A DNA stretch of 59,571 nt from Candidatus Tethybacter castellensis. GTDB taxonomy: Bacteria; Pseudomonadota; Gammaproteobacteria; Tethybacterales; Tethybacteraceae. Of the stretch, positions 1 to 59,571 are shown piece by piece. The notes under the pieces were generated by a model. The model searched no databases and was not told the DNA's origin. It was given only the letters and a program-made list of their open reading frames with translations. The stretch spans positions 1-59,571 of the forward strand of contig JAZHEJ010000040.1 in the NCBI GenBank assembly GCA_036679665.1, read 5' to 3'. The position numbers and the translations under genes were made by a program. Each line of letters begins with the position of its first letter. Position 1 is the first letter of the stretch.

Positions 1-1
1 T

Positions 2-88
2 GGCGACGCCGCCGCCGACTGCAACAGCTGCAAAACAACTCCCAGCACCACTCAGCCCTTGCAAAGAATGGTGAAACCGTCTTCATGA
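2..88 (+). CDS. narJ: 3' end of the upstream nar gene, probably nitrate reductase molybdenum cofactor assembly chaperone (partial)
   Basis: Open frame from nt 2 (GDAAADCNSCKTTPSTTQPLQRMVKPSS) ends in TGA 86-88 overlapping the narI ATG (ATGA coupling). Identity is inferred from narGHJI order only. Confidence 0.5.
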   Translation, partial: GDAAADCNSCKTTPSTTQPLQRMVKPSS

Positions 89-780
89 CAACCGAATTTC
101 TTAACCAATTTTTCTTCGGCTATTTTCCGTATATCTGCCTGACTGTTTTTGTGGTAGGTAGCATACTGCGCTACGATCGCGACCAATATACTTGGAAAGC
201 CGACTCTAGCCAGTTGCTACGCAAAAAAGGCATGGTGATTGGAAACAATTTGTTTCATATCGGAATTATCTTGCTGTTTTTCGGGCATCTTGTCGGTTTA
301 CTTACTCCCCACAGTTTCTATCATCACTTCATGAGCCCTGGTGCAAAACAACTTATGGCGATAATTTTTGGTGGTATTTTCGGAATAATATGTTTTGTCG
401 GTTTAACTATGCTGATCTGGCGACGCATATTCGATGAACGCATCCGTGCCACTAGCAGAGTATCAGACTATCTGGTTTTGCTAGTGCTTTATGTTCAGTT
501 GATCTTAGGAATGATAACCATACCCTACTCCGCCCAGCATTTAGATGGTAGTACGATGATCGCATTGGCCAATTGGGCTCAATATATATTAACCTTCCGG
601 TCTGGCGCCGCCGAATTTGTGGCGCCTCAGGCACTGGTCTTCAAGCTACATCTGGTGCTTGGATTGACAATATTTTTATTGTTTCCTTTTACGCGGCTGG
701 TACATGTTTTCAGCGGAATTTCCGCTCCCATAAAATACCTCGCCCGCTCCGGATATCAGATCGTACGTAAGCGCGGCTAA
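85..780 (+). CDS. narI: Respiratory nitrate reductase gamma subunit (cytochrome b)
   Basis: FFGYFPYICL...RYDRDQYTWKADSSQLL, heme-ligand histidines (LFHIGI..FFGH; KLHLVLG..FPFTRLVH), C-terminal YQIVRKR. Confidence 0.97.
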   Translation: MTTEFLNQFFFGYFPYICLTVFVVGSILRYDRDQYTWKADSSQLLRKKGMVIGNNLFHIGIILLFFGHLVGLLTPHSFYHHFMSPGAKQLMAIIFGGIFGIICFVGLTMLIWRRIFDERIRATSRVSDYLVLLVLYVQLILGMITIPYSAQHLDGSTMIALANWAQYILTFRSGAAEFVAPQALVFKLHLVLGLTIFLLFPFTRLVHVFSGISAPIKYLARSGYQIVRKRG

Positions 781-792
781 ACTAGCTTTATC

Positions 793-1263
793 ATGTCGAT
801 CTTTGTCAACGGTACCGAAATTACCGAGCATGAGGTCAATGAAGAAATACAGTATCATCCAGCCGATTCCGTCGCTTCTGCGCGACACCAGGCTGCGCAA
901 GCTTTAGTAATTCGCCAACTGTTGCTTCAAGAAGCCCAAAAAAAGAACTTGCTCGACGAACCGTTGCCGTGCTCGCCGGAAAAAGCAGCTGAAGTGCTTG
1001 ACGTACTGTTGCAACAGGAAATAACCGTACCTGAAGCGGATAAAAAAAGCTGTTTGCGTTACTACGAACAAAACAAAGAGCGTTTCATCGATAAAAAAAC
1101 AGGCAAGCTATTGCCGCCTGACAGCGTTATCGAACATATCCGCGATTATCTGCACGCCCGCTCTTTAAAAACCGGTATCAGCCAGTATATTAAGGTTCTG
1201 TCCGGGCAAGCAAAAATCGTTGGCTTCGAACTAGAAGGAACCGACAGCCCGCTAGTGCAATAA
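793..1263 (+). CDS. nar-associated NifM/PPIase-family protein lacking the central rotamase domain
   Basis: N-terminus (VNG..I....I..E.QYHPA....A...AA.ALV.R.LLLQ.A) and C-terminus (I..YL......QY...L...A.I.G..LEG..SPLVQ) match the PPIase homolog that follows narI in many Proteobacteria. Only 156 aa. Confidence 0.75.
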   Translation: MSIFVNGTEITEHEVNEEIQYHPADSVASARHQAAQALVIRQLLLQEAQKKNLLDEPLPCSPEKAAEVLDVLLQQEITVPEADKKSCLRYYEQNKERFIDKKTGKLLPPDSVIEHIRDYLHARSLKTGISQYIKVLSGQAKIVGFELEGTDSPLVQ

Positions 1264-1295
1264 ACATTATTACGCAAGCATCTTTGGCATAGCCG

Positions 1296-2621
1296 TCAAG
1301 TGTCAATTATCGACGGTAACCATAATATTAATACCGGAAACGCAATCAGCAGTCCAATCCGGATGATTTCGGCAATCAAAAAAGGCGTCACCCCTGCATA
1401 AATTTTCTTTACGTCAACATTTTTGGCCATTGCCGCAATCACAAACACATTAAGTCCGATCGGTGGCGTGATTAGCCCTATTTCGACAACGATAAGCGCC
1501 AAAATTCCAAACCAGACTTTCACGTCATCAATAGGCATACCAAAATCCAAACTGGCGATGACTGGCCAGATAAATGGTACCGCGAGCAACAAAATGGAAA
1601 GTGAATCCATTATGCAACCTAGCAAAATCAGCACTAACAAAAAGATAATTAGAATTGTCAGTGGTTCAAATCCCGAGCCGAGCATTTGGGCAGATAAAGC
1701 CTGCGGCACCCCTCCTCTAACCATAAAAATCTTCAACATTTCCGCACCTAGCAAGATAAGGTAAATCATCCCCGTGCTTCGTGCGGTGCTCAAAAGAGCA
1801 AGCTTGAACTTTGCAAGATTTAACTGCCCTGCCGCTAGTCCGTAAACCGCCACCATAAAAACGCCGACAGCAGCTGCCGGAGTAGGATTGAATACGCCAA
1901 AATATAGCCCCCCTATCACCGTGGTGAAAATCACCACAACCGGTATTATTCCCAAGGTCGCGCCTAACAAATCTTCTTCTTTCGTATGTTTATGAACCGG
2001 CGCAGTCTCAGGGTAGATGCGCACAAAAATGGTTATGGCAACCAAAAAAAACAACAACGCCATAATCCCCGGAATTAATGCGGCCTTAAACATGGTGACC
2101 ACGTTTATTCCTACCAAAACCGAGTAAATAACCAGAACGATTGAAGGAGGTATTAAAATCCCTAGCAAACCGCCGGCAGCCAACGTACCGGTCGCGAGCG
2201 TGTCAGCATAGCGGTAGTGTTTAAGCTCCGGCAACGCCACCCTGCCCATCGTGGAGGTAGTGGCCAATGACGAGCCGCAGATCGAACCAAATCCTGCGCA
2301 AGCAAAAATTACCGACATCGCGATGCCGCCACGCAAATGCCCGAGCCATGCATGAGCGGCACGAAATAATCGCGTCGACAAACCGCATAAACCAGCCAGA
2401 TTCCCCATATACACAAACATTGGGAACAGGGTCAAATCAAATATCGAAAACTGTAAATACGCAAGATCTTTTAGCTGCGAAGCAATGACATTGAACCCAT
2501 CAAGAAAGACAACTCCTATCCCGCCAACCAACATCATCGCGTACGCGATGGGAATTCGTATCGCGATAAGTGCCGCTAGGAACCCCAAACCGATAAGGCA
2601 AACAAATAGCTCGAATGTCAC
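1296..2621 (-). CDS. dctM: TRAP transporter large permease (DctM family)
   Basis: Polytopic; FGSICGSSLAT, GLLGILIPPS, EIGLITPPIGLNVFV motifs. Confidence 0.93.
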   Translation of the reverse strand: MTFELFVCLIGLGFLAALIAIRIPIAYAMMLVGGIGVVFLDGFNVIASQLKDLAYLQFSIFDLTLFPMFVYMGNLAGLCGLSTRLFRAAHAWLGHLRGGIAMSVIFACAGFGSICGSSLATTSTMGRVALPELKHYRYADTLATGTLAAGGLLGILIPPSIVLVIYSVLVGINVVTMFKAALIPGIMALLFFLVAITIFVRIYPETAPVHKHTKEEDLLGATLGIIPVVVIFTTVIGGLYFGVFNPTPAAAVGVFMVAVYGLAAGQLNLAKFKLALLSTARSTGMIYLILLGAEMLKIFMVRGGVPQALSAQMLGSGFEPLTILIIFLLVLILLGCIMDSLSILLLAVPFIWPVIASLDFGMPIDDVKVWFGILALIVVEIGLITPPIGLNVFVIAAMAKNVDVKKIYAGVTPFLIAEIIRIGLLIAFPVLILWLPSIIDT

Positions 2622-2624
2622 CTG

Positions 2625-3155
2625 CTAACTGACTGTGGTTGTTTGAGCTTTCGGCTGATGTTTTTCAGGATATATCAACGTGACCAGACTAGCTAGCATA
2701 AGCAGCACAATCGACACTATAATCGGCACAAATACATACCAGATCGGTATTTCCATAACCGCGGAAGTTTCAAGAAATTCGCGGTAATCAAGCAAACCTT
2801 GTGACATACGCCAAAGTAATACCATACTAAATATCAGAGCAATCAATGAATTGATGCGTGAAAAAAAAGCCAACATCCGGTGGCTAGCATAGAAGGTGAA
2901 AAAAGATACGCTAATATTGCTGAACGTAATCTGACAATAAGGTAAAAAGGCGAACGCGGCAAGCGCGATTCCCATTTTGGTCAGCTCGACGTCGCCGGGG
3001 AATGGCTTGGCGAATAAAAATCCGGCAAGCGCGCTGTAGGTATTGAGTAACACCACAACTGAAAGCACGACTCCACCACAGTACGTCCAACCGACCACCG
3101 CTTTGTTAATGAGCTCAACTGTACTGAACCTTACCTTTGGCGAAAAAATTATCAT
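2625..3155 (-). CDS. dctQ: TRAP transporter small permease (DctQ family)
   Basis: Four hydrophobic segments, PFPGDVEL..AFAFLPYCQ, located between dctP and dctM. Confidence 0.88.
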   Translation of the reverse strand: MIIFSPKVRFSTVELINKAVVGWTYCGGVVLSVVVLLNTYSALAGFLFAKPFPGDVELTKMGIALAAFAFLPYCQITFSNISVSFFTFYASHRMLAFFSRINSLIALIFSMVLLWRMSQGLLDYREFLETSAVMEIPIWYVFVPIIVSIVLLMLASLVTLIYPEKHQPKAQTTTVS

Positions 3156-3240
3156 CGCACCAAAATATGTACTTGTCCGCTACTGCAAACTAAACTGAAT
3201 ACAAACAAATTTGGCGGCGACCAACCAGCCCAACGCAAAA

Positions 3241-4272
3241 TCAGTTAGTGTGCTTTTGTACTGCCGTGCGAGCTTTTCGAGCCAGCTCTTCACCATCCAC
3301 ACCTTTTTCGTTTACATCGGCTATCCAGCGCTCAATCACCGGTTCTAGCGCTATTTGAAACGTATCTGTTTCTTGTTCAGTCAGAACTGTGTGAACATTA
3401 CCGGCGGCGGTGGCCACCACGATCCCTTCGGCATCACTTTGTGCCCATACTTCTCCTACGTGGCGTAACCATTCTTCACCGGATTGATCTATAAAGACCT
3501 GCTGTATATCAGTCGGCAGGCTATTCCAAGTCGCAAGATTCATCGATAGCTGAAAAACCGTGGTACCAAACCTGGTCTGGTTGTGACCTTCAATCTGATA
3601 TTCGGTTAGATCTTGTAACTGGAGCGTTGGAATAATCTCAAAAGGAATCAAAGCACCGTCCACTACCTTTTTTGAAAGAGCTTGGGGCAAATCTGGAACC
3701 GGCATCGCCGTTGGCGCAGCTCCCAACGCTTCAATCACCCATGCCCCGGTTCGAGTGGGAATTCGCAATTTAGTCCCGCGCAGATCTTCAGGCTTGTGTA
3801 CCGGGAGATCTACAGTTTGAATTGCCTGGCCTTGGTGTACGTGTATGTACAAATTTTTTATCTGACGATAATCCTCCGCAAGATATTCTGCAAACAACTC
3901 GCGCATAGCAAGGTTGGTTGCGACCGGATCATTGGTGTGGATAAAAGGCAATTCAAAAACTTCGGTGCGAATAAACAAGCCCGGAGTGTATCCATTGGCA
4001 GTCCAGATTAGATCTACCACGCCGTCGCGAACCTGTGTGACCAACTGTGACGGCCTTCCTCCCAAGGTCATACTCGGAAAAATTTCGATGGCCACCCTAT
4101 TGTCTGTCGCTTGTTCGATCCTTGAGACCCACGGTACCAAAATGTGAGTGTGAGCAGGAGCGGTGGGTCCAAGAAAATGGTGTAGCTTCAAATTGATTTC
4201 AGCTGCGGTACCGCTAACGGAGGCAGACAGGCCAAGGGTCAATAACAGCGATAAAAATATCCTCAGCAACAT
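3241..4272 (-). CDS. dctP: TRAP transporter substrate-binding protein (DctP family)
   Basis: Signal peptide; LKLHHFL, DGVVD, PGLF..TEVFELPF, DLRGTKLR motifs. Substrate unknown. Confidence 0.92.
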   Translation of the reverse strand: MLLRIFLSLLLTLGLSASVSGTAAEINLKLHHFLGPTAPAHTHILVPWVSRIEQATDNRVAIEIFPSMTLGGRPSQLVTQVRDGVVDLIWTANGYTPGLFIRTEVFELPFIHTNDPVATNLAMRELFAEYLAEDYRQIKNLYIHVHQGQAIQTVDLPVHKPEDLRGTKLRIPTRTGAWVIEALGAAPTAMPVPDLPQALSKKVVDGALIPFEIIPTLQLQDLTEYQIEGHNQTRFGTTVFQLSMNLATWNSLPTDIQQVFIDQSGEEWLRHVGEVWAQSDAEGIVVATAAGNVHTVLTEQETDTFQIALEPVIERWIADVNEKGVDGEELARKARTAVQKHTN

Positions 4273-4449
4273 TTATTCGATAAGATAACTAAACACCAGA
4301 AAGTAACTCAATATTAGTCATCTTTTTATCAAAACAATTGTAGCCCAAACATAATAAACAATAGCTAAATTTAACCACACATAATGAAATAAATTAAACC
4401 ATATTTTCTGATGTAGAATACAAAAAACTATAAAAAGAGGAGGAGTAAA

Positions 4450-5790
4450 ATGGTAAATAATAAAAATATAGCAGGCGGTTTGTTATTGGCGCTGAGTTTC
4501 GGTTCTAGTTCGGTTTTGGCGCAGGATTTGTCAGCGGGGTGCGATAACAGTTTAAATCTAGGCAATTTTGCCGGCGAAATCATTTCCGTCGCCGGCCCTT
4601 GGGAAGGCCAAGATGAGATTTTGCTAGCTTCGGTTCTAGAATGTTTTGAGAAATCTACCGGAGCTACGGTCAATTATTCAGGTTCTGGTGAATTTGAACA
4701 ACTAATAGTCACCGACATACGCTCAGGTTCAGCACCTAACATTGCCGTGTTTCCGCAACCGGGACTTGCTGCTGATCTAGCGGCAGAAGGAGGATTAATT
4801 CCTTTGGACCCTTCAGTCGGAAATTGGATGCGCGACAACTACGGCGCCGGTCAATCTTGGGTTGATCTCGGCACGTATGCAGACCAAAACGGCAATAAGA
4901 ATTTTTATGCGTTCGCATACAAAGTTGATGTCAAATCGTTAGTTTGGTACAAGCCCGAAGTATTTGAAGATGCCGGTTATACCATCCCCGATACGATGGA
5001 AGAACTAATTCAGCTGTCAGACCAAATTGTGGCCGATGGTGGTACGCCGTGGTGTATCGGAATTGAATCAGGGGGTGCCACGGGCTGGTCCGCGACTGAC
5101 TGGATGGAAGACATAATGCTTCGTACTCACCCGCCGGAAGTCTATGACCGATGGGTCAGCAATGAACTGCCGTTCAACAGTGCTGAAGTCAAACAAGCGA
5201 TGGATATTTTCGGTTCATTTGCGAAAAATGATGAATATGTCGCCGGCGGATCAAACTCGGTTGCATCAACCTTTTTCGGCGATAGCCCCAAAGGGTTGTT
5301 TACAACTCCCCCTGCATGTTACATGCACCGCCAAGCCTCGTTTATTCCTGCATTTTTTCCTAACAAAGGTGCCGAACTAGACACAGGCGAAGCTGATTTT
5401 TTCTATTTTCCGCCTTTTGCCGCAAATGTCAGCCTAGGCAATCCAGTGCTTGGAGCCGGTACTTTGTGGGCGATAACCAAAGATTCAGAAGCAACCCGCG
5501 CGTTTTTCGAGTTTCTTCAATTACCGCTAGCGCATGAAATATGGATGCAGCAATCAGGTTTTTTAACTCCACACCTTGGCGTTAACCCTAATTCCTACGC
5601 AAATGATACGCTTCGTAAGCAAGGCGAAATTCTTGCTAACGCCGATACGTTCCGTTTCGACGCTTCCGATTTGATGCCAGGTGCAATTGGAGCTGGTGCG
5701 TTTTGGGTAGAAATGACCGCGTTTACCCAAGGCCAAGACACAGCAACCACGGCCGACAATATTCAAGAAGCTTGGGACAAAATCAAGTAA
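4450..5790 (+). CDS. aglE: Alpha-glucoside ABC transporter substrate-binding protein
   Basis: Signal peptide with good RBS (GAGGAGG); PQPGL, KSLVWY, PWCIGIESGGATGW..TDW.EDIMLR, FRFDASDLMP motifs typical of AglE. Confidence 0.9.
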   Translation: MVNNKNIAGGLLLALSFGSSSVLAQDLSAGCDNSLNLGNFAGEIISVAGPWEGQDEILLASVLECFEKSTGATVNYSGSGEFEQLIVTDIRSGSAPNIAVFPQPGLAADLAAEGGLIPLDPSVGNWMRDNYGAGQSWVDLGTYADQNGNKNFYAFAYKVDVKSLVWYKPEVFEDAGYTIPDTMEELIQLSDQIVADGGTPWCIGIESGGATGWSATDWMEDIMLRTHPPEVYDRWVSNELPFNSAEVKQAMDIFGSFAKNDEYVAGGSNSVASTFFGDSPKGLFTTPPACYMHRQASFIPAFFPNKGAELDTGEADFFYFPPFAANVSLGNPVLGAGTLWAITKDSEATRAFFEFLQLPLAHEIWMQQSGFLTPHLGVNPNSYANDTLRKQGEILANADTFRFDASDLMPGAIGAGAFWVEMTAFTQGQDTATTADNIQEAWDKIK

Positions 5791-5919
5791 TTGTAGTTGT
5801 CTCAAACATTTGCTTTTGGGAAATGTTGTCATACTAATAACAAACATAATTCAGCAAGATATCTTTGAGATATAGCTAGTATTGTGACTGATTTTATTGG
5901 TTTCTAGCGATATTTTGTT

Positions 5920-7122
5920 ATGGCAAATTTAGTTGTATCTCGCGGTTCCGGTATCGGACAGCTAGCGATCAACTTTGTGGTGGTGGTAATCTTACTGCCG
6001 CTTTTTGCCGTTGTTTCATTTGCGTTGACTTCCTACATTAGTGATGGGTTGATCGCTGTTTTACCTTTTAATGAAGTTGCCACCGGCAAGCTATTGTTTG
6101 CGGTGCGCGCAGTCTTAATCGCGCTTGCGACCAGTTTTTTATATTTTTTCCTTTCCGATTTTTTTAATCGACAATTGTGCGGTGCTTCGAGTATCGGTTT
6201 ACAGTTGCAAGAAAAAAATCAGCCCTGGCTATTTGTGGGGCCTGCCCTGATACTAATATTGCTATTTTTGGTTTTCCCTGCTCTGCAAACACTATGGTTA
6301 AGCTTTGTCAATGACATTCCCGTTTTAGATGAAGGTGGAGAAGCCATACTAAACGATGCCGGCCAGACGGTAACGGAACGAGGTTTCGTTTGGTTTGCAA
6401 ATTATATTCACCTTATTACCAGTGAAGATTTTTGGTTCGCAATGCGCAATTCGGTACTTTGGTTAATGGTGGTACCAACTACCTGTATCACCATGGGTAT
6501 GATCATCGCCGTCGTGAGTGATCGCCTGAGTTGGGGAACAGTAGCCAAGTCATTGATTTTCGTTCCGCTGGCGATTTCTTTTGTTGGCGCCGCAGTTATT
6601 TGGCGCAATATCTATGCTGGTGGCGGTACAGAAACGTATGAGGTCGGAATGCTAAACGCATTGCTTACACCATTGGGGGTGAAAGCGCAATTTTGGTATG
6701 AGGTCAATTTTTGGGGGAATTTTTTCATGATGTTTATCATGATCTGGATTCAAACCGGCTTTGCGATGGTTTTGTTTAGCGCAGCATTGCGTGGCGTGTC
6801 AGAAGAAACTATCGAAGCGGCTCGAATTGATGGTGCTAACGAATTCCAAATTTTCTTTCGAGTGACTTTGCCACAAGTCTACGGTACGATTATCGTCGTC
6901 TGGACCACCTTGCTGATCTTGGTGTTGAAAGTGTTTGATATCCCTTACGCTCTAACCGCCAATAAACCCGACAAATTACTACTTGCCACCTTGATGGAGC
7001 AAACACGCACCGCCCAACGCGAAGATGAGATCGCCGCAGCCGTCGCAATCATTCTAATGTTGACGATCATCCCAATCATGCTGTTTAATGTGTGGCGTTT
7101 TCGCCGTGAATCACAATCATGA
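5920..7122 (+). CDS. aglF: Alpha-glucoside ABC transporter permease
   Basis: PWLFVGPA, WIQTGFAMV.FSAALRGV.EETIEAARIDGA (EAA loop). Confidence 0.88.
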   Translation: MANLVVSRGSGIGQLAINFVVVVILLPLFAVVSFALTSYISDGLIAVLPFNEVATGKLLFAVRAVLIALATSFLYFFLSDFFNRQLCGASSIGLQLQEKNQPWLFVGPALILILLFLVFPALQTLWLSFVNDIPVLDEGGEAILNDAGQTVTERGFVWFANYIHLITSEDFWFAMRNSVLWLMVVPTTCITMGMIIAVVSDRLSWGTVAKSLIFVPLAISFVGAAVIWRNIYAGGGTETYEVGMLNALLTPLGVKAQFWYEVNFWGNFFMMFIMIWIQTGFAMVLFSAALRGVSEETIEAARIDGANEFQIFFRVTLPQVYGTIIVVWTTLLILVLKVFDIPYALTANKPDKLLLATLMEQTRTAQREDEIAAAVAIILMLTIIPIMLFNVWRFRRESQS

Positions 7123-8336
7123 TCGGACGTACCTTGCTAAATGTTACTTTGGCATTGATTGTCATATTTTGGGTGATTCCTTTTGTTGGATTGTTAATTA
7201 CCAGTTTGCGTGATACTAAGCATGCGAATGAGACTGGATTTTGGCGCGGTCTAACTACCAATGAAATCGGTTACAGCTTAAAAACGCAAGGGCAAGAAGG
7301 CGTTGTCGAACAGGATGGTAAATATGTGATCAGTGGTAACCTTTTTGACATTCGCAACGAATATGACCGCCAACTAAGTATCGAAAATCAAGATGCTGAA
7401 CCATTCGAAGTCGAAGGCAAAATTTTGTCATTCGGTGCCAGCGCATCCAATCCCACTCAAGCCCAAATCGGCGAATCTATTACCGTTCGCGAAGGTACGC
7501 TCACTGTTGAGGAAAACGGTGACTATAGATGGATATTTGACGAACCATACACAAAAAACGCTAAAACTATAGGGGTAATAATCGACCATCCGCCTACCAT
7601 CGGGTTACGCAATTATTTTCGCGCCTTCAGCGACAGCAAAATATTTGACGCGATTATCAATTCGTTTATCGTAACTATACCCGCAACAATTGTACCTATT
7701 ACCATCGCCGCATTTGCCGCATATGCGTTTTCTTGGATGTCATTTCCGTTCCGGAACATTATTTTTGCGACGGTAGTAGCACTGTTGATTGTGCCATTGC
7801 AACTGGCGTTTATCCCGGTTTTGTCAATGTATGCAAATATAGCCAGTTGGGCCTCAGCTCTCAATGAATGGCTAGGCAACTGTCAAGGTACACAATGTGA
7901 AGTTAATGCCAAAACATTCTCCGGATTATGGATTGCCCATACTGCTTTTGGTTTGCCATTAGCAATCTACATATTGCGCAACTATATCATGGGACTGCCC
8001 AAAGAATTGCTCGAAAGCGCGCGTGTCGACGGTGCCAGTCACTTGGAAATATTTGTCAAACTGGTTGCGCCATTATCTTTACCCGCTTTAGCCTCGTTTG
8101 CGATATTTCAATTCCTTTGGGTCTGGAACGATTTGTTAGTCGCGCTGATATTGGGGCCTTCGGATGATCTGGTTTTACCGATCATCATACAAAAGCAGAT
8201 TGGAACATTTAAAAGCGAATTAGAACGTCTGAACGCGAACGCGTTTATTTCGATGATAGTTCCGCTGATCGTATTTTTATCATTGCAAAAATATTTTGTT
8301 CGTGGACTACTTACCGGTTCAGTCAAAGGTGGCTGA
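7119..8336 (+). CDS. aglG: Alpha-glucoside ABC transporter permease
   Basis: AHTAFGLPLAIYILRNY, ESARVDGA, FQFLWVWND; large periplasmic loop as in AglG. Confidence 0.88.
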   Translation: MIGRTLLNVTLALIVIFWVIPFVGLLITSLRDTKHANETGFWRGLTTNEIGYSLKTQGQEGVVEQDGKYVISGNLFDIRNEYDRQLSIENQDAEPFEVEGKILSFGASASNPTQAQIGESITVREGTLTVEENGDYRWIFDEPYTKNAKTIGVIIDHPPTIGLRNYFRAFSDSKIFDAIINSFIVTIPATIVPITIAAFAAYAFSWMSFPFRNIIFATVVALLIVPLQLAFIPVLSMYANIASWASALNEWLGNCQGTQCEVNAKTFSGLWIAHTAFGLPLAIYILRNYIMGLPKELLESARVDGASHLEIFVKLVAPLSLPALASFAIFQFLWVWNDLLVALILGPSDDLVLPIIIQKQIGTFKSELERLNANAFISMIVPLIVFLSLQKYFVRGLLTGSVKGG

Positions 8337-9972
8337 GGTTATTCAACAAAATGAGGAGTGGTGGCGTGGCGGTGTCATCTACCAAATCTACCCTCGTTCT
8401 TTTCAAGACAGCAACAATGATGGTTGCGGCGATTTGACAGGCATTACCCAACGACTGGATTATGTCGCTCAGCTTGGCATTGATGCGATCTGGATTTCAC
8501 CGTTTTTTCCTTCTCCGATGGATGATTTTGGCTACGATATCACCGACTACAAAAATGTGGATGGCTTGTTCGGTACGCTGGAGGATTTCGACGCATTAAT
8601 AGCCAAAGCACACAAACTTAACATCAAAGTCATTATTGATTTGGTTATTTCTCACACTTCAAAATCACATCCTTGGTTTGTTGAAAGTAGTAGTAGCGAT
8701 GATAACCCCAAGCGGAACTGGTACGTATGGGCGGATGCGAAGCCAGACGGTAGTGCTCCGAACAATTGGCTATCAGTATTCGGTGGCAATGCTTGGCAAT
8801 GGCACTCGAGCCGTTGTCAGTATTATTTACACAATTTTTTAACCTCTCAGCCAGATTTGAATTTTCATGAACCAGAAGTGCAGACCGCACTTCTTGACGT
8901 AGTACGTTTTTGGTTAGATCAAGGGGTTGACGGATTTCGCCTGGACACGGTAAATTTTTATTTTCATGATCAACAATTACGTGACAATCCGGTACAAAAG
9001 CGGGAAATTCATGACTCCGAAATTGTACCTTCGGTTAATCCGTACAGTTTTCAAAAACATATTTACGATCGTAATCGCCCTGAAGTTATTTCTTTTTTGG
9101 AAAAATTTCGCAGCTTGGTTAACGAGTATCCTGCGCGTGCAATTCTTGGCGAAATTGGCGATGCAATAAACGGGCTAGAGTTGGTTGGATCCTATACCAA
9201 ACAAGATGCACGCATACATATGTGTTATTCGTTTGAACTGCTGTCCCCCGCACCGTTGCTACCGGCAAAAGTCAATAGGCTGATTCGACGTGTCGACGAA
9301 TTAGTACAAGATGGCTGGATATGTTGGGCATTATCAAACCATGATGTATCAAGGCATATTACCCGATTCGCACTTAACCAAAAAGAATCTATTCCACAGG
9401 GTAAAATGTTGATTGCAATGTTGCTAGCACTACGCGGCACTATCTGCATTTATCAAGGTGAAGAATTAGGCCTTTCTGAAGCTGATGTTGCATTTGAAGA
9501 TTTGCAAGACCCCTATGGAATCGAATTTTGGCCAAAATTTAAAGGACGGGACGGATGTCGCACTCCGATGCCTTGGCAAAGCGATGTTGAAAACTGTGGT
9601 TTTTCAAGTTCAAAACCATGGTTGCCGCTAGATAACCGTCACAATGAACTGGCAGTCAACATCCAACAGTCACAGTCTGACAGTATGCTTGCGCATTATC
9701 GAAAATTACTTGGTTTACGTAGTAGCGAAGAGGTATTACGTACCGGCGATATAGAACTGGTTAGAACCGATAATGATGCGACCTTATGTTTTAGACGTAC
9801 AAGCAAGCAACGGCGTATTCAGTGCTATTTCAATTTCAGTGATCAAGATATTACCATTGCCAAGACTGAGCAGGATCTTGCATTGATATGCGAAAGCGAT
9901 CCGCCAGTGTCCTTGACTAAGGAACAGATCAGCTTACCGCCCTACGGTTTTTGTTGGGCAGCCATTAAATAA
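8329..9972 (+). CDS. aglA: Alpha-glucosidase, GH13
   Basis: WWRGGVIYQIYPRSFQD, GVDGFRLD nucleophile, GE acid/base, SNHD. Start moved to GTG 8329, overlapping the aglG stop. Confidence 0.93.
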   Translation: MAEVIQQNEEWWRGGVIYQIYPRSFQDSNNDGCGDLTGITQRLDYVAQLGIDAIWISPFFPSPMDDFGYDITDYKNVDGLFGTLEDFDALIAKAHKLNIKVIIDLVISHTSKSHPWFVESSSSDDNPKRNWYVWADAKPDGSAPNNWLSVFGGNAWQWHSSRCQYYLHNFLTSQPDLNFHEPEVQTALLDVVRFWLDQGVDGFRLDTVNFYFHDQQLRDNPVQKREIHDSEIVPSVNPYSFQKHIYDRNRPEVISFLEKFRSLVNEYPARAILGEIGDAINGLELVGSYTKQDARIHMCYSFELLSPAPLLPAKVNRLIRRVDELVQDGWICWALSNHDVSRHITRFALNQKESIPQGKMLIAMLLALRGTICIYQGEELGLSEADVAFEDLQDPYGIEFWPKFKGRDGCRTPMPWQSDVENCGFSSSKPWLPLDNRHNELAVNIQQSQSDSMLAHYRKLLGLRSSEEVLRTGDIELVRTDNDATLCFRRTSKQRRIQCYFNFSDQDITIAKTEQDLALICESDPPVSLTKEQISLPPYGFCWAAIK

Positions 9973-9973
9973 C

Positions 9974-11065
9974 ATGTCGGTAGTACTAGAACAACTTAGC
10001 AAATCTTACGGCAAAGTATCTGTGATACGTAGCATAGACCTTGATATTAATCAAGGTGAATTTATAGTTTTTGTCGGCCCCTCAGGGTGCGGTAAATCAA
10101 CGCTACTGCGCATGATTGCCGGATTAGAAAATATCACCGGTGGCAAGCTGATGATATCCGACGAGGTCGTAAACGATAAACCTCCCTCCCAACGTGGCAT
10201 CGCGATGGTATTTCAGTCATACGCGCTTTACCCGCACTTGACGGTATTTGAAAATATGGCGTTCAGTCTACGCATAGCGAAAGTACCTAAAGACAAAATT
10301 ACTAAAATCATTAACGAAACCGCAGTGATATTGCAACTTGAGGATTATTTACACCGGTTACCAAAAGCATTGTCAGGTGGCCAGCGCCAACGGGTAGCTA
10401 TCGGACGCGCAATCGTACGCAATCCCAAGGTATTCTTGTTTGATGAGCCGCTGTCAAACCTTGACTCGGCATTGCGTTCCGCGACGCGGATTGAAATCGC
10501 CAACCTGAAAGACAGCCTTCCTGATACCACAATGATTTATGTCACCCATGATCAAGTCGAAGCGATGACGCTAGCTGATCGCATCGTGGTCTTATCTAGC
10601 GGTGATGTCGAACAAGTGGGCACCCCGCTTGAGCTATACGAAAACCCTGCTAATCTTTTCGTCGCTACTTTCATCGGTTCGCCGGCGATGAATATTATTG
10701 ATGCGACTATAAGTAGCGCTAACGGCAAGATCAACGTCACGCTATCGGATGATAATAAATTTCATATCGATAACAAAATTAAAATTGACCAAAGCGAAAT
10801 GCAGGTAAAAATCGGCATTCGTCCTGAAGACATGTATATTACCGGTGACAATGACCAGTCCATCACCGGTAAAGTTATGTTGGTGGAAACCCTAGGCGAA
10901 TACTCGCTGATTTACACCGAATTACCTGGTGTCTCCATAAATGAACACATGATTGTCAAAACCGCAGGTGTGGCAAAATTACACAAAGGCGATTCAATTA
11001 AGCTTGGCATACCGGTGGAAAAAATTCATATTTTCAACTCTGACGGCCGCGTAATTACGAGTTAG
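9974..11065 (+). CDS. aglK: Sugar ABC transporter ATP-binding protein
   Basis: GPSGCGKS, LSGGQRQR, FLFDEPLSNLD, C-terminal GIRPED TOBE region. Confidence 0.92.
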   Translation: MSVVLEQLSKSYGKVSVIRSIDLDINQGEFIVFVGPSGCGKSTLLRMIAGLENITGGKLMISDEVVNDKPPSQRGIAMVFQSYALYPHLTVFENMAFSLRIAKVPKDKITKIINETAVILQLEDYLHRLPKALSGGQRQRVAIGRAIVRNPKVFLFDEPLSNLDSALRSATRIEIANLKDSLPDTTMIYVTHDQVEAMTLADRIVVLSSGDVEQVGTPLELYENPANLFVATFIGSPAMNIIDATISSANGKINVTLSDDNKFHIDNKIKIDQSEMQVKIGIRPEDMYITGDNDQSITGKVMLVETLGEYSLIYTELPGVSINEHMIVKTAGVAKLHKGDSIKLGIPVEKIHIFNSDGRVITS

Positions 11066-11074
11066 AGTCATGTA

Positions 11075-11099
11075 ATCAGTGCACACTTGATGTACTGAT
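11075..11099 (+). terminator. Possible hairpin terminator after aglK
   Basis: ATCAGTGCA-cacttga-TGTACTGAT forms a 9-bp stem with one G-U pair; no strong U-tract follows. Confidence 0.3.
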
Positions 11100-11160
11100 G
11101 CATTGCTAGAATTGTCCCTTTGTATTTTTTATATAAACTCGGGACTTATTGTATAAACAT

Positions 11161-12237
11161 ATGAAAAAAGAAAGCCTGCCATATGGCAAGCGTCTGCGTA
11201 GAAGAGCTTTTTTACACGTTGCTTCATTAGCGGTTGTTCCCACCTTGTTTAGCTCAGTTGCACGAGGTTCAAGTGCAACATTACACTTGTACAATTGGGA
11301 TGATTATATAAGCGAAGCCACGCTTGCCAGTTTTCAGCAGCAAACCGATTACCAGATCAAATTAGACGTTTTTGCTGATGGAGAAGAACAGTTCGCAAAA
11401 CTTAAACTAGGCAATTCGGGTTATGACATAACCTTTCCCTCGCACGATAGCGTGACGCGCTTGTTCAAGTCGGATTTGCTTTTACCACTTGATCATCAAC
11501 TGATTCCCAACCTGGCCAACTTGGCTCCTGAACATCAAAATCCACATTACGACCTAGGAAATCGATATTCAGTTCCATATATGTGGGGTACTATGGGAAT
11601 CGCTTATCGTAAATCAGTGATTGATCCTCCAACATCTTGGCGCGACGTGCTTACCCTTGCCGGTATCGCCAAAAATGGTCGCGTATCATGGTTATCCGAA
11701 GCCACCTCGATGGTGTCTGTCGGACTGATGATGACTGGAGCATCCGCCAATGATTTCAGTAGCGCCAGTTTGCGAAAAGTGTTTGATGAACTGCAACCTG
11801 CAAAAAAGAAAGTTATCAAAATTGCTGAAGACAACGGACAAGATTTACTTGCCGCCGGGGAAGTCGATCTAGCTATCGAATGGAATGGCGATATCGCACA
11901 ACTTATTGCCGAAGACGACGATATCGGGTTTGTGATTCCGCAAGAAGGTAGCATCTATTATGTTGATTGCGTATGCATTCTTGCCGATACAAGACATGCG
12001 AAGGCGGCGCACGATTTTATCAACCATGTACTAAATCCGCAAGTAGGTAGCGAACTTGCCGAATATATCGGCTACGCCACGCCTAATGCCGCAGCTTATG
12101 CCCTGACCAGTTCCGCATACCGTAACAACCCGGTAACTTTTCCTGTCAACCCGGAAAAACTGGAAATAGTCGTCTACCCAGGCGAAGATGCCCTACGAAA
12201 TATTTTCAGATCATGGGAACAGCTCCTCGCGAGCTGA
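11161..12237 (+). CDS. potD: Spermidine/putrescine ABC transporter substrate-binding protein (PotD/PotF family)
   Basis: LYNWDDYI, GYD, YSVPYMWGT.GIAY, EWNGD, IPQEGS..YVD, IGYATPN. Start set at ATG 11161. Confidence 0.88.
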   Translation: MKKESLPYGKRLRRRAFLHVASLAVVPTLFSSVARGSSATLHLYNWDDYISEATLASFQQQTDYQIKLDVFADGEEQFAKLKLGNSGYDITFPSHDSVTRLFKSDLLLPLDHQLIPNLANLAPEHQNPHYDLGNRYSVPYMWGTMGIAYRKSVIDPPTSWRDVLTLAGIAKNGRVSWLSEATSMVSVGLMMTGASANDFSSASLRKVFDELQPAKKKVIKIAEDNGQDLLAAGEVDLAIEWNGDIAQLIAEDDDIGFVIPQEGSIYYVDCVCILADTRHAKAAHDFINHVLNPQVGSELAEYIGYATPNAAAYALTSSAYRNNPVTFPVNPEKLEIVVYPGEDALRNIFRSWEQLLAS

Positions 12238-12253
12238 CGACAGCTTTCTTGCG

Positions 12254-13138
12254 ATGCCTGATTGGTCGTCAAGATCTTTGCGTGTTAATTCACTGATTGC
12301 AGCGCCACACGTGGTGTGGCTTTCGATATTCGTTATCCTTCCGCTGTGCGCTATCTTGTTTATCAGTTTGTTGCTACCTAGCAGCGCTACCACCTATGAG
12401 CCACGCTTGACCGTAAGCAACTATGCGCAGGTGTTCCAAGAGCCTTATCCGGCGGTTTTTCTTTTTTCAATTTTGATTGCGGCAAGTACAACCATTATCT
12501 GCCTGCTTATTGCTTTTCCACTGGCGCTGGCTATAGCGTTTAGCTCGGAACGACGGCATTTTTTCTTACTCTTGGCTATTTGCATGCCGTTTTGGATCAG
12601 TACCCTGATTCGCATGTATTCTTTGCAAGAAATACTTGGTCGCCAAGGAGTCATCAATAAAGTTGTACTTGGCTTGAGCGAATTCGTCAGTAGTATGATA
12701 CCGATGTTGCCGGTACTTGATCCATTAGAACTTATTTACAATCGCATCGGCGTGCTGATTGGCCTAGTGTATGCATTTATACCTTTCGCGATTTTACCCA
12801 TGTACGCAAGCTTGGTTCGCCTTGACCGCAAGCTGATTGAAGCTAGCCGCGATCTAGGCGCCACTTTTTTCACGACGGCAAGGAAAATTATTTTGCCGCT
12901 TGCCTTACCTGGAATTTCTGCTGCGGCCACATTGATATTTATTCCCGCAATAGGCGCTTTTTATGTTGTCGATATGCTCGGCGGTCCCGAGGAGCTACTA
13001 ATCGGTAATCTGGTTCAACTACAATTTCACGAATTTAATAATTGGCCGTTTGGTGCTGCATTGTCGGTTTCCATGCTAATTTGTACTTTGTTGGTATGGT
13101 CGGTAACTGCTCGGTTACGTGCCAAAATCTATGGTTAG
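12254..13138 (+). CDS. potB: Polyamine ABC transporter permease (PotB family)
   Basis: PFWISTLIR, IGLVYAFIPFAILPMY, EASRDLGA, NWPFGAALS. Start uncertain (ATG 12254 or 12188). Confidence 0.87.
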   Translation: MPDWSSRSLRVNSLIAAPHVVWLSIFVILPLCAILFISLLLPSSATTYEPRLTVSNYAQVFQEPYPAVFLFSILIAASTTIICLLIAFPLALAIAFSSERRHFFLLLAICMPFWISTLIRMYSLQEILGRQGVINKVVLGLSEFVSSMIPMLPVLDPLELIYNRIGVLIGLVYAFIPFAILPMYASLVRLDRKLIEASRDLGATFFTTARKIILPLALPGISAAATLIFIPAIGAFYVVDMLGGPEELLIGNLVQLQFHEFNNWPFGAALSVSMLICTLLVWSVTARLRAKIYG

Positions 13139-13985
13139 CCCCGTGCCTCTAAAGCAAGCAGCGGCACCTCGTGCGCGAGCGAAGGGTGTTGCTTCCCAAT
13201 TACAAATCACCCCATATCTAAACTGGTGGTTATGGATCTGTCTAGCCGCGCTATACCTGCCGATCATTATTATGGTCGTGTTCTCTTTTAACGACTCCAA
13301 GCGCGGTGTAGTATGGCGTGGGTTCTCGTTGCGTCATTATGAAGCCGCTTGGAAAAATCACGATCTGCTTGACGCTTTTGGTAATTCATTAATAGTAGCA
13401 AGCGGTACCGCGCTTATTTCAACCGCGCTTGGTTTGTGCGCCGCACTAACCTTGGAGCGGATACGTATCCGCAGTATCAGCGTCTATCGTCCGGTACTGC
13501 TGATACCTCTAGTAATACCCGAAGTGTGTTTGGGCGTTGCGTTGCTGGTATTTTTTCACATGATCGGTTGGCATCGCAGCTGGCCATGGCCGCTAGCCCT
13601 GTGCCAGGTGTTAGCTGCACATGTAACCTTTTCTTTGCCCTTTTGTACCTTGCTTATTAGAGCGCGACTACGCCAGCTCAACAGTGAGCTCGAAGTAGCC
13701 GCGCGTGATTTGGGAGCTACGCAACTGCGAGCAATTTGGGATGTGACTGTCCCGTTACTAAAGCCGGCGCTACTAGCTAGCATACTTATGGCCTTCACCC
13801 TATCACTGGACGATTTTGTCGTATCTTTTTTCACCGCCACACCTGAAGCTCAACTTTTGCCGGTACGGGTGTTTTCTATGATTCGCTTTGGTGCAACTCC
13901 GCAAGTTAATGCTGTGTCGACAATTTTGTTACTGATTACCGTTGTCAGCATACTGTTTGCGGCGTTGGCGTACCAGCGTAAATGA
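13119..13985 (+). CDS. potC: Polyamine ABC transporter permease (PotC family)
   Basis: LYLPII.MVVFSFN, EVAARDLGA, FTLSLDDFVVSFF. Confidence 0.87.
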   Translation: MPKSMVSPVPLKQAAAPRARAKGVASQLQITPYLNWWLWICLAALYLPIIIMVVFSFNDSKRGVVWRGFSLRHYEAAWKNHDLLDAFGNSLIVASGTALISTALGLCAALTLERIRIRSISVYRPVLLIPLVIPEVCLGVALLVFFHMIGWHRSWPWPLALCQVLAAHVTFSLPFCTLLIRARLRQLNSELEVAARDLGATQLRAIWDVTVPLLKPALLASILMAFTLSLDDFVVSFFTATPEAQLLPVRVFSMIRFGATPQVNAVSTILLLITVVSILFAALAYQRK

Positions 13986-15061
13986 ACGTTGTTTCATCAC
14001 CGGCAATTGACGCGCGCGGTCTAAGCAAAAACTATGCGCAAGTATGTGCGGTAGCTGATGGTACTTTGCAGTGTAAAAGCGGCGAGCTAGTGACCATTCT
14101 CGGGGCATCAGGATGCGGTAAAAGCACGTTGCTGCGGCTGATTTGCGGACTTGAAAAACCTGACCATGGACAGGTGCTTATACAAAACCGAGATGTAACC
14201 GCTATGCCGCCTGAGCAACGTCCAGTTAACATAGTATTTCAATCTTACGCTTTGTTCCCGCACTTGTCCGTATACGACAACATTGCCTATGGCCTAAAGG
14301 TCACCAAACAAAATTCACAAACCATACGTCAACGTTGCGGCGAAATAATCGACCTTATGCAGTTAACCGAACTAAGCAAGCGCTTGCCGGAAAATCTTTC
14401 TGGCGGCCAGCAGCAACGCGTCGCCTTGGCACGTGCGCTGGTAATGCGGCCGGTGGCGTTGCTTCTTGACGAGCCGCTAGCAGCTCTTGATGCAAAACTG
14501 CGCGAACAAATGCGTGCCTATCTAGGTGAATTACAGGCTACTTTGGGGATTACTTTCTTGATGGTTACCCATGATCAAGAAGAAGCGCTTGTGCTTAGTC
14601 AACGCTTAGCTTTCATGCATGAAGGACGCATCCTCCAGTGCGACACTCCAGAAACCGTTTATCGCCTGCCGGCCAACTTGTTGATTGCAACTTTTTTAGG
14701 CAAGATGGCATTTGTGCCCGCTCAAATCGACAGTGACGGAAATATGTTTAGCGCTTTTTTTGACAAACCGATTTGCTTGCAACGTAACCTCCCTGCCGGA
14801 CGCATAACCATTGGCATCAGGCCTGAACATGTCAAACTGCACAAAACTAACAGCGCAGAAAAACTTGAAGTAGCGGTAAATGTAAAGCGGGTTGATTTTT
14901 TTGGTCAGTCCAAACTGGTTACCACCGTTGGCGTCGATCAAACTATATTATGTGCCTGGCTCAAAGCTGACCAGCCAATTCCCGAAGGAAAATTAATGGC
15001 CAGTTGGGAAGCTGCCTCCATGCTTATCTTTGATGATACCGGGCAACGAGTAAGTTGGTAA
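13982..15061 (+). CDS. potA: Polyamine ABC transporter ATP-binding protein (PotA family)
   Basis: [40 protein letters not shown]. Confidence 0.88.
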   Translation: MNVVSSPAIDARGLSKNYAQVCAVADGTLQCKSGELVTILGASGCGKSTLLRLICGLEKPDHGQVLIQNRDVTAMPPEQRPVNIVFQSYALFPHLSVYDNIAYGLKVTKQNSQTIRQRCGEIIDLMQLTELSKRLPENLSGGQQQRVALARALVMRPVALLLDEPLAALDAKLREQMRAYLGELQATLGITFLMVTHDQEEALVLSQRLAFMHEGRILQCDTPETVYRLPANLLIATFLGKMAFVPAQIDSDGNMFSAFFDKPICLQRNLPAGRITIGIRPEHVKLHKTNSAEKLEVAVNVKRVDFFGQSKLVTTVGVDQTILCAWLKADQPIPEGKLMASWEAASMLIFDDTGQRVSW

Positions 15062-15087
15062 CCTACTTTGCGATAAGCTTTTAGACT

Positions 15088-15693
15088 CTAGCGGTATTCG
15101 GAGTCGGCGTTTCTTGCTTTGGCGATTTCAGCTTCGTGCTTGTCGCCGACTTCCAACAACATATCTTTGGTGTAGTAAAGATCGCCTCTTCGTTCACCGT
15201 GATATTCATAGATCTGCGTTTCGACGATTGCGTCAACCGGACACGCCTCTTCACACAAGCCGCAATAGATGCACTTGACCATGTCTATGTCATACCTGGT
15301 GGTTCGGCGCGAACCGTCATCGCGCACTTCAGATTCAATATGAATCGCCATTGCCGGACACACCGCCTCGCATAACTTGCAGGCTATGCATCGTTCTTCA
15401 CCATTGGGATAGCGGCGTAACGCATGAAGTCCGCGAAACCGCGAACTCACCGGAGCCTTTTCTTCAGGATAGCGGACCGTGATTTTTTTAGTCAACATTT
15501 TGCGCCAGGTCAACAACAATCCACGCAACAATTCCTTTAACAAAAACGACTTGCCAACAATAGCCAGACGCTGACCGAATGTCACTGGTGCCAACCCGGC
15601 TTCAGCAGCACTGTTTTGGTCGCTTACCGAAATTTTCGATTGAGCTGGTGACGCTTTGTGTGCTTGCATATCAGTTTTGATGTTATTTTCCAA
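15088..15693 (-). CDS. nuoI: NADH-quinone oxidoreductase subunit I
   Basis: [29 protein letters not shown] and [17 protein letters not shown] (two 4Fe-4S motifs). Confidence 0.97.
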
Positions 15694-15695
15694 AA

Positions 15696-16763
15696 TCAGT
15701 TACCCCAAACCCATAGCGGCGTACGTTGCCAAAACCCAACTACGACTAACCAAACGATGGTTAGTGGTATAAACACTTTCCAGCCTAAACGCATGATTTG
15801 GTCATAGCGGTAGCGGGGAAAAGTTGCCCGAAACCACAAAAATAAAAATAACACAAACGCGGTTTTGAACACCAGCCAGACTAATCCTGGAATCCAGTTA
15901 AACGGCGCTATGTCGAACGGAGGTAACCATCCGCCCAAAAACATGGTGGCCGTCAATACCGAAATCAAAATCATATTCGCGTATTCCGCCAGGAAAAAAA
16001 TCGCAAACGCCATTCCTGAGTATTCGACGTGAAATCCTGCGACTAGCTCTGATTCTCCTTCAGCAACATCAAACGGAGCCCGGTTGGTTTCAGCGACACC
16101 GGAAATCAAATACACGACTAGCATCGGAAAAAGCGGTACAAAATACCAGGACAAGAAAGTAGCGCCTTGCTGTCCTTCTACGATCGCTGACAGATTTAGG
16201 CTGCCTGAAGCCATCAGCACGGTCACGAGTGCGAAACCCATCGCGATCTCGTACGACACCAATTGCGCCGCTGAGCGTAAGCAACCGAGTAGCGCGTATT
16301 TCGAATTGGACGCCCACCCGGCAATAATAATTCCATACACGCCCACCGAGGTCGCAGCCAGCACGAACATAAGCCCGGCATCAATATCGGCCAAAACCAG
16401 CTCGGCGGAAAATGGTATCACCGCCCACACCACCAATGCCGCGCTGATGGATATGGTTGGCGCGATTAAAAACAACATTTTGCTAGCTTCAACCGGCATA
16501 ATGATTTCTTTAAGCAGTAACTTTAGAACGTCGGCAAACGGCTGTAACAATCCATATTTGCCAACACGGTCAGGGCCTACGCGCAACTGCATCGACCCGA
16601 TTACTTTACGCTCAGCGTAGGTAAGATAGGCAACGCTAAGAATGAGCGGAATAACGATCGCCAATATTTTGATGATGGTAACCGTAAAGTATCCAACCCA
16701 ACCTGCATAAACTCCCATCCAAGGTTCAAGCAAGTCGGTTACCTCGTTATTGATAAATTCCAC
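15696..16763 (-). CDS. nuoH: NADH-quinone oxidoreductase subunit H
   Basis: [55 protein letters not shown]. Start placed at GTG 16763, overlapping the nuoG stop. Confidence 0.97.
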
Positions 16764-19186
16764 TACCCAACTCCCCCCACAGCTTGGTGTTCTGTGGTGA
16801 CCTGCCGTACCATAATACGTGAGCACGCACCGAGAATTGCGGTGTGATCATTGCCCCAAGGCAAGCGTGCGCACCCGCGAGCTAAGCTGTCATCAGCACG
16901 TACGATGCAGGTGACTTCAATATTAGACGCAGCTTGGTCCGCTAAGCTTACCAACGCCTGATCGCCTGGGCTGATTCCCAGTTGCGCCAGATCCGCAGGA
17001 TGCATAGACAGCATGCGTGAACGCGCGGCAATTTGAGTTTCCTGTAAAGGTACCGCTCGGCGGACAACCGAATCGCCGGCAAAATGCCCCACTTCCGCCA
17101 ACCGCTCAAATTCCCCGACCGCAAATTTTTCTTTAGCAACGGAACGCGGTGGTGGCATATTTGTCAGCTTACAGTTGAGCAGTTCACTGAAGTCTCCCGC
17201 CGTAGCCAACTTGGCTCGCGCCTGAATGATATCTTCAAAAGTAAAACCCGTAACATCCATCATATTAGCCAGTACGCGCAGAATTTTCCAAGTCGGCCGT
17301 GCTTCGCCCGGTGGAAGTACCGCAGGTTCCATCTTGGCGGCATTACCTTCAAGATTAACCAGTGTGCCCATACATTCACCAAATGACGTCGCGGGTAGCA
17401 TAATGTCGGCGTATTCATTTGCGCCCACGAAGTAACTACCGATATTGATGACGCATGCCTGTTCAAACGCCGCATGCGCTGAGTGTGGATCAGCGCAATC
17501 CAACGGTTCGCAGTCAATCAGCACATAGGCTTTTAACTGCTGGTTTATCATCTGACGGGAGTTTAAACCGGGTTGCTCTAGCTTTTCCAACATAAACCCG
17601 CGGTGTGGCGTCGCTCCGGCAAGCTCAATGCCGATCGCATTAGCTCCATCAACTAAAACTCCTTGAAAACCTTCTAGCAACGACGCAAGCTTGGCGGCCA
17701 GCCGATAAATAAGCGCGTAATCGGTAGCGTTTTGCGCTTGTGCGCCAAGCCAAATCGCGGGATTCTTACGCTCTTGCAGTTGCTTGGCAAATTGCCGATG
17801 CCGCTCGCTAGGCTCACCGAAATCGGTTATCCAGGTTGGTAACGACTCGCCCGCGGATACCATACACTGACAAAGAGCAGCAAGCGTATAGGCATATTTA
17901 GAAGGCGGCACAATAAACTGGTCAGCTATCGGCAGATTGCCGGCCAAGTCCAAAGAACCGACCGCATGGATACCTTTGGCTGCTAATTGCGTAGCGTTGC
18001 GCAGCCTGATCGGTAACAGCGGCAATTCGTTGGCAGGATCAGAGCCGATCAGCAAGGCTCCGTCAAGGTTGTAAATTTCCTCTATCGAAACTCCCAGCCA
18101 CGCCACACCCTGCTGATACCCGTCCAGCTCAAAGTCCTGTTGGCGCAAACGAAAATCTATGTTGAATACGTTAATTGAGCGAAACAGGTCAGCCGCGAGC
18201 ATCGCTTCTTCACACGATACTTGCGGGCCAAGCAAAACGCCGACCTGGTCAGCGCCGTAACTATTGATAATATCCGTTAGCTGTTTGACTGCGTAACTTA
18301 AAGCCGCCTGCCACTCTACCCGCTGTGTTTTGGTCGCGTCAGGTTTTTTGATATAAGGATGTAACAACCGGGCGGCGGAATTTACCCCGGTGTATGCGAA
18401 GCGGTCGCGATCGGATATCCAACATTGATTAATCTCTTCATGGTCTCTGGGTATGACCCGTTTAATCTGCTGATCTTTGGAGTGAATATGGATATAACTG
18501 CCCCAAGAATCATGTCGCGCCACCCCGGCTGTGCGTTTCAATTCCCAAGTGCGCGCCGAAAAGCGATACGGTTTGGAATTCAACGCTCCTACCGGGCATA
18601 TATCGATCATGTTGCCGGATAACTCAGAATCGACGGTGCTTTCAATATAAGGCATGATTTCGGAATGCTCGCCCCGGCCGACCATTCCAAGTTCCATATT
18701 GCCTGCAATTTCCTGACCAAAACGCACGCAACGCGTACAGTGGATACATCTGGTCATCACCGTGGTTATCAGCGGACCCAAGTGTTTTTCAAACACAACA
18801 CGCTTTTTTTCGGTATAACGGGTCGCCGATGCCCCATAGCCCACGGCAAGATCTTGTAATTGGCATTCGCCGCCTTGGTCGCAGATCGGGCAATCGAGCG
18901 GATGATTGATGAGCAAAAATTCCATCACCCCACGTTGCGAAATCTGAGGTTTCGGCGAATTAGTGTCAATCACCATACCGTCGGTCACATATGTTGCGCA
19001 AGACGGCATTGGTTTGGGAGCTTTGTTAATTTCAACCAAACACATTCTGCAGTTGGCCGGGATGGTCAGTTTGGGATGGTAGCAAAAATGCGGTATATAG
19101 ACCCCGGCCTGCCGACAGGCCTCAAATACCGTGGTCCGTCCACGCACATTCCGCTTTTTGCCATTAATGGTGATTTTGACGTCCAT
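16763..19186 (-). CDS. nuoG: NADH-quinone oxidoreductase subunit G
   Basis: [10 protein letters not shown]...[35 protein letters not shown]. Start ATG 19186. Confidence 0.97.
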
Positions 19187-19203
19187 AGGTCCTCGCGATG
19201 CGA

Positions 19204-20487
19204 CTAGCAACCGAATCCTGTGGTAACCATCAGCTCTTGTTCGGTTACGGCGTATTCGAATTCTTCGCCAAAATGCTTCAGAAAACTGACTATCGGGGTG
19301 GCCGCCGCCGCACCCAACGCACAGATTGTATGGCCGTCTATATTGTGGGCCACTTGTTTGAGCAACTCAATATCTTCAGGCTTACCATCGCCACATTTAA
19401 TCCTGTTTACCACTCGCCATAGCCAACCGGTTCCTTCTCGACACGGTGTGCACTGCCCGCAGGATTCTTCGTGATAAAAATATGCTAGCCTCTCTAGCGC
19501 TGTTACCATACAGGTTGTTTCGTCCATGACGATCACCGATCCCGCTCCTAAGATTGAACCGGCCTTGGAAATCGAATCGTAATCCATATTCATCTGCATC
19601 GCCACTTCAGCCGGCAACACGGGTGTTGAAGATCCGCCGGGAATAACCGCTTTGAGCTTTTTGCCGTTGCGCATCCCGCCCGCCATTTCCAACAAGGCGG
19701 CAAACGGCGTACCCAGCGGTACTTCGTAATTGCCCGGTTTTGCAACATGGCCGCTTACCGAAAATATTTTAGTACCTCCGTTATTGGTTTTTCCCAATTT
19801 CAAAAACTCATCCGCACCGGTCTTTAATATGTAGGGTACGCAAGCGAATGTCTCCACGTTATTTATCGTAGTCGGCCGACCATACAGACCGAAAGATGCC
19901 GGGAAAGGCGGCTTGTTGCGCGGTTGGCCTTTTTTGCCCTCAAGCGATTCCAACAGCGCAGTTTCCTCGCCACAAATGTAAGCGCCCCACCCGCAATGAG
20001 CGTGCAACTCAAATGAAAAATCGGTTCCAAACAAACCTTTGCCGATCATTCCCGCGGACTGTGCCGCCATGAGCGCTTTTTCAAACTTTTCGTATACTTC
20101 GAAGATCTCGCCGTGTATATAGACATAGCCGATATTGGCGCCGATAATGTAAGCGGCGATCACCATTCCTTCGATCAGCAGATGCGGGTTGTACAATAAA
20201 ATATCGCGATCTTTGAACGTTCCCGGTTCGCCCTCATCGGCATTGCAAACCAAAAACACATTCCCTTTGATATTTGGCGGGATAAATCCCCATTTGAGTC
20301 CGGAAGGAAAACCGGCGCCGCCACGCCCGCGTAATGCGCTGTCTTTTATCTGGTTGCGCAATTGGCCCGGTTCAATCCGCTTGGCAAGCACACCTTCCAA
20401 CACCTTATACCCGCCGTGTTTGCGGTAGATTTCGATATCTGCCAGATCGCCCTTATCAAGATCAGCAAAGATTACTTCGTTAGCCAT
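19204..20487 (-). CDS. nuoF: NADH-quinone oxidoreductase subunit F
   Basis: LRGRGGAGFP, NADEGEPG, YICGEETALLES, ESCGQCTPCREG, ICALG. Start ATG 20487. Confidence 0.97.
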   Translation of the reverse strand: MANEVIFADLDKGDLADIEIYRKHGGYKVLEGVLAKRIEPGQLRNQIKDSALRGRGGAGFPSGLKWGFIPPNIKGNVFLVCNADEGEPGTFKDRDILLYNPHLLIEGMVIAAYIIGANIGYVYIHGEIFEVYEKFEKALMAAQSAGMIGKGLFGTDFSFELHAHCGWGAYICGEETALLESLEGKKGQPRNKPPFPASFGLYGRPTTINNVETFACVPYILKTGADEFLKLGKTNNGGTKIFSVSGHVAKPGNYEVPLGTPFAALLEMAGGMRNGKKLKAVIPGGSSTPVLPAEVAMQMNMDYDSISKAGSILGAGSVIVMDETTCMVTALERLAYFYHEESCGQCTPCREGTGWLWRVVNRIKCGDGKPEDIELLKQVAHNIDGHTICALGAAAATPIVSFLKHFGEEFEYAVTEQELMVTTGFGC

Positions 20488-20685
20488 GCAATTGAAGTTA
20501 CTAAATCCAGCACGCAATCATCGCTAGCGTTTATTTTACCTGCAACACGACCGAGTATCGACAAAATACGTCGCTCGACCCTCCAACTTGTTTGGTCTGG
20601 GTATACATTACATTGGATAATTCGTAAGTATTAATGTAGATTATGCTATATTCCGCTAGCATCAGCTATTGCCTTTTTTAATTTA

Positions 20686-23127
20686 ATGGATCCAAAATAC
20701 GGTTTTAACGCTGTCGAACGCAAAATCCAGCAACGTTGGGCTAAGCAAGACTGCTTTACGGTCAACGACGACGACCCTCGTCCCAAATACTACAGTTTGT
20801 GTATGTGGCCCTACCCTTCAGGCGATCTACACGTGGGTCATCTGCGCAACTACGCGATCGGTGATGTCTGGGCACGCCACAAACGTATGCTAGGTTTCAA
20901 CGTTCTGCAACCGATGGGCTGGGATGCGTTCGGCAAAGATGCTGAACTCAAAGCCAATAAATTAGGCGTTCACCCCGCTAAGTGGGTCAAACAAAATACG
21001 GCCAATATGCGCCGCGAGCTCAAAGAGCTTGGCTTTATGATTGACTGGAACCGAGAACTCAACGCTAGCAATCTTAAATATTACCGCTGGGAACAACTAC
21101 TGTTCGTGCGCATGTGGGAACAAAATCTTGTCTATTACGAACCCACTAAAGTACTATGGGACAAAGCCACCAAAACCGTAACCTCGCGTCGCGATATAGA
21201 CGACGGCAAAGTGGCCAAAGAAGACATTGAGATCAAGGTTATGCCTGCCTATCTGATGCGCCTTCGCGAGTACGCCAATCAATTGCTTGACGGTCTGACG
21301 CAGGTTAACTGGCCGGAAAAAATTATCAAAGACCAGCAGTACCTGATCGGGCGGTCGGAGGGAATGACGTTGCATTTTGCGCTAGTCGGCAATGCGCCGG
21401 TCGATGCGCTTGAGGTATATACCACTCGTCCAGATACCATCTGCGGCGTCACCTACATGGCGGTGGCCGCAAGCCATCCTTTGGCACAAGCGGCAGCCTC
21501 TGACAATCCGAAACTGGCAAAATTCTGTACGCAGTGCGAACAAACCTTGCCCATGGACGCCGGCAATCCTCACACCGAAAAACAAGGCATGCCTTTGGAC
21601 TTTACAGTTGTCAATCCGGTTTCTGGCAAACATGTCCCGGTATGGGTTGCCGATTACGTGGTCGATGACTACGGAAGCGGCGCGCTAATGGGCGTGCCTG
21701 CTCATGATGAACGCGATTTTAAATTTGCCACCCGGTATCAGATTCCGATCATCCGTGTCATCAACTTGGATCAACAAGATCCTCATCGGCCAATTACTCA
21801 AGCCGAAACATCCTCCGGAATTGCCGTCAACAGCGGCGAACTGGACGGCCTTGATCTTAAAGGCTGCGTAAGCAAACTGGAAGAAATGCTCGGTCCTGAC
21901 AAAGCGCGCCGCGATTATGGACTAAGCTTACGCGACTGGCCGATTAACCGCCACATGTACTGGGGAACCCCGATCCCCATCGTTATCTGTTCCGACTGCG
22001 GACGTGTTCCCGTCCCGGAACATCAGTTGCCGGTATCACTACCCAACGATTTTAAACACGGTCCGCAGGCATTGGCCGACCACCCTGATTTTGCTTTTTG
22101 TCCATGCCCGCGATGCGGTGCCAAGGCACGCCGGGAAACCGACACCATGGACACTTTTGTGAATTCCGCGTGGTACTTCGCGCGCTTTACCTGTCCTGAT
22201 AATTCCACGCAAATGATTGATAACCGAGCCAAGCGGTGGCTTCCTTGCGATCATTATTTCGGTGGTGACGAACACGCCCAAGGCCATCTGGTTTACGCGC
22301 GTTTTATACACAAAGTGTTGCGCGATCTCGGCCTGTATCCAAAAGGGTGCGGGGACGAACCTTTCCAAGCCTTGCTGTGCCAGGGCATGGTACTAGGTGC
22401 CGATGGTAAAAAAATGTCCAAATCACAAGATAACACTATCATGGCCAAGCATATTCTTGATTGCTACGGCGCGGACACCGCACGGTTGTACATAATTGGC
22501 ATGGGTAATCCGAAAGATGCCTACCCGTGGAACGAAGAGCATGTCAAAGACCATGCCATGTTTTTACAAAACTTGTGGCAATTGGCCCTAAAACGCCGCG
22601 ATCAGATTGCCGCGGGCAAAGAGCAAAAACTTGCCCCGGAACTCCAACTCAACCTTAACAAAATCCTCAATAACATTGATCGCAACTTGCGCGATCAACA
22701 CCTGAATAATTTGGTCTTCGGAGGCATTCACAGCATCCGCAACCTTATCCGGGACAACGCCGACAGCGCCGCAATGCAATATCAAGGTTTCATGCACTTG
22801 CTCAAAGTGATGAATCTAATCTGCCCTCATATCGCCGAAGAGCTATGGCAACAGCTTGGCTTTGAAGGTCTGGTTATCGACTCCGCTTGGTGGCCCGCTT
22901 TGACCGATGCAGATCTACACAGTGCCACAACCGTATTTGTAGTGCAGGTAAATGGCAAACGACGAGACCAATTTGAAGCCCCGTTTGACACCGACGCCAC
23001 CGAATTACTCGAATTAGCACAACAGCGTCCTAACATCGCCCGCTATATTTCAGGCAAGCAAATTGCCAAAAGCAAGGTGATCCGACAAGGCAACAGTCAT
23101 GGTCTCATTTTTTTCGCCCTAAGATAG
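20686..23127 (+). CDS. leuS: Leucyl-tRNA synthetase, copy A (catalytic motifs intact, divergent)
   Basis: PYPSGDLHVGH (HIGH 20830-20841), MGWDAFG, CP1 TTRPDT and AHDERD, DTMDTF..SAWY, KMSKS (22411-22425), C-terminal QVNGK. Confidence 0.92.
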   Translation: MDPKYGFNAVERKIQQRWAKQDCFTVNDDDPRPKYYSLCMWPYPSGDLHVGHLRNYAIGDVWARHKRMLGFNVLQPMGWDAFGKDAELKANKLGVHPAKWVKQNTANMRRELKELGFMIDWNRELNASNLKYYRWEQLLFVRMWEQNLVYYEPTKVLWDKATKTVTSRRDIDDGKVAKEDIEIKVMPAYLMRLREYANQLLDGLTQVNWPEKIIKDQQYLIGRSEGMTLHFALVGNAPVDALEVYTTRPDTICGVTYMAVAASHPLAQAAASDNPKLAKFCTQCEQTLPMDAGNPHTEKQGMPLDFTVVNPVSGKHVPVWVADYVVDDYGSGALMGVPAHDERDFKFATRYQIPIIRVINLDQQDPHRPITQAETSSGIAVNSGELDGLDLKGCVSKLEEMLGPDKARRDYGLSLRDWPINRHMYWGTPIPIVICSDCGRVPVPEHQLPVSLPNDFKHGPQALADHPDFAFCPCPRCGAKARRETDTMDTFVNSAWYFARFTCPDNSTQMIDNRAKRWLPCDHYFGGDEHAQGHLVYARFIHKVLRDLGLYPKGCGDEPFQALLCQGMVLGADGKKMSKSQDNTIMAKHILDCYGADTARLYIIGMGNPKDAYPWNEEHVKDHAMFLQNLWQLALKRRDQIAAGKEQKLAPELQLNLNKILNNIDRNLRDQHLNNLVFGGIHSIRNLIRDNADSAAMQYQGFMHLLKVMNLICPHIAEELWQQLGFEGLVIDSAWWPALTDADLHSATTVFVVQVNGKRRDQFEAPFDTDATELLELAQQRPNIARYISGKQIAKSKVIRQGNSHGLIFFALR

Positions 23128-23220
23128 CCTGACTTTTATTATGTTTTTGCTCACGACTTGCCGAACCATGTCACAGCGGCACACAAACTCGACATATCAG
23201 CTAGCGCCACGCTTCGTCAC

Positions 23221-26200
23221 ATGAGCATCGACACCGGTTATGACCATGCCCGCATTAAGCGCCAGGCGCAATCGCGCTGGGCGGCAAAAAACAAATCACA
23301 CATAGCCAAAGCTGATGGCTCCGGTGAATTTTGCTGTCAAGCCATGTTCGCAGATCTGGCCGGCAAATTTCATCTAGGGCACTGTCGTCGCTATGTATTG
23401 AACGATATCATGACCCGCTTTCAACTTATGCAAGGCCGCAACACCAAGCAAGTTGTTGGTTTCGAAACCTATGGATTACAGGTTCATCTTGCTGCGCGTG
23501 ACGCAAATCTTGATCCGGAAAAATGGGCTGTGGAAACGACGGCGCATGCCGTTACCACACTGAAAGAATTGGGAATTTTGACTGATTGGAACAAGATAGT
23601 TGTTACCAATTCCGCCCAACAATGTCACATGCAACAACAATTGTTTCTTCACCTGTGGAACGCTGAGAACTCACCGATTTTGCGCAAAAAACAGCCGGGA
23701 ATTGCTTACTGGGATCCGGGAACTCGCATGTATTTATCGTTGCGGCAGTTAGTCAACGGCCGCGGCCCAGAATCCGGCATGCTGACCGAAATTCGTAATA
23801 TTTCAAATTACGCTCTTTCAATAAGTCATCAACTTGCCGACGATTTGTTACAAAATTTGGAGACCCTACCGCGCTGGGACCGCCGGGTTAAAAACATGCA
23901 GCGCGAGAGCATCGGCCGCGAAAACGGACTGACCATCTCTTTTGATTTGCTTGATCGCAACGGCAAGCCCCTACCCGCGGTTCAGGTGTTTACCTCGCAT
24001 CCGGATACGATTATGGGCACGACGTTTTTGGCCGTGGCCACCACTCATCCGCTTGCCCGTAAAGTTGCCCGGGACGATCCGCAAATAGCGACATTCTGCG
24101 AAGCCGTAAACCATCCCAACTACGCGATTGAAAAACTTGCCGAAGATAAACGACAAGAAGGCATGCCTTTGGGAATTTACGCGATTAACCCGGTTACCGG
24201 AGATCATGTGCCGGTATGGGTCGCCAACTATGTGATCGCAGATTACGGAACTAGCGCGGTGCTAGGCATCCCCGCTCACGATCAGCGCAATTACAACTTT
24301 GCGCAACGGCACAATTTGCCGATGCGTAAAGTCGCGAGAACTTCCGATCAGGACATAGCTGCTCCGCTTACCAAACCTTTAGTGGATAAATTCGCCCTTG
24401 TCTGCAACAGCGGTTCGCTGGAACAACCGCTCAATCGGCTCAAAAAAGCTTTGCAAAATGAACTGCAATCACGTCAGCCTCAAGACGGCAGCAATCCCGA
24501 CACGCTGATCCGGCAAAGATATTTTGACCAACAGATTAATCTTTGCATCCATGACCTGCTGACCAAACGCGACATCAAAGTCAGCCCGACGGCGGTATCA
24601 AGGCTGCGAAGCTGGCCGATAAGTCAACCTGATTACTGGGGATGTCCGGTCCCGCTGGTTCATTGTTCGCAATGCGGCACAGTTCCGGTTCCAGGCGAGC
24701 AGTTGCCGCTGACGTTGCCGCAATACCGGGATAATCAAGACAGCCTGGATTGCTATCCGGATTTTATCGCTTGCGTTTGTCCACAATGCGGTGCGGACGC
24801 TCAACGGGAAACTGATACGCTTGATCCGTCATTTAGTCTTTCGTGGATGTCGCAATCTAAAAACATGACTAACGCCAAGTTGCCGGACGCATCGTTGGAT
24901 TATTACTGTTGCGGTGCGGAACAAGCCACCAGCCATCTGCTTTGCGCCCGAATTTTGCAACACCTGTTAGCCCGATCTGGCGTTGAACAAAATGAAACCT
25001 TCGACGAACCGTTCACCGAGGTGTTCAGTCCGGGAATGGTGATGAACTATGGCCTGCCGATGACCAAGTCATATGCCAATGCCATTGATCCAACCCAGTT
25101 GCTGGATAACTACGGGGCGGATATGCTCAGGCTTTATCTGTCTGCAATCGAAAATCCTCGCAACAACCTTCACTGGGATTCAGACAAACTTATCAGTTTG
25201 CAAGGAATCATCATTTCCTCCGAGCTCGTCAAGCTGCGTTGCGGGACCTTAACCGGCCTTCAACTTGATTTGGTGCATAATTTGCTCTCTAAAAGTGAAA
25301 TTAATCGTTTACAAAAAGGGCTGATCAATCGTTCTGAATTCAAACAACTAAAAACCGGTAAACTTGAAGCGAGCAAATACGCCCAAGTCAAAGAACTGAT
25401 TGGCGAAGGAGCGATCATTCGTTTGCAATCAGGCCTGCTCAACGAAGCCCAGGCGCGTCAGCTACGCAATGGCGAACTGGAAAATGCCAAGTTGCGCGAG
25501 GTACTGACAATAATTGATGAATTTCAGCTTAACCATTTGCGCAACGGACTACTAGATAAAAATGAATTTCGGCTGTTGCAGATCGGCAAGCTTGCCGGTA
25601 AAAAACTATCCGCTGTCCAAAAGCTTGTCCCGGCCAAGGTACTGTCCGAATTACAGACAAATTCGATTGATCCTGACGAACCTGGCGCGGTAAGTACGCT
25701 ACAAGAGCGGTTGTTGGACAACTTTGAACGCGAAGCCTGGCTTGAATACACAACTGAAGTTGAAATGTTGCGCAAAGTCCGCACGATACTTACCGAGGAT
25801 GAGATCAGTTGTATGCAAAAAGGCCTGCTCAATCAACAAGAATTCGCTGCTTTGCGCGCCAAGAAATTACCCGAAGAAAAAATGGCTCGGGTGCGCGCGA
25901 TACTCAATGATAACGAAATTCTGCGCTTACAAGAAGGACTGTTGTCGCGCGAAGAAATCTTTCAGCTCAAAGCTGGCAAGCTAGCTGCAAAGCGCCTGCA
26001 TGCAGTGCTGGAAATTATTGACGAAAAACAAATTAAACAACTGCAAAACGGGGTATTGCAACCATCTGAACACGAACAACTACGCAAAATTTTAGGCAGT
26101 AGCCGCAAAATGGCTCAATTACGCGCAGGTACTTTAGGTGAAGACAAGCTTCGCCAAATTCGCGAGCAATTTACCGCTAATCAGCTTGAGCGCTATCAGC

Positions 26201-27147
26201 AAGCTTGCCTCAGTGCCGACACCATGGCGAGACTCGCGAACTTTATCAGCACCGCGCAAATGAACCGATTGGTAAATTTCGTTTCTGACGTCAAGCAGAA
26301 GCAATTGAAAAAAGTTCTCTCCGTAAAACAACTGAAGTTATTGCGGCAACGCAAATTAGGCAAGCAGTTGCGATTTCCTTTGTTAAAATTTATTGATCAG
26401 CGCCTAGAAAATAAACTGTTCAATTTTCTTACCAAACAAGCTCAAGAGCGACTGTTTGACTATTTGCCCTATGAACGCATGGAGCAGTTGCTTGGATTTA
26501 GCGAATACCTATGGCAGCTTGTTACTTCACGGCAGAAGATGATTATCCAAGGATCCAAATCGCGCAGTGGCACCCAAAGTGCGCGGCGTTGTCAGCTTCA
26601 CAAAACCCTAAAAGCGATTAACGCCTGTTACACCCCCGAATCACATAACGCCGACAAATCTGAAGCGGGAGGGATGGAACTGAACAAAATGGTCACGCGT
26701 TGCAAAGATATTATCGTGCTGCTAGATGAAGCGTGCGACCCTGACGAAGCCGATGATTGCGCCTTTGCTTCCGAAGCGGTCACCATCTTGTTGCAGGTCC
26801 TACATCCGATCATGCCCCATATAACCGAAGAATTGTGGGCGATGTTACAAATGCCGCAGTTGCTAGTTGAAACACCTTGGCCGCAACCAGATCAGGCGGC
26901 ATTGGAATTTTTTACCGATGTTACATGCATCATCCAAGAAAATGGCCGCAAGCGCCATGCGTTTAGCTTATCTGCCAGCGCAGACCCCGCTACCACCATT
27001 GAGCTCGCCAGCGCCGAACTGAACGAATTAGCGATTCGCCAAGGCCATTGTGGTTTTCCGAGTTTAGGCAAGCAGGTAGTACGTATTGAGCATGCCAAAA
27101 AACAAGATCAGATTGTTATCAACTTCGTGCTATACCTTCATAATTAA
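23221..27147 (+). CDS. Leucyl-tRNA synthetase paralog, copy B (degenerate active and editing sites, ~430-aa repeat insertion)
   Basis: LeuRS collinearity: HLGH 23371-23382, WDP...GRG, TSHPDT, PVWVANYV, AHDQRN, CxxC knuckles, PMTKS 25057-25071, LHPIMPHITEELW, QENGR. Start probably ATG 23221 (ORF is open from TTG 23158). Confidence 0.88.
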   Translation: MSIDTGYDHARIKRQAQSRWAAKNKSHIAKADGSGEFCCQAMFADLAGKFHLGHCRRYVLNDIMTRFQLMQGRNTKQVVGFETYGLQVHLAARDANLDPEKWAVETTAHAVTTLKELGILTDWNKIVVTNSAQQCHMQQQLFLHLWNAENSPILRKKQPGIAYWDPGTRMYLSLRQLVNGRGPESGMLTEIRNISNYALSISHQLADDLLQNLETLPRWDRRVKNMQRESIGRENGLTISFDLLDRNGKPLPAVQVFTSHPDTIMGTTFLAVATTHPLARKVARDDPQIATFCEAVNHPNYAIEKLAEDKRQEGMPLGIYAINPVTGDHVPVWVANYVIADYGTSAVLGIPAHDQRNYNFAQRHNLPMRKVARTSDQDIAAPLTKPLVDKFALVCNSGSLEQPLNRLKKALQNELQSRQPQDGSNPDTLIRQRYFDQQINLCIHDLLTKRDIKVSPTAVSRLRSWPISQPDYWGCPVPLVHCSQCGTVPVPGEQLPLTLPQYRDNQDSLDCYPDFIACVCPQCGADAQRETDTLDPSFSLSWMSQSKNMTNAKLPDASLDYYCCGAEQATSHLLCARILQHLLARSGVEQNETFDEPFTEVFSPGMVMNYGLPMTKSYANAIDPTQLLDNYGADMLRLYLSAIENPRNNLHWDSDKLISLQGIIISSELVKLRCGTLTGLQLDLVHNLLSKSEINRLQKGLINRSEFKQLKTGKLEASKYAQVKELIGEGAIIRLQSGLLNEAQARQLRNGELENAKLREVLTIIDEFQLNHLRNGLLDKNEFRLLQIGKLAGKKLSAVQKLVPAKVLSELQTNSIDPDEPGAVSTLQERLLDNFEREAWLEYTTEVEMLRKVRTILTEDEISCMQKGLLNQQEFAALRAKKLPEEKMARVRAILNDNEILRLQEGLLSREEIFQLKAGKLAAKRLHAVLEIIDEKQIKQLQNGVLQPSEHEQLRKILGSSRKMAQLRAGTLGEDKLRQIREQFTANQLERYQQACLSADTMARLANFISTAQMNRLVNFVSDVKQKQLKKVLSVKQLKLLRQRKLGKQLRFPLLKFIDQRLENKLFNFLTKQAQERLFDYLPYERMEQLLGFSEYLWQLVTSRQKMIIQGSKSRSGTQSARRCQLHKTLKAINACYTPESHNADKSEAGGMELNKMVTRCKDIIVLLDEACDPDEADDCAFASEAVTILLQVLHPIMPHITEELWAMLQMPQLLVETPWPQPDQAALEFFTDVTCIIQENGRKRHAFSLSASADPATTIELASAELNELAIRQGHCGFPSLGKQVVRIEHAKKQDQIVINFVLYLHN
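25282..26100 (+). repeat. Protein-level tandem repeat, 38-aa (114-nt) period, inside leuS copy B
   Basis: Units begin at 25282, 25396, 25510, 25786, 25900 and 26014 (last one partial), plus a degenerate unit at 25624. Consensus (I/L)(I/L)xxxEIxxLQxGLLxxxEFxxLxxGKLxxxKLxxVxx. Confidence 0.9.
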
Positions 27148-27149
27148 GC

Positions 27150-27602
27150 ATGAATTTTTTATCGTTGATGACGGTGGCGGTACTTATCACCGGTTGTGTC
27201 TTGAGCGCCACTGGTGACAACTCATTGCCACTGAAATCAATTACGGTTTCCGCATCCGACTCTGAGTTGAACGATGAATTTGAACACCAACTTGCTAATC
27301 TTGCCTTAACCGGCAATCGCCTGATCTCGCTTACCCTTCGCGAAAGCACTTCCAACTCGATCACGGCGCGCGCCGCGGACGGATCTGGATCCAAGCGCCG
27401 CCTTAGCTACGCATTACACTATCGGATTGAAACTACGGATCAACCAGAATTTAACGGAGTAATCAGGAAAAAACAGTCGTTAGACCACAGCGAAAATACT
27501 CATTTAGCAAACCGACTTGCTTTTGAGAGATTTTTCTTCGCTGCTCGCACTGAGAGCATTGATAAACTAATCAACACGCTCAAGATTCGGAACTGGCAAT
27601 GA
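27150..27602 (+). CDS. lptE: LPS-assembly lipoprotein (divergent)
   Basis: Lipobox-like LITGC; located between leuS and holA. Confidence 0.75.
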   Translation: MNFLSLMTVAVLITGCVLSATGDNSLPLKSITVSASDSELNDEFEHQLANLALTGNRLISLTLRESTSNSITARAADGSGSKRRLSYALHYRIETTDQPEFNGVIRKKQSLDHSENTHLANRLAFERFFFAARTESIDKLINTLKIRNWQ

Positions 27603-28624
27603 AAATCAGCAGCGCAGCGCTTGCTGCAAACTTGCAAAATCCACGTCCACCCTATCTGCTGCTCAATAATGAGCCAGTTCTACTAACTGAGGACCGGGAC
27701 AGTGTTCGCAAGGCATTAGCCTGCGACGAGCGTAAATTGTTTGTGTTGGATCAAGACTTTGATATGGAAGACGCTAAGCTGGAAGCATCGGCGGGTAATT
27801 TATTCGGCGGCTCCACTTTACTGGAGTTTATTTTAGTGGACGCGCTCAACGCGGACACCGCCAAACAACTTACCGCAATTGCCAAACTCGCGCAGGCTAA
27901 CCAGCGACCGGTTATCATCGCGAGCCCCAATATCGTACGCAAGGCGGCTTGGGTCAATCAACTAGAAGATTTTTTTACCGTGGTAACGCAAGTATTCGTA
28001 AAGCGACACAATATGTGTGGCTGGGTCAAGGCGCGAGGCAGAAGTTTTGGTCTAGATATAGATGATGAAGCTGCGCAGTACATTGCGGATATGACTGAAG
28101 GCAATTTGAGTTCCGCAGCTCAAGAAATTTCTAAACTCAAATTGTTACACGTTGGAAGCGAGCAGGTTAGCAGACAATTGGTACAGGAATTACTGGTGGA
28201 TCAAAGTCGCGATGATCTTTTTTCATTGCGTGAATCTTTGGCTGCGGGCAGCAGTGTTCGCTCTTTACGCGCGATTCGCAACCTCAAAGCGGCTAAGGTT
28301 CCCCCTACCTTGCTGGTTTGGGCACTGGCCGAAGAAACCCGTAGTTTGTTAAGATTGATTGACAGACACAGCAAGCCGCGTGGCGTATATGGTAAGCATC
28401 TTACTGATTTGGCCAACATCGCCAAACGGGTCCCCCGCACCGAGGTTAAATATTTGCTCGCGGTAATCGCCCGAGCTGACTGGGTTGCCAAGGGTATGAT
28501 CGTCGCGGATCCGTGGCAGGACTTTGAAAGAATCGCTATCGCTTTTACCCAACTGGTCAGTAACAATCGGTATAAATTTTTACTTCTTCAAAATGAATTT
28601 AAACCCCAAGTCAAAGCAAACTGA
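27599..28624 (+). CDS. holA: DNA polymerase III delta subunit
   Basis: YLL...EP.L, SAGNLFGG, EGNLSSAAQEISKL, D.VAKG; leuS-lptE-holA synteny. Confidence 0.88.
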   Translation: MKISSAALAANLQNPRPPYLLLNNEPVLLTEDRDSVRKALACDERKLFVLDQDFDMEDAKLEASAGNLFGGSTLLEFILVDALNADTAKQLTAIAKLAQANQRPVIIASPNIVRKAAWVNQLEDFFTVVTQVFVKRHNMCGWVKARGRSFGLDIDDEAAQYIADMTEGNLSSAAQEISKLKLLHVGSEQVSRQLVQELLVDQSRDDLFSLRESLAAGSSVRSLRAIRNLKAAKVPPTLLVWALAEETRSLLRLIDRHSKPRGVYGKHLTDLANIAKRVPRTEVKYLLAVIARADWVAKGMIVADPWQDFERIAIAFTQLVSNNRYKFLLLQNEFKPQVKAN

Positions 28625-29852
28625 CCTAATCGGCGACGCGCTTAGCGCAATGCCTGCGCTGGCGGCCTCCGATATCGAAGTTCGCAATAATATATTAAAG
28701 CGATTCGCAAATCTTTTATTGCGTGATCGCGAAAAGCTACTCGAAATCAATGCCGCGGAAGTGGCACGCGGCGTGGCCGCCGGTCTTAGCGAATCGGTAT
28801 GCGACCGTCTTAGCCTCGCCGGCGGTAACTTCGCCTCGATGGTTGATTCAATTCACTCTGTTGTCGCGCTACCTGACCCCCTTGGCTCAGGTCCTGAACA
28901 CAAGCAACCAAACGGTATTTGGGTAAGCCGGATGCGTGTACCGTTAGGACTGGTATGTTTTATCTACGAGTCGCGTCCGAATGTCACCGCTGACGGCGCG
29001 GCACTTTGTATTAAATCAGGCAATGGAGTCATATTGCGCGGTGGTAAAGAAGCTCTCGACAGTAACCTTGCGATCGGCCGCCTCGCCCAGCAAGCGCTCA
29101 CTGACGAAAATTTACCTCCTTCGATTGTGCAGGTAATAAGCGATCCAGATCGTAATGAAATTTCGCGCCTGCTCACTGACGAGCGCTTCGATATGGTCAT
29201 ACCGCGTGGCGGAAAAGGATTGGTCGAGCACGTGCAAAAGATCGCCACGGCACCGGTATTGGCTCATTTGTACGGCAACTGTCACCTATATGTCCATAGC
29301 AGTGCCGATCTGCAACAAGCCGCACCAATCATCGTCAACGCTAAAACGCAAAGGCCCGGCACCTGCAACGCGTTGGAGTCGCTACTTGTAGACGAAGCGG
29401 TGGCAGCAAAGTTGCTCGCTCGAATTGCCCCCCTGCTTTTTGCTGCGCAAGTGCAAATCGTTGGCTGCCCGGCAACGTGCGCAATCCTTGGCGATAACTG
29501 TACACAGGCTCAAAACAGCGATTGGGATGAAGAATATTTGACTTTAAAAATTTCCATTAAAATTGTCGCCGGTTTAAATGATGCGGTAAAGTGGATTAAC
29601 CAACACGGTTCAAAACATACAGACGGCATACTGAGCACCGACCGCGACGCCATCGAACACTTCATACAATTTGTGGATTCGAGTTCGGTGATGGTCAACA
29701 CTTCCACACGATTTGCAGACGGGTACATGTACGGACTAGGAGCTGAGACCGGCGTGTCTACCGGCAAGTTTCATGCGCGAGGCCCGGTGGGACTTGAAGG
29801 ACTGACCACTTACAAATGGATTGTCCGTAGCGACGGCGCAACTCGCAACTGA
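28593..29852 (+). CDS. proA: Gamma-glutamyl phosphate reductase
   Basis: VPLGLV..IYESRPNVT, LRGGKEA, IPRGG, PGTCNALE, NTSTRFADG, GKFHARGPVGL. Start about ATG 28593. Confidence 0.96.
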   Translation: MNLNPKSKQTDLIGDALSAMPALAASDIEVRNNILKRFANLLLRDREKLLEINAAEVARGVAAGLSESVCDRLSLAGGNFASMVDSIHSVVALPDPLGSGPEHKQPNGIWVSRMRVPLGLVCFIYESRPNVTADGAALCIKSGNGVILRGGKEALDSNLAIGRLAQQALTDENLPPSIVQVISDPDRNEISRLLTDERFDMVIPRGGKGLVEHVQKIATAPVLAHLYGNCHLYVHSSADLQQAAPIIVNAKTQRPGTCNALESLLVDEAVAAKLLARIAPLLFAAQVQIVGCPATCAILGDNCTQAQNSDWDEEYLTLKISIKIVAGLNDAVKWINQHGSKHTDGILSTDRDAIEHFIQFVDSSSVMVNTSTRFADGYMYGLGAETGVSTGKFHARGPVGLEGLTTYKWIVRSDGATRN

Positions 29853-29859
29853 CAACTGT

Positions 29860-31266
29860 ATGAAAAAAATCATGATTCTTGGCGCAGGAAGTATTGGCGG
29901 TAGCGTCGCTGAGCATCTTGCCCAGGAAAATGAAGTAACGCTTATCGACCGTAACGCCGAAGTTATTACCAACATGCGATCGCGCTTTGACGCGCGCTTT
30001 ATCATCGGCTCAATCGAATCTCCCCAGGTGCTGGAAAAAGCCGGTTGCGAAGAAGCCGACGTGGTGCTGGCGGTTACCGAGCACGACGTGACTAATTTGG
30101 CGGCTTGTTTTATTTGTAAGACCCTTTTTGATCCGGGTGACGCCTGCGCACGAATCGCGCGTATTCGCAACCGAGGACTTGCTGAACACAAAGAGTTACT
30201 TCAAGCTTTTGGAGTTACAGTCTCGTACGATCCTGAAGACAGTATCGCGGAAGCGATCGCTAGCGCGGTTGGTATGCCTGGAGTATCCAGGCTTGTACAT
30301 TACGCTTCCCGTCAGCTGGCAATCGCGGAAGTTAGGATTCGCGAACAAGATATCAGTTCACAAAACAAGCTCAGTGACTTCATTTCGCATAGCCGCGAAC
30401 TTGGTTATTACTTAGTGGCGATTCGCCGTGGCGATTTGACGTTGCCCGCAACCGAATCACTTCACCTGCAAGTTGATGACAGCGTGATATTGGCGGCCAA
30501 AGCCAAAAATATGGCCAAAACAATAATGCTACTTCGCAACGAACAACAACTTAGCACCAAGGTTTTCATAGCAGGAGGTGGTCAAATCGGTCGCGCGCTG
30601 GCGGCAAAACTTGAAGACGACTACGCGGTGACCTTGCTTGAACCGGATGCGGAACGTTGCAAGATACTAGCGCATGAGCTTGGCACCACTTTAGTCACCG
30701 CTGCTGATCCGACCGTCGAAGAAGTATTACGCAGCGAGGATGTGGAAAATGGCCATTTCTTCTGCGCGGTAAGCGAAAAAGACGAAGTCAACATCATGTC
30801 CGCTCTGATAGCCAAGAAACTCAACTGCAAGCATGCCGCAGTGTTGATTAACCGCCACGCCTATCAGGCGGTCTTGAGCGGCATCAAAATGGATATGGTC
30901 GTTTCTCCTTCTGAGGTGACAATCAGCATCTTGCTTCAGCGGCTTAGTTCACGTAGCTATTTTGATCCGATCGTCATTGACGAGCAAGTTACCAACTTAA
31001 CCATGTTTCCCGTGCAACGTTCCTCCAAAATCCAGGGACAAACCATGGCTCAGGTGAACTGGCCGGACAATACCTTACCTTGCGCTTTGTTGCGTGATGT
31101 GCCTGAAGACAAACCATCTTTGGTAAGTGAAGCTTTGCCGGCTGTGCAAATTTACTTTCCTGATTCTGAGGTGAGCATCGAGCCGGGAGACCGTTGCATC
31201 GTTTATGTCAAAGACGCCAATATAGACACTTTGACAGAGTTGGCTGATTTACCTTATTTCACTTAG
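29860..31266 (+). CDS. trkA: Trk potassium uptake system gating subunit
   Basis: Two RCK_N domains (ILGAGSIG; IAGGGQIG), DEVNIMSALIAK. Start ATG 29860. Confidence 0.88.
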   Translation: MKKIMILGAGSIGGSVAEHLAQENEVTLIDRNAEVITNMRSRFDARFIIGSIESPQVLEKAGCEEADVVLAVTEHDVTNLAACFICKTLFDPGDACARIARIRNRGLAEHKELLQAFGVTVSYDPEDSIAEAIASAVGMPGVSRLVHYASRQLAIAEVRIREQDISSQNKLSDFISHSRELGYYLVAIRRGDLTLPATESLHLQVDDSVILAAKAKNMAKTIMLLRNEQQLSTKVFIAGGGQIGRALAAKLEDDYAVTLLEPDAERCKILAHELGTTLVTAADPTVEEVLRSEDVENGHFFCAVSEKDEVNIMSALIAKKLNCKHAAVLINRHAYQAVLSGIKMDMVVSPSEVTISILLQRLSSRSYFDPIVIDEQVTNLTMFPVQRSSKIQGQTMAQVNWPDNTLPCALLRDVPEDKPSLVSEALPAVQIYFPDSEVSIEPGDRCIVYVKDANIDTLTELADLPYFT

Positions 31267-31282
31267 GCCACATACTGTTGCT

Positions 31283-32896
31283 ATGCATTCAGTTGCTGTT
31301 TTCATACGTTTTTTTAAAAGGAACCTTTGTATTCTTGAGCCGTTGGGCCGCATAATTTTTATGTTCGGGCTAATCATGCTTGTGCCGATTGGACTGGTGC
31401 TAAGCGATCAAGACCCGACCCAACTTTTGCTCGCATTCTTGCTACCTTCGATTGCTTGCATCGTGATCGGATTAACGATGCGTCATTACGGCAGAGAATT
31501 GGCTGACAAATTCAGGCTACGCCATGCCACCTTGTTGTTATTAATTATCTGGTGTGGTCTGCCTTTTATCGGCGCGTTCCCACTGCGCAGCTATGTTGAT
31601 CCAGCTAGCGTGCTGTCTGATTCGTATTTCGAGGCGGTGTCAGGAATCACCGCTTCAGGCGCGACCATAATGATAAATATTGACACGTTGCCAGATTCGA
31701 TCAAACTGTGGCGAGGTTTGCTAGCCTGGATGGGTGGGATGGGTTTGGTTGTGCTTGCCACCGCACTGTTGCCTAACTTGGTAATCGGCGTTAAACACTT
31801 GTTCAATACCGAGATATCAGGTCCGCAACAAGAGGCCGAGCTAACTCCTAGGATTGAAAAGACCGCCAAAGGACTGTGGACGCTATATATCATTTTGTCT
31901 TGCACCTGTGCTTTGGCCTACTGGATATCAGGTATGGACTGGCTCGATGCACTCGTTCATTCGTTCACCACGGTGAGCATGAGCGGGTTTAGCAACCATG
32001 ATACAAGCTTCGCTTATTTTGACTCGGTGGCGATCGAAATTATCGCGGTGTTATTTATGCTTTTGGCCGGATTGAATTTTGCCACCCACTTTTCTGCCAT
32101 ACGCCAGCTGTCGCGACGTAACAAAACCTTGATCAAGCGCGCCCATTCAATTCGAGCATCTCACTTTGGAACTTACCTGAAATTGATAACCACATCGGCC
32201 GGAATTTCTTCACTTTTTCAATCATTTAGCACGCCTTATCGACAGGATAATGAGCTTAGAAGCTACCTGACAGTATTGTTTATCGGTTGCGTAGCGGTGA
32301 TTTTTGCGTTGGGTCAAACAACTGATCTCAACTGGACACAACAGCTTCGCCACGGTATTTTCAATACCGTCTCAATAGCTACAACAACCGGATACTCGAA
32401 TACCGATTTTGGATCCCAATGGCCTTTATTTATCAGTTTTTTCATACTCTTGCTCGCCAATTTCACTTCCTGTAGCGGTTCAACCGGAGGCGGTATAAAG
32501 ATGATTAGGGCGCGCACCGCGCTGGGAATCCTTAGCCTTGAAGGAACACGCATTCTTCGTCCAAACGTATTTTTGCAAGTAAGAATTCGCAGGCAGGTTA
32601 TTGACAACAAGGTGGTCAGTTCAGTATTGTTGTTTCTGTTCGCCTATACCCTGACGATGTTAGTTCTCGGACTAACCTTGTTAGCTGTTCAGCCATCATT
32701 GGATTTTTTGACCGCCATATCCGCCGCTTTAGCTTGTCTTAGCAATACCGGCCCCGGGTTGGGCGAAGTCGGCTCCGGCACCACCTATACCAGTTTGAAT
32801 CCTGTCGCAACCACTGTATGCGCATTTGCCATGCTGTTAGGACGCTTGGAATTACTTTTGTTTTTAGTGCTATTTACCCGCGATTTATGGCGCTAA
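31283..32896 (+). CDS. trkH: Trk potassium uptake membrane protein
   Basis: FEAVSGITASGAT, WMGGMG, LTPRI..TAK.LW, GSTGGGIK, NTGPGLG, MLLGRLE. Confidence 0.92.
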   Translation: MHSVAVFIRFFKRNLCILEPLGRIIFMFGLIMLVPIGLVLSDQDPTQLLLAFLLPSIACIVIGLTMRHYGRELADKFRLRHATLLLLIIWCGLPFIGAFPLRSYVDPASVLSDSYFEAVSGITASGATIMINIDTLPDSIKLWRGLLAWMGGMGLVVLATALLPNLVIGVKHLFNTEISGPQQEAELTPRIEKTAKGLWTLYIILSCTCALAYWISGMDWLDALVHSFTTVSMSGFSNHDTSFAYFDSVAIEIIAVLFMLLAGLNFATHFSAIRQLSRRNKTLIKRAHSIRASHFGTYLKLITTSAGISSLFQSFSTPYRQDNELRSYLTVLFIGCVAVIFALGQTTDLNWTQQLRHGIFNTVSIATTTGYSNTDFGSQWPLFISFFILLLANFTSCSGSTGGGIKMIRARTALGILSLEGTRILRPNVFLQVRIRRQVIDNKVVSSVLLFLFAYTLTMLVLGLTLLAVQPSLDFLTAISAALACLSNTGPGLGEVGSGTTYTSLNPVATTVCAFAMLLGRLELLLFLVLFTRDLWR

Positions 32897-32990
32897 AATA
32901 TCAATAACGACACATATATATCATATTACTGAAACAGGTGGATTAAATGATATAATCGCTTACATAGCATTCTCATGAGGAAATGATATT

Positions 32991-34019
32991 ATGACAAAGA
33001 AATTAGGGATTATTTTTGCTTCAGTGCTCGCTTTTGCAGGAGTTGCGAACTCAGCGACACTTGACAACATCCAATCACGCGGTGAATTAATCTGTGGCGT
33101 AGACGGCGGGCTTCCTGGATTCTCCGCCCCTGACGACAACGGCAGGATGCGCGGCATTGATGCCGATATCTGTTACGGAGTTGCTGCCGCTTTATTTGGC
33201 GACGCATCTAAGGTGCGTTTTGTTAGTCTTTCTGCAAAGGAAAGATTTGAAGCGCTTGCTTCTGGCGAAATCGACGTATTGTCTCGCAACACCACTCACA
33301 CTCTGACTCGCGACGCTTCATTAGGCCTCAACTTTACTTACTACAATTTTATTGATGGTCAAGGTTTTATGGTCAGAAAGTCATTAGGGGTCAATGATGC
33401 TCTTGGGCTAGATGGAGCGCGAGTATGTGTGCAATCAGGCACAACCACCGAAGCTAACTTAGCGGATTTCTTCCGTACTAATAATATTAGCTACGAGCAA
33501 GTCGCCTATGATACTTCCGTTCAGACTAGGGAAGGATTTGAAAACAACTTCTGTGACGTGTTGACCTCCGATACATCTCAGCTCGCAGCTATTCGCAGTG
33601 AGTTAGCAAATCCATCTTCAGCGATTATTCTTCCAGGCGTAATTTCTAAAGAACCTCTAGGGCCTGTGGTTCGCCAAGGTGACGATGAATTTTTCAACCT
33701 GGTGAAATGGACTTTGTACGCTATGATCAACGCCGAAGAACTGGGAATTAGCTCCCGCAATGCCCGCGCAATGAGCAATGATGCCAGTGTGGCTCCTAAC
33801 ATTAAACGGTTGCTTGGTTCTGAAGGTCAAATGTGTAAGCTGGTAAGCGAATCTCTATCCGATGACTGCTTCTTGAATGTAATCGCGTTGGTCGGTAATT
33901 ACGATGAGATTTACGAAGCCAATGTTGGAGAAAATACTCCTATCGGACTTACCAGAGCTGGTTCACCCAATGATTTGTGGTCTCGCGGTGGCTTGCTTTA
34001 CGTCCCGCCTTTGCGTTAA
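32991..34019 (+). CDS. aapJ: General L-amino acid ABC transporter substrate-binding protein
   Basis: RGELICGV, LASGEIDVLSRNTT, ISKEPLGPVVRQGDD, VGNYDEIY, GGLLY.PPLR. Confidence 0.93.
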   Translation: MTKKLGIIFASVLAFAGVANSATLDNIQSRGELICGVDGGLPGFSAPDDNGRMRGIDADICYGVAAALFGDASKVRFVSLSAKERFEALASGEIDVLSRNTTHTLTRDASLGLNFTYYNFIDGQGFMVRKSLGVNDALGLDGARVCVQSGTTTEANLADFFRTNNISYEQVAYDTSVQTREGFENNFCDVLTSDTSQLAAIRSELANPSSAIILPGVISKEPLGPVVRQGDDEFFNLVKWTLYAMINAEELGISSRNARAMSNDASVAPNIKRLLGSEGQMCKLVSESLSDDCFLNVIALVGNYDEIYEANVGENTPIGLTRAGSPNDLWSRGGLLYVPPLR

Positions 34020-34093
34020 TTAGTAAATAGCAGTAACCTAGCCTTTTATTTTTTCCGTCACTCAACTTTGTTATAAGTGGCGGTGCACATAAT

Positions 34094-35284
34094 TTAGCCA
34101 AGAAAATACCTTGGTATCGCAATCCCAAAATTCGTGGGATTGTAGTACAGCTTGTTTTTGCCTCACTCACAGCATGGTTGCTGTGGACCATTTTCAATAA
34201 TGTCACCACCAAGCTTGTAGCGCGGGGCATTAAGACTGGCTTTTCTTTTCTTGAAGATGTAGCGCCTTTTTCCATACCGCTTAATTTTTCACCGTTTTGG
34301 GATTTTGAATTAGGCACGTCAGTTTATTGGGATGTCTTTGTTATCGGCATCCAAAATACCGCTATTGTCTCCGCATTGGGTATTCCCACTGCCTTATTAC
34401 TTGGTATATTAATTGGCATTCTGCGTTTATCGCCGAACTGGCTAATGAGGGCATTATCCAGTGTTTATATCGAAGTATTTCGTAACACCCCGTTGCTGTT
34501 GCAGTTGCTGATGTGGACTTTTGCGGTTTTCCCACCTCTTTTTAACCAGCTGCCAATTGCCAGCGAAAGTATTGTTATCGGATCCGGTATCGTATTGAAT
34601 AACGCCGGAATATACTTACCACTTCTCGTTTTTAGCAACACTTCATGGATATTGTTTGGCGCGTTTTCAATCGGTACTATTGTTCTTATTTATCGCATTA
34701 AACATTGGGCGCGTAAACGTCAGTTTAATACCGGACAAACCTTTCCGATGTTTACAGTTAGTTTACTTATTATCTTTGTTGCGCTGGTAGTGTTTTACTT
34801 CGTTGCACGAAGCAGTTTTATGATTGATTTACCCGTCAAAAGAGGATTGAATTACTCTGGCGGTATGCGCCCGCCATTCCAATTGATAATTTTGTGGCTA
34901 GGCCTTACTGTTTATACCGCAGCGTTTATAGCTGAGAATGTACGTGGCGGTATCGTTTCGGTCAATGCAGGACAAAGCGAAGCTGGCATGTCACTAGGTA
35001 TAAGTCGGATGATGCGTCTGCGTTTAATTATCCTACCCCAAGCATTACGGGTTATTATTCCCCCAACGATCAGCCAATTTTTGAATTTGATAAAAAATTC
35101 TTCTTTGGCTGTTGCGATCGGTTATCCGGATCTAACTAACATATGGGCAGGTATAGCCCTCAACCAAACTGGACAGTCAGTAATCATTATTGCAATGACC
35201 ATCGCCGTCTACGAAATATTGAGCTTGTCAATAGCGGCTCTTACCAACTGGTATAACGCCAAAACCCAGATTACTGAACGATGA
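34094..35284 (+). CDS. aapQ: General L-amino acid ABC transporter permease (start uncertain)
   Basis: YIEVFRNTPLLLQL, GQSEAG..LG, ALRVIIPP..SQFLNLIKNSSLA.AIGYPDL. The homologous N-terminus (WYRNPKIRGIVVQ) lies upstream of the first canonical start (TTG 34178). Confidence 0.88.
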   Translation, partial: LAKKIPWYRNPKIRGIVVQLVFASLTAWLLWTIFNNVTTKLVARGIKTGFSFLEDVAPFSIPLNFSPFWDFELGTSVYWDVFVIGIQNTAIVSALGIPTALLLGILIGILRLSPNWLMRALSSVYIEVFRNTPLLLQLLMWTFAVFPPLFNQLPIASESIVIGSGIVLNNAGIYLPLLVFSNTSWILFGAFSIGTIVLIYRIKHWARKRQFNTGQTFPMFTVSLLIIFVALVVFYFVARSSFMIDLPVKRGLNYSGGMRPPFQLIILWLGLTVYTAAFIAENVRGGIVSVNAGQSEAGMSLGISRMMRLRLIILPQALRVIIPPTISQFLNLIKNSSLAVAIGYPDLTNIWAGIALNQTGQSVIIIAMTIAVYEILSLSIAALTNWYNAKTQITER

Positions 35285-36411
35285 ATAGTTTTCTACGCAG
35301 CAAAACTTGGCGTTGGATGTATCGGAACTTATTTTCCAGCACGCTAAATACGAGTCTGACTTTCATTGCGGTTATATTTTTAGCGTACTATATACCCGCC
35401 CTTTTGCAGTGGGGAATTTTTGACGCTACCATAAGCGGAGACGACGCTTCAGTATGCAGACAAATTAATGAAAACGGCGATCTAGTAGATGGCCCCGGGG
35501 CTTGCTGGACATTTATCAAGGTCCGGATGCCGCAGTTTCTGTTCGGTCTTTGGTATACCAGTAATTCGGATGAAATATGGCGACCGGTGCTAGCTTTTCT
35601 TCTACTGGCGGGCCTGTTTGGATTTTTAGGAAGTGGGCGTGTAGATCACCGCCTACGCTGGAAAATAGCCATTGCTTCACTAATAGGTTATCCGTTGATC
35701 GCTTTCGCCTTACTCCACGGTTCCTGGCTGGGATTGCCTGTGGCTACAACTTCCGACTGGGGAGGGCTTACTCTTACCTTGGTACTGTCGGTCATTGGAA
35801 TTATTGTCGCACTACCTATTGGCATAGTCTTGGCGCTTGCGCGAAATTCGACTTTACCGGTATTTAAAACTATAGCGGTAATATGGATTGAATTATTTCG
35901 CGGTACTCCATTGATTACCATTTTGTTCATCGCTTCAGTGCTATTACCGCTGTTTTTTGCTGAGGGCGTAGATCTTGACAAGGTCTTACGCGCTATGGTT
36001 GCGATCACTATATTTCAATCTGCATACACTGCTGAGGCAATTCGCGGAGGCCTTGCCGCTATCCCTAAAGGTCAATTTGAGGCTGCGGAGGCCTTGGGAC
36101 TAGGCTATTGGCGCAAGATGATTTTTATTGTCTTGCCGCAATCGTTAAAAATATCCATTCCCGCAATCGTAAACTCTTTTATTGAGCTATACAAGGACAC
36201 CTCTTTAGTGCTTATCATTGGCTTGCTAGATTTACTTAATACGGTTAGCATTTCAGCGCGTTCACCTGAATGGAAAGGCTACGATGCCGAAGGATTTATA
36301 TTTGCGGCGGCCGTGTATTTCATTTTCTGCTACGGGATGTCCCGCTACAGTCAAAAGCTTGAGCAACGCTTTGACACTAACCTTGCCGGAAGACGTGCTC
36401 AGCAAGAATAG
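35281..36411 (+). CDS. aapM: General L-amino acid ABC transporter permease
   Basis: GACWTFI, WGGLTLTL, IELFRGTPLIT, AEAIRGGLAAIPKGQ.EAA. Confidence 0.92.
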   Translation: MNSFLRSKTWRWMYRNLFSSTLNTSLTFIAVIFLAYYIPALLQWGIFDATISGDDASVCRQINENGDLVDGPGACWTFIKVRMPQFLFGLWYTSNSDEIWRPVLAFLLLAGLFGFLGSGRVDHRLRWKIAIASLIGYPLIAFALLHGSWLGLPVATTSDWGGLTLTLVLSVIGIIVALPIGIVLALARNSTLPVFKTIAVIWIELFRGTPLITILFIASVLLPLFFAEGVDLDKVLRAMVAITIFQSAYTAEAIRGGLAAIPKGQFEAAEALGLGYWRKMIFIVLPQSLKISIPAIVNSFIELYKDTSLVLIIGLLDLLNTVSISARSPEWKGYDAEGFIFAAAVYFIFCYGMSRYSQKLEQRFDTNLAGRRAQQE

Positions 36412-36453
36412 CATAACAACCGATTAACCAACCAAAAACAGTACCTAACTATC

Positions 36454-37221
36454 ATGACAACAACTGAAAATAACGACAAAGCCCCGCTTATTGAAATCTC
36501 CAAGCTGAATAAATGGTATGGAGAACACCATGTGCTGCGCGATATTGATTTGGAAGTGATGCCTCAGGAAAAAATTGTCGTCTGCGGCCCTTCCGGATCA
36601 GGCAAATCCACATTAATCAGGTGTATCAACAGGCTTGAGGAACACCAGGGCGGCACAATCAAAGTTGTTGGTACCATGCTAACTGACGACTTGCGCAACA
36701 TCGACGAAGTGCGCCGAGAAGTCGGAATGGTTTTCCAACACTTCCACCTTTTCCCGCATCTTAGCATTCTTGAAAACCTTACATTGGCGCCGATATGGGT
36801 ACGCAAGCAAGCCGCCAAGGAAGCCGAAGATACTGCGATGGAATTTTTAAGCCGAGTCCATATACAGGATCATGCACACAAATTTCCCGGCCAATTGTCC
36901 GGTGGCCAGCAACAACGGGCCGCCATAGCCCGTGCTTTGTGTATGCAACCCAAGGTGCTTTTGTTTGACGAGCCCACTTCCGCACTAGACCCGGAAATGA
37001 TTTCAGAAGTTCTGGACGTGATGAAAGAGCTAGCGCAAGATGGGATGACCATGTGTGTGGTAACTCATGAAATGGGTTTTGCCCGTGAAGTAGCCGATTA
37101 CGTTGTTTTTATGGACGAGGGGCAAATTGTCGAAAGGAGTACTGGAGACATTGCAGGATTTTTTGAAAATCCCAAGCACGAGCGTACACAAAAATTCTTC
37201 GGGCAAATTTTGTCTCACTAA
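36454..37221 (+). CDS. aapP: General L-amino acid ABC transporter ATP-binding protein
   Basis: [39 protein letters not shown]. Confidence 0.94.
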
Positions 37222-37317
37222 TTTTGCGGACATATCAAAGTACCACACTTTAATAGTTTTGCGAGGCTAGTTGCCTTGCCGAGGATTCAGTGTAGAATCG
37301 TAAAGATTTACTAGACC

Positions 37318-37455
37318 ATGGCTCATCTTACCTATCGCCCTTCTAATATCAAACGCAAGCGAAAGCATGGCTTTCGCAAAAGAATGCACACTAAAAATGG
37401 GCGAGCGATTATTAATGCACGGCGTCGCAAAGGACGGCGACACCTTACTGTCTAG
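37318..37455 (+). CDS. rpmH: 50S ribosomal protein L34 (45 aa; absent from the ORF track)
   Basis: Translated by hand: [45 protein letters not shown]. Confidence 0.97.
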
Positions 37456-37456
37456 A

Positions 37457-37792
37457 TTGCCGTCTCCTAAAGACTGGCACATAACTTCACAAGCCGATTT
37501 TGCCAAGGTATTTTCTACCCGGCAACGATCAAGAAGCCATTACCTTCATATCTACTGGCGTAATGACAGTCTGGAGCGACCACGCTTAGGGTTAGCCATA
37601 GCGATGCGATTAACCAAAACCGCTGTCCAACGTAATCGATTGCGACGTGGTCTGTATGAATATTTTCGTCAGAACTTAGGCAAATTGCCTGCTAACGACT
37701 TTGTTATCTCCTTGCGGCGCCCTTGCTATGATAAAGCCTGCGTCAGCCAAGTTATAGCCGAATTTAAATCTGAATTAAACAAGTTAGTATGA
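37457..37792 (+). CDS. rnpA: Ribonuclease P protein component
   Basis: RLGLAI..RLTKTAVQRNRLRR (RNR motif), DFVI. Real start probably TTG 37457; the ORF-track extension overlaps rpmH. Confidence 0.9.
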   Translation: MPSPKDWHITSQADFAKVFSTRQRSRSHYLHIYWRNDSLERPRLGLAIAMRLTKTAVQRNRLRRGLYEYFRQNLGKLPANDFVISLRRPCYDKACVSQVIAEFKSELNKLV

Positions 37793-39453
37793 ATCGCGAT
37801 ACCCTACGGCTGTTCGTAACCGCCGCATTTGCATTTTCTGCGATCCTTCTTTATCAGCGCTGGGTAGTTTTTTCCGCACCGGAAAATCAGCCTGTCGAGA
37901 CTCCGATCACCGAAATACCGGAGCCTACACAAGATATAGATGAATCCGACCCTGAGGTACCAATAGCTACGCAGTTGCTGCAAACAGAAGAATCTGAACT
38001 ACCGCTTGATTTGACTTTGGCCAACCAGGCTTCGGATTCTTTGCAAGATAGTCAGGTGGCGGCACTGATCAAAAATGATTCGCTTACCGTAGGCTTAGAT
38101 AAAAGCGGCGCGATCACGTTAGTCGAATTATTGCGCCACTCTGTAACTCTTGGTGGTGAGCCGCTTGCACTACTTATCAATAACGATAAGAGTAAGTACA
38201 TTGCTCAGACCGGGCTGATCGGTAGCGAACTGCCCAATCACCGCGATCCGGGTTGGCAACTAGCACCTCTTGATAAGAATAAACCAAACAGTGTAACTAC
38301 GATTTTTACGAACGATAACATCACAGTTGAGCGTAGCTTTGAACTTGCCGAGTCAGGCTATTTGGCCAATTACATCTATCGGATAACTAATAATTCAACG
38401 CAACCTTTGAGTGGACGTATTTACTTTCAGTATTTACGAGATAACGAACCGCCGATTGGCTATTCATCCCTGGTTCCTTCTTATTATGGAGCCGCTCTTT
38501 ATACTGAAGATAACAAATACTCTAAATATGCGTTTGATGATTTCGAAGGCTATCCTAGTAGCGGAACAGATGGTTGGATCGGGATAGTACAGCGCTATTT
38601 CCTTGCCGCATGGTTGGACGCTAAGGGGCAGCGGGAATACTACATGAACAATCTGGCCAACGGCGATGTCAGAGTAGGATTGTTACGATCATTTGGAAGT
38701 ATTGCCCCTGGTGATACTGTGGTCGTAGAGCAACCAATGTTCTTAGGAGCTCTAGAACAAAAATTGCTTGAACAAATTGCTCCTCAAGCCGGCCAAGGCA
38801 TTAGCCTCGCCGTCGACTATGGCATTCTCACTATCTTGTGTGCTCCGTTGTTTTCCCTACTTTCGTTTATCCATGGCCTAGTCGGTAATTGGGGTATTGC
38901 AATCATGCTGCTGACTTTGCTAATTAAGCTCGCTTTTTTTCCTTTATCTGCCAAATCCTATCGGTCAATGGCAAAAATGAAGGCATTATCTCCACAAATA
39001 CAGCGTTTGCGCGAACGAGCAGGTGAAGATCGCCAAGCAATGCAAAAAGAAATTATGGCATTGTATAAAAAGGAAAAAATAAATCCTTTTGGGGGATGTT
39101 TGCCAATTCTAGTCCAAATCCCTGTTTTCATAGCCCTATACTGGGTGTTGTTGGAATCGGTAGAGCTGCGCCAGGCTCCGTTAGGGTTTTGGTTGCAAGA
39201 TCTTTCTATTCCCGATCCTTATTATGTGTTACCTATCATTTTGTGTGTTGTAATGTTGGGTCAGTTCAAACTTAACCCTACGCCGCCTGACCCAACCCAA
39301 GCGATGGTAATGAAAATCATGCCCATCGGATTTGCGATTTTTGCGATTTTCTTTCCAGCGGGACTGGTAATTTACTGGATTGTCAACACAATTCTTTCTA
39401 TCGCTCAGCAATGGCAGATCACCCGTAGCATTGGCCAGACAGCAAATAAATAA
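37789..39453 (+). CDS. yidC: Membrane protein insertase
   Basis: GNWGIAIMLLTLLIK, SYRSMAKMK.L.P, NPFGGCLPILVQIPVFIALY, DPYYVLP. Confidence 0.96.
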   Translation: MNRDTLRLFVTAAFAFSAILLYQRWVVFSAPENQPVETPITEIPEPTQDIDESDPEVPIATQLLQTEESELPLDLTLANQASDSLQDSQVAALIKNDSLTVGLDKSGAITLVELLRHSVTLGGEPLALLINNDKSKYIAQTGLIGSELPNHRDPGWQLAPLDKNKPNSVTTIFTNDNITVERSFELAESGYLANYIYRITNNSTQPLSGRIYFQYLRDNEPPIGYSSLVPSYYGAALYTEDNKYSKYAFDDFEGYPSSGTDGWIGIVQRYFLAAWLDAKGQREYYMNNLANGDVRVGLLRSFGSIAPGDTVVVEQPMFLGALEQKLLEQIAPQAGQGISLAVDYGILTILCAPLFSLLSFIHGLVGNWGIAIMLLTLLIKLAFFPLSAKSYRSMAKMKALSPQIQRLRERAGEDRQAMQKEIMALYKKEKINPFGGCLPILVQIPVFIALYWVLLESVELRQAPLGFWLQDLSIPDPYYVLPIILCVVMLGQFKLNPTPPDPTQAMVMKIMPIGFAIFAIFFPAGLVIYWIVNTILSIAQQWQITRSIGQTANK

Positions 39454-40738
39454 TCAGGAGCTGATTGCTGCCATAGCGACTCCATCAGGTAGCGGCGGAA
39501 TCGGTATAGTGCGACTTTCCGGATGTGACATTGCCAGTTGCGAAAAACACCTTCTTGATCGCCCCGCGATTAGCGGTCACATTTGCAAGCGCGATTTTTT
39601 GGATTCAGCAGGTCAGACTATCGATACCGGCATCGCGTTACGCTTTACCACACCTAATTCATTTACCGGAGAAGATGTACTCGAACTACACGGCCATGGT
39701 GGTACCGCAGTCATACGAAGATTGTTACAACGTTGCGTGGAACTAGGCGCGCGCATCGCTGAGCCAGGCGAATTTTCAAAACGAGCATACATCAACGGTA
39801 AATTGGATCTAGCCCAAGCTGAAAGCGTGGCCGATCTGATCAACTCCACTACGGAACGCAGAGCAAAACTTGCAATCGCCAGTCTGCGCGGCGAGTTAAG
39901 TTCGCGCGCCAACGCGCTGGCTAATCAAATTCTTGATATTCGCGCGCATGTAGAAGCTGCGATCGATTTTAGCGATGAAGACATTAGCGTAAATTCCTTG
40001 CAAGAAATACGCGGCAAGATTAATCAAATGATTGAAAATCATCAAAATTTTCTTACGGAGTGCAAGAGCTCAATAGCCATTGGCAGTCGTGCTAATGTCA
40101 CGCTGATCGGAGCGCCAAACGTCGGTAAATCAAGCTTATTAAATGCGCTGTGTGTCGCACCGTTAGCGATAGTTGATGATAAACCTGGAACCACCCGCGA
40201 CGTGGTTACCGCCACTAGTCAGTTAGATGGTATGGAGGTTATATTCAACGATACCGCCGGCCTGCGGCAAAGCACCAACGTCGTCGAACGCGAAGGCATG
40301 CGTCGTGCCAACCTTGCGCGCGACGATGCGGATATTGTTATCCAAGTACATGATATTACCCAACCCGCAAAGCGTCTGCGAGCACAATTACATGTTTTTA
40401 ACAAAATAGATTTGTCCGGTCAAGCTCCCCATTCATCCAACGATGAAGTGTTCGTCTCAGCCATCACCGGTGCGGGTATTGATATTTTGCGCAGCCAAAT
40501 ATCTAGACTGTTAAATGGGACTGGCGAAGAGCCGACTTTTTTAGCCCGTGAGCGGCACGCACAGGCAATAGAAAATTCGCTTAAATCTTTGATTGCAGCC
40601 AGACGCGACGACGTTTATCTTGAAGAAATGGCAGAGCATTTGCGTATTGCTCACAATGAAATAAGCAAGATTACCGGCTCTAGTCATGTTGAAGATTTAC
40701 TTGGTGAGATTTTTGCTCAATTTTGTATCGGCAAATAA
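39431..40738 (+). CDS. mnmE: tRNA modification GTPase
   Basis: IAAIATP.G.GGIGIVRLSG, SFTGEDV.E.HGHGG, GAPNVGKSSL, GTTRD, DTAG, NKID, terminal FCIGK. Start uncertain. Confidence 0.96.
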   Translation: MARQQINNQELIAAIATPSGSGGIGIVRLSGCDIASCEKHLLDRPAISGHICKRDFLDSAGQTIDTGIALRFTTPNSFTGEDVLELHGHGGTAVIRRLLQRCVELGARIAEPGEFSKRAYINGKLDLAQAESVADLINSTTERRAKLAIASLRGELSSRANALANQILDIRAHVEAAIDFSDEDISVNSLQEIRGKINQMIENHQNFLTECKSSIAIGSRANVTLIGAPNVGKSSLLNALCVAPLAIVDDKPGTTRDVVTATSQLDGMEVIFNDTAGLRQSTNVVEREGMRRANLARDDADIVIQVHDITQPAKRLRAQLHVFNKIDLSGQAPHSSNDEVFVSAITGAGIDILRSQISRLLNGTGEEPTFLARERHAQAIENSLKSLIAARRDDVYLEEMAEHLRIAHNEISKITGSSHVEDLLGEIFAQFCIGK

Positions 40739-40789
40739 CCGGATGTGCTTGGATACTGATATCAACATAAAACAAAATAAAATAGTCAA

Positions 40790-41191
40790 ATGACCGACTA
40801 CAAAAACTACACTAAGGATCAGTGGCGCGAAAAACTTACCACTGATCAATATCGCGTTGCTCGCGAACATGGAACCGAGCCCCCTTTTAGCGGCGTTTAC
40901 CATGACAGCAAACAACAAGGCATTTATCGTTGTATTTGTTGCGATGCCAACTTGTTTCGTTCAGATGATAAATTCGATTCGGGCACCGGCTGGCCTAGTT
41001 ACATTCGTCCTTTTTCGCCTGAAGCTGTGACTAATAAGTCGGACAGTAGTCACGGCATGGTGCGTGTCGAAGTTCTTTGTAGCAATTGTGATGCACACCT
41101 TGGACACGTTTTCCCAGATGGCCCCAAACCAACCGGCTTGCGCTATTGCATCAACTCAGTTTGCTTGAAATTAACCGGAGAACAATCATAA
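40790..41191 (+). CDS. msrB: Peptide-methionine (R)-S-oxide reductase
   Basis: [38 protein letters not shown]. Confidence 0.97.
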
Positions 41192-41730
41192 ACACCCTGG
41201 TTGATTACCTTCCACTGCTGATATTTTTCCTGGCTTATCAGGTCAAGGGTATGCTATTTGCGGTCACCGCGTTAATGATCGTCACACCAATACTGATCGG
41301 AATTATGTTGCTAGCACGTAAACGTCCCAACCCGATCCACTACTGGACCTGCGCTGCGGTACTTTTTTTTGGCGGTCTAACCCTATTAATCGGTGATCCG
41401 CTGTATATCATGCTCAAGACGACCGTGGTCTATACGGCTATCGCGCTAGCGCTCGCTATTGCCCTGATTCTAAATAAAAACCCGGTTGCAGCTTTGTTCG
41501 CGAATAAGATCCCGCAGATACCCTTGGTAGCTTGGCGGCAAGTAGCGTGGCAATGGACAGGTGCACTGCTTGGTATAGCGATGCTCAACCTAGTGTTGAT
41601 ATTTACAATTTCTGAACAAGCCTGGGTAAGTATCAAGACTTTCGGCTTTCCGTTAATATTGTTGGTGTTGACTGCAACTCAATTTGGCGTTTTATTGCGT
41701 CGCCACAGTTCTGAATCTACTCTTGACTGA
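41188..41730 (+). CDS. yciB: Inner membrane protein YciB / intracellular septation protein A (possible ATA start)
   Basis: [34 protein letters not shown]; msrB-yciB-bolA order. Confidence 0.85.
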
Positions 41731-42022
41731 CACCGAGCAGTTATTACACCAGCTACTACAAAAGCATCTTGCGCCAACCCATCTGGTGCTTGTAGATGAC
41801 AGCGATAGCCATCTTGGTCATCCTGAAGCGAATCAAGGCAAGCACTTTCAAGTTACAATCGCAACAGAAAAATTTGCCGGGCTAACTCAGCTTCAACGTC
41901 ACCGATTGGTTTATGATACTATTGGCGATTTTGGCAAAATAGCCTTGCACGCACTTTCAATTGTTACATTTACACCTGAAGAATTTTTCCAATTCAATCA
42001 CTCAAAATCATCCTATGAATAA
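41723..42022 (+). CDS. bolA: BolA family protein
   Basis: DDSDSHLGH, HFQV.I....FAG...LQRHRLVY, HALSI. Start TTG 41723. Confidence 0.9.
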   Translation: MTDTEQLLHQLLQKHLAPTHLVLVDDSDSHLGHPEANQGKHFQVTIATEKFAGLTQLQRHRLVYDTIGDFGKIALHALSIVTFTPEEFFQFNHSKSSYE

Positions 42023-42833
42023 CATTAAATTTTTCGCGGCCGCAATCTGCTTGGTCTTGATGAACTCGTTCGCGCTCGCACAGCAAAACAGCAGCCTGAA
42101 CGAAAACACCTTCGCCATTATCAATGGCAAGTCGATTCCGACAGCTCTTATTGATTTTCTTGCCGGCCCCGACCCGCTTCAAGGTCCCCAGCTCAATCAA
42201 TTGGCCCGGCGCTTACTAGCCAATATAGCGGTCGCGCAAAAAGCCGAAGAAATAGGTTTGGACAAGAAGGAAAACGTGGAATACGAACTGGATCTGAACC
42301 GCACTCAAATTCTGGCTAGAGCCTACATTGAAGACTATCTGACCGCCAATCCGGTGACATCAGAGCAAGTTGAAAGCCGCTATGCAGAATTTACCGCTCA
42401 GGCCGCAGGTCAATTTGAATATCGTTCTCGTCATATCCTGGTTGAAAATGAAGATTTTGCCAACGATTTGCTTCAACAGGCCGACGGGGATGTTGATAAA
42501 TTTGCTGAACTTGCCGTTGAGCATTCCATTGATACAGGATCTGGAGCAAATGGCGGTTTGCTTGACTGGACGACAGCTGACACATTCGTACCTGAATTCA
42601 CGCAGGCCCTACAAAGCCTAGCACCTGGTGAGTTCACCCCTGAAGCAATCGAAACTCAGTTCGGCTGGCATCTGATATATCTTGACGAACGTCGTGAAAT
42701 TCAAATACCGGAACTGGACGACGAACAACGTCAGCGCGTCACCGAAGCTCTACGAGCCGAACGGATTCAAATAGAATTCGACCGTATTCTCAGCGAATCC
42801 GACGTGGAATTAAGCGACGCTATTCAGCTTTAG
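42015..42833 (+). CDS. Periplasmic parvulin-type peptidyl-prolyl isomerase
   Basis: Signal peptide; RSRHILV, F.ELA..HSID.GS..NGG.L.W, FVPEF, TQFGWHLI. Confidence 0.9.
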   Translation: MNNIKFFAAAICLVLMNSFALAQQNSSLNENTFAIINGKSIPTALIDFLAGPDPLQGPQLNQLARRLLANIAVAQKAEEIGLDKKENVEYELDLNRTQILARAYIEDYLTANPVTSEQVESRYAEFTAQAAGQFEYRSRHILVENEDFANDLLQQADGDVDKFAELAVEHSIDTGSGANGGLLDWTTADTFVPEFTQALQSLAPGEFTPEAIETQFGWHLIYLDERREIQIPELDDEQRQRVTEALRAERIQIEFDRILSESDVELSDAIQL

Positions 42834-42836
42834 CTT

Positions 42837-43565
42837 TTAACCCCTTTCAGCTGAACAAGGCCATGCGCCTAGTATCGGGCCTTGCTGAACACGTTGTAAG
42901 ATAATCGCGCAACCTTCGCCGGCATTGACAGTGCCGATATCAATAGTGTCACCGGCGCTGATTGTTCCTAACTGATTAAAACTGGTGACTATATTGTGAT
43001 TGCTAAGGAGCTTTCCTCCGTTCTCGCCACCTTTGACGTCGGTGGTCGCTTCGTGAAGAAAAACTACCGCAATCGCTTCAGCGACTTCGCCACTTTTTTC
43101 TATTGTCGCCTGCCAAGCCCCGTCGATATTTTGCGTAAAAGCCATCTCCCAACCTTCGGCGAACTTCATCTCTTTGGCTTGATCAATAGCGTGTTCGATA
43201 GCGTTACGATTAGAACCTGACGCGCTAAATGCTCCTTGAATTATCATTTGCGGCGTAAACGGGTTTCGCAAGTATTTTTGAGCGTATGTCCTCTGCCGTT
43301 GCGTAAAAGATCGAGACGAAAAAGGATCCTTCCATGAACTGCCGCCGTAGACTAGTGTGTCCCAGTAATCAACATGCAACTCCAAAGCCAAAACCCCCGG
43401 TCTGTTTACAAATTGATCCGCTAACAGTTCTTCAGCCTTAGGACATGAATAGCAACCTTGAGAGGTAAACAGCTCAAGAACTACCAGCGAATTTTGTTCG
43501 GCGCGACTAGCTGGCGTCATCACGAACGCTGCAAAAAGGGATAAATAAAAAAATGTTTGTCTCAT
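42837..43565 (-). CDS. Secreted thioredoxin-like protein (DUF1223 type)
   Basis: VVLELFTSQGCYSCP, LALELHVDYWD, WKDPFS...FT.RQ..Y, TPQMII.G. Confidence 0.85.
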   Translation of the reverse strand: MRQTFFYLSLFAAFVMTPASRAEQNSLVVLELFTSQGCYSCPKAEELLADQFVNRPGVLALELHVDYWDTLVYGGSSWKDPFSSRSFTQRQRTYAQKYLRNPFTPQMIIQGAFSASGSNRNAIEHAIDQAKEMKFAEGWEMAFTQNIDGAWQATIEKSGEVAEAIAVVFLHEATTDVKGGENGGKLLSNHNIVTSFNQLGTISAGDTIDIGTVNAGEGCAIILQRVQQGPILGAWPCSAERG

Positions 43566-43626
43566 AATCTTATATACTACCTTAAAAATCTTATAATTGG
43601 ATATACTTTTCGTTAAAAGGTTTTTC

Positions 43627-45057
43627 ATGAAAAAAGCAAGTGTCAAAAAATCAGCGGCGCGTCAAAGCGCTAAAGCTACCAAAAAATCCAAAATCGCGAC
43701 AATGAGCAGATATTCACCAACTGATATCAACTGTTTTTTGACTGGCTTTGAACGTCGCAATCCGGGCGAGCCTGAATTTCAGCAAGCTGTGCGTGAGGTT
43801 GCTTATGATGTGTTCGACTATATCGATCAACTGCATGTGTTTACCGAACATTTGATATTTGAAAGAATGACTGAGCCGGATCGGATTATTATTTTCCGCG
43901 TGGTTTGGGAAGATGATGCTGGTAACATGCGAGTTAATCGTGGCTATCGAGTGCAATTCAACAATTCGATCGGACCCTACAAAGGCGGCCTGCGTTTTCA
44001 TCCTTCAGTAAACCTGTCGATAATTAAGTTTCTGGCTTTTGAACAAACATTTAAAAATGCGTTGACCAAACTGCCGTTGGGCTCTGCCAAAGGTGGTTCT
44101 GATTTCAACCCGCATGGCAAATCTGATAGTGAAATTTCCCGATTTTGTAAGGCGTTTATGACCGAATTGTATCGTTTTATCGGTCCTAACATAGATGTTC
44201 CAGCTGGAGATATTGGGGTGGGTGGTCGAGAAATTGGTTATTTGTTCGGACAATATAAACGTCTGACCGGCGAGTTCGCGAGCGGTACCATTACCGGGAA
44301 AGGACTTGAATACGGAGGGTCGTTGATACGTAGCGAAGCAACCGGCTACGGCGCGGTCCATTTTGCTGAAAACATGCTTGATTTCATTGATCGGTCAATT
44401 GCAGGCATGAAATGTGTGGTTTCTGGCTCAGGAAATGTCGCGTTGCACTGTGCTGAAAAATTGATACATTCAGGGGCTAAGGTAATGACTCTTTCTGATT
44501 CAGGTGGTTTTATTTATGATCCTGATGGAATTGACGAAGCCAAGCTGGTATATTTGAAAAAACTCAAAACCGTTGAGCGGGGACGAATATCTGAATATGT
44601 ATCGCGTTATCGCAAAGCAAAATTTCACGCGAATAAACGGCCTTGGGGTATCAAATGTGACGCGGCATTTCCGTGTGCCACGCAAAACGAAATCACTTTT
44701 GACGATGCCAAGACTTTAGTTGACAACGGTTGCCAGCTAGTTGCTGAGGGGGCTAATATGCCGTCGGTAGAAAAAGCGATGCAACTGTTTCGTGAGAAAA
44801 TACTATTTGGCCCCGCCAAAGCGGCAAATGCCGGTGGCGTTGCCCTTTCCGGCCTTGAGATGAGTCAGAACACCATACGTATGTCCTGGAATATCACCGA
44901 CTTGGAGCAACACCTAAAAGATATTATGGCTTCAGTTCACGAGCAATGTCTTGAATACGGTCTCAACCGCAAGACTAAAAAGATCGACTATGTTCGTGGC
45001 GCCAATCTTGCCGGTTTTATGCGCGTAGGTAAAGCTATGACTGCTCATGGAATCTAG
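43627..45057 (+). CDS. gdhA: NADP-specific glutamate dehydrogenase
   Basis: GPYKGGLRFHPSV, GSAKGGSDF, DVPAGDIGVG.REIG, EATGYG, SGSGNVA, PCATQNE, KAANAGGV. Confidence 0.96.
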   Translation: MKKASVKKSAARQSAKATKKSKIATMSRYSPTDINCFLTGFERRNPGEPEFQQAVREVAYDVFDYIDQLHVFTEHLIFERMTEPDRIIIFRVVWEDDAGNMRVNRGYRVQFNNSIGPYKGGLRFHPSVNLSIIKFLAFEQTFKNALTKLPLGSAKGGSDFNPHGKSDSEISRFCKAFMTELYRFIGPNIDVPAGDIGVGGREIGYLFGQYKRLTGEFASGTITGKGLEYGGSLIRSEATGYGAVHFAENMLDFIDRSIAGMKCVVSGSGNVALHCAEKLIHSGAKVMTLSDSGGFIYDPDGIDEAKLVYLKKLKTVERGRISEYVSRYRKAKFHANKRPWGIKCDAAFPCATQNEITFDDAKTLVDNGCQLVAEGANMPSVEKAMQLFREKILFGPAKAANAGGVALSGLEMSQNTIRMSWNITDLEQHLKDIMASVHEQCLEYGLNRKTKKIDYVRGANLAGFMRVGKAMTAHGI

Positions 45058-45177
45058 TCTTAATTTGCATTAGTTAGCATTCACAGATTTTATTGGTATA
45101 ATCTTACGATGATTGGTATGCTAAAGGAATCAAAATTATCAGCATGATGGCACATATCAAAAACGGAGAGTAAACCT

Positions 45178-46074
45178 ATGGCTTCTAGCAATATCCTCAT
45201 CTTGGGTGCTTCAGGACAAACCGGTTCAGAAACGGTCGATATTCTTGCTACTGCTGGTTTTCCAGTGCGTGTAACTTATAGAGAACACTCTGAGTTACAA
45301 AAAATGCGCGAAAAAGCAGTCGAGGATGTACAGGCTGACTTTGAGGATGTCGAATCTCTCAAGCGAGCCATGGACGGTATTGAACGAGTCTTTATCGTTC
45401 AGCCTGTCTCCCCTGAAATGCTACAGCATGCCCAGAATATTTATGAGGCAGCCAAATCCGCTTCTGTGTCTCATGTGATTCGTGTGTCCAACATAGCAAC
45501 CGGCAACGATATTCCTTCTGATATTGCTCAAATGCATTACCAGGCAGACGAGCTACTGATGTCAATTGGTTGTAATTACACCATTCTCAAAGGCGCTAAT
45601 TATTTCCAGAATATGTTTTATTCAGCATTGACGATTATTCGTAATAATCACTTTGCGCTACCTCTTGGAACTGCTACTTTATCTCAGGTTGATGCTCGCG
45701 ATATTGCTCGCGTCGGTGCCCACTGCCTGATTGATCAAGGACATGAGAACAAAATGTACACAATCACCGGCAGCGAAGCGATGACCATGCATGTGGTCGC
45801 CCGTAAGCTAAGCAAAATAGTAAACAAAGAAATTCGCTATGTTGCCGTTGAACCGGTTGCTGCGACCCAGGTATTTAAAGACCAAGGTCTTCCTGAATGG
45901 CATGCTAAAGCAATTGGTGCGATGTTTATGGAATATGCTTCAGGTAAATATAAATTTCTTACCGAGGATTTCCAGAACATAACTGGCGACCAGCCTCGCA
46001 CCATGGATGATTTTCTTAACGAATACCGCAATGTGTTCCTGCGCGAAACCCCTACAACGGCGGTATTGCGTTAA
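45178..46074 (+). CDS. NmrA-like / atypical SDR NAD(P)-binding protein
   Basis: ILILGASGQTGS, DFEDVESL..AMDG, VDARDIA, YTITGSEA. Confidence 0.82.
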   Translation: MASSNILILGASGQTGSETVDILATAGFPVRVTYREHSELQKMREKAVEDVQADFEDVESLKRAMDGIERVFIVQPVSPEMLQHAQNIYEAAKSASVSHVIRVSNIATGNDIPSDIAQMHYQADELLMSIGCNYTILKGANYFQNMFYSALTIIRNNHFALPLGTATLSQVDARDIARVGAHCLIDQGHENKMYTITGSEAMTMHVVARKLSKIVNKEIRYVAVEPVAATQVFKDQGLPEWHAKAIGAMFMEYASGKYKFLTEDFQNITGDQPRTMDDFLNEYRNVFLRETPTTAVLR

Positions 46075-46118
46075 TTCAACGCCAGTGCTAAGCGCTGGTT
46101 AAACCATCTGGATATCTT

Positions 46119-47153
46119 TTGGCAATCCTTGCGCGGCTCGGATTAGCCAAACCGCTGATATGGCTGATCGTTTTAATTATCTTTGGTGTAGGCGGATACT
46201 ATTCTTGGCTGCTGTATGATGAACATTCATTTGAAAAATATCTACAAACTCAGCTGAATTTGGAAACACCCGTAGAAATTAACATCAAATCTGGTACAAC
46301 CTTGCGAAAAGCCAGTGAAATCCTGGCCAGCGGAGGCGTGATTAGCGAAGCGCCGGTTTTTGCGCGAGCAGTGGTAAGACTCGGGCATGAACGAGATATC
46401 AAAGCTGGCTATTATTTGGTCGAAACCGATATCACCTATGCAAACTTGATTGATAAGCTGGTATCAGGAGATTTTCTGGTCGAAAAATTTACCATAATTG
46501 AGGGTCATACTTTTGCCAATGTATTACGCGGTTTACGCGATCATCCGTATATTGATCAGCAGTCAGTTCAATTACAAGCTGATCCGGCTTGGCAACAAAT
46601 AGCCGCCACTGATGAAAAATCGCCGGAAGGAATGTTATACCCGGATACTTACCTGTTCGATCGGGGTACACCAGATATAGAACTGCTCATTCGCGCACAT
46701 CAGCGACTGATAAAAGTTCTGAACGAAGAATGGGAGATGCGAGACGAGAATACTCCCCTGAGCTCACCTTACGAAGCGTTGATACTAGCGTCTATCATAG
46801 AAAAAGAAACCGGGATTAGCGATGAACGAAAATTGGTGGCCAGCGTATTTATAAATCGCCTGCGGCGCGGGATTCGCCTTCAGTCTGATCCTACCGTTAT
46901 CTATGGCTTAGGCGATAAGTTTGACGGTAATCTGCGCAAGGCTGATTTACAACAAGATACGTTGTATAACAGCTATACCCGCAAAGGTTTGCCGCCTACC
47001 CCGATCGCGATGCCTGGTCGCGCCGCCATCCATGCCGCGCTTAATCCTGCAGACAGCGATTATTTTTATTTTGTCGCCAATGGCCAAGGCGGGCATCATT
47101 TTTCTAAAACTCTACGTGAACACAACAATGCCGTCAACCGATACCAACGTTAA
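46119..47153 (+). CDS. mltG: Endolytic peptidoglycan transglycosylase
   Basis: EGMLYPDTY, LASIIEKE, NRL..G.RLQSDPTVIYG, YNSY...GLPPTPI, YFYFVA. Confidence 0.95.
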   Translation: MAILARLGLAKPLIWLIVLIIFGVGGYYSWLLYDEHSFEKYLQTQLNLETPVEINIKSGTTLRKASEILASGGVISEAPVFARAVVRLGHERDIKAGYYLVETDITYANLIDKLVSGDFLVEKFTIIEGHTFANVLRGLRDHPYIDQQSVQLQADPAWQQIAATDEKSPEGMLYPDTYLFDRGTPDIELLIRAHQRLIKVLNEEWEMRDENTPLSSPYEALILASIIEKETGISDERKLVASVFINRLRRGIRLQSDPTVIYGLGDKFDGNLRKADLQQDTLYNSYTRKGLPPTPIAMPGRAAIHAALNPADSDYFYFVANGQGGHHFSKTLREHNNAVNRYQR

Positions 47154-47164
47154 GTTATCCAACC

Positions 47165-47809
47165 GTGAATAGTAAACGAGGCAAACTAATCACCTTTGAA
47201 GGAATTGACCGTTGCGGCAAAACCACGCAGGCGCGTTTGCTCAAACGCAATTTGGATCAATTAGGAACCAAATGTTTGCTAACCTCTGAGCCGGGAAGCT
47301 CCGGTCAGCTAGGTAAAGCCCTGCGCGAATTGTTGCTTGACCCTGGAATTGAAAGAGACGAAGTAACCGCCTCCTTACTTTTTGCCGCTGACCGTCATGA
47401 ACATATTAAAAAGGTTATCAAACCAGCTTTAGAATCAGGACGTTGGGTACTTTGTGATCGATTCGCAGATTCAACCTTGGCCTATCAAGGAGGTGGGGGC
47501 AATGTTGCCAAGAGCATTTTAAATACATTAGCCGAAATAGCAGTCGGAGACTGCAAGCCGGATTTGACTTTTTTGCTGACCCTTGATACAAATAAACGCT
47601 CTAAACGCAGTCCGAAACTAGACTACTATGATCAGGGACGCAAAAGCTTTGAACAACGAGTTGCCAACGCATTCGACCAGCTTGCCGAAAAAGAACCTGA
47701 ACGCTTTGTGGTAATTGCCGGCGATCAACCGATTCAGCGGATTAGCAAACAAATTTTGCAAGCGGTAATTGAACGTTTTTCTCCTGTGAAAAACAGTGAA
47801 AAGGCCTAG
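47165..47809 (+). CDS. tmk: Thymidylate kinase
   Basis: ITFEGID.CGKTTQ, LLFAADR, VLCDRF.DST.AYQG, PDLTF.L. Confidence 0.95.
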   Translation: MNSKRGKLITFEGIDRCGKTTQARLLKRNLDQLGTKCLLTSEPGSSGQLGKALRELLLDPGIERDEVTASLLFAADRHEHIKKVIKPALESGRWVLCDRFADSTLAYQGGGGNVAKSILNTLAEIAVGDCKPDLTFLLTLDTNKRSKRSPKLDYYDQGRKSFEQRVANAFDQLAEKEPERFVVIAGDQPIQRISKQILQAVIERFSPVKNSEKA

Positions 47810-48752
47810 CGCTCAATTGATCGCGCAATATGCGCCACTGCCCTGGCATCAAGACATTGCCCGGCAGCAGCTAAAGCATGGTTTACCACAATCGCTAATG
47901 GTAATGGGCAGGCTTGGCGATGGAATGCAGCAACTGTGCCTTTACTTTGCCCAACATGTTCTAACTGAAGATGATAGCGAAGCTAGCCATCTACTTGACA
48001 CTGGCAATCATCCAGACTTGATGTTTGTAAGCAGAGGCCTTACGGCAACTGGGAAACAGCGCACTCAGATCACCATTGACCAAATACGCGATTTGATTCA
48101 ATTTGCCTATCTGGCACCGCTTCGTGCCCACTATCGAGTCGGGGTTATTTCACCGGCTTGTCGAATGAACGCCAATGCTACCAACGCCTTGCTTAAGTTA
48201 CTTGAAGAACCCCCGACACGAATGATATTAATTTTAGGCTGCGAACAGCCCAAATGGCTTCCCGCCACCGTGCGTAGCCGTTGTCAGAAACTTCAAGTTG
48301 CACCACCGCGATTTGACGACGCTGTTCAATGGGTTGATGAGCAAGGTTTCGCTAATGCGAGTGAATTGTTGGAATTGGGCAATAACGCTCCATTATTGGC
48401 TTGCGAATATCAAGATCAGCTAGGCAGTTATCGTTTACTAGGCAACTTATGCATCGGCACCCAAAACCTTGATGGTCCGCTTGGTGAACTAGAACAACTG
48501 ACACCGACCACTTGGCTGGCTTGGGCTATCAATTGGGCGGCCGCTTGCGCGATGCTTGCTAGCAAACACCAGCACGACGGTATACCTGAAGTTGCTCAGC
48601 AAATTTACCGGCAGAATAAGTCTTCGGCAATTGTTTGGCTAAACTTGTATCAACAGCTTATTGACCTGTTGCCACTTGCTGAACATCCGATTAATAAGCG
48701 TTTGCTACTTGAACAGGTTATCTGGTTGTTTTCCAAAGTCACCCACCCATGA
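47796..48752 (+). CDS. holB: DNA polymerase III delta-prime subunit
   Basis: HPD, I.IDQIR, MN.NA.NALLK.LEEP, LPATVRSRCQ. Confidence 0.92.
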   Translation: MKRPSAQLIAQYAPLPWHQDIARQQLKHGLPQSLMVMGRLGDGMQQLCLYFAQHVLTEDDSEASHLLDTGNHPDLMFVSRGLTATGKQRTQITIDQIRDLIQFAYLAPLRAHYRVGVISPACRMNANATNALLKLLEEPPTRMILILGCEQPKWLPATVRSRCQKLQVAPPRFDDAVQWVDEQGFANASELLELGNNAPLLACEYQDQLGSYRLLGNLCIGTQNLDGPLGELEQLTPTTWLAWAINWAAACAMLASKHQHDGIPEVAQQIYRQNKSSAIVWLNLYQQLIDLLPLAEHPINKRLLLEQVIWLFSKVTHP

Positions 48753-49585
48753 TCGTAGATACCCATTGCCATCTGCATTTTCCAGAGTTCATCGAAGAAC
48801 ATGAGCAACTGATTAATAGTATGAATAGCGCAGGGGTCGTTGCGGCGATAACAGTCTGTACCGACTTTAACGAATTCGAAATACTCTGTAAACTTGTTGA
48901 CAAATATGAACAACTTTATGCGTCAATCGGCGTACACCCCAACACCAAGGCATCGGCACGTTGTTCTAGCGACGAGCTGATAAGCTTGTTGGCCAACAAT
49001 CCCAAATTTATTGCCGTTGGCGAAACCGGCTTGGATTATTTTCACGATGGGCGACGGTCCCGCACCTTCCAGTTACCTCGATTTGAAACACAAATAGAAG
49101 TTGCATTACAAACCAAGTTGCCTTTAATAATTCATACTCGTGATTCGATTGACGATACTTTGGATATACTTACTGAAGCGTGCCAGGCCGGGTTGCGAGC
49201 GGTATTACATTGCTTTACCGGAACTTGGCGCCAAGCAACACGTGCTTTGGACCTAGGATGTATGCTGTCTTTTACCGGCATTATCACGTTTAACAATGCG
49301 CATGATTTGCTTGATGTGGCAGTCCGGCTACCAATTGAGCGTCTGATGATTGAAACTGACGCTCCTTATTTGGCTCCGGTTCCCATGCGCGGCAAACGTA
49401 ACGAACCTGCATATGTAAAACATATAGCAGTGCATTTGGCCAAAGCGCGCGGCATTTCTTATGAACAATTTTGCTCGATTACGACAGCAAATTCCTGTGA
49501 ATTTTTCGCCCTGAATCAGATTAAACAATCCACCACAGATTTACACACGCCACCAACTGATTTGTCGAAAGTCCGAAGTGTATAA
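48749..49585 (+). CDS. tatD: TatD family metal-dependent nuclease (YcfH type)
   Basis: DTHCHL, GETGLD, IIHTRD, HCFT, IETDAPYLAP.P.RGKRNEP. Confidence 0.93.
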   Translation: MIVDTHCHLHFPEFIEEHEQLINSMNSAGVVAAITVCTDFNEFEILCKLVDKYEQLYASIGVHPNTKASARCSSDELISLLANNPKFIAVGETGLDYFHDGRRSRTFQLPRFETQIEVALQTKLPLIIHTRDSIDDTLDILTEACQAGLRAVLHCFTGTWRQATRALDLGCMLSFTGIITFNNAHDLLDVAVRLPIERLMIETDAPYLAPVPMRGKRNEPAYVKHIAVHLAKARGISYEQFCSITTANSCEFFALNQIKQSTTDLHTPPTDLSKVRSV

Positions 49586-49602
49586 CTCGACAATTGTTGT
49601 AC

Positions 49603-50301
49603 CTAGGAAATGGTAATCAAGCCAGGAAAATGTTCACGATAATCTTGTATCAGCAGCCGGCGCGGCGGCTCATCTTCGACAATATCCGGTTGAATTGCAA
49701 CGGGAATATAAAAAAGGATATCCCGGTCAGAGTCACTGCAAATCCCGATTTCACTGGCAATCACATCTTTGCCGCTCGCTTCTAATTCGTAGTAGACACC
49801 TTCGCTAATCGTCAAACTTTCACCTTGGGTTAACGCCACGACCTCACCCGGCGCAAGCTCACGTTGCTGACCATCCACATAGATCTCAAGCCGCTGTGCT
49901 TTATCCAAGTCACCAGCTCCACTAACCCGGTACATTTGGACCAACAAAGTGGCGTTACACCGATTGACTATATCTTTGGTCATACCGCGATGACAGTGCA
50001 AGGGCATAGATTGTCCAGCGCGTAATATCAAGTGCTTTTCGGTAAACCATTCTTCGGTATGATGGGACTTGCTTAATCGCGTGGTAAATGAAACCATGCC
50101 ATCTTCGGTAAATTTTCCTAAGCCAAAATCCGTAACTGTCCATCCAAGCGCTCTTTTGACAATCTGCTCACAACTTAAATCGTTGACCTGTAACTTGAAA
50201 GCGTCAGGACTCCAAAACGCGAACGGCGGCAACACAATGCTTTGAATACGAAAAAAATCTTCCGCATCGGCAAGGATAGTATTAATTAGGCTACGATTCA
50301 T
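49603..50301 (-). CDS. D-lyxose/D-mannose-family sugar isomerase (cupin)
   Basis: LPPFAFWSP, LGWTVTDFGLG.F, EK.L......Q.MP.HCH...TKDI.NR, EIG..SD...D..F. Confidence 0.8.
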   Translation of the reverse strand: MNRSLINTILADAEDFFRIQSIVLPPFAFWSPDAFKLQVNDLSCEQIVKRALGWTVTDFGLGKFTEDGMVSFTTRLSKSHHTEEWFTEKHLILRAGQSMPLHCHRGMTKDIVNRCNATLLVQMYRVSGAGDLDKAQRLEIYVDGQQRELAPGEVVALTQGESLTISEGVYYELEASGKDVIASEIGICSDSDRDILFYIPVAIQPDIVEDEPPRRLLIQDYREHFPGLITIS

Positions 50302-51518
50302 TCACTTCCTTTATCTACAACGGCTTCTTCTTTTTCGATCAATTGCACTTCATTATCCAATTCTGGTAGCTGTTTGCGACCTTTTGCCCCGAGTTCTTCT
50401 AAGCGCTGAGCTTCTCTGATCAGGCCTCTTGAGCCTTGTGTTGAGGTACGTAAGCCGTCTAACGTTCGAGCGACAGTTTGGTGCTGTGCGATCGCCTTGT
50501 CGATATCGGCCAGCAATTTAGCTGCCACATCATGCATTCGCCCGGCACGAGCGACAATTTTCTGAACACTACGCGAGCTACGATCCGCCTGCCAAATATT
50601 TTCGACTATGCGCAGTGTAGCCAACAAATTGGTGGGACCTAGTACGATCACGTTTTTAGCGCGCGCCGTTGCGAACAGTTCCGGATATTTTGACATCATT
50701 AGCTGCCAAGCCGGCTCAATCGGGGTATACATAATCGCAAACCCCAATGAATTGAGCTCTTTTATCTGCAGATATTTTTCGTGGATCTCATTTACCTGAC
50801 GCATCATCGCCGCATGCAAATTACTGAGCGCCGAGTCGCGAGCATTATCTTCACTGGCCTCGCAGTAAGCGATATACGCGACCAGCGAAACCTTCGCATC
50901 TATAACCACGTGTCGGTCACCAGGCAAATTTAACACCACATCAGGCCTTACTGTCACGCCATTACTAGTGTAACTAGACTGTTTTATATACCCCTCGCCT
51001 TCGTGTAATCCTGCCGCTTCTAACGCGCGACCGAGCACGACCTCACCCCAATCTCCTTGCGCTTTATTATTACCTCGCAATGCGGCGGCCAAGTTATTAG
51101 CCTCTTGACCTAAAGAACCCACGGTCGACTCGAGACTATTAAATTTTTCTTCGAAAACCACCTGGGCGGTTCGATGAGTCTGCAACATGCCACCGACTTG
51201 GTCACGGAAAATCGATATGTCCTTTTCTAGCTTGCCTAGCAAACCGCCAATGGTCGTATTGGCCAGTTGCACATGCTGTTCGCTTTGATTCTGAATCGCC
51301 TGCTGCGCCAACACCGCAAAACGGTCTTCGATCGATGCGAACATACGTGTCAAATCCTGCTCTTGACGCTGATCGGATTCTAACGCTATCAATTTTTCTT
51401 TATGGATTGCCGCTTCAGTGCGCGCGTCTTTACCCTGTCGTTCAGCCTGCTGCCATTTTACAAAAAAGAATATGGCAATAAAAGTGGTCGCTCCTGCTAT
51501 TACCCAAAGTAGCTCCAT
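50298..51518 (-). CDS. rmuC: DNA recombination protein RmuC family
   Basis: N-terminal TM helix, coiled coil, QGDWGE..L...LE, RPD....LP....V.IDAK, FA.MY.P.E, GPTNL. Confidence 0.9.
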   Translation of the reverse strand: MELLWVIAGATTFIAIFFFVKWQQAERQGKDARTEAAIHKEKLIALESDQRQEQDLTRMFASIEDRFAVLAQQAIQNQSEQHVQLANTTIGGLLGKLEKDISIFRDQVGGMLQTHRTAQVVFEEKFNSLESTVGSLGQEANNLAAALRGNNKAQGDWGEVVLGRALEAAGLHEGEGYIKQSSYTSNGVTVRPDVVLNLPGDRHVVIDAKVSLVAYIAYCEASEDNARDSALSNLHAAMMRQVNEIHEKYLQIKELNSLGFAIMYTPIEPAWQLMMSKYPELFATARAKNVIVLGPTNLLATLRIVENIWQADRSSRSVQKIVARAGRMHDVAAKLLADIDKAIAQHQTVARTLDGLRTSTQGSRGLIREAQRLEELGAKGRKQLPELDNEVQLIEKEEAVVDKGSE

Positions 51519-52852
51519 TATTCTCGTCTTTCCAGTACTACCTGTGTGTAATCCGGGGTATGAGTGTTCAACGTATACGCGGCGCGAATATCTTCAGCGA
51601 CGGCATTGGCTAACTTATCATCATGCACATACACCATTGCCAGCGGTCGGTCGTCGCGGCCGGGACCAACTTCACTGCCAATACCCGCGACATGATCCAA
51701 TCCTACTTGAAGATCTATTTTGTCGTTTTTCGTGCGCCGCCCGCCCTTCATTTCAACCATCGCTATGCCAACGGTGCGGACATCTATCGCCGCAACTTTT
51801 CCGGCACTGTGCGGATGTACCGCAAGTTTTACCGGGGCAATTTTCAAATGCTGACGCGGCTTGTCCACAAAATCATTCGGCCCGCCTAGGACCGCCACTA
51901 TTTTGCCCAAAGCCTCAGCCGCTTTACCTGAGCTTAAAGCCTCATGAATTTGGTTGCGCCCTACTTGCAGGTCGGAAGCTAACTTGCCCATTACCAGCAG
52001 CTCGGCCGCAAGTTCCACAGTAACCTCCAGTAGTCTACGGTCAGCCTGCTTATGATCAGTAAGCAGCATAACCGCTTCTAATGTTTCGATCGCATTACCC
52101 ACGGTTGTTCCTAACACCTGATTCATATCTGTAAGTAGCACTTTCAGATGAACGTCGGTTTTTTCAGCGACCGCAAGTAACGACTCGACTAATTTCTCCG
52201 CTGCCGAAATATCAGGCATGAAAGCACCGGAGCCGACCTTGACATCCATTACCAAACGTGAAATTCCCGCCGCGATTTTTTTCGATAATATTGATGCGGT
52301 AATCAAAGGCACTGAATCCACTGCTGCTATCGTGTCGCGTATCGAATACAGTTTCTTGTCTGCCGGCGCTATATCTGCGCTTGCGCTCACGATTGCGCCG
52401 CCAACTTGCTTGACGGTATTGACAAAAAACTTTGTGCTAGGTTCGGTGTTATAGCCGGGAATAGCATCCAATTTATCAAGCGTTCCGCCACTATGCCCAA
52501 GGCCTCGTCCGGATACCATAGGAACAAATGCCCCACAGGCAACTAATATCGGCATTAAAGCGATACTGACTTTGTCGCCAACTCCTCCTGACGAATGTTT
52601 ATCTAGAATCGGCCCCCCCAAATCCTGCTCATCCCAATGTGTAACTAGCCCAGAGTGTGCCATCGCCTCGGTGAGCAAACCGGTTTCGTTGGCATTCATA
52701 CTCCTGCAACACACTACCATCGCAAAAGCCGCAACCTGACAATCATCCACCTGGCCGGTCTGTATACCGGAAATAAAGTCAAATATTTGGCGCTCGGTCA
52801 GTTCGGCGCCTTCACGTTTTGCACGAATTATTTCTGCGGGCAACATCATCAT
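51518..52852 (-). CDS. deoA: Thymidine phosphorylase
   Basis: LPAEIIR.KR.G, DKHSSGGVGDK, SGRGLGHSGGTLDKL, SILSKKIAAG, GNAIE. Confidence 0.94.
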   Translation of the reverse strand: MMMLPAEIIRAKREGAELTERQIFDFISGIQTGQVDDCQVAAFAMVVCCRSMNANETGLLTEAMAHSGLVTHWDEQDLGGPILDKHSSGGVGDKVSIALMPILVACGAFVPMVSGRGLGHSGGTLDKLDAIPGYNTEPSTKFFVNTVKQVGGAIVSASADIAPADKKLYSIRDTIAAVDSVPLITASILSKKIAAGISRLVMDVKVGSGAFMPDISAAEKLVESLLAVAEKTDVHLKVLLTDMNQVLGTTVGNAIETLEAVMLLTDHKQADRRLLEVTVELAAELLVMGKLASDLQVGRNQIHEALSSGKAAEALGKIVAVLGGPNDFVDKPRQHLKIAPVKLAVHPHSAGKVAAIDVRTVGIAMVEMKGGRRTKNDKIDLQVGLDHVAGIGSEVGPGRDDRPLAMVYVHDDKLANAVAEDIRAAYTLNTHTPDYTQVVLERRE

Positions 52853-53141
52853 CCGTTGTCAATTATCGGATACTATTGAAATTAACAAAGTTCAAGCATA
52901 TGCGCGTGGCCGGGCCGGCTTAGTCAAGCGAACGACTCGCCTTTGCATGCCGCTAAATAACAGTGCACCACACAATGTACGAGCTAATTGCTGATCCAAC
53001 CTTGGAACGACCAGTTCGTACAACGGATCAATTGGCGATAAAAAGCTTGATATTCACCAGCATATAAAGATCGACACATGAGAGTTACCATGCCCTTTTC
53101 CATTTCGTATCCACTATTCGGCACAAATGAAATACCATAAA

Positions 53142-55187
53142 TTAATTCTGTATTTTCAAATTATTAGAGCGTAATTCTGAGATCAATTCTTTAATTTCGA
53201 CTATCGGCACGGAACATGTGTTGCCTCTACAAAGATGAGCCCATATTGTACAAGCCCCGGAAGGCTTGGGTTTGACTATGCTTGAGGGCAAATTTGTCAA
53301 GTCATACAGCGGCAAAATTATTTGTCCGGCATGAGTGTGAGGCAACAACTGCTCATGCCAGTTGCTAATCTTTTCCGATTCACCGGACAAAATAACGATT
53401 GGTGTTGGATTTAGCCATGCCGCGAAACTTGCTACTAGCACTGGGCTGTGAAACGGCGACGTCGCTAATAAATTGCTAAAGCCACCGATAATCCTGTCGC
53501 CAACCTCGAGATAATCAGTGCGTCCCAACAGCCAGCCCAAAGTCAGCAGACAACCCGCCGCCATTCCGTTGCCTGACGGGAGCGGACCATCGTCGCAACT
53601 ACGTATTTTTCTTACTCCGATATCGGCTTCTTTAGGTACAAACAATAGTCCGCCTTTGCCGTCGTCATATTCGGCGATGATCAAATCAGCAAGCTTGGTT
53701 GCGTGGTTTAGATCTTCGGCGCGACAATCAGACTGTAACAGGTTGATCCGCGCGGATAGCAGCGACACAAGATCATCCAAAAATGCCGGCGCATCCGAAC
53801 AGCTCCCCTTGTTCCAGGCGGTGCGATAATGCTTTTCCGGTTTCATGTGATGCTCGACAAAATTCAAAGACCGTCGTGCCTGCGCAATCCAGTCCGGCTC
53901 GTTAAGATATCGGCCTGCAATCGTTAGCGCTTGCGCTGCTAGCGCACAGCTTATTATCAACGCCTTATCGTCGAGCATAGGTTTTGGCCGCATCGACCTG
54001 ATATCGCGCAACTTACGCCAAATTTCCTGAACTTGCGCTGACGGCGACGCCCAATCACTGTCTGGCGGTTGATGCAAATGGTACTCGCCTTCAAAATTCG
54101 GCGCACCTGAGTAGTTGGTGTGATTGCGCAATTCCGTCAGCTGTTTTTCGTTTAGTTCATGTTCCAACTGCTTGGACGACCAGACGTAGAACTTGCCTTC
54201 TTGGCCTTCGCTGTCCGCATCTACCCCACTGGCAAACCCGCCGTCATTTAGTTGCAAATCCGCCAACATCCATTTTGCAGTACGACGTGCGATATAACCA
54301 TAAGCGGATGATTGCCAAAGCGACGCGCCACGAGCATAAATTTCAAGTAGCTGCGCGTTGTCGTATAACATTTTTTCAAAATGCGGAATATCCCAAATAG
54401 GATCTACACAGTACCGATAAAAACCTCCACCCACATGGTCGTGCAAACCGCCAATTGCCATTGCATCTAAGGTTTTGCGCAACCCTTTTTCCAACTCGGT
54501 GTGGCCCGCGGCAGTCATCTGCAACGCGAACCCAAGATGCGGAGATTGAGGAAATTTCGGGGCTTGTCCCAATCCACCGTGATCAAGATCAAACGCTTTT
54601 TGTACTCCTGCGACAGCATTTTTTACATTTTGTAAGCTTAATTGCGGTCGATCGGTGGCGGGTTCGTCAATATTTCGCAATGCGTCCCAAATCATTTTGC
54701 GTTGCTGTTTTATTTCCTCGCGATGCTCGCACCATACTTTATGCACTCGCCCAAGCACGCTTGATAAAGCCATTAAACCGCCGCGAGGAACGGGGGGAAA
54801 ATATGTTCCGGTAAAAAACGGTATCAGCGTTTCGTCGAGGAACACGGTCAGCGGCCAGCCGCCGGTCTTGCGACTGAGCAAATAATGGGCCGCCTGATAA
54901 GTTTTATCCAAATCAGGTCTTTCTTCACGATCCACTTTTACGCATACAAAATGTTCGTTCATCAATGCCGCGGTTTTAAGGTCGGCAAACGATTCATGTT
55001 CCATCACATGGCACCAGTGACAAGACGCATACCCAATCGAAAGCAAAATAGGCACATCACGACGACGCGCCTCGGCCAACGCCAGTTCATCCCACGGTTG
55101 CCAATGTACCGGATTAGACGCATGTTGCTGTAAATAAGGGCTGATACAAGCTGCAAGCCGATTGGAGGAGTGATTATTCATACGCAA
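53142..55187 (-). CDS. Thioredoxin-domain plus (alpha/alpha)6-barrel protein, YyaL/SPATA20 family
   Basis: NRLA...SPYLQQHA.NPV.W.PW, SIGYASCHWCHVME.ESF, KVDREERPD, GGWPL, PHFEKMLYDNA, DADSEG.EG.FY. Confidence 0.92.
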   Translation of the reverse strand: MRMNNHSSNRLAACISPYLQQHASNPVHWQPWDELALAEARRRDVPILLSIGYASCHWCHVMEHESFADLKTAALMNEHFVCVKVDREERPDLDKTYQAAHYLLSRKTGGWPLTVFLDETLIPFFTGTYFPPVPRGGLMALSSVLGRVHKVWCEHREEIKQQRKMIWDALRNIDEPATDRPQLSLQNVKNAVAGVQKAFDLDHGGLGQAPKFPQSPHLGFALQMTAAGHTELEKGLRKTLDAMAIGGLHDHVGGGFYRYCVDPIWDIPHFEKMLYDNAQLLEIYARGASLWQSSAYGYIARRTAKWMLADLQLNDGGFASGVDADSEGQEGKFYVWSSKQLEHELNEKQLTELRNHTNYSGAPNFEGEYHLHQPPDSDWASPSAQVQEIWRKLRDIRSMRPKPMLDDKALIISCALAAQALTIAGRYLNEPDWIAQARRSLNFVEHHMKPEKHYRTAWNKGSCSDAPAFLDDLVSLLSARINLLQSDCRAEDLNHATKLADLIIAEYDDGKGGLLFVPKEADIGVRKIRSCDDGPLPSGNGMAAGCLLTLGWLLGRTDYLEVGDRIIGGFSNLLATSPFHSPVLVASFAAWLNPTPIVILSGESEKISNWHEQLLPHTHAGQIILPLYDLTNLPSSIVKPKPSGACTIWAHLCRGNTCSVPIVEIKELISELRSNNLKIQN

Positions 55188-55335
55188 ATTGAAAAATTAG
55201 CCGGTATGCTAATGCGGGTAATTATCCTTGATTAGTCCGATCAAATTGTTTTAGGTGCTTTTTTGTAGCTTATTTCGCGAACTTCGCCAAATATAATTTC
55301 TTTATGGTTGATCAACTGACAATGGAGAACTTGAC

Positions 55336-56238
55336 ATGTTACAGATAAAAGCGGAATTAGTATTGCAATGCGATAACGACTTAGGTGAAGGACTTTTTTT
55401 CGACCAGCCGGCTAATCGTTTGTGGTGGGTGAATATCTCTCCTCCTTCCGAACTTTGGTGCCTGGACTTGGGTAGTGGCAAAGAAACAACCTACCCGATG
55501 CCGGAAATGATTTCCTACGCAGTGCCGATGAAAAGCGGCGGGCTGCTAATCGCCGCGCATGGCGGGCTAAGAACATTTGATCCGATAACCGGACAGTACG
55601 AGCTACTCAAGCAGTTGGAGCCACGGCAACCTTTCAATCGCTCAAACGACGCCTGTTGCGACCCGCAAAAAAGGTTGTGGATCGGGACTATGCCCAACAA
55701 CATAGCGCCGGACACTTCATCAATCAAAATCACCGCGCCAACCGGCGCTTTATACCGGGTTGATCACGATCTTAGCGTTCACCTTATGATTTCCGACATC
55801 AGCATCTCAAATTCAACCTGTTTTAGCCCTGATGGCACGACCATGTATTTTTGCGACTCGTTGCAAGATTATATCTGGGCCTTTGATTTTGACGCTCCAA
55901 CCGGCAACATATCCAATCGCCGAAATTTTGCCACCTATAACGCTGGCGTAGCCGACGGTTCGACCACGGATTCTCAAGGAGGACTTTGGAATGCCAGACA
56001 TGGCGGAAGCTGTGTGGTGCGCTTTAATCCGCAAGGAGTAGTGGATGCGATTATCCAATTGCCCTGTTCTCAACCGACGACCTGTACATTTGCCGGCTCT
56101 AGCCTGCAGGATCTGTACATTACCACCAAACGCCAAGAGTTAAGCGCGCTACAACTAAGTCGCGAACCTCTGGCCGGATCGCTGTTTAAAGCCCGGGTGC
56201 CGGTGCCAGGTACCGTCGATACGCCTTTCGGCGGTTAA
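55336..56238 (+). CDS. SMP-30/gluconolactonase/LRE family protein
   Basis: LGEG, NR.ND...D...RLW.GTM, SNS.CFSPDG..MY..DS, DG.T.D..G.LW.A, CTFAG..L..LYIT; RBS GGAG. Confidence 0.9.
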   Translation: MLQIKAELVLQCDNDLGEGLFFDQPANRLWWVNISPPSELWCLDLGSGKETTYPMPEMISYAVPMKSGGLLIAAHGGLRTFDPITGQYELLKQLEPRQPFNRSNDACCDPQKRLWIGTMPNNIAPDTSSIKITAPTGALYRVDHDLSVHLMISDISISNSTCFSPDGTTMYFCDSLQDYIWAFDFDAPTGNISNRRNFATYNAGVADGSTTDSQGGLWNARHGGSCVVRFNPQGVVDAIIQLPCSQPTTCTFAGSSLQDLYITTKRQELSALQLSREPLAGSLFKARVPVPGTVDTPFGG

Positions 56239-56273
56239 ATATTATTTGCGTATGTGCCGGCGTCGGAACAATA

Positions 56274-57245
56274 TCAACCTTCGGCTGTAAGCTCGATGTT
56301 TTTATCGTCAAGGAACTTGATTGCGTCAGCAAAATGTTCAGGTAGCTTGCTGTCGATCACGATCGGCTCGGTACCTTGATATGGTACGAAAGTCAATTGT
56401 TGCGCATGCAGAAACATGCGCCCGAAACCCGCTTTACGGGCCATACGATTTACGTTCCACAGTCCGTAGCGAAGATCACCAAGTATGGGTAAGTCGACAT
56501 GGGCCAAATGTGCGCGCGCTTGATGAGTGCGCCCGGTTTCAAGTCGCAGTCCGAGTAAAGCGCCCAGCCGTCGCTGGTTCAGACATTTAGTCTTGGTACG
56601 ACTTGGCAGGCCGTCTTCGACAACAACCACGCGCCGGCCACCGCGGTCTGCAACGACTTTGCGCAATGCGAAATCTATTGTGGCAAATTTTTTATGCCAG
56701 CGACCCACTACCACCGCAACATAATCTTTTTTTACCTTACCGCTACTGAGCTGAGCATGGAACCAACGTAACGCGGGCATGGTTTTAACAATAACCACCA
56801 GCCCGGATGTGTCCCGATCCAGGCGATGGCCTAGCTCCAGATTCATTGCGTCGCGCATATGGCGCGCCGCTTCAATCAATCCGAAGCTAACTCCGCTGCC
56901 CCCATGGACCGCGACGCCGGCCGGTTTATCGAATACCACATAATTATCGTCTTCAAATATAACCGGAGGCAAGTTATGCAATTGTGGTTTGACAGGATTG
57001 CGCACCGTACGTCTAACCGGAGGCATTCGCAAAGTATCTCCAACGACGAGCTTTGTCTTCGGACGCGCCTTGGAGTTATTGAGGCGCACTTTTCCTGTGC
57101 GCAACAGCCGATAAATCAATTGGCGCGGGACTCCCTTACACTCTCTGATAAGAAAATTATCGATACGTTGCCCGTCGTGATGCTCAGAAACCAGCCAAGT
57201 GGCCCCTTCAGCAATTTGCTTGAGATTGTCATTAAATTCAGTCAT
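56274..57245 (-). CDS. rluC: 23S rRNA pseudouridine synthase C
   Basis: S4 domain GQRIDNFL, KPAGVAVHGGSG, HRLDRDTSG, TGRTHQ.R.H, RMFLHA; divergent from rne as usual. Confidence 0.93.
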   Translation of the reverse strand: MTEFNDNLKQIAEGATWLVSEHHDGQRIDNFLIRECKGVPRQLIYRLLRTGKVRLNNSKARPKTKLVVGDTLRMPPVRRTVRNPVKPQLHNLPPVIFEDDNYVVFDKPAGVAVHGGSGVSFGLIEAARHMRDAMNLELGHRLDRDTSGLVVIVKTMPALRWFHAQLSSGKVKKDYVAVVVGRWHKKFATIDFALRKVVADRGGRRVVVVEDGLPSRTKTKCLNQRRLGALLGLRLETGRTHQARAHLAHVDLPILGDLRYGLWNVNRMARKAGFGRMFLHAQQLTFVPYQGTEPIVIDSKLPEHFADAIKFLDDKNIELTAEG

Positions 57246-57603
57246 GCATCATCATCATCGGCACAATATCTTTGTAAATATTAACGTATTATGGTTGCGA
57301 TAGTAATTAATTGAACCGCAATTTTTTGCTTGTTCGCTGACATTATTCAGCCTTAAATGACTAACGAATGAACCTTGGCAAAAGTTACTCACAGCTGTTG
57401 TTCGAAATTAATTTGTGCGTTCTGCTAAAATGAGCATGGGAAATCCTGTGGACAAGGTAAGCTTATCTTGTTTTTTGCAAAACGTCAGTTTGTTGGACGT
57501 ATTATAGGAATATTTCTGAAGTTTTATTCGATATTATTTCGATCCATATTCTTGCGCGGTTTCATTCTTATAGCCTCGCAAAACATCTGCCAACTTGTTA
57601 TCC

Positions 57604-59571
57604 ATGCGCAAAATACTACTTAGTACCCTAAACCCTGACGAAAAACGCATAGCCATTCTTAGCGACGGTATTCTTCTCGACTACCTGTCAATAGTCCCCG
57701 GGGCAGAAGACCGTAAAAATAACATTTATTGCGGAATAGTACACGAAATTGAACCGTCTCTAGACGCATGTTTTGTAAATATCGGCGACGGGAAAAAGGG
57801 ATTTTTGCAATTTTCAGAAATTGATACATCCTGTCTGCTAGACAAGGAAGGCTCTGTTGCCGAACGCCTTAGCGTGGGCATGCCAATTTTAGTGCAGATA
57901 GCCAAAGATTCGCGTAGCGACAAAGGGGCGTTTCTTACTACCCGCATCAAGCTTTTTGGTCATCAGCTTATTTTGCTACCGCGTGACAAAGAACCTAATC
58001 TGCTACGTGTTTCTCGCCATTGCAACGAAACGGATCGTACTCGCATAATGACGGAACGCGACAATATTGTCTTGCCGGACAAAATGGCATTGATTGTCCG
58101 CAAGCAAGGCACCGACCAAGCAATTAGCAGCATTAACTGGGAGTTAACTCACTATTTGTTGCCGTTATGGGACATGATCTTAAAAGTTTTTGTCAAGCTT
58201 TCTGAGCCAACATTAATCTATCAGGATTCCAATATTGTCAACATGTGCATTCGTGAATACCTCACACCTAGTACTTCTGAACTGATTATTGACAACCCGG
58301 TTACCTACGAAGAAGCCAAAGAAACGTCTTCGGTATTAATCCCTGCGCTGCAAGACAAAATCAGTCTGGCTCCTGACGCCGATAACATTTTTGACGAGCA
58401 AGTGCTTAGCCAGCTTGATGCACTGATTGCGCGCGGTGTAAAGCTTCCTTCAGGCGGTGAAATTGTCATTGATATGACTGAGGCTCTCATTGCCATCGAT
58501 GTAAACTCCAAACGCTTTCGAACTCAAAGTAACGTCGAACAGACCGCTTTGCAAACCAACCTTGAAGCGGCATCGGAAGCTGCCCGGCAACTGCGGTTAC
58601 GCAACCTGGCAGGCCTGGTGGTAATTGATTTTATTGACATGGGAGAAGAGTCCAACCGACAAAAACTTGCGCACCATATCCAACGCGAATTCAACTCAGA
58701 CCGGGCATCAGTCAACATTGACCGGATTTCTAAATTTGGAACCGTAACCTTGTCGCGGCAAAATATCGGCCGTCCTTTGCACGAATCCCATTCGGTCATA
58801 TGTACAAACTGCCAGGGTACCGGACGCTTGCCAACGGTCAGGTCCTTCGCCCGCAATGTGCTTGATAAATTGCGTGATGCCGCCGTCAAACGTAGCTCAA
58901 TCGAATCCATCGTACTGGAGCTTCCCATTGATCCTGCGATATATCTACTCAATGAGAACCGTGACAAACTCAGCGATTTCGAAGCAAATTTCAAATGTAA
59001 ACTAATTATTTTGCCACGTAATAATCTACAGATTCCTGACTACAATCTGCGGATCGACAAGCATTCCAGAAAAGCCAAATCTAGTGAAGATTCTTTTGAG
59101 CGCAAACCAATCAAGGGCGTGGAACACGGAACCTATCTTAACGATCCAAAATCTACGCGCCGTCAGATGCCACCGGCAATTACCAGCTTCAAGCCTAGCC
59201 ACAGACCAAAACCTGCGACACCGGCAGCATCGCATGGCCACGCTGATGTGCCAAAAGAATCCAGTGGTGGCCTAACAAGCTGGTTCAAAGAGTTATTATT
59301 TCAGAAAAAACCAGCCGCCACGCCTCAGCACGGTACTCACCGGACACAATCTAAAAGAAGCAAAAGTGCTAAACCCAAAGGTAAAATATCCGCCGAGCAG
59401 CAAGCCGCTGAAGGTTCCACCAACCCGAAACGCAGGCGGCGGCGTTCCACTTCGCAACGTCGCGGGGGCAAAAAAACGACTTCGTCTGAAAACAAGCCGC
59501 CACGCCTCAGCACGGTACTCACCGGACACAATCTAAAAGAAGCAAAAGTGCTAAACCCAAAGGTAAAATAT
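57604..59571 (+). CDS. rne: Ribonuclease E (3'-partial; absent from the ORF track because no stop lies in the window)
   Basis: Translated by hand from ATG 57604: MRKILLS.., S1 domain, AIDVNS, TNLEAA.EAARQLRLRNLAGLVVIDFIDM, Zn link CTNCQGTG, amphipathic membrane-targeting segment GLTSWFKELLF, Arg-rich tail. Confidence 0.95.
   Translation, partial: MRKILLSTLNPDEKRIAILSDGILLDYLSIVPGAEDRKNNIYCGIVHEIEPSLDACFVNIGDGKKGFLQFSEIDTSCLLDKEGSVAERLSVGMPILVQIAKDSRSDKGAFLTTRIKLFGHQLILLPRDKEPNLLRVSRHCNETDRTRIMTERDNIVLPDKMALIVRKQGTDQAISSINWELTHYLLPLWDMILKVFVKLSEPTLIYQDSNIVNMCIREYLTPSTSELIIDNPVTYEEAKETSSVLIPALQDKISLAPDADNIFDEQVLSQLDALIARGVKLPSGGEIVIDMTEALIAIDVNSKRFRTQSNVEQTALQTNLEAASEAARQLRLRNLAGLVVIDFIDMGEESNRQKLAHHIQREFNSDRASVNIDRISKFGTVTLSRQNIGRPLHESHSVICTNCQGTGRLPTVRSFARNVLDKLRDAAVKRSSIESIVLELPIDPAIYLLNENRDKLSDFEANFKCKLIILPRNNLQIPDYNLRIDKHSRKAKSSEDSFERKPIKGVEHGTYLNDPKSTRRQMPPAITSFKPSHRPKPATPAASHGHADVPKESSGGLTSWFKELLFQKKPAATPQHGTHRTQSKRSKSAKPKGKISAEQQAAEGSTNPKRRRRRSTSQRRGGKKTTSSENKPPRLSTVLTGHNLKEAKVLNPKVKY
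59313..59571 (+). repeat. Exact 77-nt direct repeat (59313-59389 and 59495-59571), 182-nt period
   Basis: AGCCGCCACGCCTCAGCACGGTACTCACCGGACACAATCTAAAAGAAGCAAAAGTGCTAAACCCAAAGGTAAAATAT occurs twice; the second copy ends at the last base of the window. Confidence 0.95.

Follow-up and report, generated by a model that had tools for sequence, protein, structure and literature searches.

In Aquifex aeolicus, activity of the split alpha/beta LeuRS needs two polypeptides. The Sulfolobaceae carry a LeuRS paralogue, LeuRS-I, that does not aminoacylate but still binds tRNA-Leu and matters for fitness, its role being unknown and possibly tRNA dependent, as a review summarises the work of Weitzel et al. 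2020 (PMC9437257). LeuRS2 of the Halobacteria (Natrialba magadii) shows drastically reduced charging with a preserved affinity for tRNA-Leu (PMC4005665). In bacteria, AgnB2 of Agrobacterium radiobacter K84 is a fully active, inhibitor-insensitive self-immunity LeuRS linked to an antibiotic producer (PMC5059758). Furthermore, catalytically dead synthetase paralogues serve as the non-catalytic subunit or half beside an active partner in two cases: HisZ, which resembles HisRS and regulates ATP phosphoribosyltransferase as one of its subunits, and the trypanosomal TyrRS pseudo-dimer (PMC9437257).

The locus described here, from a genome whose family also includes AqS2, a sponge symbiont (Ca. Amphirhobacter heronislandensis, Tethybacterales), holds two leuS copies, A and B. 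As with LeuRS-I, a second divergent LeuRS is kept alongside a functional copy; however, LeuRS-I is of archaeal type and, in the account given by that review, not described as tandem, whereas B is of bacterial type and stands in tandem. In the same account, LeuRS-I has a disrupted CP1 and still makes leucyl-adenylate, whereas in B CP1 is best conserved and it is the adenylation motifs that are lost; a 425-aa repeat insert and a rewired "functional" copy further set the present pair apart. As in the haloarchaeal pair, two LeuRS share one cytoplasm, but the haloarchaeal copies form an old, divergent pair that has chimeric bacterial/archaeal domains and no repeat insert and did not come from a recent tandem duplication in place (PMC4005665). 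Like AgnB2, B is an additional bacterial LeuRS gene; unlike AgnB2, it is without the motifs for catalysis and stems from a local duplication. Aquifex has one LeuRS cut into two complementary pieces, while both proteins here are full-length LeuRS homologues. HisZ and the TyrRS pseudo-dimer belong to other synthetase classes and have other partners, and the A-B complex is here a putative one; to our knowledge, there is no LeuRS example of a dead paralogue acting as a subunit. The literature yielded no comparable case from bacteria, in agreement with an earlier reading of this DNA from its letters (the sequence-only reading), which knew of no described example.

The window (the whole stretch of DNA analysed, 59,571 nt) contains two long ORFs on the same strand, A followed by B, both bacterial-type LeuRS homologues with Pfam LeuRS editing, class I catalytic and anticodon-binding domains (Table 1). 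Their cores share 33% identity (E = 4e-116), and A scores above and B below the TIGR00396 cut-off of 548.4 bits. B comprises 1329 aa from its TTG or 1308 aa from the first ATG, and no terminator-like site was found in the A-B spacer of the window. The two complete, collinear LeuRS-like ORFs, reported earlier as lying about 90 nt apart and upstream of lptE-holA-proA, are both present, and the 93 nt up to the first ATG of B agree with that distance; the gene order is A, B, an lptE-like gene, holA and proA, with the reservation that the lipoprotein at the lptE position has no family match. A search for a third leuS, suggested by the same reading, found none in the genome itself (87.6% complete) or in the one-contig relative G003.

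Table 1. Features of the tandem leuS locus, in window coordinates.
Feature	Position	Strand	Details
leuS copy A	20686..23127	+	813 aa, ATG start; TIGR00396 777.5 bits; presumed catalytic enzyme
A: HIGH motif	20830..20841	+	HVGH, residues 49-52
A: GKDAELKA	20932..20955	+	replaces near-universal GLPAENAA; in 13/13 A-type clusters
A: derived ZN-domain segment	21157..21243	+	2 aa shorter; E169R, D162T, W177A, N168R (E. coli numbering)
A: priming loop FGGDEHAQGH	22258..22287	+	canonical IGGIEHAxxH; I531D, I535Q, M536G
A: KMSKS motif	22411..22425	+	residues 576-580
A-B spacer	23128..23220	+	30 nt to TTG 23158, 93 nt to ATG 23221
leuS copy B	23158..27147	+	LeuRS-derived paralogue, synthetic and editing sites degenerate; TIGR00396 435.7 bits
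B: HLGH (HIGH-like)	23371..23382	+	orthologues: YLGQ, HAGS, LNAGS or SLGH
B: ZN-like segment YWDPGT..LSLRQLVNGRGPESGML	23707..23784	+	without E169, W177, R178
B: CP1 editing-like domain	23908..24423	+	PF13603, residues 251-422, E = 4.9e-49
B: Asn378	24289..24291	+	at universal editing Asp position (E. coli D345)
B: longer B-specific linker	24424..24591	+	CP1 to second catalytic-domain half, residues 423-478
B: second zinc-binding motif (ZN2)	24664..24789	+	four invariant Cys, C503/C506/C541/C544
B: PMTKS at KMSKS position	25057..25071	+	PM[ATSD]xx across B family
B: helical-repeat insert	25207..26481	+	425 aa, at start of anticodon-binding domain
B: six clear SHOCT-like units	25285-25626 and 25789-26130	+	38 aa each; 38-aa period
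B: rest of anticodon-binding domain and C-terminal tRNA-elbow domain	26482..27144	+	PF08264; QENGRKR motif, NFV end
Lipoprotein at lptE position	27150..27602	+	150 aa, lipobox LITGC
holA (DNA polymerase III delta)	27599..28624	+	TIGR01128 130.4 bits, cut-off 80

leuS was duplicated in place in the ancestor of part of the AqS2-containing sponge-symbiont family, after which both copies underwent a burst of change and were then inherited jointly on one strand. In the tree, A and B are sisters (100/98), and the closest branch to the pair is the single, canonical LeuRS of G001 (100/97), the sole family member lacking B, within its own order (98/99); when A is removed, B still groups with G001 (SH-aLRT 100). 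The two copies share the derived states N88L, D162T, A167S, E169R and F645Y, and both carry a 3-4-aa insertion within their C-terminal domain. In G001, the lptE-like lipoprotein gene comes directly after leuS, with holA next, so that genome genuinely lacks B. The sister placement inside the family and the conserved synteny thus bear out the in-place duplication proposed by the sequence-only reading and argue against horizontal transfer. The arrival of A or B from elsewhere (e.g., from Betaproteobacteria) beside a resident leuS would fit the best PDB match, a Neisseria LeuRS, and the mere 30-35% identity of B to any canonical LeuRS. However, the betaproteobacterial ancestry of the Tethybacterales explains the Neisseria match, both copies nest by G001 with or without the other in the tree, and such an arrival also conflicts with their common derived states and indels; we find it hardly credible. 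The leucine-specific domain, which A and B do lack as had been noted, is also missing from the single LeuRS of G001 and from six of nine other aligned relatives of the order, and a natural LeuRS without it is known from M. mobile (PMC3643597), so its lack is not a special feature of the pair. The Cys-free WDP...GRG..SG segment pointed out in B is likewise real, and both traits are ancestral in the order rather than outcomes of the duplication.

In each of the 10 loci inspected, among them that of the one-contig G003 and one on a 1.93-Mb contig (L065), B lies directly after A, and the stop of A overlaps the start of B by 4 nt in L061 and L063-L066. The tree of A is congruent with that of B, and there are 13 A-type and about 12-14 B-type clusters. 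Operon linkage of B with leuS is also expected from a tandem duplicate that has not moved. The B-carrying genera share only about 40% identity; B orthologues span 1030-1346 aa and are unbroken wherever fully assembled except for one split copy, that of G002 being spread over two contigs. B is under clear purifying selection and is not decaying, with a dN/dS of 0.10-0.13 (A, 0.03-0.065; holA, 0.08-0.11; lptE, 0.16-0.22), and the earlier claim that selection maintains it holds. A functionless decaying duplicate or an annotation artefact might be suspected from the evolution rate of B (2-3 times that of A), from the assembly in which it is broken into two ORFs and from the lineage with a shortened insert. 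Nevertheless, its frames are open across genera, its dN/dS is close to that of essential neighbours, and the genomes are reduced (1.6-1.9 Mb), which counts against keeping 4 kb of useless gene. The split copy is likely an indel error, since nuoF is also split in another assembly of the same project, whose "contig_N" names probably denote long reads. Decay or artefact is exceedingly improbable, and neither outcome that the sequence-only reading had set beforehand against itself, a decaying B or an unrelated transferred copy beside a canonical leuS, was found.

Canonical LeuRS residues are numbered as in E. coli, checked against the K-12 leuS sequence. In support of the earlier inference that A charges tRNA-Leu, A retains the catalytic signatures and the B family does not: A has HVGH, KMSKS, D80, the T-rich motif and D342/D345. 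It is without E169, W177, W223 and M536, whose substitutes are kept in all 13 A-type clusters. For the roles of E169, W177 and R178 we follow a published study, in which mutation of W177 caused an 800-fold loss of activation kcat in E. coli LeuRS and E169G lowered activation efficiency 24-fold in Neisseria LeuRS (PMC13454842). Between G000 and G001, LeuRS-A identity is 46%, compared with 58% each for IleRS and ValRS, while within the B-carrying clade all three fall at 59-67%. The ZN switch and priming loop of A appear to have given way to new, conserved motifs during a burst that accompanied the duplication. Judging from its motifs, A would be the sole copy able to charge tRNA-Leu, with a seemingly intact editing site and the amino-group-binding Asp kept, and it is probably a rewired yet working LeuRS. 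Alternatively, adaptation to an inhibitor, drift in a small population of symbionts or some other factor could have caused the rewiring. Subfunctionalisation, another earlier proposal, is not supported in its classical form of complementary loss: at universally conserved residues, A and B show positively correlated losses (odds ratio 3.4, p = 7e-5), not complementary ones. Given this correlation, and since B also lacks E169, W177 and R178, B is not obviously supplying what A lost.

In the B family, the first KMSKS Lys (K619) is Pro in every orthologue (11/11), the second (K622) is lost in 7/11 and kept in 4/11, and the HIGH motif is eroded in several members, AqS2 among them. The leucine-pocket residues Y43, F493, S496 and Y499 are substituted and variable. 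CP1 retains T247, T252, D342 and R344 and carries T248S, and at the D345 position 8 of the 11 orthologues have N, 2 have S and 1 has D. Invariant Cys specific to B occur after HIGH (C76) and in place of "IG" in YIGGIEH (C584-C585). These motifs suggest that B is a LeuRS-derived pseudo-synthetase whose KMSKS, leucine pocket, ZN-switch residues and editing Asp were lost family-wide, although residual ATP binding may persist in the window's orthologue because it still has HLGH and PMTKS. Those two motifs and a full LeuRS domain order are what would be expected of a still-active second LeuRS (specialised, stress-specific or inhibitor-resistant, like AgnB2 or mupirocin-resistant IleRS2), and natural products abound in sponge holobionts. 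Such an isozyme is very unlikely, given the lost KMSKS lysines, HIGH, pocket and ZN-switch residues, the score below the equivalog cut-off and an origin by local duplication, not by resistance-gene transfer; the toxin-decoy role once suggested for B found no support. B could also perform new chemistry on the old scaffold, with CP1 (Asp to Asn) hydrolysing or binding another acyl-adenosine or acyl-tRNA, or with leucine being passed from the Leu-tRNA-Leu of A to another acceptor, by analogy with ATP-independent aaRS-like enzymes. In its favor, CP1 has the lowest dN/dS within B (0.035) and many invariant residues specific to B, position 345 is a conserved Asn and not a random residue, and the invariant C76 and C584-C585 sit in synthetic-site motifs. 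However, the former amino-acid pocket varies among orthologues, so there is no conserved new substrate site, and the neighbouring genes, lptE, holA and proA, include none for an acceptor or a pathway; this speculative reading seems to us improbable.

Conservation within B is lowest in the N-terminal catalytic half (0.41 versus 0.68 in the order's canonical LeuRS). It reaches 0.57 versus 0.49 in CP1, and the anticodon-binding and C-terminal domains are conserved as well as, or better than, those of the canonical LeuRS; in the per-domain comparison, the ZN-like segment is one of the two most conserved modules of B. Foldseek matches the C-terminal part of B to the LeuRS ABD and CTD. The motifs point to a protein that keeps its tRNA-holding modules (CP1 3'-adenosine pocket, anticodon-binding and C-terminal elbow-binding domains) under normal constraint. 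The units of the insert resemble SHOCT (PF09851), typically a single C-terminal module proposed to mediate oligomerisation (PMC3581485), in their short two-helix pattern and a weak profile match (24.1 bits, below the Pfam gathering threshold of 27), but they form an internal array of six or more inside a synthetase. The insert, which also has a long linker helix and 12-13-aa "LVNF" mini-repeats, has an AF2 pLDDT of 86 and no PDB fold match, and outside the B family its array was found in none of 1.84 billion representative proteins. It is basic in most members (not in 3/11) and partly dispensable, as one lineage has a 1030-aa B with a shortened insert.

These features also bear on whether B acts apart from A, as a tRNA-dependent regulator or sensor of the moonlighting kind proposed for archaeal LeuRS-I/LeuRS2, which would bind (uncharged) tRNA-Leu via CP1, the anticodon-binding and the C-terminal domains and signal or scaffold through the SHOCT-like arm. 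This would agree with the tRNA-handling modules and CP1 pocket being the most constrained parts of B, with its lost catalytic motifs and large, mostly basic new arm, and with the tRNA-dependent roles beyond translation proposed in a review of LeuRS duplicates (PMC9437257). On the contrary, it leaves unexplained the simultaneous conserved rewiring of A and the frequent translational coupling with A, and B has no recognisable partner or output domain (no Pfam or fold match beyond the weak SHOCT), so we regard a separate role as rather unlikely.

To the reading that we prefer, in which catalysis falls to A while B is its non-catalytic, tRNA-handling partner, we give about an even chance. Operon coupling and the simultaneous burst in A suggest that the two cooperate physically or functionally. 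B would bind tRNA-Leu without charging or editing it and would join A in leucylation, either as a second subunit or as a close partner in function. Its part may lie in capturing tRNA or handing it over, or in helping the rewired active site of A to close, and its repeat arm may serve in oligomerisation, as a scaffold or in RNA binding. In this small clade of sponge symbionts, B would represent an undescribed non-catalytic synthetase paralogue, probably cooperating with the first copy.

The locus holds a tandem pair of LeuRS genes, as the sequence-only reading had claimed: two long open reading frames on the forward strand, leuS-A (copy A) and leuS-B (copy B), both with LeuRS domains. The class I catalytic domains, the PF13603 editing domain and the anticodon-binding domain are common to the two proteins, whose cores align at 33% identity (E = 4e-116). 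Compared with A, B has a lengthened linker behind the editing domain, and some 430 additional residues separate its KMSKS region from its anticodon-binding domain. Since A and B each span all LeuRS domains, a split LeuRS of the Aquifex type was rejected. A search of the A-B spacer of the window for a terminator-like site found none. The lipoprotein encoded after B had no match in Pfam or NCBIfam even when E was relaxed to 1, and is either a very divergent LptE or a replacement for it. Further downstream, the profile match to proA starts only at residue 34 of the listed frame, so the real start of this gene is probably further 3'.

Features of the leuS region in the window
Feature	Position	Strand	Remarks
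nuoF-nuoG	15088-20685	-	divergent, upstream of leuS-A
leuS-A	20686-23127	+	813 aa; long ORF
leuS-B	23158-27147	+	1329 aa from TTG; 1308 aa from first ATG at 23221, with a 93-nt spacer
C76 of B	23383-23385		B's own numbering
C584-C585 of B	24907-24912		B's own numbering
Repeat insert of B	25207-26481	+	residues 684-1108; 38-residue units
Lipoprotein gene at lptE position	27150-27602	+	150 aa; lipobox
holA	3' of lipoprotein gene	+	TIGR01128, 130 bits (cut-off 80)
proA	3' of holA; ORF listed from TTG at 28524		profile match; ORF overlaps holA by about 100 nt (28524-28624)

The window genome is a 1.69-Mb MAG, 87.6% complete. A third leuS was looked for elsewhere in it and none was found, the other matches being ValRS, IleRS and MetRS. 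The GTDB family comprises five species representatives in four genera, and A followed by B occurs in four of the five, covering three of the genera and including a 1.9-Mb genome in one contig (G003). In the remaining member, G001, a single canonical leuS runs with its stop into the start of a lipoprotein gene, after which comes holA; this direct junction indicates that B is truly absent from the G001 locus. Each genome searched beyond the family carries just one LeuRS. B comes after A in 10/10 loci (the contigs examined, G002-G004 and the window). In the relatives' loci L061 and L063-L066, the stop of A and the start of B overlap by 4 nt, and the stop of B overlaps the start of the next gene. 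In a large protein collection, the B family forms about a dozen 90%-identity clusters, with full lengths of 1279-1325 aa and fragments of 891 aa and 1037 aa; the known B sequences number only about a dozen, and every one comes from a MAG. A-type LeuRS form 13 clusters with 62-66% identity to A, and the next matches fall sharply to 43%. One family genome (G004) encodes an A protein identical to MBF2735169.1 from "Betaproteobacteria bacterium AqS2", that is, Candidatus Amphirhobacter heronislandensis. AqS2, a member of the order Tethybacterales, lives as a symbiont in the sponge Amphimedon queenslandica, is passed on vertically and has a reduced genome (PMC8546597). Its B orthologue is already deposited as MBF2735170.1, a "class I tRNA ligase family protein", and another B-carrying contig originates from the deep-sea sponge Iophon methanophila. 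A literature search found no paper discussing the B gene, which is public under a generic name but appears to be undescribed.

The loci vary in several details. Divergent nuoF-nuoG lie upstream of leuS-A in the window, L061, L062, L065 and L066, with nuoH and nuoI in addition in L065 and L066, and an AAA-ATPase gene takes this position in the Amphirhobacter-like loci L063 and L064. In L065 (8466-11558 of a 1.93-Mb contig), B has 1030 aa, with about 290 residues of the repeat insert missing and the rest intact, and its gene still shares 4 nt with A on one side and with the lptE-like gene on the other. In L066 (8475-12450), B was called as two overlapping frames of 742 and 594 aa with the break within the insert. 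This is probably an indel error and not a real split, considering the project's "contig_N" contigs (probably long-read) and the nuoF split in two in a sister assembly of the same project (L061, 1674-2958). B of AqS2 (L010, 1309-5346; 1259 aa in the NCBI annotation) apparently starts about 45 residues later than the others and is the most eroded B seen, with LNAGS at the HIGH position and PGLTAELW for PHxTEELW; its frame is intact. Additionally, the sole leuS of a one-contig 2.1-Mb genome from the same order (G012, C1:1308450-1310361) appears in three pieces, with TGA and TAA stops in frame. Either sequencing error accounts for this or the gene is a pseudogene, and the latter would be a remarkable state for an only LeuRS.

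The origin of the pair was addressed with a maximum-likelihood tree of 53 sequences (818 columns, LG+C20 PMSF). A and B form sister clades (100/98) that are together sister to the LeuRS of G001 (100/97), and the three together lie inside their order's clade (98/99). Stem lengths are 1.11 substitutions/site for A and 1.70 for B, and the median terminal branch is 0.35. Because the joining of two long branches can be an artefact, the tree was rerun without A; B still joined G001 (SH-aLRT 100), within the order. An origin of A or B by horizontal transfer is unlikely, and was rejected, since B takes this position with or without A in the tree. Furthermore, A and B have in common derived residues absent in G001 and all others (N88L, D162T, A167S, E169R and F645Y, in E. 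coli K-12 numbering) and an insertion of 3-4 residues preceding the final strand of the C-terminal domain, and their subtrees are congruent. The nesting of the sister copies beside G001 in their own family, together with these common residues, bears out the in-place duplication proposed from the sequence alone: leuS very probably duplicated in place after the split of the G001 lineage, and both copies were then inherited vertically together. Two other features singled out in that reading are real but older than the pair. The Cys-free, "Betaproteobacteria-style" ZN segment is present in B but ancestral in the order and not derived from the duplication, and the absence of the leucine-specific domain from A and B is likewise the ancestral state of the order, not a special one. 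One natural LeuRS is known that carries a tetrapeptide where this domain would be (PMC3643597).

Copy B is under purifying selection. Rates were estimated on a close genome pair (L063/L064, dS about 0.3), which replaced a distant pair near saturation (G003/G004). The dN/dS of leuS-B was 0.10-0.13, not near 1, compared with 0.03-0.065 for leuS-A, 0.08-0.11 for holA, 0.10-0.19 for proA and 0.16-0.22 for lptE. Inside B, the ratio was 0.035 in the editing domain, 0.066 in the N-terminal part, 0.14 in the insert and 0.20 in the C-terminal part. With such values B is unlikely to be a decaying duplicate, and its reading as a pseudogene was rejected.

The B family has lost residues needed for adenylate formation and canonical editing and has retained the tRNA-handling modules. 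TIGR00396, the bacterial LeuRS equivalog, gives B 435.7 bits, under the cut-off of 548.4. Motifs were aligned on E. coli K-12 numbering and counted in 11 members of the family. KMSKS has become PM[ATSD]xx, with the first Lys (K619) changed to Pro in 11/11 and the second (K622) kept in 4/11, the window included. HIGH reads H[LVM]GH in 8/11 and elsewhere YLGQ, HAGS, SLGH or LNAGS (AqS2 among these). PYPSG, with the gating Tyr43, is replaced, as are the leucine pocket (Y43, F493, S496, Y499) and the ZN-switch residues, both of which differ between orthologues, and GLPAENAA has become GLxVHLAA. The editing site retains T247, T252, D342 and R344, with Ser in place of T248, and Asp345 is Asn in eight members, Ser in two and Asp in one. 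The window B retains HLGH and PMTKS, two motifs that its orthologues do not conserve, and the function under selection therefore does not hinge on them. Compared with the canonical LeuRS of the order, B is weakest in the N-terminal catalytic half, and its tRNA-holding modules are as conserved or more so. B is probably not an aminoacylating enzyme, and its reading as an active second LeuRS is unlikely. A resistance or self-immunity synthetase of the AgnB2 or MupA/B type was also rejected, as the motifs of B are degenerate and its origin is local; the NCBIfam MupA/MupB models score 51.7/40.3 bits on B and 79.8/75.9 on A, with cut-offs of 1900.

Mean pairwise identity by LeuRS region
Region	A	B	Canonical LeuRS of the order
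N-terminal catalytic half	0.72	0.41	0.68
ZN domain	0.67	0.62	0.78
CP1 editing domain	0.65	0.57	0.49
Anticodon-binding domain	0.60	0.46	0.47
C-terminal domain	0.51	0.36	0.39

B also has cysteines of its own. C76 stands directly after HIGH (HLGHC; canonical Val) in 10/11 members, and C584-C585 replace the "IG" of YIGGIEH (YCCG) in 11/11. The HIGH and IGGIEH motifs, beside or within which they sit, both belong to the synthetic site, and the cysteines and the HIGH histidines might form a new metal or redox site.

The insert of B is built from units with the consensus xEIxRLQxGLLxxxEFxxLRxGKLxxxKxxxVxxLL, laid out as three clear units, a long linker helix, three more units and then "LVNF" mini-repeats of 12-13 residues. 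The unit period comes from a BLOSUM diagonal scan. The repeats are visible at the protein level only, Tandem Repeats Finder detecting none in the DNA of B, and BLASTP of the insert against itself gave the identity match only. The sole family to match was SHOCT (PF09851), a short domain proposed to mediate oligomerisation (PMC3581485), with 24.1 bits, under its gathering threshold of 27 (E = 2.8e-5 on the insert alone); the relation is a resemblance only. Structure predictions with AlphaFold2 covered the C-terminal half of B (pLDDT 78) and the insert alone, which was modelled as an all-helical array (pLDDT 86, pTM 0.62). The insert model had no Foldseek match in the PDB at E <= 0.001, and the C-terminal-half model matched only the LeuRS anticodon-binding and C-terminal domains, the parts that flank the insert. 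When 1.84 billion representative proteins were scanned in full with phmmer, the insert turned up in B-family proteins only (7 matches). In 8/11 members the insert carries a net positive charge (+9 to +33), and it is not wholly essential, as the shortened B of one lineage indicates.

Copy A, for its part, is conserved but rewired. TIGR00396 gives it 777.5 bits, over the cut-off. HVGH, KMSKS and GWD (Asp80, amino-group binding) are kept in all A-type clusters, and the CP1 editing site (T247, T248, T252, D342, D345) is intact, with TTRPDT and HDERD. A is without the canonical ZN switch and priming loop (E169R, W177A/E/K, W223L, M536G, and TSRRD for LANEQ). The replacement motifs MWPYPSGD, GKDAELKA, TSRR[DE] (at LANEQ), IVKDQxYLIGR (W223L), SLRDWPINRxMYWG and FGGDEHAQGH (I531D, I535Q, M536G) are common to 13/13 A-type clusters, beside intact HVGH and KMSKS, which argues that the changes are not noise. 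According to a structural and kinetic study of 2026, the altered elements make up the LeuRS activation switch, in which the T164-V171 motif, E169 and W177-R178 act with W223 and the priming-loop residues I535 and M536 (PMC13454842). E169 primes the 531-536 loop and afterwards contacts W223 and Y540, and W177 and R178 take part in site closure and ATP binding. The activation kcat of E. coli LeuRS fell 800-fold with W177A and 300-fold with R178A, the activation efficiency of Neisseria LeuRS fell 24-fold with E169G, and Gly at 536 is deleterious (PMC13454842).

Among 247 positions at least 92% conserved in 39 canonical LeuRS, A keeps 185 and B 126; 44 are lost in both copies, 18 in A alone and 77 in B alone. 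Losses in the two copies correlate positively (odds ratio 3.4, p = 7e-5) and do not complement each other; a subfunctionalisation by complementary loss, the classical form of what the sequence-only reading put forward, was rejected. The change in A is a burst on the stem lineage and not a general rate effect, as LeuRS-A lags behind the other synthetases against G001 only (window genome to G001: 46% identity, IleRS about 58%, ValRS 58%) and not within the B-carrying clade (64-66%, IleRS 59-65%, ValRS 63-70%). At the level of the aligned proteins, these comparisons show the activation switch of A to have been rewired simultaneously with the change in B and conserved since.

We infer that A would be the copy that charges tRNA-Leu. 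The overall division of labor, with A as the catalytic enzyme and B as a non-catalytic tRNA-handling partner, has about even chances in our view. That B works with A as such a partner is a tentative reading, with chances a little short of even, suggested by operon coupling, co-inheritance and the burst in A. B would bind tRNA-Leu with the 3' end lodged in the pocket of its CP1, as LeuRS does when resting or editing, would neither charge nor edit the bound tRNA, and would act beside A as a non-catalytic partner; its repeat arm may serve oligomerisation, scaffolding or RNA binding. It is possible, though we hold it somewhat unlikely, that A and B form an obligate two-protein LeuRS from two full-length paralogues, A needing B for efficient leucylation. 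A would then have dispensed with the canonical activation switch of ZN domain and priming loop, and B, locked in a tRNA-bound "resting/editing-like" state and bearing the repeat arm, would capture or hand over tRNA or close the active site of A in trans. If true, this would be the first heteromeric LeuRS arisen by whole-gene duplication. It is unlikely that B is a tRNA-dependent regulator independent of A, and quite improbable that it has a new enzymatic activity at CP1 or at the former active site. The tRNA-Leu genes of the window genome are five ordinary isoacceptors with A73, and no extra or odd tRNA-Leu was found there; with only these five, a dedicated tRNA substrate for B finds no support.

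Among known systems, B comes closest to two degenerate LeuRS paralogues of archaea, LeuRS-I of Sulfolobaceae (PMC9437257) and LeuRS2 of Halobacteria (PMC4005665). The pattern is the opposite of that in LeuRS-I, as B keeps CP1 and loses the adenylation motifs. Unlike the archaeal paralogues, the A/B pair is bacterial, tandem and the product of a datable duplication, B has a 425-residue repeat array, and the catalytic copy A is rewired too. HisZ and pseudo-dimeric TyrRS are conceptually close, being non-catalytic synthetase-like subunits. B belongs to the known kind of degenerate aaRS paralogues. To our knowledge, the characterised degenerate LeuRS paralogues are archaeal only.

LeuRS is among the most evolutionarily stable synthetases (PMC5388404). 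The A/B pair is a bacterial example whose natural history is unusually clean, in that the duplication can be dated, the sister lineage (G001) never had B or lost it, and the two copies, both marked by a burst of change, are strictly co-inherited in reduced symbiont genomes. The confidently predicted helical-repeat array of B has no known structural relative. Amphimedon queenslandica, the host of AqS2, is an established model sponge, so expression is checkable in existing material. Since A is naturally without E169, W177 and M536, the pair is a natural experiment on replacing the LeuRS activation switch, and B would be a test of what a synthetase scaffold does after catalysis is gone.

What the first reader, a model, noticed from the sequence alone, without database searches (positions are those of the whole stretch)
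25180..26480. ~430-aa insertion in LeuRS copy B built from a 38-aa helical repeat
Seen: copy A reads YPWNEEHVKDHAMFLQNLWQLA. In copy B the equivalent halves (LHWDSDKL... and ...LLGFSEYLWQLV) are separated by about 1300 nt. The insert holds five clean 38-aa units, e.g. LLSKSEINRLQKGLINRSEFKQLKTGKLEASKYAQVKE, LIGEGAIIRLQSGLLNEAQARQLRNGELENAKLREVLT and ILNDNEILRLQEGLLSREEIFQLKAGKLAAKRLHAVLE, plus degenerate and partial units and a Lys/Arg/Gln-rich tail. Similarity is at protein level with diverged codons, so the expansion is old and maintained. Established: this junction joins the catalytic Rossmann fold to the helical anticodon-binding domain. Inference: an alpha-solenoid-like binding module (RNA or protein) of a family I do not recognise as TPR, ankyrin, HEAT or PPR; it would reposition or replace the tRNA-binding surface.
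Basis: partly seen in the sequence, partly recalled or inferred. Interest (0 to 1): 0.82.

Follow-up and report, generated by a model that had tools for sequence, protein, structure and literature searches.

The report
Helical-repeat arm inside a dead LeuRS copy
A small group of uncultured Gammaproteobacteria keeps, next to its working leucyl-tRNA synthetase gene, a second copy that has lost its catalytic residues and carries a conserved 430-residue arm of short helices from no recognised repeat family, which points to an unknown non-enzymatic job for a translation enzyme.

Summary
LeuRS copy B (23158..27147) has a 432-aa insert (aa 679-1110, nt 25192..26487) between the stem-contact fold and the first helix of the anticodon-binding domain. 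It holds five clean 38-aa units, several degenerate units and a basic tail.

It is not an assembly error, an intein or junk:
- 16 B-type protein clusters carry an insert, and all eight loci examined have the order nuo / leuS-A / leuS-B / lptE / holA.
- Six of the nine distinct lineages examined keep the insert at 429-432 aa.
- dN/dS of the insert is 0.19-0.24.

- B is a pseudo-synthetase across the family. HIGH, KMSKS and the editing aspartate are degenerate.
- A and B are sister clades from one duplication inside the family.
- The 38-aa unit is three ~12.7-aa helix-turn sub-repeats.
- The tail is a run of 12-aa repeats.
- The insert is net basic in 10 of 11 homologues, although base composition differs widely between the genomes.

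The only family resemblance is a sub-threshold one to SHOCT. Foldseek and PDB profile searches find nothing.

My best reading is a non-catalytic LeuRS paralogue with a new basic binding arm, most likely for RNA/tRNA. A protein scaffold or a membrane anchor remain live rivals.

The parts
20686..23127 (+). leuS copy A, the presumed working leucyl-tRNA synthetase (813 aa; HVGH and KMSKS present)
   Evidence: TIGR00396 scores 777.5 bits against a cut-off of 548.4. Catalytic and editing motifs are kept.
23158..27147 (+). leuS copy B, a LeuRS-derived pseudo-synthetase (1329 aa). The start is either TTG 23158 or ATG 23221.
   Evidence: TIGR00396 scores 435.7 bits, below the cut-off. It is 33% identical to A and the sister clade of A. 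See for the start region.
23371..23382 (+). HIGH position of B (HLGH in the window; YLGQ, NAGS and HAGS in three of the seven first-set homologues)
   Evidence: Alignment; coordinates.
24274..24291 (+). Editing-site motif AHDQRN. The universal editing aspartate (E. coli D345) is Asn here, and N or S in 8 of the 9 B lineages compared.
25057..25071 (+). Degenerate KMSKS (PMTKS in the window; PMAKS, PMSPK, PMDAI, PMAPG, PMAPW in homologues)
25192..26487 (+). The whole 432-aa helical-repeat insert (aa 679-1110)
   Evidence: AlphaFold2 gives 33 short helices. dN/dS is 0.19-0.24.
25192..25281 (+). Unit 0, a degenerate first unit that starts directly after the native W-D-x-x-K-L
   Evidence: Weak HMM hits at this position in several homologues. 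Mean identity among the seven first-set B proteins is 44%.
25282..25623 (+). Units 1-3, three clean 38-aa units (aa 709-822)
   Evidence: HMM scores of 59-68 bits. Orthologous units occur in all homologues.
25624..25785 (+). Central 54-aa hinge or spacer with the conserved D..PG.V..LQ..LD motif and one long predicted helix
   Evidence: Invariant columns D166, P170, G171, L176, Q177, L181, D182 of alignment A2. Helix at model residues 172-203.
25786..26013 (+). Units 5-6, two clean 38-aa units (aa 877-952)
   Evidence: HMM scores of 63-69 bits.
26014..26187 (+). Degenerate units 7-8 (aa 953-1010)
   Evidence: HMM scores of 24 and 14 bits. This is the least conserved part, 26% mean identity.
26188..26487 (+). 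Basic tail made of about eight 12-aa repeats (L-[LV]-N-[FY]-[LI]-D-x-x-[RK]-M-[DE]-x). They run in register into the first helix of the anticodon-binding domain.
   Evidence: 12-mer register. The last three repeats are conserved in ten of the eleven B proteins compared and degenerate in P0012. Net charge +13.
26488..26523 (+). LLGFSEYLWQLV, where the LeuRS anticodon-binding domain resumes (equivalent to A's MFLQNLWQLA)

Best explanation
Copy B is a non-catalytic descendant of the clade's own LeuRS. It arose by a tandem duplication inside one family of small-genome, uncultured Gammaproteobacteria. On the stem of the B clade it lost the residues needed for aminoacylation and editing, but kept the overall LeuRS body, including the CP1 domain, the anticodon-binding domain and the C-terminal tRNA-elbow domain.

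At the junction between the stem-contact fold and the anticodon-binding domain it gained an array of about 430 aa. The array was built by internal amplification of a ~12.7-aa helix-plus-turn element. These elements are grouped into 38-aa three-helix units with the signature E-[IL]-x-R-L-[QR]-x-G-L-L-x-x-x-E-[FY]-x-x-L-R-x-G-K-L. The layout is two arms of about three units around a conserved hinge, followed by a tail of 12-aa repeats.

I read the array as a structured, mostly basic binding arm mounted beside the tRNA-facing side of the LeuRS scaffold. On this reading B is an RNA-handling accessory, most likely for tRNA-Leu, made together with the working enzyme A from the same tightly coupled operon.

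Shown: the anatomy, the age, the purifying selection, the loss of catalytic motifs, the helical nature and the basic charge. Inferred: that it binds anything, that the ligand is RNA, and that it acts together with A.
For: Real and conserved:
- 16 B-type clusters among 5.8 billion all carry an insert; none lacks one.
- All eight loci examined share the synteny nuo / leuS-A / leuS-B / lptE / holA / proA, and it also holds in G015 and G016.
- The insert is 429-432 aa in six of the nine distinct lineages examined. The shorter ones (381, 282, 161 aa) are nested inside the B clade, so they are secondary deletions.
- dN/dS is 0.24 and 0.19 for the insert, 0.18 and 0.10 for the B body, and 0.18 and 0.06 for A.
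- Mean identity is 37.5% for the insert, 43% for the anticodon-binding domain and 35% for the C-terminal domain.

Origin:
- A and B are sister clades (support 100/99) that split after the single-copy relative G018. The A and B trees are largely congruent in their well-supported groupings. The stem branches are 1.03 (B) and 0.61 (A).
- No other ORF in the genome carries the repeat, so it was amplified in place.

Pseudo-enzyme:
- HIGH reads HLGH, HLGH, HVGH, YLGQ, NAGS, HAGS, HVGH in the seven first-set homologues.
- KMSKS reads PMTKS, PMAKS, PMSPK, PMDAI, PMAPG, PMAPG, PMAPW.
- The editing Asp is N or S in 8 of the 9 B lineages compared, and GG has become CC.
- Of 282 columns invariant in nine outgroup LeuRS, 59 are kept in A but lost in B, against 15 the other way.
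- New residues invariant in B (D241, E255, S280, P407, C585, P634) argue for a new constraint rather than decay.

Structure:
- AlphaFold2 predicts 33 helices of 8-10 residues whose starts are spaced about 12.6 residues apart.
- Fourier peaks of hydrophobic residues lie at 12.7, 6.4 and 4.2 in all seven first-set homologues, and are absent from the N-terminal control.

Charge:
- Net charge is +7 to +28 and pI 9.2-10.9 in 10 of 11 homologues. In the relatives whose six frames show the many spurious long ORFs typical of high G+C, Arg replaces Lys: 39K/33R in the window against 22K/66R in G015.
- Within the unit, R9, K/R24, K/R27 and K/R32 are conserved.

Co-expression with A:
- There is no promoter-like or terminator-like site between A and B on the coding strand.
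- A/B and B/lptE overlap by 4 nt in the homologous loci.
Against: No binding experiment or complex model exists. One homologue, P0004, has a slightly acidic insert (net -4, pI 6.3), so basic charge is not universal. The conserved E6/R9 and E19 residues could be internal salt bridges rather than ligand contacts. The AlphaFold2 models have only moderate confidence (pTM 0.45 and 0.42), so the three-dimensional shape of the arm is unknown. The five tRNA-Leu genes of the genome are ordinary, and Rfam finds no RNA element in the window, so nothing points to a special RNA partner. Lineages with only 161-282 aa of insert persist, so the full arm is not strictly required.
Confidence: 0.42

Rival explanations
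1. The arm is a protein-protein scaffold. The repeat array is a docking or oligomerisation platform. It either holds B to LeuRS-A, giving a two-subunit synthetase in which the dead subunit supplies structure or regulation, or it recruits other proteins, much as helical appended domains build multi-synthetase complexes in eukaryotes.
For: A and B are inherited together, translationally coupled and both accelerated after the duplication. A has itself lost 15 otherwise invariant LeuRS residues that B keeps, clustered in the ZN1 / CP1-hinge region (NGRGPESGML.EIR and VKNMQRESIG are kept in B). This fits complementary degeneration. Helical solenoids commonly bind proteins (general knowledge).
Against: Bacterial LeuRS is a monomer (general knowledge), and no interface has been identified. 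The only experimental test of oligomerisation by a SHOCT domain was negative (PMC3581485). Conserved basic charge is not expected for a pure protein scaffold. I could not run a multimer prediction.
Confidence: 0.25
2. The arm is a membrane anchor. It is an array of SHOCT-like bihelical elements that tethers the LeuRS-like body to the inner leaflet of the cytoplasmic membrane through basic amphipathic helices.
For: SHOCT is the best, though sub-threshold, Pfam family: 24.2 bits for the insert against a threshold of 27, and 5 of 34 units with E<1. hhalign of the unit profile against 23 genuine SHOCT domains aligns G13/E19/F20 in register (P 6e-4, probability 29%). A comparative-genomics study predicts that SHOCT-like domains anchor diverse domains to the inner membrane leaflet (PMC11237479). 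The insert is basic. The gene sits directly upstream of lptE, an envelope-assembly gene.
Against: SHOCT membership is not established. The membrane role of SHOCT is itself only a prediction. The leuS-lptE-holA order is the ancestral gammaproteobacterial arrangement and is also found with single-copy LeuRS (general knowledge), so it carries no functional signal. No transmembrane or lipidation signal is present.
Confidence: 0.15
3. The insert is a neutral or decaying expansion: a run-away repeat in a redundant gene copy that is on its way to being lost.
For: B has lost catalytic motifs. Some lineages have shortened the insert. One assembly has a frameshift inside it. The insert evolves somewhat faster than the body.
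Against: dN/dS is 0.19-0.24. Apart from the one frameshifted assembly, every full-length B gene examined has an intact reading frame, across a wide spread of base composition, in genomes of only 1.6-1.9 Mb. The length is fixed at 429-432 aa in six of the nine distinct lineages. Units are conserved position by position. B has its own new invariant residues.
Confidence: 0.05
4. The insert is an artefact or a mobile insertion: a misassembly, an intein or a transposed domain.
For: One relative's assembly (G017) breaks inside the repeat array, which shows that repeats can trouble assemblers.
Against: The same insert lies at the same codon position in independent assemblies from different samples and sources, including contigs of 0.95 and 1.93 Mb. 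There is no repeat at the DNA level that could mislead an assembler. No Hint/intein, endonuclease or transposase family is hit. The two G017 contigs overlap exactly.
Confidence: 0.01

Closest known systems
LeuRS-I of Sulfolobaceae and LeuRS2 of Halobacteria (duplicated, poorly active or inactive LeuRS paralogues; review PMC9437257)
   Same: Each is a second LeuRS gene from a lineage-specific duplication. It has lost, or nearly lost, aminoacylation, is retained by selection, and is thought to act outside protein synthesis, possibly in a tRNA-dependent way.
   Different: Those are archaeal. LeuRS-I has a disrupted CP1 and an acidic C-terminal domain and still makes Leu-AMP. Neither has a large internal helical-repeat insert. 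Here CP1 is the best-conserved domain (57% mean identity), the HIGH/KMSKS motifs are degenerate, and 430 aa of repeats have been added.
SHOCT domain (Pfam PF09851; PMC3581485)
   Same: It is a short bihelical element with a strongly conserved Gly and a Glu six residues later, followed by an aromatic residue, with no indels. The unit aligns to profile positions 8-25 in register.
   Different: Every score is below Pfam's threshold. SHOCT is about 28 aa, usually single and C-terminal. Here the element is part of a 38-aa three-helix unit, repeated internally 6-8 times, inside an enzyme fold. hhalign probability is only 29%.
Non-catalytic aaRS-like sensor or regulator modules (the HisRS-like domain of GCN2; HisZ, the HisRS paralogue that regulates HisG; the trypanosomal TyrRS pseudo-dimer)
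   Same: A synthetase fold is kept for ligand or tRNA recognition, or as a structural partner, after catalysis has been lost.
   Different: Those have a defined effector (a kinase domain, HisG, or an active twin in the same chain). B has no enzymatic effector, only the repeat arm. The analogy rests on general knowledge and was not tested here.
Three-helix alpha-solenoid nucleic-acid binders of similar unit length (Pumilio/PUF 36 aa, mTERF ~30 aa, OPR 38 aa)
   Same: Unit length of about 36-38 aa, three short helices per unit, tandem arrays, basic surface.
   Different: No sequence or Foldseek similarity was detected. The resemblance is architectural only and recalled from general knowledge.

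Membership tests
Bacterial leucine--tRNA ligase (TIGR00396 leuS_bact), copy B | Score above the curated equivalog cut-off (548.4 bits) | tested here: not met
   B scores 435.7 bits in three pieces. A scores 777.5 bits. In relatives the N-terminal match of B scores 322-396 bits, below the cut-off.
Bacterial leucine--tRNA ligase (TIGR00396 leuS_bact), copy B | HIGH and KMSKS class I signature motifs | tested here: not met
   HIGH is degenerate in 3 of the 7 first-set homologues (YLGQ, NAGS, HAGS). In KMSKS the first Lys is Pro in all 9 lineages compared and the second Lys is lost in 7 of 9. The window's own copy keeps HLGH and PMTKS.
Bacterial leucine--tRNA ligase (TIGR00396 leuS_bact), copy B | CP1 editing domain with the catalytic Asp (E. 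coli D345) and the Thr-rich motif | tested here: not met
   The domain is present (PF13603, E 4.9e-49). However, D345 is N or S in 8 of 9 lineages and T248 is S in 9 of 9. The role of D345 is taken from general knowledge.
Bacterial leucine--tRNA ligase (TIGR00396 leuS_bact), copy B | Anticodon-binding helical domain and C-terminal tRNA-elbow domain present | tested here: met
   PF08264 matches with E 1.2e-13 at aa 1201-1276. The C-terminal domain aligns with A and with N. gonorrhoeae LeuRS.
Bacterial leucine--tRNA ligase (TIGR00396 leuS_bact), copy B | Leucylation of tRNA-Leu | not testable with these tools
   This needs an enzyme assay.
SHOCT (PF09851) | Score at or above Pfam's gathering threshold (27 bits) | tested here: not met
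   The whole insert scores 24.2 bits (E 2.7e-5), the consensus unit 14.6 bits, and 5 of 34 units have E<1. A six-frame search of the window's own genome with PF09851 gives no match at E<=1e-3.
SHOCT (PF09851) | Two short helices; strongly conserved Gly and Glu at fixed spacing; no indels | tested here: met
   G13 is invariant, E19 occurs in 25 of 33 units and F/Y/L/M at position 20, all aligned in register with the SHOCT Gly/Glu/Phe. Helices flank the Gly in the AlphaFold2 model. The family description comes from PMC3581485.
SHOCT (PF09851) | Profile-profile homology to genuine SHOCT domains | tested here: inconclusive
   hhalign of the unit alignment A1 against 23 genuine SHOCT domains (A5) gives probability 28.8%, P 6e-4, over 17 columns.
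SHOCT (PF09851) | [quoted passage not shown] | tested here: not met
   Here it is internal and in tandem, 6-8 copies, each extended by a third helix to 38 aa.
TPR / ankyrin / HEAT / ARM / PPR / Sel1 / PUF repeat families | A match to the family's Pfam profile, or a Foldseek match to a solved member | tested here: not met
   No such family is listed among the Pfam matches, even with max_evalue 10 (the tool's filters drop most matches above about 0.1). The best Foldseek PDB hit has E 1.5 and TM 0.1 for the full insert, and E 5.5 for three units.
Intein or mobile domain | Hint splicing domain, homing endonuclease or transposase signature | tested here: not met
   No hits in Pfam, NCBIfam or PHROGs. 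The insert is conserved as protein-coding repeats in all lineages.
Non-catalytic aaRS paralogues (pseudo-synthetases such as LeuRS-I) | A paralogue from a duplication of the housekeeping gene, retained under selection with catalytic residues lost | tested here: met
   Tree, motif loss and dN/dS of 0.10-0.24. Actual loss of activity is inferred, not measured.

The most novel reading that the evidence does not exclude
The ~12.7-aa helix-turn element, packed as 38-aa three-helix units, defines a previously undescribed class of alpha-solenoid. In LeuRS-B it works as a modular RNA-binding arm. The dead synthetase and its active twin A then form a two-protein tRNA-Leu handling machine, for example one that captures, channels or senses tRNA-Leu. 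That would be a bacterial counterpart of eukaryotic synthetase appended domains and of the GCN2 HisRS-like sensor.
Probability: 0.12. Interest if true: 0.85.

Novelty: new variant of a known kind. Interest (0 to 1): 0.62.

Why it matters
Catalytically dead synthetase paralogues are known, but few have a known role, and I found none in bacteria that carries a large, conserved, internally amplified repeat arm. This family gives a compact system for three questions: how a translation enzyme is repurposed after duplication, how a new repeat domain is born inside an existing fold, and what SHOCT-like bihelical elements do. The system consists of two adjacent genes, about 16 natural variants, and natural deletion variants with 161, 282 and 381 aa of insert. 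It is confined to a small uncultured clade, so its immediate reach is modest.

Tried and rejected
1. DNA-level tandem repeat: Tandem Repeats Finder found nothing, so the repeat is visible only in protein.
2. Known repeat families, intein or mobile domain: nothing above threshold in Pfam, NCBIfam or PHROGs.
3. Structural relatives: Foldseek against the PDB with the 452-aa model and with a three-unit model gave only noise. A profile search of PDB sequences gave one chance hit, ParG at E 0.14.
4. An intact editing domain, making B a trans-editing factor: I first read CP1 as intact.
5. Origin of the 12-aa tail repeats by duplication of the native first helix of the anticodon-binding domain: a PSSM of the tail repeats ranks the canonical helix only 93rd-177th of about 800 windows in the three A copies scored before the script stopped. 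This is not supported.
6. A special tRNA-Leu partner: the five tRNA-Leu genes are ordinary, and Rfam finds nothing in the window.
7. The same repeat elsewhere in the genome: none.
8. B-type proteins without an insert, as an intermediate stage: none among 5.8 billion clusters.
10. The first genome-contig scan with the single protein found nothing. The second scan, with the alignment, named only one relative, an 'uncultured Gammaproteobacteria bacterium' MAG.

Full report
**What is there**

The window carries two leucyl-tRNA synthetase genes head to tail. Copy A lies at 20686..23127 (813 aa) and copy B at 23158..27147 (1329 aa). They are followed by lptE, holA and proA, and preceded on the other strand by nuo genes.

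A and B are 33% identical. Their BLASTP alignment stops at B aa 678 and resumes at B aa 1114. The insert is aa 679-1110, nt 25192..26487, 432 aa.

It begins about 40 residues after the KMSKS position, directly after the conserved Trp that ends the stem-contact fold. It ends where the first helix of the anticodon-binding domain resumes (LLGFSEYLWQLV, equivalent to A's MFLQNLWQLA). The anticodon-binding domain (PF08264) and the C-terminal domain follow intact.

**The repeats**

Five clean 38-aa units lie at aa 709, 747, 785, 877 and 915. Degenerate units lie at aa 679, 953 and 985.

An HMM built from the five window units finds 28 units of at least 15 bits in six orthologous proteins. It finds none of at least 10 bits in 1200 shuffled inserts.

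The consensus of 33 units is LLSESEIQRLQHGLLDRAEFAQLRAGKLPAKKLAQVRE. G13 is invariant, and L10, L23 and L28 are above 90%.

There is no repeat at the DNA level. Units in the window are 37% identical in protein and 48% in DNA. Orthologous units are more alike than paralogous ones, so the array predates the divergence of the lineages.

- The 38-aa unit is a triplet of a ~12.7-aa helix-plus-turn element. AlphaFold2 predicts 33 helices of 8-10 residues whose starts are about 12.6 residues apart. The hydrophobic pattern of all seven first-set homologues has Fourier peaks at 12.7, 6.4 and 4.2 residues, which the N-terminal part of the protein lacks.
- The last ~100 aa are about eight 12-aa repeats (L-[LV]-N-[FY]-[LI]-D-x-x-[RK]-M-[DE]-x) that run in register into the anticodon-binding domain.

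Between units 3 and 5 lies a conserved 54-aa hinge with the motif D..PG.V..LQ..LD and one long predicted helix.

**Is it real and maintained?**

Yes. Word-indexed and exhaustive HMM searches of 5.8 and 1.84 billion proteins find only about 16 B-type clusters. All of them carry an insert, and the next-best hit is an ordinary 820-aa LeuRS.

All eight loci I examined from other assemblies, including contigs of 0.95 and 1.93 Mb, have the same gene order. Two GTDB genomes, G015 and G016, show it as well.

In the 19-species GTDB order, B occurs in 4 of the 5 genomes of one family. The fifth genome, G018, and all other families have a single LeuRS.

The insert is 429-432 aa in six of the nine distinct lineages examined. 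The three shorter versions (381, 282, 161 aa) are nested inside the B clade and are therefore secondary deletions.

dN/dS in two close pairs is 0.24 and 0.19 for the insert, 0.18 and 0.10 for the rest of B, and 0.18 and 0.06 for A. Mean pairwise identity of the insert is 37.5%, which lies between that of the anticodon-binding domain (43%) and the C-terminal domain (35%).

These results exclude misassembly, an intein and neutral junk.

**What copy B is**

A and B are sister clades (support 100/99). They arose by a duplication after the split from the single-copy relative G018. Their internal trees are largely congruent in the well-supported groupings. Both stems are long, 1.03 for B and 0.61 for A.

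B is catalytically degenerate across the family.
- HIGH reads HLGH, HLGH, HVGH, YLGQ, NAGS, HAGS, HVGH in the seven first-set homologues.
- KMSKS reads PMTKS, PMAKS, PMSPK, PMDAI, PMAPG, PMAPG, PMAPW.
- The GG of GG(I/V)EHA is CC in all.
- The editing aspartate (E. coli D345) is N or S in 8 of the 9 lineages compared, and T248 is S in all 9.

Of 282 columns invariant in nine outgroup LeuRS, 90 are kept in both copies, 59 only in A, 15 only in B, and 46 in neither.

B also has its own new invariant residues, and CP1 is its best-conserved domain at 57%. It therefore looks like a repurposed scaffold, not a decaying gene. B falls below the NCBIfam LeuRS cut-off (436 against 548 bits), whereas A passes (778 bits).

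**What the insert resembles**

No Pfam, NCBIfam or PHROGs family reaches threshold. The only recurrent hit is SHOCT (PF09851).
- The insert scores 24.2 bits against a threshold of 27.
- The consensus unit scores 14.6 bits.
- 5 of 34 units have E<1, always aligning unit positions 8-25 to profile positions 8-25.

I collected 30 genuine SHOCT domains from genomes of the same class and aligned 23 of them. hhalign against the unit profile puts the Gly, the Glu six residues later and the following aromatic residue in register. Its probability is only 29% (P 6e-4).

The published description of SHOCT gives two short helices, a conserved Gly and Glu, no indels and an unknown function. The one oligomerisation test was negative (PMC3581485). 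This fits the first two helices of the unit. A later study predicts that SHOCT-like domains anchor proteins to the inner membrane leaflet (PMC11237479).

Foldseek against the PDB gives only noise, both for the whole insert (best E 1.5, TM about 0.1) and for a three-unit model (best E 5.5). A PDB profile search gives nothing. Both models have only moderate confidence (pLDDT 73.6 and 65.2; pTM 0.45 and 0.42).

The only non-LeuRS protein with a notable match in 1.84 billion is P0013. It is a FecR-domain protein with a uniform 13-aa repeat, L-x-x-L-[KR]-x-G-x-L-x-x-x-x, the same kind of element as the first two sub-repeats of the unit.

No other ORF in the window's genome has the repeat. It was therefore amplified in place.

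**How it most likely works**

The following points are shown:
- The array is structured, of fixed length, helical and under purifying selection.
- It sits at the hinge between the stem-contact fold and the anticodon-binding domain of a LeuRS scaffold that has lost catalysis but kept its tRNA-binding domains.
- The array is net basic (+7 to +28, pI 9.2-10.9) in 10 of 11 homologues. In the relatives whose six frames show the many spurious long ORFs typical of high G+C, Arg replaces Lys.
- B is made from the same coupled operon as A. The coding strand has no promoter-like or terminator-like site between them, and the genes overlap by 4 nt in most loci.

From these points I infer that B is a non-enzymatic accessory and that the insert is a new binding arm. 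Given the charge and the position, the most likely ligand is RNA, probably tRNA-Leu (confidence about 0.4).

Three rivals remain:
- A protein scaffold or A-B heteromer (0.25). It is supported by the co-inheritance of the two genes and by the fact that A has itself lost ZN1 / CP1-hinge residues that B keeps.
- A SHOCT-type membrane anchor (0.15).
- Neutral decay (0.05).

Nothing in the genome points to a special RNA partner. The five tRNA-Leu genes are ordinary, and Rfam finds nothing in the window.

**Comparison with what is known, and novelty**

The closest known cases are the duplicated LeuRS-I of Sulfolobaceae and LeuRS2 of Halobacteria. Both are retained although they aminoacylate poorly or not at all, and their role is unknown (PMC9437257). 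Neither is bacterial and neither carries a repeat insert. Literature searches found no description of a bacterial LeuRS paralogue of this kind.

I class the finding as a new variant of a known kind: a pseudo-synthetase paralogue carrying an unclassified, SHOCT-like helical repeat array.

It is real, rare and unexplained. It is also confined to a small uncultured clade and has no functional data, so I score interest at 0.62.

Noticed in passing
window 20686-23127 (copy A), especially aa ~156-220: The presumed active copy A is itself atypical. It has lost 15 residues that are invariant in nine outgroup LeuRS and that B still keeps. These cluster in the ZN1 / CP1-hinge region: A has DDGKVAKEDIEIK and IIKDQQYLIG where B and canonical enzymes have NGRG..SG.L.E.R and VK.MQR..IG. 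A scores about 250 bits lower against TIGR00396 than the single-copy LeuRS of relatives.
   Followed up: partly
window 24454-24597 (B aa ~433-480) and 27016-27069 (B aa 1287-1304): B has two further clade-specific insertions. One, of about 29-45 aa, lies between CP1 and the second half of the catalytic core and is poorly conserved (28% mean identity). The other, of about 14 aa, lies in the C-terminal domain.
   Followed up: no
window 23125-23160: In this genome the stop codon of A (TAG, 23125-23127) and the reading frame of B are in the same frame, with B's frame open immediately after the stop. In most relatives the two genes instead overlap by 4 nt in different frames. The true start of B here is uncertain: TTG 23158 or ATG 23221.
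   Followed up: partly
L056 5001-8976: In one assembly (a 517-kb contig) the B gene is called as two overlapping ORFs of 742 and 594 aa. The frameshift lies inside units 1-2 of the insert. It is either a sequencing error or a natural split of B into a body and an arm-plus-anticodon-domain piece.
   Followed up: no
P0013 aa ~200-700 (not in the window): An unrelated 1225-aa protein has a FecR domain and a long array of uniform 13-aa repeats, L-x-x-L-[KR]-x-G-x-L-[DS]-x-E-x. It is the only non-LeuRS protein with a strong match to the insert profile in 1.84 billion proteins (E 1.9e-19). It may be the same elementary helix-turn element in pure form.
   Followed up: partly
L009, L010, L012, L013 (relatives G015-G017) versus the window: The window is 47-50% G+C around the locus. 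In three relatives all six frames are full of long spurious ORFs, which is typical of high G+C. The Lys:Arg ratio of the insert shifts from 39:33 in the window to 22:66 in G015, while the net positive charge is kept.
   Followed up: partly
window 15088-20517 (minus strand): The nuoF/G/H/I-like genes stand divergently next to leuS-A in every related locus examined. I did not look further.
   Followed up: no

What the first reader, a model, noticed from the sequence alone, without database searches (positions are those of the whole stretch)
23341..25071. LeuRS copy B has a remodelled amino-acid pocket and lacks the editing aspartate, yet keeps ATP-binding residues
Seen, B versus A: MFADLAG for MWPYPSG; GFETYG for GWDAFG; DTLDPSFSLSWM for DTMDTFVNSAWY; GAEQATSH for GDEHAQGH; TSHPDT for TTRPDT; AHDQRN (AAT 24289-24291) for AHDERD; QENGR for QVNGK. 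HLGH and the second lysine of KMSKS (PMTKS) are retained. Established: in E. coli LeuRS, D80 binds the alpha-amino group, F493/Y499/H533 line the leucine pocket and D345 is essential for post-transfer editing. Inference: B probably cannot activate or edit leucine normally but may still bind ATP or adenylates, or a different amino acid. It is a pseudoenzyme or neofunctionalised adenylation enzyme rather than a random ruin.
Basis: partly seen in the sequence, partly recalled or inferred. Interest (0 to 1): 0.72.

Follow-up and report, generated by a model that had tools for sequence, protein, structure and literature searches.

The report
Catalytically dead LeuRS copy kept by selection
Next to its working leucyl-tRNA synthetase gene, this sponge-symbiont-type bacterium keeps a second, much longer copy whose amino-acid and ATP site has decayed while its proofreading domain, tRNA-binding parts and a new helical arm stay conserved, so it looks like a non-enzymatic RNA-binding protein and not a new adenylating enzyme.

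Summary
Copy B (23158/23221-27147, 1329 aa) is a real, selected gene. About 18 orthologues exist, always directly after an A-type leuS. They occur only in one gammaproteobacterial family, the one that holds the sponge symbiont AqS2. Whole-gene dN/dS is 0.13.

The orthologues do not support the "keeps ATP-binding residues" reading. HxGH is intact in 8 of 18 and was lost at least 5 times. The KMSKS lysine survives in 4 of 18. Y43, F493 and Y499 are replaced by many different residues. Former synthetic-site positions vary more than other once-invariant positions of the catalytic body (1.21 vs 0.83 bits, p=0.015).

The editing pocket is conserved but altered: D345N in 16 of 18, T248S and M336L fixed. 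The LeuRS fold, the C-terminal tRNA-binding domains and a basic 424-aa helical solenoid are predicted with high confidence.

Verdict: B is a pseudo-synthetase, probably a non-catalytic tRNA(Leu)- or RNA-binding partner of A. "Pseudoenzyme" is supported; "neofunctionalised adenylation enzyme" is not. It is a new variant of a known kind.

The parts
20686..23127 (+). Copy A: the working leuS (813 aa). It has MWPYPSG, HVGH, GWDAFG, TTRPDT, HDERD and KMSKS. It lacks the leucine-specific domain and has a divergent ZN domain.
   Evidence: TIGR00396 score 777.5 bits, above the 548.4 cut-off. It is the only LeuRS above cut-off in the 1.69-Mb genome. It keeps 25 of 29 synthetic-site and 13 of 13 editing-site invariant residues.
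23158..27147 (+). Copy B: LeuRS-derived pseudo-synthetase. It is 1329 aa from TTG 23158, or 1308 aa if ATG 23221 is the start.
   Evidence: 33% identity to A; 436 bits, below cut-off; orthologues; omega 0.13.
23344..23382 (+). Former amino-acid/adenylate loop and HIGH motif: MFADLAG (E. coli 40-46; Y43D, P44L) and HLGH (49-52), followed by the B-specific Cys76 (V53C).
   Evidence: Y43 is replaced by S, N, D, T or I across the clade. HxGH is intact in only 8 of 18.
23458..23475 (+). GFETYG, the equivalent of GWDAFG. The alpha-amino-binding Asp80 is Glu103 here.
   Evidence: D in 9 and E in 6 of the 15 B sequences in the set. Role of D80: PMC13454842.
23704..23796 (+). ZN-domain remnant AYWDPGT...LVNGRGPESGML, without zinc cysteines. 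Changes: E169R, W177P, R178E.
   Evidence: Roles of E169, W177 and R178: PMC13454842.
23908..24423 (+). CP1 editing domain. It is well conserved. TSHPDT lies at 23992-24009 (T248S, R249H; T247, D251, T252 kept). AHDQRN lies at 24274-24291 (D342 and R344 kept, D345N = AAT 24289-24291).
   Evidence: Pfam PF13603, E 4.9e-49. Editing-site entropy 0.35 bits vs 0.51 for other CP1 invariant positions. D345N in 16 of 18. omega 0.070.
24433..24579 (+). B-specific two-helix hairpin inserted between CP1 and the return to the catalytic core.
   Evidence: Gapped against A and E. coli. Helices at 398-417 and 428-449 of the model, which starts at B residue 22.
24601..24849 (+). Second half of the catalytic core: RLRSWPISQPDYWG (D419S, R424Q, R426D), a Cys4 knuckle (HCSQCG 24661-24678, CVCPQCG 24772-24792) and DTLDPSFSLSWM (F493S, S496L, Y499M).
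24901..24945 (+). YYCCGAEQATSHLLC, the equivalent of IYIGGIEHAIMHLLY. I528C and G529C are fixed in all B copies. H533Q and Y540C are changed. E532 and H537 are kept.
25045..25071 (+). NYGLPMTKS, a degenerate KMSKS loop. K619P is fixed in the clade. Lys637 (K622) is kept here but in only 4 of 18 orthologues.
25207..26478 (+). 424-aa insertion of short helices (about 38-aa repeat, RLQxGLLxxxEFxxLxxGKL). It is basic: pI 9.7, net charge +19.
   Evidence: AF2 gives a solenoid of 8-10-residue helices with pLDDT mostly above 90. No PDB fold match outside the LeuRS parts. The insertion profile finds only 13 proteins in 1.84 billion, 7 of them B-type.
26479..27144 (+). Anticodon-binding helical domain and C-terminal tRNA-binding domain (IQENGR 26935-26949). 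A B-specific loop GHCGFPSLG lies at 27043-27069. The protein ends in VINFVLY.
   Evidence: Pfam PF08264, E 1.2e-13. Model pLDDT about 90. Foldseek aligns about 235 columns to E. coli LeuRS-tRNA complexes. Alignment.
27150..28624 (+). Downstream operon genes: a 150-aa ORF in the lptE position (27150-27602, no family hit) and holA (27599-28624).
   Evidence: TIGR01128 holA, 130 bits. The same order is found in all related loci.

Best explanation
B is a pseudo-synthetase.

Origin (shown). It arose by tandem duplication of leuS in the ancestor of part of one gammaproteobacterial family, the GTDB family that contains the sponge symbiont AqS2 (Tethybacterales in the literature). It has been kept ever since as the second gene of a leuS(A)-B-(lptE-position ORF)-holA unit.

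What is kept and what is lost (shown). Selection maintains the LeuRS fold, the CP1 editing domain, a Cys4 knuckle, the anticodon-binding and C-terminal tRNA-binding domains, and a new basic 424-aa helical solenoid. Constraint on the aminoacylation site has been lost: the Leu pocket, HIGH, KMSKS and the ZN-domain ATP and CCA contacts. The HLGH and Lys637 in this window are the least-eroded remnant of that site, not a conserved function.

How it works (inferred). B acts without catalysing adenylation. It most likely binds tRNA(Leu), or another RNA. The 3' adenosine would sit in the conserved, charge-neutralised CP1 pocket (D345N, T248S, M336L). The body of the RNA would be held by the C-terminal domain and the basic arm. 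In this way B could chaperone, sequester or hand over tRNA for A, or tether A's substrate to another partner.
For: Duplication:
- The A and B clades are sisters (SH-aLRT 99). Together they are sister to the single canonical LeuRS of G001, a genome of the same family.

Distribution:
- B or its insert is found in 4 of 5 species genomes of the family and in 0 of 14 others of the order, and in 0 of 22 class-level relatives.
- There are 13 B-type and 13 A-type clusters among 5.8 billion proteins.

Operon:
- The gene order is identical in 8 fetched loci. A and B overlap by 4 nt in several.
- Promoter- and terminator-like sites are no more frequent than chance across the scanned 20300-28800 stretch, and none lies in the A/B gap.

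Selection:
- omega is 0.129 for B and 0.065 for A. By domain in B: 0.065 (N-terminal catalytic half), 0.070 (CP1), 0.13 (C-terminal catalytic half), 0.15 (insert), 0.19 (anticodon-binding plus C-terminal domains).

Loss of the synthetic site:
- Motif tables.
- At least 5 independent HxGH losses and at least 3 K622 losses.
- Entropy 1.21 vs 0.83 bits, permutation p=0.015; in A the order is reversed, 0.10 vs 0.19.
- AqS2's own B reads NAGS / PMAPG.

Conserved editing pocket:
- Entropy 0.35 bits. In the 15-sequence B set, T252, D251, D342, R344, Y330 and G331 are kept in 15 of 15 and T247 in 13 of 15. D345N is found in 16 of the 18 sequences.

Fold:
- N-terminal part: pLDDT 86, TM 0.8 to N. gonorrhoeae and E. 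coli LeuRS.
- C-terminal part: pLDDT 91, with the anticodon-binding and C-terminal domains matching LeuRS-tRNA complexes.

Basic arm:
- pI 9.3-10.4 in 9 of 10 orthologues, against about 6 for the rest of the window's protein.

Precedent:
- Duplicated LeuRSs that bind tRNA(Leu) but do not charge it (PMC9437257).
- Catalysis-independent rescue of tRNA defects by LeuRS domains (PMC3210327 abstract).
Against: - No binding, expression or activity data exist.
- RNA binding is inferred only from retained domains and charge.
- The window's own B, with its nearest relative and two others, still has HxGH and K622. Residual ATP binding in this particular protein cannot be excluded.
- D80 is only changed to Glu.
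- The N-terminal catalytic half is strongly constrained (omega 0.065). That could reflect a ligand-binding role I have not recognised, not only fold maintenance.
- Cys is fixed at positions 53, 528 and 529 near the old ATP site and is unexplained.
Confidence: 0.6

Rival explanations
1. B is an obligate non-catalytic subunit of a two-protein LeuRS. After duplication A and B co-evolved, and B binds A and supplies tRNA handling or stability that A has lost. This is compatible with B being a pseudoenzyme. It differs from the best explanation in that B would act through A and not on its own.
For: - A-type LeuRS and B always occur together, and canonical LeuRS genomes lack B.
- The genes overlap by 4 nt in several genomes.
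- A's stem branch is long (0.88), and A has lost 23% of residues invariant elsewhere. These include the TVLANEQV motif with E169, and W177 of the ZN domain.
- 11 invariant residues are lost in A but kept in B.
Against: - Losses in A and B are positively correlated, not complementary (odds ratio 3.1, p=4e-4). B has also lost E169, W177 and R178.
- Bacterial LeuRS is a monomer (established knowledge), and no interface is known.
- A keeps 25 of 29 synthetic-site and 13 of 13 editing-site residues and a basic residue at 178. It has Trp at position 41, which might compensate for W177.
- No multimer model could be run.
Confidence: 0.2
2. One reading: B is a neofunctionalised adenylation enzyme that still binds ATP and activates a different amino or other acid.
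For: - The window's B keeps HLGH, E532, H537 and Lys637. D80 is conservatively Glu.
- The N-terminal catalytic half is under strong purifying selection.
- P44L, I528C, G529C and K619P are fixed in all B copies, so part of the site has a new constant make-up.
Against: - HxGH is intact in 8 of 18 and K622 in 4 of 18 orthologues, with repeated independent losses.
- The ATP gamma-phosphate partner R178 is Glu, and K619 is Pro.
- Pocket positions 43, 493, 496, 499 and 533 each carry 5-8 different residues across the clade. They are more variable than the rest of the catalytic body.
Confidence: 0.08
3. B is a free-standing trans-acting deacylase. Its CP1 pocket, re-specified by D345N, T248S and M336L, would hydrolyse an acyl-tRNA(Leu) whose alpha-substituent is not a charged amine (for example N-blocked or hydroxy-acyl), or some other ester.
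For: - The editing pocket is the best-conserved site in B, and its changes are fixed, not variable.
- T252, T247, D251, D342 and R344 are kept.
- The tRNA-binding domains are kept.
Against: - D345 is critical for deacylation in E. coli LeuRS (D345A; PMC4932531), and no substrate is known for an Asn variant.
- A keeps a complete editing site, so no editing gap is evident.
- One orthologue keeps Asp and one has Ser at this position.
Confidence: 0.1
4. B is a decaying duplicate (pseudogene in the making) with no function.
For: - Catalytic motifs are eroded.
- B evolves about twice as fast as A.
Against: - The open frame is intact in every genome (no internal stops).
- omega is 0.13.
- B is conserved across orthologues from about 48% G+C (this window) to the GC-rich locus L009 (G+C not measured).
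- Large B-specific blocks are conserved, and the models are confident.
Confidence: 0.02

Closest known systems
LeuRS-I of Sulfolobaceae (duplicated archaeal LeuRS; described in the review PMC9437257; the primary paper, Weitzel et al. 2020, could not be read here)
   Same: A second LeuRS kept beside the housekeeping one. It does not aminoacylate, is reported to bind tRNA(Leu), and its role outside translation is unknown.
   Different: - LeuRS-I is of the archaeal type.
- It still makes leucyl-adenylate.
- It has a disrupted CP1 and an acidic C-terminal domain.
- B is the reverse: the synthetic site is eroded, CP1 is conserved, the appendage is basic, and a 424-aa internal solenoid has been added.
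LeuRS2 of Halobacteria (Natrialba magadii NmLeuRS2; PMC4005665)
   Same: A duplicated LeuRS in one compartment. The second copy has much lower aminoacylation and editing activity.
   Different: - NmLeuRS2 is still an active enzyme with the catalytic motifs.
- It has no large insertion.
- It is not in tandem with copy 1 as far as I read.
Canonical bacterial LeuRS (E. coli, N. gonorrhoeae, T. thermophilus structures)
   Same: - Same fold and domain order (TM about 0.8).
- CP1 inserted at the same point.
- C-terminal tRNA-binding domain present.
- Same genomic position upstream of lptE-holA.
   Different: - B scores below the equivalog cut-off (436 vs 548 bits).
- The Leu pocket, KMSKS, the ZN-domain contacts and the editing Asp are changed.
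- There are two insertions, of 49 aa and 424 aa.
Non-catalytic synthetase paralogues in general (HisZ; the pseudo-dimeric trypanosome TyrRS; listed in PMC9437257)
   Same: A synthetase fold kept for binding or regulation after loss of catalysis, sometimes working together with the active copy.
   Different: - Those belong to other synthetase families and have known partners.
- No class Ia bacterial example with a retained editing domain appears in that review's table.

Membership tests
Bacterial leucine--tRNA ligase (NCBIfam TIGR00396 leuS_bact, equivalog) | Whole-protein score at or above the curated cut-off (548.4 bits) | tested here: not met
   B scores 435.7 bits. A scores 777.5 bits.
Bacterial leucine--tRNA ligase | Class I signature HIGH (HxGH) | tested here: inconclusive
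   The window's B has HLGH, but only 8 of 18 orthologues keep HxGH. The others have YLGQ, HAGS, NAGS, QLGH, QMGD, SLGH or NINH.
Bacterial leucine--tRNA ligase | Class I signature KMSKS with both lysines | tested here: not met
   The motif reads PMTKS. K619P is found in all B copies. K622 is kept in 4 of 18.
Bacterial leucine--tRNA ligase | Leucine/adenylate pocket: Y43 lid, D80, W177 and F493 subcavity, H533 | tested here: not met
   Y43D, D80E, W177P, F493S, H533Q. Residue roles from PMC13454842.
Bacterial leucine--tRNA ligase | CP1 editing site with Thr-rich peptide and the universally conserved Asp (E. coli D345) | tested here: not met
   The peptide reads TSHPDT, with T252 kept. D345 is Asn378. 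D345A is editing-deficient (PMC4932531).
Bacterial leucine--tRNA ligase | LeuRS fold and domain order (Rossmann core, CP1, anticodon-binding domain, C-terminal domain) | tested here: met
   Pfam PF09334/PF00133, PF13603 and PF08264. AF2 pLDDT 86 and 91. Foldseek TM 0.8 to 6q89 and 4aq7.
Bacterial leucine--tRNA ligase | Leucylation of tRNA(Leu) | not testable with these tools
   Needs ATP-PPi exchange and aminoacylation assays.
Pseudoenzyme (synthetase-like paralogue) | Homologous fold, catalytic motifs not conserved, and purifying selection | tested here: met
   Fold. Motif loss. omega 0.13.
LeuRS-I type (Sulfolobaceae) | Archaeal-type LeuRS with disrupted CP1 that still forms Leu-AMP | tested here: not met
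   B is of the bacterial type, sister to A within Gammaproteobacteria. CP1 is intact. Adenylate formation is not testable here.

The most novel reading that the evidence does not exclude
B is a sensor or clamp for the 3' end of tRNA(Leu). Its proofreading pocket, neutralised by the fixed Asp-to-Asn change, would have been re-specified to hold the uncharged CCA end, or an acyl group without a free amine. The basic 424-aa solenoid, a fold with no solved relative, would dock the complex to another cell component. This would give these reduced-genome sponge symbionts a translation-linked regulatory or tRNA-chaperoning device built from a dead synthetase that co-evolves with the live one.
Probability: 0.2. 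Interest if true: 0.8.

Novelty: new variant of a known kind. Interest (0 to 1): 0.62.

Why it matters
Duplicated synthetases that have left translation are known, but their jobs are mostly unsolved. For LeuRS only two archaeal cases are listed in the 2022 review I read.

This would be a bacterial class Ia example with an unusually clean natural experiment:
- The active site has eroded repeatedly and independently.
- The editing domain, the tRNA-binding domains and a large new helical arm stay under selection.
- The active sister copy next door has itself changed sharply.

This makes the question of what a LeuRS scaffold can do without catalysis directly testable with two recombinant proteins and tRNA(Leu). 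It also flags a lineage marker for a family of sponge symbionts.

Tried and rejected
- Extra or odd tRNA(Leu) as a partner for B: rejected. The genome has the ordinary five tRNA(Leu) isoacceptors among 43 tRNAs, and none lies in the window.
- Third LeuRS elsewhere in the genome: none found.
- Horizontal acquisition of B: rejected. B is sister to A within the family.
- Complementary subfunctionalisation at residue level: not seen. Losses in A and B coincide rather than complement each other.
- Resistance or self-immunity LeuRS (AgnB2-like): rejected, because most orthologues lack the catalytic motifs. 5ah5 is only one of many equal fold matches.
- Origin of the repeat arm in a known family: only a sub-threshold SHOCT hit in Pfam. 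No PDB fold match. The profile search over 1.84 billion proteins found only B-type proteins plus one FecR-domain protein with similar repeats and a few weak hits.
- dN/dS for the G003/G004 pair: discarded. I used stop-to-stop frames that include non-coding 5' parts, and dS is near saturation.
- First MAFFT L-INS-i run: timed out and was redone with --auto.
- Weitzel et al. 2020 (PMC7135992): not held.
Full report
**1. Observation**

The window holds two LeuRS-like genes in tandem on the + strand. A runs 20686-23127 (813 aa). B runs 23158-27147 (1329 aa from TTG; the first ATG is at 23221). They are 33% identical over the shared parts.

I aligned B to E. coli LeuRS, taken from NC_000913. The changes in B are:
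- Synthetic site: P42A, Y43D, P44L, S45A, D80E, F493S, S496L, Y499M, H533Q.
- KMSKS loop: K619P, S621T.
- Editing site: T248S, R249H, D345N.
- ZN domain: E169R, W177P, R178E.

H49, G51, H52, E532, H537 and K622 are kept.

The roles of these residues come from papers:
- Leucine is held by the Leu41 carbonyl and Asp80.
- Tyr43 closes over it.
- Trp177, Tyr43 and Phe493 shape the hydrophobic subcavity.
- Arg178 pairs with the ATP gamma-phosphate.
- Glu169 contacts C75 and Ser623 (all PMC13454842).
- D345A is the standard editing-deficient enzyme (PMC4932531).

I could not find Y499 in a paper I could read.

**2. Which copy is the enzyme**

- A passes the leuS_bact equivalog model (777 bits, cut-off 548). 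B does not (436 bits).
- The 1.69-Mb, 87.6%-complete genome has no third LeuRS.
- It has an ordinary set of five tRNA(Leu) genes.
- A keeps 25 of 29 synthetic-site and 13 of 13 editing-site residues that are invariant in 21 other LeuRSs. B keeps 11 of 29 and 7 of 13.

**3. B is a family, not an accident**

A search of 5.8 billion proteins found 13 clusters of B-type proteins. They score 707-1830 bits, and the full-length ones are 1279-1325 aa. Ordinary LeuRS follows after a gap, at 419 bits or less. The mirror search with A found 13 A-type clusters at 1223-1294 bits, then a gap to 724 bits.

In all eight loci fetched the order is the same: nuoG<-nuoF<- | ->A->B->150-aa ORF->holA->proA->trkA->trkH. 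A and B overlap by 4 nt in several (holA and proA named). Promoter- and terminator-like sites across the scanned 20300-28800 stretch are no more frequent than chance, and none lies in the A/B gap.

Among 41 related species genomes, B is present only in the window's own GTDB family. A profile of B's insertion found it in 4 of 5 genomes of that family and in 0 of 14 others of the order.

The family member without B (G001) has a single canonical LeuRS followed by a holA-sized ORF.

One family genome (G004) carries a B identical to that of NCBI assembly GCA_015278175.1, 'Betaproteobacteria bacterium AqS2'. AqS2 is Amphirhobacter heronislandensis, a reduced-genome sponge symbiont of the order Tethybacterales (PMC8546597). 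The window's organism is therefore probably a relative of these symbionts. This is an inference from kinship, not from a name on the window.

**4. Origin**

In a maximum-likelihood tree the A and B clades are sisters (support 99). Together they are sister to G001's LeuRS, then to the rest of the order. So B arose by tandem duplication inside the family, not by transfer.

Both stems are long (A 0.88, B 1.3 changes per site). Within the clades B evolves roughly twice as fast as A.

**5. Selection**

I used the closest pair with DNA, P0011 and P0012 (93% identical).
- Whole-gene dN/dS is 0.129 for B and 0.065 for A.
- By domain B gives 0.065 (N-terminal catalytic half), 0.070 (CP1), 0.13 (C-terminal catalytic half), 0.15 (insertion) and 0.19 (anticodon-binding plus C-terminal domains).

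These two proteins have HAGS in place of HIGH and PMAPG in place of KMSKS. The constraint therefore does not depend on the catalytic signatures.

**6.

A re-specified adenylation enzyme should show changed but conserved pocket and ATP residues. A dead site should show variable ones. The 18 B-type sequences show the second pattern.

| Position | State across B-type sequences |
|---|---|
| HxGH | intact in 8 of 18; otherwise YLGQ, HAGS, NAGS, QLGH, QMGD, SLGH, NINH |
| K622 | kept in 4 of 18 |
| Y43 | S, N, D, T or I |
| F493 | L, Y, S or M |
| Y499 | eight different residues |
| H533 | H, N, Q, L or S |

- On the tree, HxGH was lost at least 5 times and K622 at least 3 times.
- Former synthetic-site positions have a mean entropy of 1.21 bits in B. 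Other once-invariant positions of the catalytic body have 0.83 bits (permutation p=0.015). In A the order is reversed, 0.10 vs 0.19.

Hence the HLGH and Lys637 in this window are the least-eroded state of a site that the family no longer needs. Residual ATP binding by this particular protein cannot be excluded. It is not the conserved function.

**7. What is conserved instead**

*Editing pocket.* It has the lowest entropy of any site set in B: 0.35 bits, against 0.51 for other CP1 invariant positions.
- T252, D251, D342, R344, Y330 and G331 are kept in 15 of 15 sequences of the set, and T247 in 13 of 15.
- T248S and M336L are fixed there.
- D345 is Asn in 16 of the 18 sequences.

So the pocket has been remodelled to a new, constant state. 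The residue that pairs with the substrate's charged amine has been neutralised.

*Other B-specific fixed features.*
- P44L, V53C, I528C, G529C, K619P.
- The block LVNGRGPESGML.
- The Cys4 knuckle.
- A 49-aa helical hairpin after CP1.
- A GYPxFP loop in the C-terminal domain.

*Structure models.*
- B residues 22-690: pLDDT 86, pTM 0.84. They superpose on bacterial LeuRS structures with TM about 0.8.
- B residues 640-1329: pLDDT 91. The 424-aa insertion forms a run of 8-10-residue helices, followed by the normal anticodon-binding helices and the C-terminal alpha/beta domain. Only these LeuRS parts find PDB matches, in E. coli LeuRS-tRNA complexes.

*The insertion.*
- It is basic: pI 9.3-10.4 and net charge +9 to +33 in 9 of 10 orthologues. 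In the window's protein the rest has a pI near 6.
- It is essentially unique to this family. The profile found 13 hits in 1.84 billion proteins, 7 of them B-type.

**8. Most likely mechanism**

*Shown.* B is a selected, catalytically eroded LeuRS paralogue. It keeps the editing domain and the tRNA-binding domains and has gained a basic helical arm. It sits in one operon-like unit with A.

*Inferred.* B works by binding and not by catalysis, most likely to tRNA(Leu). The 3' end would lie in the CP1 pocket, and the arm would add RNA or partner contacts.

*Precedents.*
- LeuRS-I and LeuRS2 keep tRNA(Leu) affinity with little or no charging (PMC9437257; PMC4005665).
- LeuRS domains rescue tRNA defects independently of catalysis (PMC3210327).

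**9. Rivals**

(a) *B as an obligate partner of A.* Strict co-occurrence, gene overlap and A's own sharp divergence favour it. A lacks the TVLANEQV motif, E169 and W177, carries Trp41, and has lost 23% of residues invariant elsewhere. But losses in A and B coincide rather than complement each other (odds ratio 3.1, p=4e-4).

(b) *Neofunctionalised adenylation enzyme.* Section 6 speaks against it.

(c) *Trans-deacylase with altered specificity.* This is possible because the pocket is conserved. Against it, the Asp needed for deacylation in E. coli LeuRS is absent, and A has a complete editing site.

(d) *Decaying pseudogene.* Excluded by selection and by intact frames.

**10. Novelty**

No paper in the searchable library links Tethybacterales with a tRNA synthetase. 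The review table of duplicated synthetases lists only the two archaeal LeuRS cases.

The gene is deposited in public assemblies, for example in the AqS2 genome, but I found no characterisation of it.

I class it as a new variant of a known kind (a synthetase-derived pseudoenzyme). It differs from known cases in keeping the editing domain while losing the synthetic site, and in its large internal solenoid.

**11. Limits**

- No multimer or RNA-complex prediction could be run.
- The B start codon is uncertain (TTG 23158 or ATG 23221).

Noticed in passing
window 20686-23127 (copy A): The working LeuRS is itself unusual. All A-type proteins have Trp at E. coli position 41 (MWPYPSG). They lack the conserved TVLANEQV motif, E169 and W177 of the ZN domain, and they have no zinc cysteines and no leucine-specific domain. 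They end in GIVFFV instead of K(L/I)(L/I)N(L/I)V. About 23% of residues invariant in other LeuRSs are changed, and the stem branch is 0.88 changes per site.
   Followed up: partly
window 23383-23385, 24907-24912, 24943-24945 (B Cys76, Cys584, Cys585, Cys596): Cysteines are fixed in all B-type proteins at E. coli positions 53, 528 and 529, and in most at 540, around the former ATP site. Whether they are a metal or redox site or just core packing could not be checked without model coordinates.
   Followed up: no
window 25207-26478: The 424-aa insertion is predicted with very high confidence (pLDDT mostly above 90) as a solenoid of 8-10-residue helices, from only about 14 B-type sequences in a 29-row alignment. 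It has no PDB fold match. A 1225-aa FecR-domain protein (P0246) from a metagenome carries similar LxxGxL repeats (E 2.7e-20).
   Followed up: partly
window 24433-24579: A B-specific 49-aa two-helix hairpin replaces the short linker between CP1 and the RLRDW strand.
   Followed up: no
window 27150-27602: A 150-aa ORF sits in the position where lptE lies in E. coli. It has no Pfam or NCBIfam hit. It is conserved in position and size (150-165 aa) in all related loci, and its start lies within a few bases of B's stop.
   Followed up: partly
window 27043-27069: A conserved G(Y/H)PxFPxxG loop is inserted in B's C-terminal tRNA-binding domain. A has a different 4-residue insertion (xxHG) nearby.
   Followed up: no
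L026 (G001:C105): One genus of the same GTDB family has a single canonical LeuRS (normal ZN motif, KIINIVT end) and no B. This brackets the duplication within the family.
   Followed up: yes
window 16763-20517 (- strand): nuoG and nuoF lie divergent from leuS. The same nuoG<-nuoF | leuS junction is conserved in several related contigs (L028, L029, L030). In the AqS2-group contigs AAA_15/AAA_21 ATPase genes lie there instead (L031-L033).
   Followed up: no
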